Origin: Mobula hypostoma
Taxonomy: Eukaryota
DNA length: 64,000 nt
Direction: 5' to 3'
NCBI RefSeq assembly: GCF_963921235.1
Contig: NC_086108.1
Coordinates: 60,080,001-60,144,000 of the forward strand
Shown: positions 1-64,000 of the stretch, piece after piece
Numbering within the stretch: the first letter of the stretch is position 1
Layout of the letters: the number at the start of each line of letters is the position of its first letter
The notes under the pieces: generated by a model
The model's input: the letters and a program-made list of their open reading frames with translations, nothing else
The model's database searches: none
Told to the model about the DNA's origin: nothing
Program-made: the position numbers and the translations under genes

Positions 1-790
1 ATTAAATACAGAAAGACCATGGGCGCTGATGAAAAAAAAGACATCAACTTCCCCCCCACCACCAACCAGCGCGAGAAAAAAAGCAAAACCTGCAAACCCC
101 AAAATACCCCGTTTTCCCACAGCATAGAAACAGCCACAATAGCAATCAATGACCCTCTACACAACAATCCCCGACCCCTCACTCGCAGAAAAGAACAGCA
201 ACAGTAGCAAAAACCCCCAATACCACCTCTTACACATAAAAAATTAACAGATCACTCACCCACCAATCGTCCACAAGAAGACACCAAAAAGCTGAAGGAA
301 ACCAATATAAAGTATTGTCCAATAACCACATAAATCTCCAAATATGGGAAATGTCTTTTCACTGCATACATGGACAGCAGCAGCACTAACCCAGTCCTTA
401 CGTAGAGTTACCGCCAACCTGGGTCCCAACAGTGCCGACCTAGGTCTGAATATACCGATCCAGCTGCTAATTGTCATGCACTGAGCCATTGCTGACCCCC
501 TCTGCATTCAGACCAATGCTTCAATCTTCCTCGCCACCTCGAGATGGAGTTATTCATGACCCCACGTATCATCTCTGATGTCCAGGAGGCAGTTCTCTGG
601 ACACGGCATAGTGCTGGATCCTTCGACCAAGATTCAAACTATATTCCACAGGCTCCAATAGTTTCCGCGGCACAAACAAAACAAAAAGAACAAGCAGAAG
701 GCATAGAAAGGGTGAAGTAATTGGAAAGATTTGCTATCTGGAAGATGTCGCCCGAGGAATCGTTGTTCAGTGGCGCCATCTTGACCGGAA
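1..790 (-). mobile_element. Non-autonomous LINE-derived repeat, cut by the window start
   Basis: Minus-strand 5' end TTCCGGTCAAGATGGCGCC at ~772-790, similar to the elements at 21743, 33230 and 36330; no credible ORF. Confidence 0.4.
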
Positions 791-1244
791 ATACTCTCTC
801 TCACATGCCCACCAACAGGCACTGATGTTAGGGGCAATTTGCAGAATCTAATTATCGTAATAGCTAACATGCATTTGGGATGTAATTGGGGGTGAGTGAA
901 ACAGGAACATCTGGGTGAAAGGCACACCATCACAGGGAGACTGCACAGATACAGTGCTGGCTGCTCTGAGTCAGCTGTATTGTGCCACTTGCACTGCTAG
1001 ATTCAGAACTGGTCAATGTATCATTCTCCTCCAGCAGCCTCATACCAAAGTTCCAAAGGTTTGTCACAGCCTTGTGCACTTAACAATCCTGCAGTCATCA
1101 TGATCTCATCTCACACACCACCAGTTATTCATCTGTGGCAGGCGCAATGCAAACAGTTTTGCTTTTTATCAAGTGATGTCTCTATTTCTATCCCTTTGAA
1201 TATAGGAGGCAGCATCAGATAATCAGAGGTAATCAGGGCGGACT

Positions 1245-2056
1245 GCATGACAGATGGAATTTAATGCAGACTAGCACGAAGTTTTGCACTTCAGTAGGAC
1301 CAACCAGAGTAGGTCTTGCACAGTAAACAGTAGGGCAGTGAGGAATGTGGTAGAACAAAGGGATCAGAGAATACAGGTCCATAATTCATTGAAAGTGGTG
1401 TCACAGATAGAGAGAGCCATAAAGAAAGCTTTTGACACATTAACCTTCATAAATCAAAGTACTGAACACAGAGGATGGGTTGTTATGTTGAAATTGTATA
1501 AAGCATTGGTGAAGCCTAACTTGGAGTATTGTGTGCAGTTTTGGTCATCTACCTACAAGAAAGATGTGAACAAGGTTGAAAGAGTGCAAAGAAAATTTAC
1601 AAGGATGTTTCTGGGTCTGGAGGATCTGAAATATAAGAAAAGATTGAATAGGGTAGGACTGTATACTGTAGAACGTAGAAGATTGAGAGGAGATTTGGAA
1701 GATGTACAGATAGAATAAATGCAAGCAGGCTTTTACCACTGAGGTTTGGTGGGACTACAATGAGGGGTCATGGGTTAACGGTGAAAGGTGAAAACTTTAA
1801 GAGCAACTTGAGGAGAAATTTCTTCACTCAAAGGGTTGTGAGGGTTTGGAAGGAGCTGCTGGCACAAGTGGTCCATGCGAGCTTGATTTCAACATTTAAG
1901 AGAAGTTTGGATGGGTGCATGGATAGTAGGGATATGGAGGGCTGTGGTCCCTGTGCAGGTCATTGGGAATTCATTGGGAATAGGCACTTCCAATGATTTT
2001 CAGCGTGGACTAGATGGGCTGAAGAGTCTGTTTCTGTGCTGTACTCTATGACTCTA
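1245..2056 (+). mobile_element. CR1 LINE, 5'-truncated (ORF2 C-terminus and 3' UTR)
   Basis: LYKALVKPNLEYCVQFWS, ERVQRKFTRM, RRRLRGDL and NFFTQRVVRVW motifs; tail ctctatgactct. Confidence 0.9.
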
Positions 2057-2115
2057 AAGTGCAGCATTCTAACAGGCCAGTATGAATCTCAGTACTGAGG
2101 TTTTCTCCAGGGGCT

Positions 2116-2150
2116 CAGAGAGTGAGTGAGTGAGTGAGTGAGTTAGTTAG
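2116..2150. repeat. (GAGT)n/(TAGT)n microsatellite
   Basis: Direct inspection. Confidence 0.85.
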
Positions 2151-4371
2151 TTGCTTTGTGACATCAGTGGCCTGCTCCATCTCATTTTCTGTGGCTGTAC
2201 TACTTTCATTGTTGTCATACTTCGTGCCCATCTGCAAGCTACAACTGGAGTCAGAAACTGTGACATTTGCAGATAATTTTGAATCGTCACCTTTTGATTT
2301 TTTATGGTGGCCCAAATACATGAGATAACAGACTGCTGCGGAGTGAAGTCTTCATAATTGTTGCTAGGATATTGGGCACAGCTTCAAATGATGTACTTGC
2401 CCTGTGTCACACTCCAGCTAGATAGTGCCAGAGTGGAATCTCTTCTGGTTCTACCATGGAGTAGAGCTGAGTACTCTGAAATAATGAACTATGATCAACT
2501 CTCTTCCAACAGAGACTATCAGTGACTTCCTTTATATTGCATCAAGGAAAAAACAACAAAAAGTTGCACATAACCCCAGCACCAGACTTGAAAGCGTCCA
2601 GTGCATTAGTGTTTACACCCAAGTTTACAAGGACAGAGGTTGAAGTTGTCAGTGCAACTGTTCTTAAAAGAAAGGACTTGAAGATGTAATCTAGCAGTGT
2701 AAATTCCTTTCTGTCGTGCATAATTTTTGGCTTGAAAATTGCATTTCTTACTGTTCTTTTCACATCTTTATGGATAATTGTCATGTGGGGCGGTTCATAA
2801 AAATTTCTAAACTGCTTTAATGTATGCTGTGAAACCTCCTTCATATTATGAATATTGAATTCCTCCTCAAATCAAGCAGCTGTTACTCTCGTCATTACAT
2901 TGCTTACTTACACCACCTACTTACCTATAAACTTGTTTTAATTTACATTTCATTTGGTTCAGGTTTCCATAGCATTTTTTCCTGAATGGTACTTGTTTTT
3001 AATTCCACTTTTCTCACCTCCTATTCTGGAAGTTCATAATTTGCATGAAGCTAGATTAAATGTGTTCACATCATTTTAACATAAGTACATTATGGTTAGG
3101 TTGATCACATCTTACCAGATGATGAAATCTCTACTTTATAGCAAGGATCACTGGAGAGATGAGGAGACTGCGAACCATATTTAGATTTCCTCTGCCTTGT
3201 GCAGAGGTATGATGGTAATTATATTCCTGAATAGTGCGTGATGCACTCTTTGATGCAGAACAGGAAGTTAAATGATTGTAAAATTATTTCATTTCTGTTT
3301 TTGCTCCAACATTGCTGCCACAACCAACCACAGACTGGGCCATGGAGTTTGGGTGCCTTCGCAGGTGGGCAGCCGAAAGGGATCAGCGATCACGCTCACG
3401 AGAATGCATATTCTGGCCAATTAGGATTTCTTTATGGCTATATTTACTGTAACTCCTTTCCTTTTGTTTCAGCCTTGATCGAAGCTCGGCAACAGCAATG
3501 CTCCCCCACTTACCCAGTCCCTGTTCCGCATAAGAAGACTGCACGTTATACTGATGCTGTAAAAGAGCGGTACTAACTTAATATTAAGTTACAGCTTCCA
3601 AGCTTTGGTGTCAGTGTTAGATTTTTAGTTCTCGAGTTTTATTTAGCTCGTATCCTGTGCATTTCTTACTAAAATTCAGTGAACAGCTCATTCTGCTTCA
3701 GTGACTCGTTCTACACGTGGGCTATCACCAAACATCACGTTAATTACTAATAGATTTTAACTCTTTGCAAATGCTGAAAACCTGAAATAAAAAAATGGAA
3801 AAGCTAAAGATACTCAGTAGCGTCAGAGCAAAGCAAAACAGAATTAACCTTTCATCAGAACATGGTCTTCAATTTGAAATATTAACGTTTTCTCTTTTCC
3901 TCAATACTGCCTGACTGGCTATATAAATCCAGCATTTTGGGAATGTAACCATGACGTTTAGAGCTCATATGTTTCATACCTTACAGAGTAGGTCACCAAT
4001 CTAACTATGCTAATCATAATTGCAAGGATATTTCAACCTACATTCATACTGAATGGTTGTGTACATGTTTGGAGCCTTGCAAAAAGGTGCCACTATAATC
4101 AAAGGAAGAATACAAAGGCAATTGTTCCATAGAAGTTCAATAAAGCTCCAACAAATTAAGGAAATAATACTCAGCACTGATGATTATTTTAAGGAAGTGT
4201 GTGTGCTCAGATTACTTGTGGAAAGGATTTGCTCCTGAACTCTGAAATTGAATGAGAGTGGGTGGTTCTTTGGCTGTTGAAGATTGGACGTGCATTCTGG
4301 GACAATAGGTGCAACCGTGACTTCCTGTAAAGCAACCAGAAGGCATTGGAGAGAGTGAAGCTGCAGGAGGG

Positions 4372-4607
4372 ATGGAGCTTGCAAGAAATGCTAGCCATTT
4401 ACTTAGAGGCCCTGTCCAGTGCAGAGGCCGTTCAGATGGTAGCAGCCTCCCAGAAGTGGAGATCTTTCGCTCTGCCCTGGCCAAATACCTACAACCAGAA
4501 CCTGTCAAAGCCACTTCGTCCTTATTTCAAAAAGTCTCCAGATTTTTGTCATGCACTGCAGGGAACATATCCAGAATCTTCCAGGCAGGAACCAAGGAAC
4601 GCATGAA
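4372..4607 (+). CDS. Candidate first coding exon of an unidentified host gene (MELARNASHL...GTKERM, phase-2 donor)
   Basis: ATG in good Kozak context (gggATGG); 78 open codons in non-repeat sequence; ends at a consensus donor AA|GTAAGT (4608-4613). Protein not recognised. Confidence 0.4.
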
Positions 4608-6070
4608 GTAAGTCACTGCGGAGAGTTTTGCCATGACCGGAAATTGTGCAACATCTGTGCTAAATATGAGATTAAAGATTCGCTGTATTTGTCACATCAA
4701 AACATTGAAAAAATACAGTGAAATACAGGAGTGCATTAAATCAAATCAGAGACAAATTGTGCTGAGCAGTCCATATCTTCACCTGAGACTTATCGGAAAG
4801 ATCAGGCTGAACTCGCATAGATGCAGTTTATCTCAGCACATGGAGACATATATATAGGCCCAGCAATGGTCCCTCTCCATCAGTGTAACTAACATACAGT
4901 CACAAGAAATGAATGCAGGTGTGGGAAGAATTTCAGTGGAACTACGCTGACATTTTCATGTCTTGTCAATTCAAGCTGTCTCACACCAACGTACATGAAC
5001 ACAGGCTGAAGGAGTGGTTGCTAGGATACAAAAGATGCTCTTCAACTTGGCTGATGATAGCCACAAAAAAAACCCTGACCATTGAAGTGAAGACCAGATC
5101 AGCACGTTGAAGATGCAGTTCAGGTGACTGAATAATCAGTTCACTGTACTTTGGAGCATTCAGAATTGCCCTAGTTTGTTGTCCGCGGCACAGCAGCGGG
5201 CTCAGAATTGCAGGAGGAGGAAGGTGTGGAGTGCACATTGTCGGTAGACAAAACAGAATGAGGAGAAGGATAACCACTCATCAATAACACTTCTGAATAT
5301 TGCTAATGCTGGCAATCTGAAATAATAACTGAAAACGTTGGAAACACTCAGGAAATTAGGCAACATCTGTGAGAAGTCAAAATAAATTTATTATCAAATT
5401 ACACATCACCAAATACTACCTTGAGATTCATTTTCTTGCAGGTATTAACAGGAAAATTCAACAATAGCATTTATGAAGTATACATAACAAATACTGACAA
5501 ACAACTAGACAAAGACTGACATGCAACCAGAGTTAACATCTCAGGTTGAAGAGATAATGATCCCAATCCAGCAATAACGACCCACACTGCTGCCTGGCAT
5601 CAGTTACTTACTGCAGTAGGGCTTTAAGTTGAGCCCAATATCCATTACTCTTTTCAATAACTTCTCACGGGCCAGAGATGCATTTCACCCTTAACACTCA
5701 GCTAGATGCCAGCTTAATCCAGATAAGAGACACATTGAAGGCACAAGATGTTTTTGCATCCAGGTTCTGCACGTCAAGGATTGAGGGAATTATCTGATGA
5801 CCTGCCAATCCTGAGCAGGACTTCAGACAGGAAACATCTGGGCTCTTCAGTTATACCCTGGCCACCATCGCCTGCTCTTGTTCACTTGAGTCAGAAAACT
5901 TTCTATGCAACTCAATCAGCTGACATGCGAGTACTTCAGCTGGGATCTGGTAAGCACGAGTCCTGTAATGGTCTACTTTTACAATGAGTCAACCTTCCAT
6001 TGATATATTGTTCCCAAAATCTTCTGATTTTTGCAGATATGAAATACCCAACAGATAGTAGAAAACAAGT

Positions 6071-6365
6071 TCAAGATTGTTATATAGCACTTCCTGTACA
6101 CAAGTGTAAAATAGAATGAAATAACTTCTCCAGATTTTTGCAGTACAAAAACGATAATAAAAACAATAAATATAAATACACAAGATAGCTTATACACATT
6201 GATTGTGTGTCCGTAATGTGATGCTGGGCTGTACACGAGGTGACTGACAGGAAATAAAGTAGTCTTGGACTTAATGGGTGAGGGGTTGATTAGACTAGCT
6301 GTTTGGAGAAAGTAACTTTTTTAATAAAATTTCATGATCCTGGTGTGGATGCTACATGGTCACCT
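6071..6365 (-). mobile_element. Rex1/Babar-type LINE 3' end fragment
   Basis: Minus-strand tail ending in cttgaacttg and a 3' UTR resembling other Rex-like copies in the window. Confidence 0.5.
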
Positions 6366-6370
6366 CCCTG

Positions 6371-6852
6371 ATAAGACCACAAGATATAGGAGCTATTCAG
6401 CCCATCAAGTCTACCCTGCCATTCAGTCATGGGCTGATCCAATTCTTCCAGTCATCCCCACTCCCCTGCCTTCTCCCCATATCTTTTTATGCCCTGGCTA
6501 ATCAAGAACCTGTCTATCTCTACCTTAAATACACCCAATGACTTGGCCTCCACAGCCACTTGTGGCAACAAATTCCACAGATTTACCACCCTCTGACTAA
6601 AGTAACTTCTCCACATCTCTGTTCTAAATGGACATCCTTCAATCCTGAAATCATGCCCTCTTGTCCTAGACTCCCATACCATGGGAAATAACTTGGCCAT
6701 ATCTAATCTGTTCAGGCCTTTTAACATTCAGAATGTTTCTATGAGATCTCCCCTCCTTCTCCCGAACTCCAGGGAATACAGCCCAAGAGCTGCTAGACAT
6801 TCCTCATACAGTAACCCTTTCATTCCGGGAATCATTCTCATGAACCTTCTCT
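6371..6852 (-). mobile_element. CR1 LINE 3' fragment
   Basis: ESRTRGHDFRIEG, YFSQRVVNLWNLLP and FKVEIDRFL motifs; CR1 3' UTR. Confidence 0.9.
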
Positions 6853-7999
6853 TAACCCCAAGAGTGAGGCAAACAATCCATGAGCAGAATGGGTTAATGC
6901 TAGACAGTAGGGTAGTTAATTCCAGAAAGGCAAGAATGCTAACATACAGAGTCTATTTCACCCTCTGCTGAAATCACCTTAATGACAAGTCAGCTGATGA
7001 TATAGCAATTCCTGACAGAGACTTCAGTTTATCTTGTCCAAAGGTCAAAACGCCATTGATTTTCAGTGCTTCCTCCTCTGCATTTACTAAGCGAGGCATC
7101 AGTGGAAAACTACCTCCCGTCCTCTCCTTCGCCCATAGGATTTGAGCTCTTTTTATGGGATGGGGAAGAAAGGAGATGAACAACTAATGGGGTGCGTATT
7201 TATTGTATTTGGTCTGTGCGCTCAACAGAGCGGGTGTGTGATTGAAGAATAAAGGAACACATGTAGAAAAGGTAGACAGGTTCTTCCCAGGTTACAGCAG
7301 GGAGCAGGGTTCCATTCCTGAGAAGTCAGTAACCCGAACAGTTCATGAGTCAGAAATGTGGCCATGAACTGAGTTCTCATGCAGCAGAAGATGCTTGCAG
7401 CCCTGTAGCTACCAGCAAAACCATCCCCAAGTTTCCAAAATGCTCATTCTATATATATAGCAGTACAGAACTGATTTGTAAACTGGAGAGGTTCCGAATC
7501 AATAACTGTGCAATTTTAGGATCAGGTTAGTCCATTAAGAGTTTTCCTGCACAAAATCCTGCAGCTTGATACAATGCTTCTATGCTGACCTCCTGAGGTC
7601 CTCCAGCTATACTTTATTTGGATCATTCTTCCCATGGTTACAGTAGAGCAAGCAGTCATGGTACTGTACTTCACAGTCATGGCAGTGAAAACAGTGTGCA
7701 CCCTTTGAACAATCCCAATTTCCTGGTTCTGGAACTATAGCCTCTGTGCCAAATCTTCCAACTTGAAATTTCCTTTTAGGTTTGGCCTTTTAAGCACGGA
7801 AGCAGAATTTGTGTTATTCAAGGCCATACCACTGTCTATTTGTGTGTAAACAATGTCACACCAAGAAATAAAGTTAAAAGAGGTTTAAACTTTAAAATGC
7901 CACAGATAAACACCCTGAAATCGATTCTGATTTTCTCACTAGATGTTGGCCTAGCCAACTCTCAGCAGCCCACAAAACAATTCACTCAGCATATAAATC

Positions 8000-8529
8000 A
8001 ATATTACCACAGGCAAGTCAATAAAATAGAATTGAAAGTGCATGTAGCGTGCAGTAAAGAGCTCACTGTCTTGGTGACAAGACCTCAATGGTGGAAGAGT
8101 ATGTACAGTGTAAGGAAAGATGCTGTTACTCAGTCTGGCAGTCCTAGTCCTGATGGTCTTGTACCTCCTCCCTGATTGTGGTGGGTCAAAGAGATTGTGG
8201 AATGGGTGGTTGGAATCCTCGACTATGCCTTGGACCCTTCATATACAATGCTCCCAGTAAATGTCACAAATGGGGAGGGGGGTAGGGAAAGGGAGACCTT
8301 ATGATTCTGTTGGTAGTTTTTACTTTCCTCTGTAGGGTCTTGCGGTCTGATGCCTTGCAGCTTCCCTGCCACAAAATGATGTATCCAGACAGGACAATCT
8401 CAATGGTGCTCCTGTAGAAAGTTGTTAGAATGGTGGGGAGCGAGGAACCTCGTACGTTTCAATTCTCCTCAAAAAATGAAGACACCACTGTGTCTTTTTG
8501 ACTAATGAGATGTGGATCCAGGTTAGATC
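8000..8529 (-). mobile_element. Rex1/Babar-type LINE fragment, interrupted by the Gypsy element (resumes ~13365-13400)
   Basis: Decayed RT C-terminal region similar to the copies at 44840-45835 and 49815-50737; sequence continues across the AGATC TSD. Confidence 0.6.
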
Positions 8530-11500
8530 TGTCACAGCTGACTAGATAACTTCATCAGTTTAACTTCCTTCATACGGAATATGGGTGGATCCAATTGCAG
8601 AGAAAAGTCACACAAAATTAGAAGAAAAAAATCCAACAAGGCTTTACTTGATTCCTCAGCAGGCAAGGTACAGGCAGCAGGTCCAGAAATCTCACAAGCA
8701 AAGTGAAAATCCAAAAACAAAACTAACTGGAGTTTCAGAAACTAGAGATTCCTATAACAAAGGTTAAAAAGTAGCCCAACAGGCAAGTGAGCAGGAAGGA
8801 GTTGGCCTTGTCATCTCTGTCTCCCTCTGGTGGCCAATTCAAGTAGTGACAGTGCCCCCTCCTCCTGACAGCCCAGGACAATCAGGATGGTGGCAGTGGA
8901 AAGCCTGGATCAGATTTAGGTCTAAGATATGTCATGCTGGCACCTCACTACACTCCTCTGGACCATATCCCTCATAGTCAATCAGATAGTGGAGGCTGTG
9001 ACCATGACATCAGGAATCAAGCAGCCTCCTCACCAAAAAATGAGGCCACCACCTGCAATGCAAAGGGAGGATGGGAAGGGAGCTGGAGGAGAGAGGAGAG
9101 GTTTCTACTGAAAGACATGGAAAGTGGGACTTACTCGCTGATGCCGGCAGAGCCAGCTTGTACATGACAGAGTTAACCCGTCTGATGATCTTAAATGGCC
9201 CAACCAATCTGAGCCAATTTTCTGGACTCTACTCACAAAGGCAAGTCCTTAGCTGGGAGCCAGACCTCCTGTCCTGGCCTGAAGGGAAAAATAAATCTTT
9301 TCCCATCGGCTTGCTTCTGGCGTTAGGTTAAGGTGCGCCTCAGGGCTGCCCGAGCCCTTCTCCAGTCTTCCTGCATCAAGCAACAAACTTTCTGCAGTCA
9401 GAACCCCACCTCCACGTCCTGACTGGGGGGAAAGTGGCAGCTGAAACCCGAGTTGGCATTCAAATGGGGATAAGCCGGGGGAGGTGCTCTGCAGAACGTT
9501 ATGTGCCAGTTCTGCCCAGATCAAGAGCTGGCTCCAGGAGGATGGATGGCTCCAGAGGTATTTCACGAGGTCCTAATTAACCTGTTCTGCTTGACCATTG
9601 GACTGGGGGTTGAAAGCTGAAGAGGGACTGATAGATGAGCCAAAAAGAGACCACAAGTCTTCCAGTAATGGGGGGCCACGATCAGACACAGTGTCGACAA
9701 GAATGCCATGAATCCTGACAATATTCTGCAGCGAAATATCAGTTTCTTTGGCAGAGGGAAGTTTAGACAGGGCAATGAAGTGAGCAGCTTTAGAAAGATG
9801 GTCTACCGCCACCAGAGTAACAGTGTTACCTTGTGATGGTGGCAGGCCAGTATTGAAATCTATACAGATGTGGGATGAGTAGAGGGTGCAGAAGCCCAGC
9901 AGAGTGCTGATTAGAAGATTTATATTTAGTACAGACAGAACAGGCATGAACAAATGATTGGATATCCCTCATCTCTGGCTACCTAAACATCTTCAAATAC
10001 ACTCCAGTGTCCTCCATGCCCCAGGATGCCTACCAAAATGGGAAGTGTGATCCCACTGGGGGACCTCACACCTTACTGCCTGCGTAACAAACAAACATCC
10101 CACTGGAAACTTATCGGGGATGGCTTCATGCATTGTGCCTCATGGACAACAGGAGCCAGAATGTTGTCTCCGGATACGATGGGCTCTGGTGAACGGTCCT
10201 TCTCTGAACAGTCATACTGCCAGGGAAGGGCACTGACTTTCACATCCTTTGAGCCTGCTCTGTAAGAGAAAGTACAGGTAAAGTGTGTTTTTAAAAAAGT
10301 GCCCACCTGGCCTACTGGGAATTCAGGCAGTTAGTCTCCTGGTTAGCAGCAAGATTTTTGTGAGCCATCAATACAAAAACCTTTCAGCCAGCGGTGCCAC
10401 TCTTGACTGCTAGGATCCCTCAGTTACCGACATTATAGTTCCTCTCCGCAGGGGACAGGCATCTGTAAAAGAATGAACAGGGGTGAACCCTACTGTCAGT
10501 CACAGACCTCAGAGCAGCTCCAACACCAACCTCCGACATAGCTACCTCACCAGTAAAGGGTAGCTCAGGGTTTTAGCGCATCAGTATTGGGGCTAAAGTG
10601 AATCGCCTCTTGAATTCATCAGTCATCCAATGAATACGGGACAGGGAGCACTTAGTAAGTGCAGAGATGGGTGCAGTAATCAACCTGCAATTGGCAATGA
10701 AGCGCCTATAGAAATTGATAAAGCTGAGATGGGTCTGCACCTGCTTTAAGGTCTCTGGCTGTGGCCTGTCAGTGATGGCTATAACCTTCACTGGCTTCAT
10801 CTCATGTCTTCTGGAGAGACAACATAAGCTAGGAAGACGACTTTGGAATGGAACTCAATTTTTAAGCTTCGCAAAGAGGTGACTTTCACAGCTTCTGGAG
10901 GACCTGCTGAACATGCTCCAGGAGAGAGTGTTTGAAAAGGTTACACAAAAACAAAGCGGTTCAACATTTCACAGAATATCATTTATGGAGGCCTGAAAAA
11001 CTGCAGGGGTATTTACCAATCTTAATGGTATGACGAGATATTCCCAGTGGCCAGTAGGGGTGCAAAAGGCAGCCCTCCATTCATCACCTTCTCTGATGCA
11101 TATCAGACTGTAGGCACTATGCAGACTGAGTTTATGAAATGGTGGCTTTCTGTAGAATCTCAAACATAGACAACATCAATGGGAGAGGACAACAGTTTTA
11201 ACAGTAATTTTACTGAGACCTCAATAGTCAATATAGGGACAGAGGCCACCACCTTTCTTGGATATTAAGAAGCTAGGACTGGCTGATGAGACAAAAGGGC
11301 AAATAAAACCAGTTTCCAGAGTATCCAGGATATATTCGTCCATGGCCATGGTTTCTGGTGTAGAGAGAGAATACAAACGACCTCTAGAAGGAACAGTACC
11401 CGTGAGAAGTTCAAAGGCACATTCATATGGTCTGAGTGGTGTCAACTCAGTAGCTCAGTATTTACTAAATATCTCTCTAGGATCATGATAGTCAGGAAGC

Positions 11501-13359
11501 AAATGCACAAGGACTAATGAGTAGTCGAGAGAATCTCCAGGATTCACCCCTTCAGCTGCTGCAGCTGCTTCTTCGTGCACCGTGGACACTGGGAAAGCAG
11601 AAGAGTTGCAGGAATTCAAGCATGCAGAGCTCCAAAGAGATCCAGTGGCCCAGAAGAACTATGGGTCACGAAGCCTCAGCCAGGGATAACCAAGGGTCAA
11701 AGGGTCTCCGAAGGACTCGAGGAGATACAGAGAAATTATTTCAAGGTGGGTTTTCCCTGTGGTCAAACAGAGAGGCTTATCTGTACTTGATTACTCTCGA
11801 GCCAGTGGGCTTGCTATGTATAGCATGAACCTTCTGGGGGAGAGACAAGCCTCAGAGTGAACACGCATCTTCCATGCCAATTTAATATCAAGGAAGTTAT
11901 CAGCTGCACAGTAATGCATAAAAATGCATAATGCACCACAGGTCCACTCATTTGGGTCATTCCAGGCTGGTAGTAGTAAACAGGAGTGGGGTCTCAAGTT
12001 GGGGCATTCCGCTCACTAAAATCCTCCCAACCGCCAGTGAGTTTTTGGCTTTTACTGCTAGCTCAAGGTAGGAGAGACACAGGTGGCCACTAGATCCACA
12101 GTAAAGGCGATACCATTCTCTTGCATCTCTCAGCCTCCTCTGGTGTCAGGCAAGTTCAGCCTAACTGTCTCAGTTCATTTTCTGGCTGTGGACTAGAATG
12201 GGAGATGGTGATCTCAGTAACGATGGACTTGGAGAAGCAGTGTTTGCTCCTCCTGTCACAAACAGTTGTCAATTCAGATGGCCACAGTTATGAGCTCCTC
12301 CAGGCTGGACCCCCATTCCCTACTGGTAAGTTCATCCTTCACTTCTTTAGAGAGGCCATTGCGAAAGATTGTGACGAATGCTTCCAAGTCCCACTTGCTT
12401 TCAGCGGCCAGAGACCAGAATTCTATTGCAAACTCCAACAGATCATGTCCCTGGCACAGATCTAACAGCCACCTCATTGCTTCCCAGTGAGTGGGTGGTC
12501 AAAAACCTGTTTAAGGTTGTCCATGAACACCTTTCGATCACTGCAAATTGGAGATTGCTGGGACCACAAAGCAGTTGCCCTCTCTCGTGCACAATCTGAC
12601 ATTAGACATAACATCAGTGTTCTTGGATTTATCAGACTGAAGGCAGGAGCTGAAAGACAAGGACAAACTGAGTCAGAAAACCTCTGCAGCTAACTGGATT
12701 GCCATAACACCAGGGAGCATGGATCTTGGGCTGGCACATTTGCAGGTGACACTGTCCCAGAAGTCTTTGTGCAGTGTCAATGCCAAGAACTTTGAGTAAT
12801 TCATGAATGTAACAGCTGAAGAGACTCTGATAACTATTTAACAGCATCCATAAGCTGTAGCTGTAGTTGATCCTGATGTGTACCCAGCAAGGCTCCGTGC
12901 TTAACAACAGCAGCTCAGAGCTATTCCCTCCCTGCTGGGTCTATCTTGATAGCTCAGACTTGCTGTCACAACTGACTAGGCAAGTTCTTCAGTTTTAACT
13001 TCCTTCCCACTGAATAATGGTGAACCCAAATGCAGAGAAAACTCACACAAAATTAGAGGGAAAAAATCCAAAAAGACTTTACTTAATTCCTTAGCAGGCA
13101 AGGTAAAGACAGTGAGTCCGAAAACCTCATAGACAATGTCAAAATCCAAAAACATTAACCCATTTCAGAAACTAAAGGCTCCTACTAGGCTTCACTTACA
13201 AAAGATGACTCCAAGACTGCAAAAGAATAAGGGACGATGAAGTTATATAGAGCTACAAACAAGACTCCGGTGATAATAATGAACTAATAGGCAGGTGAGC
13301 AGAAAGAGATTGGCCTTGTCATCTCTGCCTCCCTCTAGTGGCCAGTTTGAGGTGTGACA
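8530..13359 (-). mobile_element. Gypsy/Ty3 chromovirus (Sushi-like) LTR retrotransposon, full-length but decayed
   Basis: LTRs 8530-8851 and 12964-13359 (TGTCAC...GTGACA); 5-bp TSD AGATC (8525-8529, 13360-13364); PPT next to 8852. Gag (FAIEFWSLAAES..W), RT ([31 protein letters not shown]), RNase H, integrase (TVTLVAVDHLSKAAHFI, PQSNGQAE, GPFKI) and chromodomain (YLIDYEGYGPEE, ~8930-8990). Many stops and frameshifts. Confidence 0.95.
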
Positions 13360-13882
13360 AGATCCTCTGTTAGGTGTATGTACACCAAGGAATTTAATTG
13401 AGAGTTCAATCAGTTAACTGCATTGAAATTAAAAGATGACAAACTGGCTAGATAGTTTATTCATAAACTCTTATAGAAGAGTTTGATGATCATGAAATTA
13501 ACATGGATTTATAGCAGAAAGCCGATTGATGTAGTGAGTTAGCAAGGAAGAGTTAGGATGAGGCACTGGATGATTGTCAGCAAAGTAAAATAATAGGCGA
13601 ATTGTAAGGTGAATTTCTTGGCCAGCTTAGGGGAGTAGGAAGAACAGCTAGTAAATCCAAACTGCAAATAAGTGAGGTATTGAACATTTTTCTTTATGCC
13701 GTTGACATATAGCTCTCAGGAGACCCAAAATCCAATGCTTGTATAGTTCTATATTGTTACCTCCACATATGAAGAGCATTTAAGTTTTGAAAAATGGGAA
13801 CTACAATAACTGTAATAATTAATAGTTGAAATAGAAACCTCAGACTTAGCTGTGTTGAATCATGCGAGAGCAAGATAAAAGA

Positions 13883-13905
13883 CAGAGAGAGAGAGAGAGA
13901 GAAAG
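13883..13905. repeat. (GA)n microsatellite
   Basis: Direct inspection. Confidence 0.85.
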
Positions 13906-15046
13906 AGCAAAAGATTATATAAAAAGCTGTGTTGTGAGAAGACTGAATGGGAGCTTCACGACTGATTGCAGGCTACTCCTTCCAAGGTCTAGAGAGCGTG
14001 CAGATTTCAGTATGTGATGTGTTCCTCAGTAGTGATGGGCAGCACCTATTACTGGAGACATTGTTATAAATGGCAAGCAGGGGGATGGAAGGCCAATTGT
14101 GGAAGCCTATCTGCAAAGAGATACAAGAGACAGATCTGGAGCAAAAGTCAAGGTGCTGGAGGAACTTAGCAGGTCTTCAACATCTGAGAGAGCAAAGAGA
14201 TAGACAGCCTTTTGGCTCAAGATTCTGCATCAGAAAATTCGACTAACCTTTTGCTATCACAGGTACTGTCCAACCCACCAAGTTCCTCTAGCAACTTGTT
14301 TTTATGCCGCATCTGAAAAGAGTCTAACCCACAAAATACTCCAACGTTCCACATTCTATGTGGATCTGTCTGATCCAGGCTGCTGTGCTGTGACTGAGAT
14401 ATGTAAAATGCTGTGGGAAGGCACCCACACTTTTGTGCTCTCTCTCTCTGCAGGAGTTACGGTCATGCTGTTTCTCAGCGTTTTTTTAAATCATAAAATC
14501 TTTTCACACAGCCACCCCAGATTTATGCCACACTTCACTATATGCTGCAGGTGACACCCTGGAGTTTGGAATTTGCTAGCATGGCTGCCTTTCCACAGTG
14601 CAGGCAGACAATACCTGTTCTCATATGCCCAAAAGGACTCCTACTATCAATCCAGACCTTTTCCTTCATAGAAAGGATTTCCAGTTCCAAAGTCTACAGT
14701 AGTTGTAGATCACCAGATGTTCCTGATGGTGAAAGCCATTTTCCCAGGATTCACATAAGGCATATTGATTCTTGGGAATATATTTCTCTTCATCATCATT
14801 TGCTGTCAATCTTGGAACTTCCTACCTGGTAGTTCAGAAAGGCAGCACACTAAGAGTAAATCTGGAATTGCTCTGGCCTCTTACAAGAGCTATTTGGGAT
14901 GGACAATAACCACTAGCCGTCTCTGCAACAACCCAGCAGCCAAACTGTGTGTTGCAGGTACAGCAAGAATGTGCCTATCAGATCCTGATGGGTGTGACAT
15001 CAAGATTTACACAGATCTCATTTTACAACTTAATTCTGAGTGAAAT

Positions 15047-15560
15047 CTCAGTGGTCACACTATCGGGCACCTCCTGTACCTAATAAACTAGCCACCGTGT
15101 TGTCTTCTGATACCGTAGCCAACCCACTTCAAGGTTTGACGTGTTGTGCGGTCAGAGATGCTCTTCCGCACACCACTGTTGCAACATGTGGTTATTTAAG
15201 TTACTGTCGCCTTCCTGTCAGCTTGAACCAGTCTGGCCCTTCTCCTCTGAGCTGTCACTAACAAGGCGTTTTCACCCACAGAACCCACTCACTGGATCCT
15301 TTGCTGTTCTTATACCATTCTCTATCAACTCTGGCGACTGAAAATCCCAAGTGATGAGCACCTTCTGAGATACTCACACCAACCCACCTGACACCAGCAA
15401 TCATTCCACAGTCAAAGTCGCTTAGGCAACATTTCTTCTCCATCCTGATGTTTGGTCTGAATAACAATTGAACCCCTTGACCATGTCTGTATTCTCTTAA
15501 GCATTGAGTTGCCGCCACATGATTGACAGATTAGATCCTTACATTAACGAGCCGATGTAC
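15047..15560 (-). mobile_element. Tc1/mariner non-autonomous DNA transposon relic
   Basis: ORF 15258-15518 contains MEKKCCLSDFDCGMIAGVR..GVSISEGAHHLGFS, matching the Tc1 transposase N-terminal HTH; degraded terminal sequence cagtggtcac...tgtacctaataaa. Confidence 0.8.
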
Positions 15561-17067
15561 AGGTGTATTGACACAGTGGCCATTAACGAGCCGGTGTATT
15601 AACACAGTGGCCACTAATGAGTCGGTATACAGGTGTATTAACACGGTGGCCATTAACGCGCCAGTGTATTAACACAGTGGCCATTAACGAGCTGGTGTAT
15701 TAACACAGTGGCCACTAATGAGTCGGTGTACAGGTGTATTAACACGGTGGCCATTAACGAGCCAGTGTATTAACACAGTGGCCATTAGCGAGCTAGTGTA
15801 TTAACACAGTGGCCACTAATGAGTCGGTGTACAGGTGTATTAAGACGGTGGCCATTAACGCGCCAGTGTATTAACACAGTGGCCATTAGCAAGCTGGTGT
15901 ATTAACACAGTGGCCACTAACGAGTCGGTGTACAGGTGTATTAACACGGTGGCCATTAACGAGCCAGTGTATTGACACAGTGGCCATTAACGAGCTGGTG
16001 TATTAACACAGTGGCCACTAATGAGTCGGTGTACAGGTGTATTAACACGGTGGCCATTAACGCGCCAGTGTATTAACACAGTGGCCATTAGCGAGCTGGT
16101 GTATTAACACAGTGGCCACTAATGAGTCGGTGTACAGGTGTATTAAGACGGTGGCCATTAACGCGCCAGTGTATTAACACAGTGGCCATTAGCAAGCTGG
16201 TGTATTAACACAGTGGCCACTAACGAGTCGGTGTACAGGTGTATTAACACGGTGGCCATTAACGAGCCAGTGTATTGACACAGTGGCCATTAACGAGCTG
16301 GTGTATTAACACAGTGGCCACTAATGAGTCGGTGTACAGGTGTATTAACACGGTGGCCATTAACGCGCCAGTGTATTAACACAGTGGCCATTAGCGAGCT
16401 GGTGTATTAACACAGTGGCCACTAATGAGTCGGTGTACAGGTGTATTAAGACGGTGGCCATTAACGCGCCAGTGTATTAACACAGTGGCCATTAACGAGC
16501 TGGTGTATTAACACAGTGGCCACTAATGAGTCGGTGTACAGGTGTATTAACACGGTGGCCATTAACGAGCCAGTGTATTAACACAGTGGCCATTAGCGAG
16601 CTAGTGTATTAACACAGTGGCCACTAATGAGTCGGTGTACAGGTGTATTAAGACGGTGGCCATTAACGCGCCAGTGTATTAACACAGTGGCCATTAACGA
16701 GCTGGTGTATTAACACAGTGGCCACTAACGAGTCGGTGTACAGGTGTATTAACACGGTGGCCATTAACGAGCCAGTGTATTGACACAGTGGCCATTAACG
16801 AGCTGGTGTATTAACACAGTGGCCACTAATGAGTCGGTGTACAGGTGTATTAACACGGTGGCCATTAACGAGCCAGTGTATTAACACAGTGGCCATTAGC
16901 AAGCTGGTGTATTAACACAGTGGCCACTAATGAGTCGGTGTACAGGTGTATTAACACGGTGGCCATTAACGCGCCAGTGTATTAACACAGTGGCCATTAG
17001 CGAGCTGGTGTGTTAACACAGTGGCCACTAATGAGTCGGTGTACAGGTGTATTAACACGGTGGCCAC
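15543..17067. repeat. Satellite with 101-bp higher-order unit (31+31+39 bp), about 15 copies
   Basis: agtcggtg recurs at 15721, 15822 and 15923 (period 101); core subunit gccattaacgagccagtgtattaacacagtg. Confidence 0.95.
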
Positions 17068-18124
17068 GGAATGTATGCTTGTATGCTTCCAGGAACCTTT
17101 GTTGAGAACAGGTACCGGTCGACCCGTAATACATTGCTGTTTCTTATTCTAATTCTGGCATATAAATTTTGTTTTTGTTTCTTACACACAGACCTCAGAT
17201 TTTAGATGGCCTTTTCTTACTAATCTTCTTATTTCCTACACAGAGAGGTGACAGAAATACTGATTTCCAGAGCACTGAAAGGAAGACAGTGCTGTTATAA
17301 TACTGACCTGTGGTAACATAAGTATGTTACTAACAAGACACCTGCTGATTGAGAATAGTCTTTTTTGTCCTTGATGCGTAAGAAGATAGCCGGCAATAGA
17401 TCAAAGCCTGGAAATTCAAACAACCCCAAAAAGGAGCACAAAGGGAGCAACCTTGAGCATGGATGGAGGGGCTGAAACACACCTGATACCAGATCTTGTC
17501 TCATTAAAATCCAACCGGCAAGATGAAGCAGTCTAATAACTATCCCAAGGCAGTGCTTCAGAGAAGATGACTTGCAGATTGAGTTGCTTCTTTGCTGGCA
17601 ATGACTCCCTTATAAGACCTTAGAGGAGACTGTCACAGTGGGATGTCTATCAACATAGGAATTGTGGTGTGAGGACAAATGATAGAGGAATAGTGTTGTC
17701 AGTCAGGAGACAGAGTTCTGATGCCTGGGAGCTGGAGGGCAGCTAACGTCAGAATCTGAGAAGAAGGTGAAGTTAACGATCGGAAGTGTAATGCTGAACT
17801 CTGGCAATCACATACATGGGTCACGCTGTCAAGTTAAACCTCCAAGACCATAAATGCATATATCTGCACAATCGTATAGACGACTTTGGTATTTTAATCT
17901 GAATGGTTGTTTTAAACTACTGGTGGGAAATGAGAGTGGTTAATAAGTTGTCTTTGACATTGCACGTAGATAGTGAGAGTGAAGTGAATTCTAGATATTT
18001 CAGCACAAGAGCCACACGTATCAGGTGATGTGCGCAATAGTGCATGATGATGTATGCATTTATTGTATTTCTTCGTACAACCCATAGTTAATCAATTAAA
18101 TGAATAAGAGAACTTAATCAACAA

Positions 18125-19240
18125 TTCAGATTTCTGGATCATTGGGACCTCTTTTGGGGCAGATGTGACCTGTACAAAAAGGACAGGTTACACTTGAATC
18201 CCAGGGGGACCAATATCCTGGTGGGGAGGTTTGTTAAGGCTATCGGGGAAAGTTTAAACTAGAATTGCGGGTGGGTGGGAACCGAACTAAAGCGACGAAG
18301 GAAGAGGCGGTTGGCTCATAAATAGAGAAAGCTTGGAGACAGTGCAAGAGGGAGGATAGGCAGGTGATAGAGAAGGGACGTGCTCAGACCGATGGTTTGA
18401 GATGTGTCTATTTTAATGCAATGAGTATTATGAACAAAGTGGATGAGGTTAGAGTGTGGATCAGTACTTGGAGCTATGATGTTGTGGCCATCGCAGAGAC
18501 TTGGATGGCTCAGGGGCAGGAATGGTTATTTCGATTGCCAGGCTTCAGATATTTCAGAAAGGGCAGGGATGGAGGCCAAAGAGGTGGGGGCATGGCACTG
18601 TCGATCAGAGATAGTGTCACGGCTGCAGAAAAGGAGGAAGTCATGGAGGCATTGTCTACAGAGTCTCTGTAGATGGAAGTTAGGAATAGGAAGGGGTCAA
18701 TAATTCTACTGGGTGTTTTTTATAGACCATCCAATAGTAGCAGGGATATCAAGGAGCAAATAGGGAGACAGAATCTGGAAAGGTGTAATAACCACAGGGT
18801 TGTTGTGGTGGGAGACTTTAATTTCCCAAATATTGATCGGCATCTCCCTAGAGCGAGGGGTTTAGATGGGGTGGAGTTTGTTAGGTGTGTTCAGGAAGGT
18901 TTCTTGACACAGAATGTAAATAAGTCTACAAGAGGAGAGGCTGTACTTGATCGGGTATTGGGAAATGAACCTGGTCAGGTGTCAAATCTCTCAGTGAGAG
19001 AGCATTTTGGAGATAGTGATCACAATTCTATCTCCTTTACCATTGCATTGGAAATATAAATTGGAAACCGATGTTCTCAGGAAAAAGTATGGGAGAAATG
19101 TGGCAAATGTTCAGGGGATATTTGCATGGAGTTCTACACAGGTACATTCCAATGAGACAGGGAAAGGATGGTAAGGTACAGGATGGTAATGGCAGAGCAG
19201 ACACAAATAGCCTAATTCTGTTCCTATATCTTATTGTCTA
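18125..19240 (+). mobile_element. CR1 LINE fragment (end of ORF1 and ORF2 endonuclease), internally deleted and joined to the 3' tail
   Basis: CVYFNA, DVVAIAETW, GVFYRP, VVVGDFNFP and SDHN APE-endonuclease motifs; 3' UTR at 19190-19240. Confidence 0.9.
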
Positions 19241-19954
19241 AGTTCCATTTGAGGATTTCCTGAGAGTGTGAAACAACAGTTATGATAATGCTGTAGCAAT
19301 AGTAGAAGCTCTTTAAGTTTTACTTCGGTGCAGGACTGCTAGACTAAGTCAAGTTATAGCTGAGTAGTTAAAAATGGGAAATCCTGTTAGGATATGCAGA
19401 GTTATAATAGAGAATTCTGATAGCCAACCCTTGACATTTTAACATGGTGAATGTTTAACTCTAAAAGACTGTGCAACACAATCAATTCTTTTGCTATAGA
19501 GCTGCCAGGTAATGTAGCTCCTTCTGTCGGGAAGCAGTATCTACTGGCAACACAAACGGGAGAACTTTTTAATCGTCCGGTATGTTTTTGAATGAAATAT
19601 TAAACCAAACATGTTTTACTGTTTAAGTATGTGTAAAGAGGGAGTGGTGGCTAAACCTTAAAGATACAGGCTGTTGGAAGCTCAGTGCCACACAGAGAAA
19701 AAAGCATCGCACAAAACAGCCATCGAGTCTGTTACGGTTTATTAAGATAACAGAATCCTATTAATGCAGGCTTTTTTCCACCATCAGCCATCACATTCTA
19801 AAAGATCATTCCAGACATTTTTAAAATGTATTTAGAGTTCAAAGAATGCATATTTTACCCAAGATTTTCAGTTACATTGAAGTCAATTTGGTTGTCATAT
19901 TTCAGAGCTTTGATATATCATTAGTAAATAGGGATTTTCAAACAATAGAGGTGA

Positions 19955-20532
19955 AGAGGGACTTTGTGCAAGACTCCCAGAAGGTTAATTTACAGGTTGA
20001 GTCTGTGGTAAAGAAGGTAATTGCAATGTTGGCATTTACTTCAAGGGGAATTGAATATAAAAACAAGGAGGTAATGCTGAGCCTTTATAAGACACTAGTC
20101 AGGCCACACTTGAGTATTGTCAACAGTTTTGTGCCCCGTATCTCAGAAAGGATGTGTTGTCATTGGAGAGAGTCCAGAGGAGGTTCACAAGGATGATTCC
20201 GGGAATGAAGGGGTTAACATATAAGGAGCATTTTGTAGTTTTGGGCCTGTACACACTGGAATTTAGAAGAATGCAGGGGGTGGGGGATATCATTGAAACT
20301 GACCAAATGTTGAAAGCACTAGATAAGGTGGATGTGGAGAGGATGATTCCTGTAATGGGGCTATCCAGAACTAGAGGGCACAGCCTCAAAATTGAGGGGC
20401 AACCCTTGGGAACAAAGGTAAGGAGAATTTTTTTAGCCAGAGAGTAGTAAGTCTGTGGAATGCTCTGCCACAGACTCTAGTGGAGGCCAAGTCCATGGGT
20501 ATACTTAAGGCGATCATTTCCTGATCGGTCAG
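19955..20532 (+). mobile_element. CR1 LINE 3' portion, split by the LTR element (continues 23489-23630)
   Basis: LYKTLVRPHL, ERVQRRFTRMIPG and RTRGHSLKI motifs; sequence resumes as gtcag-ggcatcaaaggatatgg after the insertion. Confidence 0.9.
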
Positions 20533-20931
20533 TGTTATGTTACTTCTGTTTAAACGTACTGTGGGTTAACAGTAAAGAATTATATTCTGGAAGAATTAGA
20601 GGACTTTTATTTACAGTAATAAACAAACACGTCTTAACCCAGCTACGTGCTGGAACATTCCGGCAATCCCCCACACGCTCAGTGCTCTGTCCAATCATGT
20701 ACTGGCACATCATTGCACGTGATATCACCACATCTTCCTTTCCTTAAAAAGAAAAACAATTAACAACGTTAGTCAAAACACATCTATATCAGATAACTGA
20801 AACTCTGAAGTTGGCTCTTTCTTCAATCATTTGTGATTCTTTCTTAACACCACTCCCTCCTCTGTTTGGACCATGTATGATCTGGTCTGTGTCCATGTGT
20901 TCCTTTTATCTTGTATCCTCACTTTGTCTCC

Positions 20932-20976
20932 TTGTCCTTCAGACAAACATCTCCTTAGATCAGTCAATTCACGTTC
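20932..20976 (-). pseudogene. RABEP1: Second RABEP1 segment, resuming after the CIN85 insert
   Basis: ERELTDLRRCLSEGQ vs recalled human EREIADLRRRLSEGQ, which lies only a few residues after the first segment in the native protein. Confidence 0.8.
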
Positions 20977-21115
20977 CACTTCCATTTGTAATGAAATATG
21001 AATCTTCTTTTCATAAATCTAATTCATTCATTATTTGTGTAATCTCTTTCTTATGCTGAGACTTCACGATTTCAATAATACTTCTCAATTCCTTCACCTG
21101 TGCTTTCACTTCTTC
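20977..21115 (-). pseudogene. SH3KBP1: Captured fragment of CIN85 C-terminal coiled coil (1-nt frameshift near 21015)
   Basis: EEVKAQVKELRSIIEIVKSQHKKEITQIMNELD/YEKKIHISLQMEV vs recalled human [46 protein letters not shown]; the paralog CD2AP is less likely but not excluded. Confidence 0.85.
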
Positions 21116-21121
21116 CTTATG

Positions 21122-21379
21122 CTGTGAGTGTTCTTGCTCTAGACAGTGATGAAACTGAATCTCATATTCTCTCAGTGTCTCTTTCATTATCGCTTGCATT
21201 GAAGCAACCTCCTCCTGCCATTGCTTCTTCACATCATCAGTTGCCTCCTGTTTGGTCGTCTCAGACACTGCAACTACTGCTTTTATATTCTCCATGTCAG
21301 CATTTGCCTCCATGAGCTGGACCTGCAGTCGAGTTACATCACCTTCTGCCGACTGTAATGCAACATTCTGTCGCTTCAG
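21122..21379 (-). pseudogene. RABEP1: Captured fragment of Rabaptin-5 N-terminal coiled coil, in frame with the retroelement protease end
   Basis: LKRQNVALQSAEGDVTRLQVQLMEANADMENIKAVVAVSETTKQEATDDVKKQWQEEVASMQAIMKETLREYEIQFHHCLEQE aligns without gaps to recalled human LKRQNAVLQAAQDDLGHLRTQLWEAQAEMENIKAIATVSENTKQEAIDEVKRQWREEVASLQAVMKETVRDYEHQFHLRLEQE. Confidence 0.92.
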
Positions 21380-21742
21380 CTCTGTGTCACTATCCAAGAC
21401 AAAAATTCTTTTCACCAAATTAAGTCTTTCACAGGCAGATAAACCCAGAATTGACTGTACATTTTTGGCACGACCACAAATGAAAGCGTATGAACAATAT
21501 TTTTGTATGATACCTTTGCCACGCATGTTCCTTTAACTGGAATGTCTGCACCTGAGTACCAGTCACTATTATATTTGTCTGATGTAACTTCAGTCTTGAT
21601 TTTAAAGCATTAAACTCAGATTCTGCAAGAACATTTACTTGCGCTCCAATATCAAGTTTAAACAGAATATTGTTTTGATTCACTTGCAATGGAATAGTCC
21701 AGTCATTCTCTCTTTGTATATCTTCACAAAGCACATCTATAT

Positions 21743-22414
21743 GGGAGGAGAAGATGGCGGCGCGACGCAGCTCGCCATGGGCACTCCGGTGGTGATGTCT
21801 GTTATTTGTCAGGTAGGGGTGCTGTGCACAATCCTGATTTGATGGAGACAGATGTGAGAGCACGGAGGAACATCTGGTGAAACTTCTGAAATGCCTGCTT
21901 CGCTGCTGCTGCTACTGTGTGATCCAGAATCTCCGGAGGAGAAGGCCCCGAGTCCTCGACCTTGCCTGTTGCTTGGCGGCCAGGGCTGGGGTCGAAGCGC
22001 TCGGCAGAGGATGGTGCTCGGAGAGGCTGTGTCGGAGGGGCTGGTCAGAGGCTCAAAGTTTTCGGACGGACTCAGAGTCCGCTGCGGTCGGGTGCTTCCA
22101 ATGGTGCTGCATCGGTAAGTTTGCAGCGCTTGGAGGTTCATGGCAGGGAGAGTTTCTTCCTTCTGCCGCCTGCATGAGATGATGAGTCTATCGAGACTTT
22201 GAGACTTTTTTTGCTGTGCCCATGGTCTGCTTTTTATCAAATTATGGTATTGCTTTGCACTGTTGTAACTATATGTTATAATCATGCAGTTTTGTAAGTT
22301 TTAGTCTTGGTTTGTCCCATGTTTTTCTTGTGATATCATTCTGGAGGAACGTTGTATCATTTTTTAATGCATGCATTTCTAAATGACAATTAACAAGGAC
22401 TGAGTATCCTCATA
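21743..22414 (+). mobile_element. Non-autonomous LINE-derived element nested in the Gypsy gag-protease junction
   Basis: 8-bp TSD ATCTATAT (21735-21742, 22415-22422); removing it restores EEFYID-VLCEDIQ; CpG-rich 5' end GGGAGGAGAAGATGGCGGCG; AT-rich LINE-like 3' tail. Confidence 0.85.
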
Positions 22415-23488
22415 ATCTATATAAAATTCCTCACGTTCATCTTCAAGCACAGTATTTACTTGTTTCATTTTATTTTCCTTCTTTCTACTTTTACAACAGT
22501 GTGATCTTACCGCAGCCATTGCAAATTTTGCCATATGCAGGACGCTGATTTGTATAATGTTCCCGCGCATAGCGATCACATGACTTTTTTCTTTCCAATG
22601 GCATCTTGCTCTCTGTCAGTTTCGTCAAAGTATTATTATATTTCTTGATGTATTCGTGCTTTTTTACAGCATTTATATTGCAGTTTTTGACAAAAAGCTC
22701 TTCAGCCTGCAATGTCACGGTCTCAGAAGCTTTGCAAAGCACCAAAGCGTTTTCAAAATTTAAACCTTGCTCTCTCAACATCCTTTCTCTCAGAACGTTA
22801 TCTCAAATGCCACAAACAAGTCTATCTTTAATGAGAGAGTCTGTGAGCAATCCAAACTCACATGTTCTACTACGCTTTCTTAACTCAGTAACATACTGAT
22901 CAATTGTTTCAGCGGCTCTCTGTGCACATGTGAAGAACTCATATCGCTCATACGTTAAATTATGCTTAAGTATACAAAATACTTCAAATCTGTCCTTTAT
23001 TGACTTTAAATTGAAATTATCTCCATCTTCAAAGACAAAATTATTATATACCTCTACTGCGTCATTCCCGATTACATGGAGCAAAAACGCAGCTTTGATT
23101 TTTTCCGATTTTCCTTCATAATTGATCACTGATAAGTACAGTTCAAACTGTTGCTTGAATATCCTCCAATTCTCAGCTCCATTGTCAGTCAGCTGAAGTT
23201 TTGGTGGGGGTTGTAAACCTTCCATTTTACCGTTTACAGTTTGAACTTTTCTCTCTTTTTCTCGATTATCTTTGATTCTCGATTCTCGATTCTCCCGTAT
23301 TATTCTTCCAGAACCACTTCTAACACCATGTTATGTTACTTCTGTTTAAACGTACCGTGGGTTAACAGTAAAGAATAATATTCTGGAAGAATTAGAGAAC
23401 CTAGAACACTGAGCATGTGCAATCCCGCACATGCTCAGTGCTCTGTCCAACCATGTACTGGCACATCATTGCACGTGATATCACCACA

Positions 23489-23630
23489 GTCAGGGCATCA
23501 AAGGATATGGTGAGAAGGCAGGTGTACGGGGTTGAGTGGGATCCGGGATCAGCCATGATGGAATGGTGGAGCAGACTCGATGGTCTGAATGGCCTAAATC
23601 TGCTCCTTTGTTTTATGGTTTTATGGTCTG
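23489..23630 (+). mobile_element. CR1 3' UTR (continuation of 19955-20532)
   Basis: ggatatggtgagaaggcagg...gaatggcctaa...ttatggtct tail. Confidence 0.85.
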
Positions 23631-23787
23631 ATGGATTCAACAGTGATAGTAAGAAATTCATCTACCGCAACTAAAAACTCAACAGTCAAATAGAGAGACA
23701 CACAAATGTGGAAGTAATAGTCCAGATATCCATAAATGAGACCAGGAAGTTTCAGGCTTATCCTGAGCCTGGTCTGATTTAGATATC

Positions 23788-24142
23788 GCTTTCCAATATT
23801 TTTTATTATTAAATTTGCATATAAGAATACAGAGTACAAGAAAAATATATATATCAATACATTATACTAAGTCGCATATAAAGTCTCCTTACCCTGTATT
23901 CATACAGATTAATTAATTCGTAACATTGAAATATAGTAATTTTATTATATTAAAAAAATTTAACCCACAACCAAGACCGAAGCTGATTAGTAAAGAAGAA
24001 AAGGGAAAAAATTGTTAGTCATTATCTGTGCTTTAACAGCAAATCAAAGGTTTTGAAAATATTTCCAAAAAGGTCCCTACAATATTTGAAAGTCTTGGCT
24101 AGATTCAGAGATTGAATATCAAATCTTCTCGAAATTTAGATC
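23788..24142 (-). mobile_element. 5'-truncated L1-clade LINE 3' end
   Basis: 15-bp TSD TCTGATTTAGATATC (23773-23787, 24143-24157); minus-strand peptide EKI...SQDFQIL.GPF.KYF resembles an L1 ORF2 C-terminus; A-rich 3' end. Confidence 0.7.
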
Positions 24143-24614
24143 TCTGATTTAGATATCTCAATCTGGTTTTAATCAATGCTTCTTCCTCTCAGCTTGCTTT
24201 TCTTACCAATACACTAACATTTAAAGCATTGTTGTACTGTTCAGTCTGGACAGTAGATTTGCCTGTTGGAGTACCGTATCTGCTATCTTTCCCCCTTCTC
24301 CTGGGTTTGTACACCTCTGGGTCTCAACTGCTGTCCTCTATTCCACACTCCTGTGTTTCTAATACTCCAAATGGTGCAATGAGAATAAGATCAAGGGAGA
24401 ATGTAGCCTCATAACCACTCAAATCCTCTACCTGGAAATCCCTAAACCTTTGGACTCTGAACCAAGATGTGGCTATGGATTGAAATATGATGTGGGGAGA
24501 GGAAAGGGAAAAGATTGCTGAGTCCAAGCTCAACTTCCTGTCTTTGCTTGGAGCTGAAGCATTCTTCCACTGTTTACCATATTCTGTTTATCATCTTCCT
24601 TGTCATCATGTCTT

Positions 24615-24890
24615 AACTTATTTATTTACTGCGACACAGTGTGGAATAGACCCTTCTGGCCCCCTCAAGCTGCACGCCCGGCGATCCCCCTATTTATTCC
24701 TAGCCTAATCACGGGGCAATTTCAAATGACCAATTAACCTACCAACCAGTACGTCTTTGGACTGTGGGAGGGAACTGGAACACCTAGCGGAAACTCACGG
24801 AGAACATACAATCTCCTTACAGCACAGCAGGAATTGAACCCACATTGCTGATACAATAACGCATTGTTTTAACCATTTTGCTACCATACC
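24615..24890 (-). mobile_element. tRNA-derived SINE (V-SINE/HE1-like)
   Basis: Minus-strand tRNA-like head (ggtagcaaaatggtt...gggttcaattcc B box), body with cccacagtccaaagacgtac, AT-rich tail. Confidence 0.7.
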
Positions 24891-24984
24891 ATTAAAGCAA
24901 GAATATACTGTATTCCCTTATTACAGATTTTACAAGCTTTCATCTGTAAAATAAGAATCATAGAAGTGGATAGAGTGATGACAC

Positions 24985-27366
24985 CTATAACTCAGGTCCT
25001 CAACTCCTGGCAACATACTTGTAAATTTTCTCTGCACTCTTTCAATCTTATTTCCTGTAGGAAGGTGACAAGAGTTGCATAAAATACTCCAAATTAGGCC
25101 TTACCAACATCTTAAAAACTTCAACTTAACATCCCAACTCCTGCATTCAATGCTTTAATTTATGAAGTACAATGTGCCAAAAGCTCTCTTTATGACCCTA
25201 TCTACTGGTGAGACCAAATTCATGGAGTTATAGATCTGTATTCCCATACTCCTACACCACTTACCATATACATAAATCCTACCCTGGCTGGTCCTCCCGA
25301 AGTGCAACACCTCACACTTGTCTGCATTAAATTCCATCTGCCATTTTTCATCCTATTTTTTCAGCTGGTCCAAGTCCCGCCGCAGACTTTGATAGTCTTC
25401 TTCGCTGTCCACTATGCCCCCAATCTTGATATTATTTGCAAATTTGCTGATCCAGATTACCACATTATCTTCCAGATCATTGATGTAGATGACAAACAGT
25501 GGACCCGGCACTGATCCTTGTGGCACTCCACAACTCACAGGCCTCCGGTCAGAGAGACAAGCATCTACTACCACTCGCTGGCTTCTCACGCAAAGCTAAT
25601 ATAGAATCCAATTTACTACCTCATCTTGAATGCCAAGTGACTGAGCCATCCTGAGCAACCTCCCATGTGGGACCTTGTCAAAGGCCTTGCTAAAGTCCAT
25701 GAAGATAACATCTACTGCCTTGCCTTCATCAACTTTCCTGGTAATGTTCTTGAATAGGCATGACCTGCCATGCACAAAACCACGTTGGCTATCTCTAATC
25801 AATCCTTATCTATCCAAATACTTATACAGTCACTACATCTGGTTCCTTAAACTATCTTCCAATACCTTACCCAATACTGGTGTTATGCTGACTGCTATAA
25901 TTTCCCATCTTATTCTTAGAGCCTTTCTTAAACAACAGAACAACATTAAATATCCTCCAACCCTCCAGCACCTGACCCATGGCTAAGAACATTTCACAGT
26001 GTACAGTATGCTAGAGCCCCTGCAATATCTGTACTAGCCTTCCACAAGGTCCAAGGCAACACCTTGTCAGGCCCTGGGGATTTATCCACCCTAATTTGCC
26101 TCAAGACAGCAAACAGCCCCTCCTCTGTAATCCGTATATAGTTCATGAACTCACTGCTGTTTTCCTTCCCTTCTATAGACTCTGTACCCATCTCCCAAGT
26201 AAATATAGATACAACAAAAAGATATCACCCACCTCTTTCAGTTCCATGCATTGATGAATACTCTGATCTTCAAGAGGACCAATTTTGTCCTTTGTTATCC
26301 ATTTGCTCTTAATATTTCTGTTAAAGTCCTTGTGATTCTCTTTCACCTTGTCTGCCAGAGCAAACTCATGCTTTTTTTTAACCCTCCTCATTTCCTTCTT
26401 AAGTGTTCTTTCATTTATTATATTCCTCAAGTACCTCATACCTTCCTTCCTGCTGATACCTACGACACATCTTCTCTTCTTAACCAAGACCTCAGTCTCT
26501 CTCAGGGTTTCCTAAACCTTTTATTCTATCAGGAACATACAAACTCTGTATTACTTTTGAAGGCCTCCTACCTACCAAGCACACCTTTGCCAGAAAACAA
26601 CTAGGCCCAATCCACACTTGCCAGATCCTTTCTGGTACCATCAAAATTGGCCTTTCACCAATTTAGAATCTTGCCTGAGATCCAGACCTATCTTTCTCCA
26701 TAATTATCTTGAAACTAATGGCATCATTAAATCGAAATGCAAAGTGTTCCACTGTACAGACTTCTGTCAACTGCCCAGTCTCATTTCCAAATAGCAGACC
26801 CAGAGCTCTATCCCATCCAGCTCTTTTACAGTGTGGGAGTCCCAGTCAATATGTGGAAATTTAAAATCACCTACCACCACAATCTTATGTTTCTTGCAAT
26901 AGTTTCTCCTCTTAATCCCGCTGAGATTGGGTTGTTTATAATATATTAACGTGGTCATTCCTTTTTCATTCCTCAGGTACACTCATAGAGCCTCGGTAAA
27001 CAAGAAATACAGTCTGTCCTGTCTCAGTACTGCTGTGACATTTTCCCTGACTAGAATTGCCGTGTCTAAAACAATAGAACACAAGAACATTAAGCTGCTG
27101 GTCCTATCCCTCCTGCAGCCAAGTCTCACTAGTAACTACAATGACATATTTCCACGTGCTGATCCATACTCTAAGCTCATCTGCCTTTCCTACAATGCTC
27201 CTTGCATTGAAATAAACGCAACTCAGAACATTAGTCGCACCATGCTCAACCTTACGATTCTTGACTTTGTACGTAGGTTTAACAGCATCTTTCTACACAA
27301 CCTCTCCACTGTCCGCTCCGACACTCTGGTTCTCATCCCCCTGCAAATCTGGTTTAAACCACCTCC
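24985..27366 (-). mobile_element. CR1 LINE (decayed endonuclease and RT); ORF1 continues 29694-30085 beyond the solo LTR
   Basis: DFSKAFDKVPHGRL, GVPQGSV, LFVIYINDL, KSPGPD and VVVGDF motifs. Confidence 0.9.
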
Positions 27367-29693
27367 TGTTACATGGGGCGCTGGGAGCAGACCCAAATGC
27401 AAGACACAAACACTGTTTGTGAGGTTAATTAAACTGAGTTTATTGCTCGTTACAAGGAGAGCAAAGCAGAAGCGGGAATAGCGTAATGGACAAGGACTGA
27501 GGCCCTGGACTAGGCCGGGACTAAGGGTCTGGGCTAGGACTCGGAGCTCGGACTTGATACTTGAAACCCCCTGAGCCAGGACTTGATACTTGAAACCCCC
27601 TGAGCCAGGACCCAATACTTGAAACCCCCTGAGCCAGGACTTGACACTTGAAACCCCCTGAGCCAGGACTTGATACTTGAAACCCCCAGAGCCAGGACTT
27701 GATACTTGAAACCCCCTGAGCCAGGACATGTTACTTGAAACCTCTAGAACCAGGACTTTATTCTTGAAACCCCCTGAGCCAGGACCGGATACTTGAAACC
27801 CCCTGAGCCAGGACTTGACACTTGAAACCCCCTGAGCCAGGACTTGATACTTGAAACCCCCTGAGCCAGGACTCGATACTTGAAACCCCCTGAGCCAGGA
27901 CCTGATACTTGAAACCCCCTGAGCCAGGACCTGATACTTGAAACCACCTGAGCCAGGACCCGATACTTCAAACCCCCTGAGCCAGGACTTGATACTTGAA
28001 ACCCCCTGAGCCAGGACATGTTACTTGAAACCTCTAGAACCAGGACTTTATACTTGAAACCCCCTGAGCCAGGACTCGATACTTGAAACCCCCTGAGCCA
28101 GGACCGGATACTTGAAACCCCCTGAGCCAGGACTTGATACTTGAAACCCCCTGAGCCAGGACATGTTACTTGAAACCTCTAGAACCAGGACTTTATACTT
28201 GAAACCCCCTGAGCCAGGACTCGATACTTGAAACCCCCTGAGCCAGGACCGGATACTTGAAACCCCCTGAGCCAGGACTTGACACTTGAAACCCCCTGAG
28301 CCAGGACTTGATACTTGAAACCCCCAGAGCCAGGACTTGATACTTGAAACCCCCTGAGCCAGGACATGTTACTTGAAACCTCTAGAACCAGGACTTTATT
28401 CTTGAAACCCCCTGAGCCAGGACCGGATACTTGAAACCCCCTGAGCCAGGACTTGACACTTGAAACCCCCTGAGCCAGGACTTGATACTTGAAACCCCCT
28501 GAGCCAGGACTCGATACTTGAAACCCCCTGAGCCAGGACCTGATACTTGAAACCCCCTGAGCCAGGACCCGATACTTGAAACCCCCAGAGCCAGGACTTG
28601 ATACTTGAAACCCCCTGAGCCAGGACATGTTACTTGAAAACTCTAGAACCAGGACTTTATTCTTGAAACCCCCTGAGCCAGGACCGGATACTTGAAACCC
28701 CCAGAGCCAGGACTTGACACTTGAAACCCCCTGAGCCAGGACTTGATACTTGAAACCCCCTGAGCCAGGACTCGATACTTGAAACCCCCTGAGCCAGGAC
28801 CTGATACTTGAAACCCCCTGAGCCAGGCCCTGATACTTGAAACCACCTGAGCCAGGACCCGATACTTCAAACCCCCTGAGCCAGGACTTGATACTTGAAA
28901 CCCCCTGAGCCAGGACTCGATACTTGAAACCCCCTGAGCCAGGACCGGATACTTGAAACCCCCTGAGCCAGGACTTGATACTTGAAACCCCCTGAGCCAG
29001 GACATGTTACTTGAAACCTCTAGAACCAGGACTTTATACTTGAAACCCCCTGAGCCAGGACTCGATACTTGAAACCCCCTGAGCCAGGACCGGATACTTG
29101 AAACCTCGGAACCAGGGTCTCTTCTTATTCACGGGACAGACTCAGACACAGGACATAAAACATAGAGCCGGGAATCCTCCTTAGACACAGGACGGAGTCG
29201 GGACTCTTCTTGACACAGGGTCAGGACCCTTCCAGGGTACAGGGCCGGGACCCCTTTTAGACACAGGACATGGATATGGAGACCACACAACGATGGACAG
29301 TACTATAATTGGGCACAAGTACGCTCCAAGCCGTGGCGAGCTCTTGACTCACCCTGGCGGGTTAACTTTGACCGACCCCCTCTGGCAAGGGAAGGCGGCT
29401 TGCTGGCACTTGCTTTGGGAGGAGACTAGGTTTGCTCCGGCAAGAAACTTAGTTGGCTCCGGCCAGATGACACAGGCTCGCACTACCTTCGGTGACTTCA
29501 TTAACACTCTCGCGCCGAACAGCTGAAAGCCGGAGACTTATAAACTGCCTGTCCAGCCAAGAGTAAATTGCCTCTAAGCACCAAGCCCAAAGGACACGGG
29601 AAAACCGGGAACCAAAGGGAAACAGGGAGTCAACGGTCCAGATCATAACACAAACAAAGTAAGCTTAAAGGGAATCTGATCCGGACCATGACA
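27367..29693 (-). mobile_element. Gypsy solo LTR enlarged by an internal minisatellite
   Basis: TGTTAC...ATGACA termini; 5-bp TSD CCTCC (27362-27366, 29694-29698); acccaaatgca motif shared with the Sushi-like LTR at ~13024; minus-strand AATAAA near 27440. Confidence 0.88.
27545..29115. repeat. 29-bp tandem repeat (gagccaggacttgatacttgaaaccccct), about 54 copies
   Basis: Period 29; the variant unit catgttacttgaaa recurs at 27727, 28017, 28162, 28365, 28626 and 29003, all multiples of 29 apart. Confidence 0.95.
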
Positions 29694-30085
29694 CCTCCCC
29701 TCCCCTATGCAGCACTAGCAAATTTTCCCAGAAGGACCTTAGCCCCCACCATCGTGCCCTGACCCCACTCCAGCTCAGGTGCAAACCTTCCTGTCCTTAC
29801 GGGCCCCACCTTATCTGGAAGAGAGCTTAATGATCCAAAAATCTGAAGTCCTGCCTCCTGTATCATCTTCTTAGCCACACGTTAAGCTGTATGATCTTCC
29901 TGTTTCTGGCCTCACTAGCATGTGACACAGATAGCAATCCTGAAATCACAACCCTGGAGGTCCTGCCCTTTAACTCAGCACCTAACTCTCTGAGCACTTT
30001 CCAGGACCTCGACACCCTTCCGATTCATGTCATTGGTGCTAAAATGGGCCATGAACTCTAGCTACTTACCCTCACACTTAAGAAT
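29694..30085 (-). mobile_element. CR1 ORF1 (SGNH esterase-like) remnant
   Basis: Similar to the ORF1 regions at 54780-55185 and 62560-62990. Confidence 0.75.
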
Positions 30086-30094
30086 ACAAGTAAG

Positions 30095-30925
30095 AGTTGA
30101 TGACTATTATGAGGTTAGTGACATTTTGTCATGATTACAACCTTCCTTTAATGTCAGCAAAACAAAAAGTGCTGGTCACCGACTTCAGGAAGGGGTTCAA
30201 TGTACAATCCCCTGTTTACATCAGTGAGATCACAAAGGTTGAGAGCTTCAAATTACTAGGTGTGAACATCACCAGTAGTCTATCCTGGTTTAAACTACAG
30301 TTAAAGATGCTCCCTAGTGCCTCAACATTCCTAAGGTATGTCTCCTTTAACCCTTCACAATTTTTATCGACGCACCATAGAAAGCATCCTATCTGGGTGC
30401 TTAATGGCTTGATATGGCAACTGCTCTGCCCGTGGTCACAAGCAACCTCTGACTAGTGGACACAGCTCAGGACATCACAGAAACCAGCCTCCCCTTTGTA
30501 GACTCTTTGCGCACTTCTCACTGTCTCATTAGTAAAGCAGCCTACATAATCAAAGACCCCACCACCCCGGATATTCCTCCTTCTCGCCTCTCCCATCGGG
30601 TAGAAGATACAAAAGCCTGAAGGCATGTATAATTAAGCTTAAGGGCAGCTTCTATGCTACTATTATAAGACTAATGAATCATTCCCTTGAACAATAAGAT
30701 GGACTCTGGATCTCACAATCTACCTCATTATGGCTTTGCAACTTCTTGTCCGCCTGCTCTGCATTTTCCCTGTAACTGTAACACTCTTTTCTGTGCCTTT
30801 TTATTGTTTCCCCTTATGCCACCTCAAAGAACTGCTATAATGAATTGTCTGTATGAATGGTGTGCACGACAAGTTTTTCACTCTACCTCAGTACATGTGA
30901 CAATAATAAACCAACTTACCATCAG
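30095..30925 (+). mobile_element. Rex1/Babar-type LINE 3' fragment
   Basis: LVTDFRKG, KVESFKLLGVNITSSLSW and LPSGRRYKSL-like motifs; 3' tail. Confidence 0.75.
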
Positions 30926-33229
30926 AAATGAAGGCCTACGCTCAACAATTCGGAAGCAGCTTCTTCTCCTCCACGTCAGATTCCTGAGCAATCCACAACC
31001 CATAAAGACTAACTAGTTATTCCTTTGTTCACTATTTATTTATTTTTGTAATTCATAATAATTTTACGTCTTGGCACTGTAGTATTGTTGCAGAGTAACA
31101 AATTCCACAGCGATAATAAATCTGATTCTAATATTTTAGCAACAATGAAACCCAAATACACTTTCCCATTTCACATTCCCGTCTTGTGTCTTTTAGCCAA
31201 CATATCACTTTTCTAATTCACTTTTGCCTCTGTGGCTGTCGGGAAATGCACTACATACTCAAGGCCTGGCCACTCCACCATCATCTATCCCTTCCAGCAG
31301 CAACTCATTTATTTTGGTCCTTCCTTTTTGCAAATAAAATCTCTTCCTGATGACGTGATAAGAGGAGATTTTGGAAGACAGCTTTGAATACAAAGGTAAA
31401 ACATGAGTATTTTGGCTCTAGCAGGGTTGCGAGCAAGAGGGTAGTGAAACAGCTGTCCTATTTATATAGTTTGCCTGCACTAACCTCAGGAATTACTTTG
31501 CCAGCTCCACAACTTCCAGTTTTATTCTGAAAACTCTCTCTCCAATATCCAGCCTTTTATTTTTTTAATGTATTCACTCACACGATGTACATGAGGAGAC
31601 AATTAAGAGTCAATCATATTGATGTATCTGGAATCACATATAGGTCAGACTAAGCAAGCTGTGATTAGTAAGCGACATGGGTTATAAAACGATGCACTTG
31701 TTTCATGTTTATCATTATTGAAACTAGCCTTCTGCTTAAAGTCCCGATTTATTTAACTATTTGAATTTAAGTTCATCAGCTGACTAAGTCCAGAACTTAG
31801 GTTCAACAATTTAACCTCTATGCTTAAAACCTACCCATTTTTAACACACTCGGGAGACCTTGTACCCTCAAAAATGTAGGCTATTTTACTTAATTAAGTA
31901 GGTATCTGTTAAAACTAGTTTTGCATTTTGTAGTAATCACCACCATCTGTCATACCACTGATTCTTTTTTATTTGGTCATATCATGCAGAAATTTTTATT
32001 AACTAAAGAAAATGTCCATATACAAATATATACAGCTAAATAACTTCCCTAAAATCTTGAGCAATCCAGTACTTCCCATTAATTTTGAAAACATTCTGTT
32101 GATTTGTAAATAAACTACTTCAAAACTTAATATAATGCATTTTATTAATGGGAAAATTGTATTTATAATATTATATACAAGTGTCTGGTTTAGTATTCAT
32201 CAGAAATTCTGGAATCTTAATTTGAATGCAGGCACTGCATGAGGGGTGAAAGATTATTTTCTCAATTTTGACTGTAAGAGACCTGGGTCAAATTATGCAG
32301 AATTACTGGATCGTAAATACAAATAAGTTTTTATATAATTGAACAAAGTTCAATTTTCTTTTCACCAGATTTTCTTTTCACCAGCAGTCCTTGGCATTTG
32401 GAAGATCCTGTATTTCTTAATCACTCTCTACACAGAATATCACGGAGAGAAAAAAGAGCCGGTCTTAAATTTCTTTTTCACTTAATTTGATCATTAACAA
32501 CACTAGTGTTATATGTAAGAACTATCTATTTCGTAGTTTGAATTGGGCAGCGTCTGAAGAACAAAATATGTATGAACTTTTATTTTCATCAATTGGGATC
32601 CTCCACAAGGTTCTACTATTGAAAATGTCTTCACACACATTTATTTCAGTATTTGCCAATTGAAATCCCTCATTTAATTACTTATTGTGAAGCAATTAGA
32701 TGCTTTGTTCAATAAACCTGTGATTAATCTGGTAATGTTGATTATTTCATTGAAAAATGAAGCTCCTTTCCATCCTCTTCCCTACCTACAGCCCTACTCA
32801 ACTTTGTATCACCACTACTGAGCAGCATAGTGCCAAAACAAGGAAGTGAGAACAGTGAATTCAAAATCAAATTTCATGGAGAATGAAAAATAAAGAACAA
32901 ATTAAAGGTAGATTTGGAAGAGATAGAAAAAAAAAGATAAAGGAATTACTTTTAAAAGCTCAACTTATTTTTTAAACAACAAAAATGTCTAATCTGATCT
33001 AATGAGCCTTCCCATTTATAAAAAGTAATCCATACCAGAGAGGTCACATGGCAGGGGTTATGTCTTATTATTTCAGTAATGGGATACTTGCATTCGAATA
33101 ATCAAAGAGTAAGTGCTTCCCTCAGGTTTAGTTCATATTTTAAAGGGTACTTAATCTTGTTCACTGCTTGAATAGGAAGTCAAAGAATGAGATTTTGATT
33201 CTGGGGAGCAGTTGGAGGAATGTCATATT

Positions 33230-33850
33230 TTCAAAGCTTCAAAGTACAGTATGTATGCAGTATACAACTCTGAGATTCATCTTCCCACAGACAACCATGA
33301 AACAAAGAAAACCATGGAACGCATTCGAAGAAAATTATCAAAACCCACTTTGCAAAAAAAACATATCATGCAAATGGGAAAAAAATGAGTGAAAAACACA
33401 GAATGGAAACCATCAAACTACAAAGTCATTGAAACAGACCAGGCACATTCAGTTCAATCCAGCAATGTGGCGTTCATTAACTGCAGACCACAGAGCCAAT
33501 TCACCCCTTTCCATCTACACCTTCCGCTCTTGTAATCATTGATTCAATCTTCCTTGACACTTTAATTGGCAAGATCAGCGAGAAATGAAGTCAATCATGG
33601 CTCACTCCCTGTCTCCAGGTTGCACACTTTGCTCGAAACCTCTCCTAACTCTCTCAGAGACGGCAAAGTGCCAGATTGCTCCATCGGCCCAAAAAGCACA
33701 CCATCAACATGTAGATCACAGGCTCCACAGTAGGAGAAAAAGAAAATAGTTTGAAGGAAAAAGAAAAAGTAAAAGAAGTGAAAGAAGTAGTTTTGTGAAC
33801 TGTCGGAAGGATATCGCCTTGTGCTGCACTGTTTGCTGGCGCCATCTCTT
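33230..33850 (-). mobile_element. Non-autonomous LINE-derived repeat
   Basis: Minus-strand 5' GAGATGGCGCC; repeated ctttgaa tail at ~33230-33245. Confidence 0.55.
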
Positions 33851-34482
33851 GGGCACTGCCTTCGGGGGTTTTCTGCAAAGATACAGCCAAGATAATTTGA
33901 TGGCTAGATAATGCATTATTTCTGATAAGCACCATTTGTTTTCCCATTACTCATATAATAAACTTAGGTCCATTATATCTGGTGGTAGATTAGTTATTTT
34001 TCACACATTTGTTAAGGGACAAGAAAAAGACCATGCTTCCAGGCATCTGGGATGGAATCCACTTACCCAATTTTTTCTTTGTAAATTGCAAATTGAGATA
34101 GCTCCAGAAAAATGCAAATCTGAAGCAGCTTCTAATTATGCAAAGACACAAAACAATATTCTTCCCTGTAATTTTTCTAATTCCTCTTGGGGGGCAACTT
34201 AGCTATTACATCTGTTATAAAACTGCAGATATTACACCTGTAAAGTCACTAATTAGTTGTGAATCACTTTGGGACATTCTATGGACATAAAATATGCTTA
34301 ATATCTGCAATTGCTTTCAAACTTGCATCAGAGGATTTCAGAAAAAGCTTTTCAAAGATTCTATAGCACATATTAATTACTCCATTAGGCAACTAGGTTG
34401 AAAATGGAGACCTTTCTGATGAGTCACAAAGGTTTCAATAGATCTGCTTCTATCATTTACTTATTTGCAAAAAAAAACATAT

Positions 34483-34506
34483 GTGTATATATATATATAT
34501 ATATAT
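34483..34506. repeat. (TA)n microsatellite
   Basis: Direct inspection. Confidence 0.8.
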
Positions 34507-35959
34507 GAAATTATTTGGGAATCATTAGCACCTGCCATTTGTCCAGCTGGAAGGGAGAAGCTAGATGTAGGAGCTGGGGACACCGAACCCGATTAGACAA
34601 GTGAACAGAAAGGCACACCTAAGTGGGAGTTAATGACCGCAAAGGCAGATTCTTTTTCTCTCACCTCCTCCAATTTGGGAGTAGATTGAAATCCAAGTAT
34701 ACATCAAGATGTTGAAAAATGGAATACTTCCATATCAGGTGGAATGGACATATGACAATCAGTTACAATTAGAGGAAGTTCCTTAATGCAAGGCTTACTC
34801 AGTAACAATCTATTATAGATCTGACATGGGAACGTTTATTACCTTGACTGTACTCAAAGAAGTTTGACTCCAGACTGGCACTTCTTTCCTCATGATTGTA
34901 AACAGTTTAAAAATACCTTTGATAAGAAGGATATTGAGACTTCAGTGAGACTCAGGAAAAAGGATAATCTGGATCAGAAAATATTATAATGAAACAGAAA
35001 TGAAAGGAATCACAATAGCCTGACTGGAGAAAAGCAGTTTGGTTTAAATCTTGCCGAAAAGCATGGGCTCTGGCCATGGATATGAATAAAATATTAGCAT
35101 ACTTCACATGAGAGTAGATAAAAAAACAAATCCACAGGTCAACAGATAAATGGAATATATTCACTCAGTAATTAATAATATGCTTTTATCTCCTCCATTA
35201 AGGGGATTGACTGTTTGCAGTGGAATCTGAAGGTTAAGGGGATAAGTGTTGTTTAACAAATATGGTATTAAGCACTTCAACTGAAGTTCTGTTGAGACCA
35301 TTGAAATCTCAGTCATGGAATATCAGTGTTCAGTAAATAAAGTAAGATTACCTAGCTTTAGCATAATCTCTTATTCTTTGAATATTTTAGCTACATCAAG
35401 GATAAATCCACTTTCCCCTCGGTGATGATAATTTCTTTGGAGTAAGCTGTCTGTAGTAATGCAAGAGGAAAGAGAATTCCTTACTGATGTTAAACAGTGT
35501 TTAAATGAGAGTTTTCTGGATAAACACTTATGTACCCTGTGGAAATAGTATAAAGAGCTGGAATGTAAGGAAACTGGTACAGTTTAAAGAAAAAAATAAA
35601 CAGTTCAGTATAAAGCTAAGGAACAAAGAGATAGTCACTTAATTGACTGCTAGCTAATTTCAGCGCCTCTCTCATCAATTATTTCTATTGATTTTTCTAG
35701 AATTATATCCATAGCAAGAACACTCACACCAAGTATTAAGCAATGCAGTAAATGCAGCATCAAGCAGGAGAAGAGTTTCTTTATATTAGCTTCGATATCA
35801 AAGCACTTCTGAAACAACATGGAGTAATCAACCCAAGGGAGAGATAGCACTGCCAGGTATACCAACTCCTTCACTCCCAGGATTACAGACCAATACAAAA
35901 AGAAGTCCAATACTATCACTATGCGAAGTAAAGCAATTCTTCTTTACTCAATCTTAATA

Positions 35960-36215
35960 CTCAATTCTTGCACAAAGCTAGCATTTAGCCTTTATTGCAA
36001 GAAGGATAGAGTACAAAGCTAGGAAAACAATTCTGTGCAGAGGCTTGGTAACACCACAACTGGAGTGCTGCGTGTCATCACTTCAGGATAAATATATTAA
36101 CCCTCGAGGCAGTCCAAGGAAGGTTCATGATTGCTGCGATAAAAGAATTGCCCTGTTAGGTAAGATGGAAAAGAATGAGCCCTGAAGAATGAAAGGTACT
36201 CGACCTGAAACATAA
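35960..36215 (+). mobile_element. Old CR1 fragment
   Basis: Decayed equivalent of the ML.FIARG.EY...LV.PQLE.C and LEAVQRRF region. Confidence 0.55.
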
Positions 36216-36329
36216 AAATTCTGAATTGAAGCAGAAAATGCTGGGAAAATTTAAAAGGTCAGGCAGCATCTGTTGAAAGAGAAACATTAGTATCTCAGGT
36301 CAAAGATGGTGTTTCTTTTTCCATAAATT

Positions 36330-37137
36330 CTCAATAGGTTTCAATAGGTACATTTAATGTCAGAAAAATGTATACAATATACATCCTGAGATTCTTTTTC
36401 TTCACAAAACTCCACAAAAATAGAGGAGTGCCCCCAAAGAATGAATGACAGTTAAATGTTAGAACCCCAAAGACCCCCAGCTCCTCCCTCCCACACTTAA
36501 GCAGCAGCAAAGCAACGATTCCCCCCCCCCCACCAGCAGAAAAGCATTGGAACCCCACCCCCCATCGAGCACTCAAGAAAAGCATCAATAAAGACACAGA
36601 CTTGCAGTACCCCAAGGACTACGAGTTCACCCGGTAATTCAACATACCACAGGCTCTCTCTCTCCCTAATAAGGGAAAAAGAGATGTTCCCATTTCACAG
36701 CAAGAGGGGGGACATAACAAAACAACTTGTTGGTTTATGGTGTTAAAAGTCTGTTACGTCACTTTTTCCGAGCTCTGTGTCCAAAGAACTCAGGTCTGTG
36801 GGCACACAGCCAGCAGCCAGCTTGCTGCGTTCGATCTTCCGTCTCCCATGACACAACACACGGTGGCACCGACCTTGAGTCCTCCCACTTCCAGAGCCAT
36901 GAAAGTCCAGGACCCTGAAGGAGTGCTAGTTTTTTAGGCCACATCCTTGGCATAACAAAAAGCGACCAGTCGTGAGACCTGACAGCGGGTCCCATTTCCG
37001 CAAATGACCGAAGTCAGCTTGTAACTCCAGGTCAGGGTCTTCAAAAGAACCCTGAAAAGGTGAGAAAGAGATATTAAAGTTAGAAATAGAGCTGCTTCTG
37101 AAGATGTAAGCAAAGAGTCGCCATTAGGCGCCATCTG
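36330..37137 (-). mobile_element. Non-autonomous LINE-derived repeat
   Basis: Minus-strand 5' CAGATGGCGCCTAATGGCG; duplicated cctattga tail at 36331-36350. Confidence 0.65.
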
Positions 37138-37260
37138 TCCAAAATTTCTACCATTTTCTGATTTCTTTTTCAAAATTCTAGAAGTGTTTGAAGGTGTATA
37201 AGTTAGAACTAGATGATGAAGTCTATAAATAAATGCTAATATGTTTACAGCTGAAATAAG

Positions 37261-40200
37261 TGTTGAGTATTTAATATTTCAGTAATATTTATGTAATATT
37301 TTAAATATATTGTTTCGCATTCTTTGTTGACATAGTCATTAAGTATTATATGTTAAAGTATGTGAATGGCATAAGTCATTATGCCACTACGTCATAATTA
37401 TGTGCCTCGCTAGAAGTCAAAATGGAACTAACATTTGTTACCAATCTCCCCATATATTTCTTCCAATTAACTTAATGTTTGGAGTTACAAAATATAACAG
37501 TGGTGACAAGGAAGTTTTAAAATGAGCCCAAGATGAACCCGAAATGAACCTGTCAAAGCAGAGCTAGATGTTCAAGTTTTAAAAAATTGCAGCACTTATT
37601 TTTTTCACAAGTGGATAGAGGCATTCAAGTTTAAAAGAAGGAAGAAAATGGACAAATTCAAGTGTCCATAAACAGTGAGTATCAGTTGATAATAATCATA
37701 AATTAAAAAAGCAGAAGCGGTTGGCTACATCAGAAAGATAGATATGTTTGTTTGCACAAATGATAACCAGCTGATCTATACTGAGCAAATTGAGCAGTAT
37801 TTCAAAGCAAATGAAATAGCCAATGAAAACCAAGTGCCAGTTTTGATGAGTGTAATTGGCAGAAGTGCATGCAGTTTGTTTAGATGTTTAACCGCTCCAA
37901 CAAAACCAGCCAAAATTAGCTTTACTGATATTATGAAGGTAATGTAGGAACACTTAGTACCAAAACATTGTTTATTGCAGAACACTTTAGGTTTCATAAG
38001 TGGAATTAATAGGAAGGAGGATCTATTTCAGCTTATGTGGCTGAGCAGAAGAAATTGTCTGAGTATTGCCAGTTCAATGATGGCCTTAATGATGCATTCA
38101 GAGATCCTTTAGTTTGTGAAATCTTAGAAAAAAGCATTCAAAAATGGCTCCTAACTGAAGCACAACTCATATTGAAAAGAGCAGTTGAAATTGCTGTATC
38201 AATGGAAACAACATACAGAGACACAATTGAGTTACAGTTCTGAATGAAAGTGAGAATGTACAAAATTGCAGCATCTAAACAGAAACTGGCCTGGACAAAC
38301 AAATTGTGTTACCATTGTGGCATAGACTTAGATACACCAGACCAATGTAAGTTTAAAGATGAAACTTGCAGAAAATGCAACAAGTAGATCACATACAAAG
38401 AGCATGTCGGTAGACAAAAACAAATGGACTACACAGAGAAAAGATAAAGATAAAAAGACAAGTCGTAGTTTCAAAAAGAGCACTAATCTGAATGCTGTTG
38501 ATAAAAAATCTGTTAACGATGGGAGTCACACAGGACTAGGAGCCTTGAGGTTTACAGTGTGAAAAATAACAAGAGACAAACAATATAGCTTAAACCAGAA
38601 GTGAACAGCAAATTAATTAAAATGGAATGGGACACTGGCTCTGATGCTTCAGTCATTCCACAAAATTAGTTTGAACGACTGTTCAAAAATACTGAACTGA
38701 AGCCTGCAGATATACAACTATACCAGAGAAAAGATAACTCCTGTGTGAATGGCACTCGTGAACAATGAAATACAACAACCAACAAGCCGCATTGGGTTTG
38801 TATATGGTAAAAGCAGGAGGACTAGCACTGTGGGTACATGCCTGGCTGGGACAACTATAACTTGTTCGGAGATCCATCCACAATTTGTATGCCACATCCC
38901 CTGCAATAAAGTGAACTAAAAGTGAATTAAGAAAGTTACTGAATGATACCACGGCAGTATTCAAGGAAAAATAGTGTTAAATGAAAGTGCCACATCCGCA
39001 TTTTACACAGCCCCATCCAGTTCCTTAAACCATCTATTATCAAGTAGCCTGTGAGTTAGATCGCATGGAGGCTGAGGGAATTCTTTCCAAGGTTGAGAGG
39101 AGCCCGTTGGCAACTCCAGTGGTTCCACTATTCACAAAGAATGAGTATGACAGGATCTGTGATGATTTTAAGGTCACCATCAACCCATAATGAAAGCAGA
39201 TCAATACTTTCCTCTCAGGACAAAGGATATGTTTGCAAACCTTTCTGGAAGTAAACACTTCAGTGAAGTGGTCTTAGCTGAGGCTGACTTACAGATGGAG
39301 TTGGAAGAAGAGTCCAAACTGTTTCAAACAATAAACACTCACAAAGGGCTTTGTCACTATTATAGGCTGATTTTTGGGTTAGAAACTGCACCTGCACTCT
39401 GGCAGTAAGCTATGGGCCAAGTGCTGTAGAGCTGCCAAGGCACCCAGAGTCATCTGGATGACATCATTGTCACTGCTGACGATGACAAGGAACATTTCCA
39501 AAATCTCAAGACAGTGTTAAAAAGATTAGAAGATTCTAGGCTCAGAGCACAATGCAACAAGTAATGGATGTCTTTAAACGATGCATCACTTACTATAGTC
39601 ACAGAATTGAGGTACAAGCTTTACACAAGTGTGCTGAGAAAAATTAAGCAGTAGTGGATGCCCCAAGGCCAAAGGGCATGTCACAGTTGTGGTTCTTTTT
39701 AGGATTCATTAATCACAATAACAGGCTCCTGCCAAACCTGGTTACTGTTCTCCACCCCTTGAAATCATTGGGAAGAAATGGCAATGGACAAAGCAGTAAA
39801 AGGTGGCCTTCCAAAGGGTAAAGGAAATGGTGGCATCAGACACTGTACTCACCTTATGATCCATGTCATCCAGTGAGGCTTACAGGTGACAACTGCTCCT
39901 TATGGTATATATGCAGTCGTGTCACATGTTATGAGTGATGGAAGTGAACACGCCATAACTTTGCATCTCATTCCCTTACCACTGCAGAGAAAAATACACA
40001 CAGATTGACAGAGAGGCCTTGAGTCTGGTTTAGGGCATAAAACGTTTCAGCCAGTACCTGTATGGGAGAGAGTTTGCCCTCATTACTGATCATCAACCAC
40101 TGGTGCCCATTTTCAATCCACAGAAGTCTGTTCTACTAACAGCAGCAGCACGAATGCAGAGATGGGCTCTGTTTCTTGCAGGACACAATTATCAGGTAGA

Positions 40201-41235
40201 ACTCAAGAGAACAGCTCATCATGGAAATGCTAATGAATTGTCCCATTTACCATAGGAAAAGAAAATACCTGAAAAATTTACAAAAGAGGACTTTTGTAAA
40301 CGTGTCCTCTTGACATATTCTCCCTAATGTAATTTGAAGATCTCACTATTACAGCAGAGGTAATCCAAAGGGAAACTAGCAAAGACCCTTCACTGTCTCT
40401 GGTCTACATGACAGCCCAAAATGGTTGGAATGTGCAGCAGAAATTCCAGTTCCCTCATTTTTAGCAGTGTAGGAAAGAACTTGCCATTGATGGGGACTGA
40501 GAGTTGTTGGACCATCCAAGGTGAGAGCTAATGAAAGTGTTGACTTGAAGCTTTGTCTGGTGGCCTGGGATAAGTCAGCCAATTGAGTAGCTCACCATGT
40601 ACTGCTCAGCATACAAGCACATCCAAGAGATACCAAGATCATTTTGGTGAAGAAAGAAGAAAGGGGAAAAAAGGTATTCAGAGCTGTCAGAACCTCTTCC
40701 TGCAGTCCCAAAGTCAACTCCTTCAACCGCCACAGAGGAGACCCCAGAACCTGAGATTGTTTCACAGCCATAAGTCTCACTTACCAAGCAGAATGATCCC
40801 TATTTGTCAGGAAAAATGTTATCCCACAGTGATTAAAATTTTAGCCCTGAATGGGATGATTTAAAATTTATTCTGTCTATAATAGACAGAGTATTTTTGG
40901 ATGTCAATATAGTAGTTGTATTATATAGTATTCTGTCTGTATATACGTTGAAATGTATTGTAGATTGAGTTGGAGTTTATAGCTAAGCAGGTCGGAGTGT
41001 TGTGTGTTTAATATTTCAGTAATATATTTATTTGGTTAAGCATTCTTTGTTGTTTATATATTTCATTACGGGTTATATACAAAAGTACATGAATGGTATA
41101 CATCATTATGCCACTACGTCATAAGTGCACGCCGTGCAAGAAGTAAAAATGAAACTAAGAGTAGACACGTTTTTCCCAGTCTCCCTATGTTTTTCTTTCA
41201 CTTAGTTTTATATGTTGGAGTTACAAAACATAACA
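37261..41235 (+). mobile_element. Gypsy/Ty3 (Mag-like) LTR retrotransposon, decayed, integrase largely deleted
   Basis: LTRs 37261-37499 and 40998-41235 (TGTTG...TAACA); PBS TGGTGACAAGGA at 37501, a CpG-decayed form of the tRNA-Ser PBS TGGCGACGAGGA. Gag (IEQYFKANEI), protease (MEWDTGS), RT (RICDDFKVTIN, TINTHKGL, HLDDIIV), RNase H (TDHQPL, RMQRWAL). No TSD found. Confidence 0.92.
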
Positions 41236-43009
41236 AGTCCCTTTTTCTGTTTCAGAGGGTTTTGAGACTTGGAAGTTCAGCTGTGGAGGCTAAGTGCTAG
41301 GACCTTCTACCTGGAATCAAGGACAAAGACCCTTCCTACTGCTCTTAACTGTACTATTGTCTGGCAGTGAGACATAGCAAGAATTAATGGTGAGTCGGTC
41401 TCGAGAGACACATAAACTAATAAATGCGATGTGAATAAATTAAATAATCATGATAAAATAAGAAAAGCTAACTAAAATACATCAATTGAAGAAGTTAGAT
41501 GTTGTTCTTGGGGGTGATTAAATGATATGGGGTGAAGCTCGACCAATCTGCTCAATGCAAGTGTTCTCCCATGAGGACATAAATGGTCTCCTGGTCTTAG
41601 ATTTATTGTCCTTTATATAATTATAAATCAATAAAAATTTTTAATGAAGGTAATATACTTTAAACTATCTTTCTAAATTTCCAGGAGGGAAATTTCCTTT
41701 GAAATGAATAGGGATCATCAAGTATGTTTGCCATTGTGATATGAGAAGTGATTTACAAATGAATATTTAGAAAACCAATCACATTTAGCTGCACTGCTGG
41801 GCACTGCTGCCCTGTGACAGAGCAGATTAATAAATACAGTGGACTCTGTCACTCCATAAATCCTGGACTTAAAATGGATCTGCAAAGGTTTGGGATTTTC
41901 TGAACTGCCAACATGATTCAGCCCCCCAAGTGTATTCGAAGCCAAGATAAATTGGTAAGTTGCTTTTATTATTGTTGCATGTACCTAGATGCAGTGGAAA
42001 AACTTGTCTTGCACACCATTCATAAAGATCAATTCCTTACAACAGTCCATTGAAGTAGTATAAGGAGTAGAATAAGTCATTTCAGTTACAGAGAATTTTT
42101 CACCACAGGTAAACAATAAGGTACAAGGTCATAATGAGATTGAGGTAGATAGAGAGATTTTTGGACTAAAGATAGTGGACAGGTTAGGGTATTCATCATC
42201 TTGTTTGATAGTGCCTTGCAATATGTTGCATTTAGCTCAAAAAGCCAACAAAGTTGAAAGTTTAATTTGAAATATAACATTCGTGAGATGGCCACGGTTT
42301 AACCACCTACTGGTAACCCTTCCTGGAAGTACAGGATATTAAATATAACTGTGGTATATTTATATCAAAATATTAATGCTGACCAACTACAGCAGACTGG
42401 TGTAGGTTCAAGCATTGAACTACTTACCTTTGAGGCCTAATGATAAAGGGTTAATACAATCTATTAAGAACGGTACCAAAGGGAAAAACCAGAGGAGCAG
42501 GTAGTACTGCAGCAACAGCATTTTAGAATAAAGTAATATTGATGTTAGTATGTCATATCAGAGGCCAATCTAGTAAAGCTTTTTTTATTGAAATAACTCT
42601 GAACATTCCTCTGCTACCCAGTCGACCATGTTTCTTTTTCTTACAATCAACAGTTACTGTAAGAGTTGTATACCATTAGATTATAAATGGAAGGTCAACT
42701 CTGTCCAGAAATGATCAGAATTGATGTAGACTCTACAGGAGTGAATAATGCAATAATGCAATCTTCATCTGTTTCATTAGGCACGTTGCTGGATTGAGAG
42801 CAAGTATTATAGTTGCTGTGCAGTGAGGGTAAATATCACGGAAGAAAACCTTTATCATAATGGTCATCAGTGAGAATAGCCTTTCAACTGCAACTGTGCA
42901 ATAATAGATGTGAATATGTGAATACCTGATATTGATTGTCAGCTTTCCAGACAATATAAAATCACAAACGTCACAAATGGCATCTACTCATTTGTAGCAA
43001 AAATAAGCT

Positions 43010-43215
43010 AACCTCTCTCTTCCTTCTTGATGTTCCCATAGCCTTTGAGAAGGTTGGCCGCACATCCTTCTCCATTGCCTCTCCACTCGTTCGGAGCTGC
43101 CTTCAGCCAATCTGTTCTTATCCATCTAGTCAATAGCTTGTCTTTGTTCTCCCAAACTGATACCTCTGGTGTTCCCCAAAGGTCTTGTCCTCTGCCTCCT
43201 CCCATTTGGCATCCA
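43010..43215 (+). mobile_element. Ancient L2/CR1-group RT fragment
   Basis: Decayed LLLLD...AF..V segment and SGVPQ(G)S motif. Confidence 0.5.
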
Positions 43216-44839
43216 CAGTCTGCTTCATATTGATATCAGCAAGATATCTTCCTTGTTGCCAATTAGTGGGCTGGGGGTTTAGGTGATCTATTAGTTTTTG
43301 TGCGAGGGAGGGCTTGGGATTTGTGAATTTTTGCTCCTTTTCTTTTTGTGCGGGGTGCAATGCCTTTCTTTGGTTTTTTTGTATTCTATGACTATCTGAA
43401 GAAGAGACAAATTTCAGAGTTGTCTCAGTAGCATCTGTTTCAAAACGTACACAGACACGGCTCTACACTTCCATCTAGATTTAAAAAGAGATAGTTTCCC
43501 TCAACATTGTCCCTGCAGGTGCAGCCAGCAAATGCAAAGTGTGGTTACCATAGTCAGGATAATGAGAAGGCAGTATAAAGTTGCCATCATGCCTGATTCC
43601 CACTTAGCAGGCATGGGTTGGCTCTACTTCATGAATTGTATGCAGAAAGTGTGAAGTGTGCACAGAAGCTATTGAACTGCATTCACTGAGCTGCAATTCC
43701 ATTATTTCATTAACTAGCTTTGGGTCAAAATCCAACCAGACAATCCACAGCAGAGTGGCTGTGTTACCTATTTGTAACAACGCTCAGAAGTTCCACCTTC
43801 ATTTCCTGCTGTGAAAAAGTGCACTCTAATTGGTATTATGAGGACACCAGATCTAGAGAAACCATAAAAATAAATGGTATAAGAAATGAAGGAGTATTCA
43901 TGCAGGGAGAAGTGTTTCTCTAAGACTTGGGATCAAAATACAGTTTTAGGATGTCAGAGTGAATGCTTGCACCCGCGTTCAAACTGAATCATGCTTGTTC
44001 TGGGGGTGTTTAATGCAAACAAAGTTTCATCCAGCAGAAGTAGTTGCAATGAAAATTATAGTAAGTTCCATTGAAGTGATTCCACTTACTTTCTGAGAAT
44101 TGATATAATTCAGAATTACCACTTTTTCTTCCTTAACTTAATAGAATGGCATTTTTTAAAATGGAAATTAATTTGAAATATATCATTCTCATTTATAATT
44201 ATTGTTGGAAGTACATTTTTCCTTGGAACCTCTTGCCTTTGGATCACCAAAGTAAAAGTATCTTCTATTATAGTATCTCCTTGTCATTAGCTTTTAAACA
44301 ATATTCAGCACTATTTAGTAGATTTTTAAATGAAAGACCTTTACAAATGAATGTGGAATTTGACTGAACGAGACACGTATGACAAAAAATCCTAGATTAT
44401 GTATACCGGTTGTGAGATATTTTTATGTAGGAATTGGTTCTGAGTGTGGTAGTGTCTTTTCACAAATTGTTGATTAGTTCTTGAGGAAGGTTTTGCAAGT
44501 TTTATATGAAAAATCAAATGAGCTGCAATGTTAGAAATGTAAAAGCAGGATATGCTGGATACTCAGCAGGTCATGTACGTAGTACCTGTAGAAAATGAAT
44601 CAGAGCTAACACTGCAGGATGATGATGTTTTGTCAGATGAAAGGTCTTCGACCTGAAACATTACCCGGCCTTTCTATAGATGCTGCCATGTCTGCTGTTT
44701 GTTTCCAGAATTTTCTTCTTTTATTGTGTTTGTTTTACTAATGTTTGTCTGTCAATCCGACAGAGTTTCAAATAATTAGTGTAAATAGAAAGATGATCTA
44801 AAGGGTACCAGTTTCTCCTTGAATCTGTCAGTTCTCTAT

Positions 44840-45835
44840 GCTCAAAGCTCAAAGTAAATTTAATATCAAAGTACATAGATGTTACCATATGCTACCTTGA
44901 GATTCATTTTCTTGCGGGCCTTTACATGGAAAAAAATAAATAAAGCATAATTTTTATGAAAAACTACATGAACAGACTAAGACTGACAAGTGACCAACGT
45001 GCAAAAGAAGACAATCTGTGCAAACAAAACTAATACTGAGAACGTGAGTTGTAAAGGATCCTTGAAAGCAAGTCTGTAGGTTGCAAAATCAGTTCAAGGT
45101 GGTGGTAAGTGAAGTTAGTCATGTCAGTTCAGGAGCCTGATGATTGTAGGGCAATAACTGTTCCTAACCTTGTGATGTGGAATCTAAGGCTTCTGTACCA
45201 CCTCTCCTATGGTAGTAATGAGAAGAGAGGAAGGCCTGGATGGTGGGGGTGGTCTTAGATGGTCGATGGTGCTTTCTTCTGGCAGTGCTCCATGTAAGTG
45301 TACTGAGTGGTGAGGAGGGTTCTTCCTGTTATGGACGGGGCTGATCCATCGCGTCTGTTTCCCTTCCTGGGCATTGGTGTTTCCATACCAGGCCGTGATG
45401 CAATCAGTCAGGATACTCTCCACTCTGCACTGAGAGAAGTTCATCAGAGTTTGCGATGACATGCTGCATCTGTGCAAACCTCTAAGAAAATAGAGGTGCT
45501 GTGGTGCTTCCTTTCTTACATGTTGTTCCCAGGACAGATTCCCTGAAATAATAAGTGTCAAGGAATTTAAAGTTACTGACTCCCACCACCTGATGAAGGC
45601 AGGCTCTGAACCTCTTGTTTCCTCCTCCTGGAGGCAATAATCGGCACTTTGATTTTGCTGATATTGAGTGAGAGGTTGTTGTGGCACCACTCAACCAGAT
45701 TTTCTGTTTCCCTCCTATATGCCAATTTGTCGCCACCTTTGATTCAGCCAACAACAATGGTGTCATCAGCAAACTTGCATTTGGCACTGGAGCTGTGCTT
45801 AGCCTCAGAGTCATAAGCATAAAGCGAGTATAGCA
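44840..45835 (-). mobile_element. Rex1/Babar-type LINE 3' portion
   Basis: FADDTIVVG, LYFLRGLHR and VESILTDCITAWYGN motifs; ctttgag repeat tail. Confidence 0.85.
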
Positions 45836-48583
45836 GTGCTGATATTGGTGTTCTAACGGTGCTAGTCGACAAAGTGGTTAAGATTGCCACCTATTGTCAA
45901 GACTAAAATTAGATGAGATGCAGGGTGAAGACAGAAGAAGAAACGCATAATTTGAGTCCCAATGTTTGCTTCAAGCAAGAAAGAGAAGTAAAAAGGAAGT
46001 GCAGAAATTTTACTTCAATATAAGAATATTTTGGGCGTACAATTAACATTCAAGGTAGAAACTATATCTCACCATCTTACGGCAAGTGTTAAGTGATATT
46101 ATAAAGCCTGGGGAAGACAAATGGAAGGATGGGGGATTATATCACTGGGGGAACAACCACTAAAATAGAGCTGGTGATGGCAGCTTCTGGATGAAGTTAT
46201 ATTATTCTGAATTCCAAAGCTCCAGGAAGTCCTTCACAGGAGAGTGCTATAAATCAGGGATACCAATGATCAGCCTATTAGTAAAATAAGGTACTTCATA
46301 TTGCAGTACATTATTCCCTGCTGCATGAGATGTCATCTAATGGGAGCAAGAATGAACTACAGGAGTGTGCTTGTCGGAAGTGAAAGGCGTACATTTTATA
46401 AGGTAGCTCTGTATTTTATTTATATCTCTTGTTTCACAGGTTAATGTTAGTCCCTCACTTAGTCAATGTGATTCATTTAAATTTTGAAACGCTACACAAG
46501 AACATTAGTAGGACTTTACCAGAATAATTAGTTTAGGAATATTGTATATTTACATATGTAATTAGGTTATTCATTATGTATGGAAATCGTCGTTTCGATT
46601 GAGGAATGGAAAAAAAATGGAACTGTATGTTCCAGCAATACCACTCCATGAATAGTCTTTGGGAATCTGCAAATAATGTATCTGACTGCATATCATATTA
46701 TAAAACTTCAAAGTAGTTCCATAGTAATATTTCACAATATGCCCCTGAAAATCAGGTGCACACTGTCTGAGGATATGTCATTGCTGGGTGCCTTTAGTTT
46801 GCCTGAATGTGGTATTGAGACTCAGGCCTCGTTAAATCCAGCTTGGTGATTCAAGATCACACTGTTATCATCACAGGGCTCCAAGTAAATAGTTGCGTGT
46901 GCCAGATACTGCCTAACCTGATAAATGTTGAACAGAGGCAAAAGATTGCAGCTGCTACAAATCTGGAGCAACACACAAAAAGATGGAGGAACTCAGCAGG
47001 TCAGGCAGCATTTAATGGACTGACAACACAGTGGGTTAAAGCCATCAGGACTGGAAAGAAAGAGGGGAGATATCCAGTACAAAATGTTGGGGAGGTAGGG
47101 AAGAGTAGAGCAAACATTAGTTGGATAATGGATGGATCCAGGTGACAGGTTGATAGGCAGCTGAGGGAATGGGAGAGTGGGAATCATTTGGAAGGAAGGT
47201 GTGGGTGGTGGTTAGATCCAGAGGGTGGGAGGAGGAAAGAACCTCAAATAAATGTTGTGTCCCGAGACTAAGGGAAAAACGTGATTCAAGCATAAGTAAG
47301 TAATGTACATTTTTATCCATGATGAATATGACCACAACCTCACTTCTGACAATAATATATATTCATATGTAAATATATAAAGGAACCACAATTACAAGTG
47401 ACAAACTAGCTCAATATTACACATGACAGAAGCACATATAAAAGGGAATATTAATTTTTTACAAAGAAATAGCATACATTCTGAACTTCCCAATATCTCC
47501 AGAGTATTCCATTGGGATAGATATCCCAGGTCACTTCAGCTCGCAATACAGATGTTTTAAAAAGATGAAGATAAGGGCCAGTGAGAAAAATATGGCACAT
47601 TTTGAAAAACTACACAGAGAAAGAAAATGACTGGGATATCAAAGGTTTTAATGATCATTGGAGATTCATGAGTCAGTGAACCTGTGACTAGTATTAAGGC
47701 AGCATCAGTTATGAAGACAGTGAATGCAGATCTCTGAAAGGCAGAGAGATAATGATAAGGAGAGAAAGCACAGGAGAATTAAACCCAGGTAACATAGTGC
47801 AAAGAACTTGAATGCAATGCTGTCACAGTTAATGAGAGAAACGATAAAATGGTAGTGCAAGACTCACAAGATCTATAGTCAGACTGGAAAGCACAAATGA
47901 ATGTCATATTTTTCACAGCTTATATTGGAAAGAGTAGATATGTTTTTATTGCAAATAATGTTTTGGAAGTGGAGGCTGCAATGAAAAGGCACAGGCACAG
48001 AATTACTATTATAGGGAAGTATAAAATGTTTATTATGTTGGTAGAGATTGGATCCTAGGCTGACATGCTCATGAATATGGTAGTGTAACAAAACCGCAAT
48101 AACGCCGGGCTCACTGGCATAGAGCAGAAATTAGAGAAAGATCGACGGTTTGCATGAGGAATCAAAAAGCAGAATAAACAGTGAATAGGTTACATAGCCA
48201 CAGAAAATTGTTCCTGGTGAACAGAAGAGATTCTGCAGAAGCTGGAAATCCAGAGTAGTACACTCACAAAATGCTGGGGGAACTTAGCAGGTCAGGCAAT
48301 TTTCATGGAGAGGAATAAACAATCGATGTTTTCAGCCAAGACCCCTCATCAGTACTGGAAATGAAAGGGGAAGAAGCCAATGTAAGAAGGTGGGAGAAGG
48401 CAGGCGACAGGTGAGACCAGGTGATGGAGCAGGTGGATAGGTGGGGGAAAGAGAATGAATTAAGAAGTATAAGTGTATCCTTTGTGGTCTGCTCAGAACT
48501 GATGGACTGAAGGACATGTTCCTGGGATGTGTGAATCCACGCCTCTAATTTCCCTGTCATGAATTCATGTTGATTCTTCCTAG

Positions 48584-49430
48584 TGTTACGAGAATACACA
48601 TAAAATTAAGATGTTTGCTGGCCTGGGTTAGCATCAGTGACATCAGCAGTTGGTCTGCCACCTGCCCTCAGGGGAAGGAGAGATAAGGAACAATGGAGCA
48701 GCGTCTGGAGATATGTAATGAAGGGACGTGGGAGAGAGAGAGCTGTCTGGAGCGGCTCCCCCTTTGAACCCTGAACTGTTTGAAGTGATGGACAAGTGAT
48801 ACCCCAGCAGGGGGATAAAAAGGGACAGGTTCGCTAAGACAGGGACACACACGCCACCCGAGGTAACGAGACCCTGGAAGCGGAGCGCCTCTCACGAGTG
48901 GGTGAGAAGTATCAGACAACGACCAGGGTGGAAAGGTACGATCAGCGGGAACCCGGTGTGTGTCCGCCCTTGCCTGGGTGCCGGGTTCACTGCAGAGGAT
49001 CGACCGCATCTGGAGGAGGGGTCACAGTCGGTGACCTCAGGTGACATCACCAAGGACCCGCCCGAAAGCTGCTTGTGAGCCATCCCGCCGGTCTGTGAGT
49101 GGAAGCCGTTCTGAATGATCAGTTGTTCCTGTTCTATCTCTCTCTTCCCCCACCTTGTCCATCGCCATGGCAACGATTACTGCGAACTGAACTTTGAATC
49201 ACTTTGAAATTTGGTCATTTACCCCTAGACAACGATAGAGCTTGATTGATGCTGTTATCTTAATTCTGTGCACATGTGTGGTTAACATTGCTGAACTGTT
49301 GCATTTATTATCCTTTCGATTACTGTGTTGCTTGTTTCTTTAATAAAACTTTCTTAGTTCTAGTAATCCAGACTCCAACTGAGTGATCCATTTCTGCTGG
49401 TTTGGCAACCCAGTTACGGGGTACGTAACA
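48584..49430 (+). mobile_element. Young solo LTR (847 bp)
   Basis: Inverted termini TGTTACG...CGTAACA; 4-bp TSD CTAG (48580-48583, 49431-49434); AATAAA at ~49342; CpG-rich. Confidence 0.9.
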
Positions 49431-49814
49431 CTAGTTATATTATGATTTTCCAAGTGCCTTTTCACTGCTTCCTTAATCATAAATTCCATCATTTTCACTA
49501 TAACTGAGATCAGGCCAACTGATTTATAGTATTCACCTTGCCTCTTTTTAAAATTGTGGAATTATATTTTCTACCCACCAATGTGCGGTAACATTCGAAA
49601 ATTTATGGAAACTTGAAAGAAAATAACATTGCATTCACAGTCTCCATGGCCTACCTGTCAGACCCCCAGGCTGCAGGTCATCAACACCCAGACAATTATC
49701 ACTTAATGTTCTCATTAATTTCCCAAGAATTGGTTTTCATTTACAGACGCTGGTTTCTTTGAGCTCCTCATATAACTTGTAATCCTCTAGTTTTCTCACT
49801 GTCACTACTACTGA

Positions 49815-50737
49815 GAAAACAATCCTTATACTGAATGGAAATTTTCTGATGATACAACCATTGTTGGTAGAATTTCAGATGGAGGTGAGAGGGCATACAG
49901 GAGCAAGAAATGCCATCTAGTGAAGTGGTGCCACAGCAACAACCTGGCACTCAGTGTCAATAAGACGAAAGAGCTGATTGTGGATTTCAGGAAGGGTAAG
50001 ATGAAGGCACACATACCAATCCTCACAGGGGGATCAGAAGTGGAAAGAGTGAGCAGTTTCAAGTTCCTGAGGACCTAACCTGGTCCCAACATATTGATGC
50101 AGTTATAAAGAAGGCAAGACAGTGATTACACTTCATTCGGAGTTTGAAGAGGTTTGTCATGTCAACAAGTACACTCAAAAACCTATAGATGTACCGTGGA
50201 GAGCATTCTGACAGGCTGTATCACTGTCCGGTATGGGGAGAATGGGGAGCTACTGCAGAGGATTGAAAGAAGCTGCAGAGGGTTGTAAATTTAGTCGGCT
50301 CCATCTTGGTACTAGCCTACAAAGTACGCAGGACATCTTCAAGAAGCAGTATCTCAGAAAGGAAGCACCCATTATTAAGGACCTCCAGCACCCAAGGCAT
50401 GTACTTTTTTCACTGTTACCATTAGGTAGGAGGTACAGAAGCCTGAAGGCACACACTCAGTGATTCAGGAATAGCTTCTTCCCCTCTGCCATCTGATTCC
50501 TAAATGGACATTGAACTCATGAACACTACCTCACTTTATTAATATGTGTTATTTCTGTTTTTTTTGCATGATTTTTAATCTATTGAGTATACGTATATTG
50601 TAATTGATTTACTCATTTATTACTATTATTATTTTTTCTCTCTTCTTCTATATTATGTATTGCATTGAACTGCTGCTGCTAAGTTAACAAATTTCACGGC
50701 ACATGCCGATGATAATAAACCTGATTCTGATTCTGAG
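49815..50737 (+). mobile_element. Rex1/Babar-type LINE 3' portion
   Basis: FSDDTTIVG, KTKELIVDFRK, VESILTGCIT and LFSLLPLGRRYRSL motifs; (gattct)n tail. Confidence 0.88.
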
Positions 50738-51750
50738 AACCGCGTCTGAAAGAGAAAGAAGACCTCATCTCTTTCTTAAAAGGGCAACCCCTATATTTAA
50801 ACAGGTTCTACAATTTCCCACAAAGAGAAGCATTTCTCCAAATTCACTTTGTCAGGACCTTATACAGCTATGCCTCAATCAAGTGTCCTCTCACTCTTCT
50901 AAACTTCATCAACTACTAGTCAATCCTTGCTTCACAAGACAACCCTCCTATCCTAGGCAACACACACAAATGCTGGAGGAACTCAGCAGGCCAGGCAACA
51001 TCTATGAGGAAGGGAGTCGACTAGAGACTGTATGCTTTCCAGGGTGTAGCATGACAGGTTCAGACTTGATGCACCACACAGTTCCTTGTTTCAGCTCATC
51101 ATCCTGCTTAGGAGGAACATGCACCTTCTCAAAACATAAGAACATAAGAAATAGGAGCAGGAGTAGGCCATCCAGCCCATCATGCCTGCCCCGCCATTCA
51201 GTAAGATCATGGCTGATCTGTCCATAAACTCAGCTCCATCTACCTGCCTTTTCCCCATAACCCTTAATTCCCTTACTATGTAAAAACCTATCCAACTGTA
51301 TCTTAAATATATTAAGTGAAGAAGCCTCAACTGCTTCCCAGGGCAGAGAATTCCACAGATTCACCACTTTCTGGGAAAAACAGTTTCTCCTCATCTCTGT
51401 CCTAAATCTTCTCCCCTGAATCTTGAGGCAATGTCCCTTAGTTCTAGTCTCACCTACCAATGGAAACAACTTTCCTACTTATATCTTATCTATCCCTTTC
51501 AAAATTTTGTATGTTTCTATAAGATCCCCTCTCATTCTTCTGAATTCCAGAGAGTATAGTCCCAGGCGACTCAATCTCTCCTCATAGGTTAACCCCTTCA
51601 TCCCTGGAATCAACCTGGTGAACTTCCTCTGCACTGCCTCCAAAGCCAGTATATCCTTCCTCAAGTATGGAGACCAGAACAGCACACAGTACTCCAGGTG
51701 CAGTCTCACCAGTACTCTGTATAGTTGCAGCATGACCTCCCTGCTATTGA

Positions 51751-52312
51751 GACTACACCTGGAATATTGTGTACAGTTTTGGTGTCCAAATTTGAGGAAG
51801 GACATTCTAGCTATTGAGGGAGTGCAGCGTAGGTTCACGAGGTTAATTCCTGGGACGGCGGGACTGTCATATGTTGAAAGATTGGAGCGACTCGGGATGT
51901 ATACACTGGAATTTAGAAGGATGAGAAGGGATCTGATTGAAACATATAAGATTATTAAGGGATTAGACACGCTAGAAGCAGGAAACATGTTTCCGATGTT
52001 GGGGGAGTCAAGAACCAGAGGCCACAGTTTAAGAATAAGGGGTAGACAATTTAGAGCGGAGTTGAGGAAAAACTTTTTCACACAGAGGGTTATGGTTCTG
52101 TGGAATGCTCTGCCTCAGAAGGCAGTGGAGGCCAATTCTCTGGATTCTTTCAAAAAAGAGTTAGGTAGAGCTCTTAAAGATAGCAGAGTGAAGGGATATG
52201 GGGAGAAGGCAGGAAAAAGGTAATGATTGTGGATGATCAGCCATGATCACAGTGAATGGTGGTGCTGGCTCGAAGGGCTGAATGGCCTACTCCTGCACCT
52301 ATTGTCTATTGT
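51751..52312 (+). mobile_element. 5'-truncated CR1 nested antisense in the host CR1
   Basis: TSD CTATTGA (51744-51750, 52313-52319); open ORF2 C-terminus to 52223; (ctattgt)n tail. Confidence 0.92.
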
Positions 52313-55294
52313 CTATTGAATTCAATCCCTCTAGCAATGAAGGCCAACATTTTGTTTACCTTCTTAATAACCTGTTGTACCTGCAAGCCAACTTTTTGCG
52401 ATTCATGAACAAGCGCTCCCAAGTCCTTCTGCACAACAGCATGCTGCAATCTTTCACCATTTAAATAATAATCTGCTCTTCTATTATTCCTTCCAAGGTG
52501 GATGATCTTGCATTTACCATGATGGTATTCCATCTACCAGACCTTGGCCCACTCACTTAACCTATCTATACCCCTCTGCAGACTCTCCACATCCTCTGTA
52601 CAATTTGCTTTTTTACTCGGTTTAGTGTCATCAGCAAATTTTGCTATGCTACACTCAGTCCCCTCTTCCAAATCATCAATGTAAATGGTAAACAGCTGCG
52701 GGCCCAGCACCGACCCCTGTGGCACCGCACTCACCACTGACTGCCAACCGGAGAAACACCCATTTATACCAACTCTCTGCCTTTTATTGGTTAACCAATC
52801 AACTATCCATGCCAATACACTTCCTCTGACTCCATGCATCCGTATCTTATTTATAAGTCTCTTGTGTAGCACCTTATCAAGTGCCTTCTGGAAATCCAAG
52901 TATACGACATCCACCTGTTCCCCTCTATCCACTGCACTCATTATGTCCTCAAAGAACTCCAGTAAGTTTGTCAAACAGGACCTGCCCTTTCTGAATCCGT
53001 GCTGCATCTGTCTAATGGAACCACTCCTTTGTAAATGTTTCATGATTTCTTCCTTAAAGACAGCTTCAAGCATTTTCCCAACTACAGATGTTAAGCTAAC
53101 TGGCCTATATTTGCCCGTTTTTTGCCTACATTCTTTCTTAAAAAGTGGCATGACATTTGCTGTCTTCCATTCCACTGGGACCTGCCCAGAGTCTAGAGAA
53201 TTTTGCTAAATGGTTACCAACGTCTCTACTATAACCTCTGCCAATTCCCTCAGCATCCTGGGATGCATCCCATCAGGACCGGGGGACTTATCTACCTTCA
53301 TGCCCTCTAGTTTGCTCATCACTATTTCTTTAGTGACAGTGATTTTATCAAGGTCCTCACCTCCCATTTCGTCCATTACATCCTTCTTTGGCATATTAGA
53401 CATGTCCTCCATCATGAAGACCGACACAAAATAGTTGTTCAATGCCTCAGCCATTTCCTTATCACCCAATATCAATTTCCCCTTCTCATCTTCCAAGGAA
53501 CCTACGTTGACTTTAGCCACCCTCTTCCACTTCATATATTTATAAAGACTTTTGCTATCTGTTTTTTTTATTTTGTACTGATTTGCTTTCATACTCTATC
53601 TTCTCTTTCCTTATTTCTTGTTTAGTTGTTCTCTGTTCCTTTTTAAAGTTTTCCCAATTCTCCAGTCTCCCACTACTCTTTGCAACTTTGTACACATGAG
53701 CTTTTAATTTGATATTATTTATTTCCTTAGTTATCTAAGGCTGGCTCTCCCACACTTACTGTCCTTACTTTTGACTGGAATATACTTTTGTTGAGCACTG
53801 TGAAAAATCTCTTTGAAAGTATTCCACTGTTCCTCAACTGTCCTACCAAATAGCCTGTGCTCCCAATCCACATTAGCCAACTCCTCCCTCATCCCGTTGT
53901 AGTCTCCCTTGTTCAAGCATAATACACTAGCTTTAGATCTAACTATTTCATCCTCCATCTACATGCAAAATTCAATCATACTATGAACGTTCTTTCCAAG
54001 AGGATCCTTGACTACAAGGTCATTAATCTTACCTGTCTCATTGCACAGGACTAGATCTAAGATAGCATTTTCCCTTGTAGGTTCACTAACAGACTGATCA
54101 AGAAAGCTATCACAGATACATTCTATGAAGTCCTCCTCAAGATTTCCTTGACCAACCTGCTTCACCCAATCTATGTGGAAGTTAAAATCCCTCATGACAA
54201 CTACCGTTCCATTCTTACAAGCCTCAGTTATTTCCTGGTTAATCGCCTCTGCCACTGCAATATTTTTATTAGGTGGCCTATAGACAACTCCCACCAGCAA
54301 TTTTTTCCCCTTTACTATTCTTAATCTCTACCCAGATGGGCTCAACATTCTGCTCCATAGATCTTATATTATCTCTCACAATCACCCTGATCTCATCCCT
54401 AATCAAGAGAGCCACCTCACCTCCCCTGCCTTCCTGCCTATCTTTCTGTATTATCTGATACCCTTGGATATTTAATTCCCAGTCATCTCCACCTTGCAAC
54501 CATGTTTCTGTAATGGCTACTAAATCATATGCCTTGGTACTGATCTGGGCCACAAGTTCACTAACCTTGTTTCTGATACTACGGGCATTTAGATAAAGTG
54601 CCCTTATACCCATTATCCTTTTAGAATCTAGTGACCTATGCGATTTTTGCTTTTTACTTTTATGCACTCTACTCTTATTTTTTCTTCACTAACTCAGCTT
54701 TGGTCTCTGCATCACTTCCCTCTTCTTTTCCGTACTGGCTCCCATCCCCCTGCCATATTAGTTTTAAACCTCCTCAACAGCCCTAGCAAACAATCTCCTA
54801 GGACATTGTTCCCGGCCCTGCCCAGATGTAGACTGTCCGGACGGTACTGGTCCCACCTCCCCCAGAAGCAGTTCCAATGCCCCCAAGAATTTGAAACCCT
54901 CCCTCCTGCAACACCACTCAAGTCACATGTTCATTCTAGTTATCCTGATATTCTAATTCTGGCTAGCATATGGCACCGGTAATAATCCTGAGATTATTAC
55001 CTTTGAGATCCTACTCTTTAATTTATCTCCTAGCTCCCTAAATTCAGCTTGTAGGACCTCATCCCACTTTCTTCCTATATCGTTAGTACCTACATGCACC
55101 ACGACAGCTGGCTGCTCACCCTCCCCTTTCAGAGTGCCCTGCAGCCTCTCTGAGACATCTCTGACCCTTGCACCCGGGAGGCAACACACTATATGGGAGC
55201 AACAGGAATTCTGCAGATGCTGGAAATTCAAGCAACACACATCAAAGTTGCTGGTGAATGCAGCAGGCCAGGCAGCATCTCCAGGAAGAGGTGC

Positions 55295-55330
55295 AGTCGA
55301 CATTTCAGGCCGAGACCCTTCATCAGGACT
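55295..55330 (-). ncRNA. Second hammerhead motif in the inverted Penelope end
   Basis: Minus strand agtcCTGATGAagggtctcggcctGAAAtGTCgact. Confidence 0.65.
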
Positions 55331-56589
55331 AACATTTCCGACACCTCCCTCCCCTTTCTAGATCTTTCTGTCTCTGTCTCTGGAGACAGCTTATCCACTG
55401 ATGTCTACTATAAGCCTACTGACTCTCACAGCTATCTGGACTATTCCTCTTCTCACCCTGTCTCTTGCAAAAACGCTATCCCCTTCTTGCAATTCCTCCG
55501 TCTCCGCCGCATCTGCTCTCAGGATGAGGCTTTTCATTCTAGGATGAGGGAGATGTCTTCCTTTTTTAAAGAAAGGGGCTTCCCTTCCTCCACTATCATC
55601 TCTGCTCTTAAACGCATCTCCCCCATTTCACGTACATCTGCTCTCACTCCATCCTCCCACCACCCCACTAGGAATAGGGTTCCCCTGGTCCTCACCTACC
55701 ACCCCACCAGCCTCCGGGTCCAACATATTATTCTCCGTAACTTCCGCCACCTCCAACGGGATCCCACCACTAAGCACATCTTTCCCTCCCCCCCACTCTC
55801 TGCATTCCGCAGGGATCGCTCCCTACGCAACTCCCTTGTCCTTTCGTCCCCCCCATCCCTCCCCACTGATCTCCCTCCTGGAACTTATCCGTGTAAGCGG
55901 AACAAGTGCTACACATGCCCTTACACTTCCTCCCTTACCACCATTCAGGGCCCCAAACAGTCCTTCCAGGTGAGGCAACACTTCACCTGTGAGTCGACTG
56001 GGGTGATATACTGTGTCCGGTGCTCCCGATGTGGCCTTTTATATATTGGCGAGACCCGACGCAGACTGGGAGACCGCTTTGCTGAACATCTACCCTCTGT
56101 CCGCCAGAGAAAGCAGGATCTCCCAGTGGCCACACATTTTAATTCCACATCCCATTCCCATTCTGACATGTCTATCCACGGCCTCCTCTACTGTAAAGAT
56201 GAAGCCACACTCAGGTTGGAGGAACAACACCTTATATTCCGTCTGGGTAGCCTCCAACCTGATGGCATGAACATCGACTTCTCTAACTTCCGCTAAGGCC
56301 CCACCTCCCCCTCATACCCCATCTGTTACTTATTTTTATACACACATTCTTTCTCTCACTCTCCTTTTTCTCCCTCTGTCCCTCTGAATATACCCCTTGC
56401 CCATCCTCTGGGTCCCCCCCCCCTTGTCTTTCTTCCCGGACCCCCTGTCCCATGATCCTCTCATATCCCTTTTGCCAATCACCTGTCCAGCTCTCGGCTC
56501 TATCCCTCCCCCTCCTGTCTTCTCCTATCATTTTGGATCTCCCCCTCCCCCTCCAACTTTCAAATCCCTTACTCACTCTTCCTTCAGTT

Positions 56590-56625
56590 AGTCCTGACGA
56601 AGGGTCTCGGCCTGAAACGTCGACT
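56590..56625 (+). ncRNA. Minimal type I hammerhead ribozyme motif
   Basis: agtc-CTGACGA-agg gtctcgg cct-GAAAC-GTC-gact: conserved core, stem I (agtc/gact), stem II (agg/cct) and palindromic ACGT stem III, as established for Penelope elements. Confidence 0.8.
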
Positions 56626-56964
56626 GCACCTCTTCCTAGAGATGCTGCCTGGCCTGCTGCATTCACCAGCAACTTTGATGTGTGTTACACTATATGGGAG
56701 TCCCGTTTGCAGCCACAGAAGCTCCTCTCTATTCCCCTTACCATGGGATCCCCTACCACAACAGCTCCGCCACTCTTTTTCTTGCCCTCATGCGCAGCAA
56801 AGCCACCCACGGTGCCATGATCCTGGCTACTGCTGCCTTCACCTGATGAGCCATCTCCCCCAACAGACTCCAAAATGGTATATCTGTTTTGGAGGGAGAT
56901 GACCACAGGAGACTCCTGTACTACGACTCTTCCTGTTGGTCACCATTCCCTGTCTTTCCTTAGA

Positions 56965-59900
56965 TCCTTAAACTACAGCTCGGAACGCAGGGAGAATGGA
57001 CATGGTGTTCAAAAAGTTCTCTCCATTTCTTTCTTTGCATGTTTCCAGGAGCCTTCTCACAATGGCAGTATTTGTTCCCACAAGAATGGATGCTCCACAC
57101 TTTTCAACCAGATTCGGGCCGACCAACTCTGATGTGTCAATAGTCTCAGTTACTCGAACATTTGCTTCCGAAAATTCCAGCTTCACCAACAAGTAACTGT
57201 GGGATGGGTACTCATCAGTACTAAGCTCAAGGGCACTGAGTGCCGTCAAAATACTGGCTGTAGAAGGATCTATAAAGCAAGGTAACTTGACAACCTGTGT
57301 CAAGTATGGCTCTAGCATAAACACCTTCAATCCGTATGGATACCGCAGAGCATGGTCCCATTAAACCTTCAGGACTAGTGTTTTGTACTTTACTATTTCC
57401 CTTGGTGCACTGATTGGAACGTATCCTCTCTGAAACATCGGCCTGTTCTTTTACTTGTGTCCTCCATAGCTTTCCCCCCTTTCTTCTCTGTTTAATTAGC
57501 CGCTGATTTATTTTCCCAATATTTTCCTGTCTTTCACAATGTCCATCTTCTCCAAAGTTGTAACAGAAAATACCGGTCATTTCCCTAGTCAAGAGACTCC
57601 GCTCAGTACCAGCCCTTGCCTTGGTACGAACCACCAGTGAGTCAGGCCTCCGATCGGCCTTGTCATGCTGGGTGGCAGTCATCATCAGGTGCCGTGCCCA
57701 GTTTGAGCTTTGACTGCCATGGCCCACACACTCCTGTTTCGGGTCAAGTGGATCAATTCATTGGTATTCATTTCCAGTTCTCTGGCTGCTGTCTCCATCA
57801 TCATTTGTCTTTGCCTTCCTTTTGCTTTCTTCCCTTCAATCTTTCCCATAATTACCGTGCATTCTAACTCCTCTTTCCTAATCACATGTCCAATAAAGTT
57901 ACGTTGCCTTTTCAAGATCTCATACATTATTTCTCTTTTTGTGCTTGCTCCGTTCATGACATCCTCATTAGATATTCATTTTGTCCATGATATTCTTTGC
58001 ATTCTCCTCAAAAACAGCATCTCTGCTGCTACAATTCGTTTCCTCATGTTACTAAATATTGTCCAGCATTCTGAGCCATATAACATAACTAGATAAACAT
58101 AACATTTCAGTACTCTTGAGACGGGTTGTCATGCCTAGTTTAGTATTGGTCAGTATACTCTTCATTCTCGTAAAGGTGTCTTATGCCATCCCTATTCTTC
58201 TTTTGATGTCCATGTCGCACCTGCCATCTGATGTCACCCAGCTTCCGAAGTAGCAAAAGTTCTGTACTTGTTTTATGCAGTACCAACCGGTATCATCAGT
58301 AATACCTTAGCCCTCAGATCTTTTACAACATCCTGCAAAACCCTCGCGTATGTGGTATTAGGGGTCACGTTAGCTACTACTGAGGACTTTGCCCTACTGA
58401 CGGAGACCTCCCACTCCTCCATTGTGTTTTCCTCCTCTCTAACATCTGTGAGTAACTTGGTAAAAGGTGGAGGAGGGTGCATCTTGTGTGTCAATGGAGT
58501 ATGAAGAGCGATTGCATCACGTGACCAATGCGCCCTTCACAACTTGCTCCATCCTCAAACAACTTTTCTCAGACAGTTGAATGCCCCCTTTTTGGTGCAG
58601 TGCAGCAGTTTTTCCAACTGAAAATGTAGACAGACAACTTTTCTGCTTCCTTCTGAAATATGTGCCTAAATTTCATCCTAAGATCGGCCGCACTTCCAGC
58701 AGTGCCAAAAGCATCTTCCAGCGCTTGCTGATAATTAGCTGACATAGCTAATGGATTTTATGTCTTGTAGAACCCTACTCTATCAGTCACCAGCCCCTTT
58801 AAGCTCTCTTCCAGTCTCAGTTTCATATTATCTGAGCACTGCCATTCATCCAGTAACCAAGATGTCTGTTCAGCCCAAGCCTCATGTTCTTCTTCCTCAT
58901 TGGCTATGGGCTTGACTCCAAAAAACACTCGCAGCCTACGATAACTTTAGCTCTCCGCAGATGTACTTCTGCATTTATCAACCAGTGGTGTAATAGCCAA
59001 AACGAGCTCAGAATTTAAATCAACTGCTGAAGAACTCATTAGACCTTTCACATCAAACAACTCCTTACCCTTTCTCAGCAGAAACAAGAGCAACTTTTCT
59101 TTAAAGTCTCTGCCCTCAGCTATGAAACCTCACATCCAGTTCAGCACCCTTGCATAGACTCCCCTCTTATCTGAAAGTATGGACGGCCCATGTCCCCACC
59201 TCTCCTGGTACCTCAATGATACCTGGCAGATCCACTGCCATCACATCATCACTAGTCTGAACTGAAGTCACATCTGTGCACGCCGTTCGATCAAACTGCC
59301 ACTCCATGATCATATCTTTCCCTAGTTCTTTAACAGTACTTAAAACCTTAGTCAATGATTCATCTGGGCTGTGGATGTACACTCCACTCAGAACATAAGT
59401 ATTAGTTACAGGTATTCTCCTAGAATCACACAAAAGCTTAACTCCTAAGGTGCCCATAAACACATATCTTAATCACTTTCCAGGACAATAGTCGAACACA
59501 GGTTTAAACACAAAATCACTTAATCAATTCTTAGGGCAATGACACAGCGTTCAACAAATTCAATCCAGGACAATGGCCCCCATAACAAATCCCCTTTTTA
59601 CTAGGCGTCTCTGGAAATGTGGTTCATTGGCCCCTCACTAACAGCCACTGGACTCTGAGGCGAGGAACCCACCTTTCTCGGGATCTGTACGTCTCGGATG
59701 TATACGACTTTAGTCCCACCAAACCGTGAGGTTGGGATGTCTTGCCCACCCAAACCCCGGTGTGTGTGAATGCTGTGTGATTTACTACCCTTGCAATCAC
59801 CCCTTGGCAAGAAATAACAGACCGTACACTTCATACATTTATAAAGGAAGTATCTTTATGAATGTTAACTTAACCAAAGACTTATTAAAGAAAAGAAAGT

Positions 59901-60373
59901 TTAAAAAGGGCCCATTATAATTAGACAGTCAAATGTGCACATAAGTTGAAGCTCAACTTGAAGTTGTCTGTAACTCACACTGGACCCCCAGTCCACGTGA
60001 AAGCACACACTACCTTCGGAATGTTGCTCGAAATCCATCTCAAACAAACGGGCTCTCCCATGGGAGTACTGGTTCTTTATCCTCGAAGCCATTCATCTGC
60101 ACAAAGAACCTTTTACATCAGGGATGCTATCCTTAGCCATCCTCCCTCCTGTCTTTTCCCAGCTCCCGCTGAAAAGACTTTGACCCATGCCAGTGTCCAT
60201 CACAAACCTCTCCGACCTGTGTTCTCCAGAACTTTCTCCCAATTCCACCATCCTGATTGGGTGACACCACATTCCTAAGTTGAAGAACAAAGCCTCTCAT
60301 CTTAGCTCAAATTTGAACGGGCTGAAAGCAGAACTGACTGCTCTTACAGAACAGTTAAAATGATATATCTACA
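56965..60373 (-). mobile_element. Gypsy LTR retrotransposon 5' half with PNMA-like gag and protease
   Basis: YRRLRVFFGVKP...EEHEAWAEQ...EWQCSD...ESLKG (~58795-58945); CYNFGEDGH knuckle remnant; ARAILDTGCQVTLL protease; tRNA-Pro-like PBS TGGGGGCC..GTCCTGGAT (~59563-59582); probable LTR ~59583-60373 with approximate boundaries. Confidence 0.8.
57680..58272 (-). mobile_element. RTE-clade LINE 3' fragment nested in the PNMA-like gag
   Basis: FIGHVIRKEELE, GKIEGKKAKGRQR and YGSECWT motifs; (tga)n tail; flanked by duplicated GCAGT. Confidence 0.85.
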
Positions 60374-62319
60374 CTGGAAATGGTCAGGTGTTAGTCTGCA
60401 ATCATTTTGGCAAATTTGAGTTGTCCACTGATGAAGGCCTTGGGATTGTCATCTCCAATACTTCAAAGATGAATCTTTGATTGTAAATAAGAATGCTATT
60501 CCCTGAAACTAGGTAGGAACACTTGATCTTTAGAAAACGTGCTTGGCAGGCAAATCACCGATCCCAAAATGTTATTATTTAGTGAGTGAAAGAAAAAGCT
60601 GATGACATTTCTCTCCCGTAGTGTGGATTTTTGGGTGATGTGCATAATTTAGCAATGAATGACAAACTGAGAGATGTGGCAGAAATGAGCAGCAGCCATC
60701 TGGAACATTCACGAGGCTATAAAGATGAGAGTGCCCATGGCCTTGATCTCCAGTGCACACTTGTGAAATTGTATCATACATCACAGAAGAGGGCACCGTA
60801 CTCAATGAAGACAAATAATACACTTTGAGCATTGGTCTTCTAAAATGTAAAGTTTCAGGAGGCATTGGACTATTTCTTCTAGTTGGGCCTTTTCAGAGCA
60901 ATGAGGTTGAAAGTTTCACTGAATTCTATGTGTCCTATATTTTATGCCTTATGGTCTTATTCGGTTCTTAATTAGAAAGGGCATCAAAGATTAGGGGAAG
61001 AAATCAGGAGGATGGGGTTGATGATGCTGATGGTTTCCACCTGCCTCGAAGGACAACGTAGTTGTTGTGAGCTCTCTGGGGCACAAGCCTGGGCAGATGG
61101 CATGGAGATCCTGGGATGCCCAGTAGTCAAGATCCCTCTCTTGGCCTCACTGGTGTAGTCCAAAGGAAAGCAATCCAATACATTTGGCACCAGCTTGGCT
61201 GCAGAAACTGCCGGAAGGATGTTCAGTGGCATCCAGCCGCCTTAGGGGCTCCACTCCGGATTTTCTGCCTGGGTTTACTCCAGTGGCCTTTGTCCCTTCC
61301 AAGGCTGCCCACAAGGCAGTGGGGATATTTACTCATAGCCAGGGATCTAGGAATGGGGCTGAGAGGGATAATAAATGAGTTGTGATGGAATGGCAGAGCA
61401 GACACAATGGACCTAATCTTCTCCTATGTCTTTTGGTCTCACTGTTGTCTTTTAGGAGAGTAATTACTGACCGGGAAACACAAAGGAATATAACTGTGTG
61501 TCACAAAACAACAGCAATTTAACAGCTGATTGTGATATAAAAGCGGGTCCTTGATACAGGATTGTTGAGTGTGACATAATTAAATTAAATGGAATCATGT
61601 TTGTACCTCATGAAAAGTAACTTTTCATTCACACTGGTGAAATAATTTGGTTTGCAAAAATGTTCCCTGTGAGAAATTTCATGCATGTGGTACAAAGAAC
61701 AAGCACCAAATTTGATTCAGTGCCATGTTCATGATTATTCTTTCTCTGCAGAGGCAGCCCATAGATTTCTCTTGCCACTAAACATTTTCCTCAATTAACA
61801 AGCTCTCATTATGTGGTCTTTGTAATCATCTCTTCAAAGTCACTGCCAGTAACTATTCATCTCAAATACTGATCCAACATTCCTTGATCCATTGGGAATC
61901 TGGACAAGATCTTCAAACATACCACTCCTGTTTTGCATGACCCAGCCTTTGATTTACCATGTGTTAAACTTATCTGGCAGCTAAGGATGCTAAGACACAG
62001 GAAAGATTTTTCAGGTACTCTATTTAAAGGAACCAGGCACTCAGAACTACATAGCTGGATTCTCTTTCAGTTTTTAGCAACTCGAAGATGTTTTGTGATC
62101 TGTTATCAGACAAACAGTAGACAGTTTGGCTGTGGAAGACCCACCATTTGAGCTGGAGGAGGAGGGAGGGTAACAGAGTGTTGGAGGAGCAGCAACAGAG
62201 GAGAGCATGGTGCAGGATAAAGATCCACAGTGTATGCTCAGTAATCTTCTCCAAGATGAACTTGTGATTCAGACTGAGATTCAGATTTAAATTGATATCA
62301 ATTTATTTATCACATATCT

Positions 62320-64000
62320 GTCAGGAGGAGAGGAAATGCACAGTCAGTGCAGAGTACACCTGCGGCCATTCCCCTCAATAATAAACATCTAACTTTAGAT
62401 ACTATTGAGGAGGTCGACCTACCCTGGGGAGCCACATTGACCAAGTCTCTGGTGCTATGACTCAGAAGAAGAGAGAGGTGAGGAGGACTGCGGTGTTGAT
62501 AGGACATCATTTAGTCAGAGGAACAGAGACGAGGTTCAGTGGGCACGATAGAGACACCCAGATGGTATGTTGCTTCCCTGGTGCCAGGATCAGGGATGTG
62601 TTGAATTATGCCCATGGCATTCTCAACGGTGAGGGTGAGCAGCCAGAGTCTTGGTACGTATTGGCACCAATGACATTGGTAAGAAAGGTGGAGATGTCCT
62701 GAAGAGAGGTTTTAGGGAGTTAGGTAGAAAGCTGAGAAACAGAACCTCCAGGGTAGTCTCTGGATTGCTGCCTGTGCCATGTGCCAGAGAGAGTGGGAAT
62801 AGGATGATTTGACAGATGGATGCATGGCTGAGGAACTGGAGCAGGGATCAGTGGTTCTGATTTATGTATCATTGGGATTTCTTCTGCGGGAAGGTATGGC
62901 CTATACAAAAGGGACAAGTTACACCTGAACCAAAGGGGGACCAATATCCATGCAGGCAGGTTGGCTAGTGTTGTTCAGGTGGATTTAAGCTAATGTGGCT
63001 GGGGGATGGGAAGCAAAATAATAGTGCTGAGGATGAGGTAGTTGGTTTAGAATTAGAGGAAATGTGCAGTGAAGCTGCTAGCAAGGAAAGGCTGATGATA
63101 GGGCAAAATTGGAGTCAACAGGATTTGCAACAAAAAAGGACAAAATTGAAACAGTTGAATACAGGACTAAAGGTGTTATATTTGAATGCATGCAGTATAT
63201 GGAATAGGGTCAATGAACTTGCAGCACAGTTACAGATTGGCAAGTATGATGTTGTAAGTATCACTGAATCAGGCTGAAAGAAGATTATAGTTGGGAGCAA
63301 AATGTCCAAGGATACACATTGTATTAAAAGGATAGGCAGGAAGACTGAGGGGATAGTATGGCTCTGGTTCTGTTGGTAAAAAATGAAATTAAATCACTTG
63401 AAAGGGGTGTCATAGGGTTGGAAGGTGTTGGATCATTGTGGATAGAGCTAAGGAACTGCAAGGGTAAAAAGATCCTGATGGGAGTTATATACAGACCTCC
63501 AAACAGTAATAAGGATGTGGGCTACAAATTACAATGTGAGATAGAAAATATATGCAAAAAGGGCAATGTATGGGGGATTTCAATATGTAAGTAGATTGGG
63601 AAAATTAAATTGGTGCAGCAGTTCAAGAGGGAGAATTTCTAGAATACCTACAAGATAGCTTTTTAGAGCAGCTCATGGTTGAGCCACTAAGGGATCAGCT
63701 GTTCTGGATTGGGTGTTGTGCAATAAACTAGATTTGATTAGAGAACTCGGCCTTTTCTCCTTGGAGTGACAGAGGATGGCAGGTGACCTGATAGAGGTGT
63801 ATAAGATGATGAGAGGCATTGATCGTGTGGATAGTCGGAGGCTTTTTCCCAGGGCTGAAATGGTTGCCACAAGTTTAAGGTGCTGGGGAGTAGGTACAGA
63901 GGAGATATCAGGGGTAAGTTTTTTATGCAGAAAGTGGTAAGTGAGTGGAATGGGCTGCCAGCAACGGTGGTGGAGGTGGATACAATAGGGTCTTTTAAAA
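62320..64000 (+). mobile_element. CR1 LINE, internally deleted (ORF1 esterase and endonuclease, then a jump to the ORF2 3' end at ~63745)
   Basis: VCCFPGARIRD, LYLNACSI, ITES and GVIYRPP motifs, followed by GDLIEVYKMMRG. Confidence 0.9.

Follow-up and report, generated by a model that had tools for sequence, protein, structure and literature searches.

Spliced RABEP1 and SH3KBP1 fragments nested in a multi-copy Gypsy-type LTR element of a ray genome

The window, by which we mean the whole 64,000-nt stretch of Mobula hypostoma DNA that was analysed, contains a decayed member of a non-autonomous Gypsy LTR element family, present in many copies, in which spliced RABEP1 sequence stands in the place of the pol core and spliced SH3KBP1 sequence is nested in frame within it, the nesting having probably arisen by reverse-transcriptase template switches between sister elements carrying RABEP1 and SH3KBP1. 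The ray genome holds hundreds of defective element copies with spliced pieces of three host genes (RABEP1, SH3KBP1 and SLU7), and the nesting is a family trait, not a one-off.

Architecture of the element and identity of its cargo

The element occupies 2,956 bp on the minus strand of the window (positions 20533–23488; Table 1). Its order from the 5' LTR is gag, an insertion of 672 bp private to this copy, protease, RABEP1, SH3KBP1, a second stretch of RABEP1, the integrase tail and finally the 3' LTR; the pol core is swapped for spliced RABEP1 exons 3–4 with 141 nt of spliced SH3KBP1 (CIN85) within exon 4. Hallmarks of Ty3/Gypsy elements are present (TG...CA LTRs, a target-site duplication, a primer-binding-site-like stretch and a purine tract), and the full-length parent L182 has the PR-RT-RNaseH-IN domain order (Pfam) as in Ty3/Gypsy. 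The gag of the window copy gave no Pfam match and is identified by its alignment to L182.

Table 1. Features of the nested element copy (positions are those of the window)
Feature	Position	Strand	Basis
5-bp target-site duplication	23489–23493	-	perfect match to 20528–20532
5' LTR (TG...CA), lacking 40 internal nt that the 3' LTR has	23329–23488	-	LTR comparison
Putative primer-binding-site-like stretch, TGG start, directly after the 5' LTR	23317–23328	-	sequence
gag, decayed, backbone clade B	22415–23225	-	alignment to full-length copy L182
Later insertion of 672 bp, common interspersed repeat with 8-bp duplication, private to the window copy	21743–22414	.	
End of gag and aspartic protease region	21384–21742	-	Pfam gag-asp_proteas at the equivalent region of L182
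RABEP1 exon 3, continuing the frame of the protease region; 97.5% to host	21181–21383	-	
RABEP1 exon 4, 5' part, intron (~9 kb) to exon 3 gone; private 9-nt deletion near 21121	21112–21180	-	
SH3KBP1/CIN85 coiled-coil segment; exon junctions at about 21051/21050 and 20986/20985; 4-nt and 7-nt microhomologies at its ends	20974–21115	-	
Continuation of RABEP1 exon 4 (93% to host), stopping within the exon at 8 nt of microhomology with integrase	20924–20980	-	
Integrase C-terminal tail with family-wide 27-nt in-frame deletion	20783–20931	-	
3' LTR, preceded by a purine tract	20533–20732	-	
5-bp target-site duplication	20528–20532	-	

An earlier note on this DNA had proposed that a CIN85 coiled coil sits inside a RABEP1 fragment. 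This is borne out, the interruption running from 21115 to 20974 and RABEP1 resuming at 20980. The RABEP1 part matches Pfam Rabaptin (E 2.9e-36) as well as ray RABEP1 proteins, and its DNA is 93–98% identical to host exons 3 and 4. The insert is the CIN85 C-terminal coiled coil by PDB match (5abs/2n64, E ~5e-6); in a sister copy the corresponding piece has 96% identity to ray SH3KBP1, and CD2AP was absent among the 70 hits obtained when the insert protein of the sister copy was compared. The host genes, which match Mobula proteins at 98–100% in exons, lie on contig C71 (RABEP1) and contig C18 (SH3KBP1); one C18 match considered as the host SH3KBP1 gene was rejected, being an element copy. Relative to host RABEP1, exon 3 and a portion of exon 4 are present in the element while the intron of roughly 9 kb is missing, and the nested insert crosses two SH3KBP1 exon junctions with both introns missing. 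Since exon junctions are spanned without introns, both cargos derive from spliced RNA. Two introns are likewise missing from the SLU7 cargo.

Host RABEP1 exon 4, which was inspected for the CIN85 segment, does not contain it and reads ...GGAAG-C-AGTGGAA.... In nested copies the single host base C is replaced by 130 nt, a net gain of 129 nt or 43 codons, and contigs of two putative-RNA runs skip exactly 129 nt at the nesting site. It had been thought that about eight RABEP1 residues are missing at the break; against the RABEP1 gene of the ray itself, the replacement amounts to a single base. The W-A-Q codons are at full spacing in 36/37 anchored copies and are 9 nt short only in the window copy, and the H-K-E that follows the break is RABEP1's own Y-K-E, so that the apparent loss is explained by the private 9-nt deletion of the window copy together with differences between human and ray. 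Microhomology, as had been anticipated, was found at both joins. At the left join the shared stretch is 4 nt (GAAG), within a 10-of-12 match; at the right join, formerly read as sharing one GAA codon, it is 7 nt (AGTGGAA). The joins between element and cargo are of the same kind, with 6 nt at element>RABEP1, 8 nt at RABEP1>element, 8 nt at element>SH3KBP1, 7 nt at SH3KBP1>element and 4 nt at both ends of the SLU7 capture; microhomologies at the inspected capture joins range from 3 to 8 nt.

The proposal that the two genes form one continuous helix fails for the window copy, which carries a net +1 frameshift and a stop at 21013–21011, within the SH3KBP1 segment, so that its helix is broken. For in-frame sisters it agrees with prediction: in the unaltered in-frame stretch of a sister copy, AlphaFold2 run on the single sequence gave one helix spanning residues 3–149. 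This predicted helix is trivial, however, as it would be expected of any in-frame coiled-coil join.

Elsewhere in the window we noted two tandem arrays, of 101 bp x 15 at 15563–17066 and of 29 bp x 54 at 27550–29105, the latter holding long stop-free frames at 27–29 kb. Positions 52534–56296 contain a minus-strand reverse-transcriptase frame (RVT_1, E 1.7e-23) and a plus-strand 380-aa frame with a weak GIY-YIG match, and are probably a Penelope-like element. A Narcine RABEP1 isoform model (P0009) ends in a reverse-transcriptase segment (PF00078) that is apparently LINE-derived.

Element families and the origin of the nested form

At least 53 distinct nested copies are dispersed through the genome, many with both LTRs and target-site duplications. 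Of 525 candidates 40 were scored, and each of these aligns over almost the entire 521-nt core at 89–100%; in 29/30 copies read, the 520-nt core is interrupted by a stop or frameshift. These are old, decaying insertions. Full-length parents with the PR-RT-RNaseH-IN order occur on the same backbone. A search for sister elements with RABEP1 only, suggested in the earlier note, was successful: 27 of 28 pattern matches are non-host, and no SH3KBP1 was seen in the 19/19 read. A further family carries SH3KBP1 only (161 matches, with 150 of 267 candidates scored), its cargo corresponding to about aa 540–667 (384 nt), and 30/30 loci read lack RABEP1.

A search for the junction at which RABEP1 passes into SH3KBP1 (RABEP1>SH3KBP1) gave 129 matches (control 14), of which 100 were listed, 26 of these having already been collected and 60 being newly read. 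Among the matches listed, the 60 newly read sites comprise 15 nested copies, 5 RABEP1>SH3KBP1 copies, 36 RABEP1>SH3KBP1>SLU7 copies and 4 that are unclear. The 5 RABEP1>SH3KBP1 copies run on to the integrase junction of the SH3KBP1-only family itself. For SLU7, 69/78 protein matches lie outside the host locus (G000:C21:67.56–67.59 Mb), the SH3KBP1 piece stands upstream in 30/30 SLU7 loci read, and no SLU7-only element was seen; members of the three-gene family include L215, L255 and L275–L304. Other cargos were absent from 60 backbone-anchored loci, 45 of them carrying pol; its anchor was clade A and it did not pick up SLU7, so that there may be additional cargos. In clade B, four truncated copies run into sequences that are mutually unrelated and were read as later insertions. 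As side observations, classes without the protease region have been amplified (L088, L092–L094, L096, L098 and most RABEP1>SH3KBP1>SLU7 copies), in which gag is kept through the Cys/His knuckle and fused in frame to RABEP1, and one copy, L258, has a tandem duplication of about 166 nt across the RABEP1>SH3KBP1 junction.

Median mismatches between paired LTRs are 0.088 for nested (n=15), 0.089 for RABEP1-only (n=6) and 0.083 for SH3KBP1-only copies (n=24), one outlier that is not an LTR pair being included in each of two groups; the three families are of the same age bracket. P0001, P0002 and P0126, which NCBI annotates as genes in Hemitrygon and Hypanus, are copies of these elements, and such models show the nested or RABEP1>SH3KBP1 form as well as the SH3KBP1-only form, which suggests that these forms predate the split of those rays. 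One of the stingray models is named 'rab GTPase-binding effector protein 1-like', and element copies give misleading 'RABEP1-like' gene models in stingray annotations (P0001).

RABEP1-only copies have the host codon intact at the insertion site. They are hence not deletion products of the nested form, and RABEP1 capture came first. The earlier note had envisaged sequential capture, with SH3KBP1 as the second gene taken into the RABEP1 fragment. The precedence of RABEP1 over the nesting is upheld, but a second capture is not, because a sister lineage took SH3KBP1 on its own and RABEP1>SH3KBP1 elements end at the SH3KBP1>integrase junction of that lineage. The CIN85 piece therefore most likely came from the RNA of a sister element and not from a second capture of mRNA. 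In a gag-protease tree, 8/8 RABEP1-only and 36/36 SH3KBP1-only rows are intermixed with 13 full-length rows in one clade (100/100), and 29/29 nested rows stand with 14 full-length rows in another, indicating that cargo lineages swapped backbones with autonomous copies and that the RABEP1 and SH3KBP1 families were active together.

In the course of events that we propose, RABEP1 and SH3KBP1 would have been captured separately from co-packaged mRNA. A crossover between a RABEP1 and an SH3KBP1 element at GAAG would have given the RABEP1>SH3KBP1 form, from which a second crossover back to a RABEP1 element at AGTGGAA would have produced the nested form and to which the addition of SLU7 would have given the three-gene derivative. 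The cargo elements would be mobilised in trans by full-length copies.

The sequence cannot prove the donor of the nested piece, since the SH3KBP1-only family equals the host across the nested 141 nt and no site within them separates the two. It is conceivable that a RABEP1 element switched template twice and so acquired the CIN85 piece directly from SH3KBP1 mRNA, and that the RABEP1>SH3KBP1 form came later by a crossover between nested and SH3KBP1-only elements in the shared 141 nt. The piece does match the host as well as it matches the SH3KBP1-only family, nested copies with the host allele at one marker site are known (L029, L221 and L269), and the two classes of SH3KBP1 5' junction could mean that the same mRNA was captured more than once. 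However, three events would be needed against two, the same gene would have been captured twice, within the very 384 nt that a co-active family already carried, and RABEP1>SH3KBP1 elements with the SH3KBP1-only junction are abundant. We therefore regard direct capture as unlikely and favour crossover between sister elements. The nested and RABEP1>SH3KBP1 lineages each have derived alleles of their own, which do not polarise the order of the two forms. One copy of RABEP1>SH3KBP1 type, L251, carries the allele of the nested lineage, consistent with exchange also in the opposite direction or with repeat mutation.

That the arrangement is a domesticated new host gene, or an artefact of assembly, is extremely improbable. 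The stingray gene models might be taken to favour it, as might the contigs of putative-RNA runs (their RNA status being a guess), which cover spliced host mRNA and some element joins and, in one run, cross element-cargo joins. None of the runs listed with this stretch is on record as RNA, and the contigs are no more than a slight hint of expression. Against this reading, a stop, a frameshift and an insertion disrupt the window copy, for which it is refuted, and nearly all nested copies read are disrupted in the core; the copies are numerous and dispersed, many of them bearing LTR pairs and target-site duplications, and the stretch is present in runs of several studies.

Reading frame and selection

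In every recurrent junction class the modal form is in frame (16/16, with a further 4/4 found later, giving 20/20), although several classes rest on 2–6 copies, S428>E is modal in only 3/8 anchor matches and one class was re-found in 1 copy. The apparent out-of-frame state of two classes was an artefact of alignment ends. The two RABEP1-SH3KBP1 joins are uninformative on selection, since the exact 7-mers common to both cargos are in frame in 8/8 cases. For the 18 informative classes, the share expected to be in frame by chance is about 0.35–0.45; element x cargo microhomologies of at least 6 nt are in frame at 0.41–0.44, and element x cargo and element x element matches at 0.40–0.44, or 0.46–0.51 at ≥9 nt. 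For the 18/18 observed, 0.45^18 is about 6e-7 (hand arithmetic, on classes chosen after inspection). Single-copy junctions are in frame in 13/35 cases and private cargo indels in 11/83. Exceptions to the open frame are the loss of 1 nt at the very 3' end of the SH3KBP1 cargo, common to 16/37 SH3KBP1-only copies, and two nested pairs, L006/L012 (C68) and L015/L028 (C9), which share frameshifts or stops but not flanks. The members of these pairs lie a few Mb apart, and either gene conversion or the spread of a broken copy in trans could account for them. These exceptions aside, amplified rearrangements keep one open frame from gag, and all amplified classes keep gag.

In the cargo protein itself no constraint on amino acids is visible. 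Private and shared cargo substitutions agree with the neutral expectation, the shared substitutions of the RABEP1 part (n≥4) comprise 13 non-synonymous and 4 synonymous changes, and lineage-wide cargo changes are largely non-synonymous; a test for purifying selection on the cargo protein did not detect it. In-frame junctions combined with neutral amino-acid drift suggest that translation in cis, and not a new protein, was under selection. Judged from these substitutions and junctions, the best reading is that selection would have kept a long open frame from gag, in cis, and not the chimeric helix. RNAs that are open in a single long frame from gag may have had the advantage during amplification, through translation in cis or through escape from nonsense-mediated decay.

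Two other accounts of the frame were weighed. One dispenses with selection, supposing that the reverse transcriptase tends to switch templates at longer, imperfect matches and that such matches, where both partners are coding, are mostly codon-aligned. Between the two cargos RABEP1 and SH3KBP1 this has some force, since 19/24 near-matching 12-mers are in frame in addition to all of the exact 7-mers, and a shared frameshift and frameshift-sharing pairs do occur. We nevertheless hold it to be unlikely, because the in-frame shares of element x cargo and element x element matches fall well short of the 18/18 observed and because plain deletions within element sequence (27, 33 and 150 nt) are also multiples of three. 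The other account, which is very unlikely, is that the chimeric coiled coil was itself selected, as a Gag fusion aiding particle assembly or packaging, and that helical, charged cargos were kept and multiplied for this reason. All three cargos are charged or coiled-coil and are read in their native frame, the hydrophobic register is, by inspection, kept at both RABEP1-SH3KBP1 joins, the CIN85 coiled coil is described as trimerising in the part of PMC10786037 on which we draw, and RABEP1>SH3KBP1 junction sites outnumber RABEP1-only sites (129, with the control at 14, against 27). A selected helix is, however, at odds with the neutral ratio of non-synonymous to synonymous substitutions in the cargo and with the predominance of non-synonymous lineage-wide changes; in-frame deletions have shortened the cargo repeatedly, and purine-rich coiled-coil codons alone supply in-frame microhomology. 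Selection for the open frame in cis remains our preferred reading.

Known systems and significance

The mechanism is known, and what appear to be new, set against the portions of the literature cited here, are the scale and the preserved intermediates. In LTR-mediated retroposition, as far as the excerpt of Tan 2016 (PMC5131818) describes it, spliced mRNA replaces part of an internal ORF with microsimilarity at the switches (median 6 bp), multi-gene chimeras are formed and secondary mobilisation occurs. The ray elements are alike in having intron-less host fragments in an internal ORF, microsimilarity at switch points (3–8 here), multi-gene chimeras and switch points shared among re-mobilised copies. 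They differ in that the retrocopies in that excerpt are low-copy, whereas the five architectures in the ray number from a few to >100 copies each, and in that cargo lies inside cargo with single-gene and single-crossover intermediates surviving in one genome. Maize Bs1, in the passages of PMC5131818 and PMC13317346 available to us, is likewise an LTR element with fragments of three unlinked host genes and a hybrid ORF; it has 1–5 copies and is a transcribed and translated chimeric gene, whereas the ray copies are many and decayed and their cargo drifts neutrally. The fusion ORF of mouse IAP 1Δ1 acts in cis to aid retrotransposition, according to the portion of PMC6466679 considered. It resembles the ray elements as a non-autonomous LTR element with an in-frame internal rearrangement, but it is an ERV deletion product without host cargo whose cis effect is experimental, whereas in the ray such an effect is suggested by junction statistics.

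The ray parent shares with Ty3/Gypsy (Metaviridae-type) elements the gag-PR-RT-RH-IN order, TG...CA LTRs and 5-bp duplications, and no env-sized frame was seen between integrase and the 3' LTR of the full-length parent. Fusion of gag to cargo resembles the gag-onc transduction of acutely transforming retroviruses; unlike in these, the ray cargo shows no sign of function. Among the papers listed in a literature search, which mostly covered journals other than subscription ones, we found no relevant report joining RABEP1, SH3KBP1 and a retrotransposon, nor one of this ray family.

The usual picture of LTR gene capture is one of single end products in low copy number. The ray genome preserves the steps together: single-gene captures, a single crossover, the nested form and a three-gene derivative. 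It thereby makes countable the question of whether multi-gene chimeras arise by recombination between elements or by repeated capture of mRNA, as well as the question of whether non-autonomous Gypsy elements depend on an open frame in cis. More tentatively, and as a possibility that we think doubtful as a whole, this vertebrate Gypsy family may be a long-lived germ-line exon-shuffling network, in which cargo elements recombine with one another and with two autonomous subfamilies, three host genes are stacked in frame behind gag, a filter for the open frame would yield translatable chimeras by the hundred, and the CIN85 trimer helix may give an advantage in transposition.
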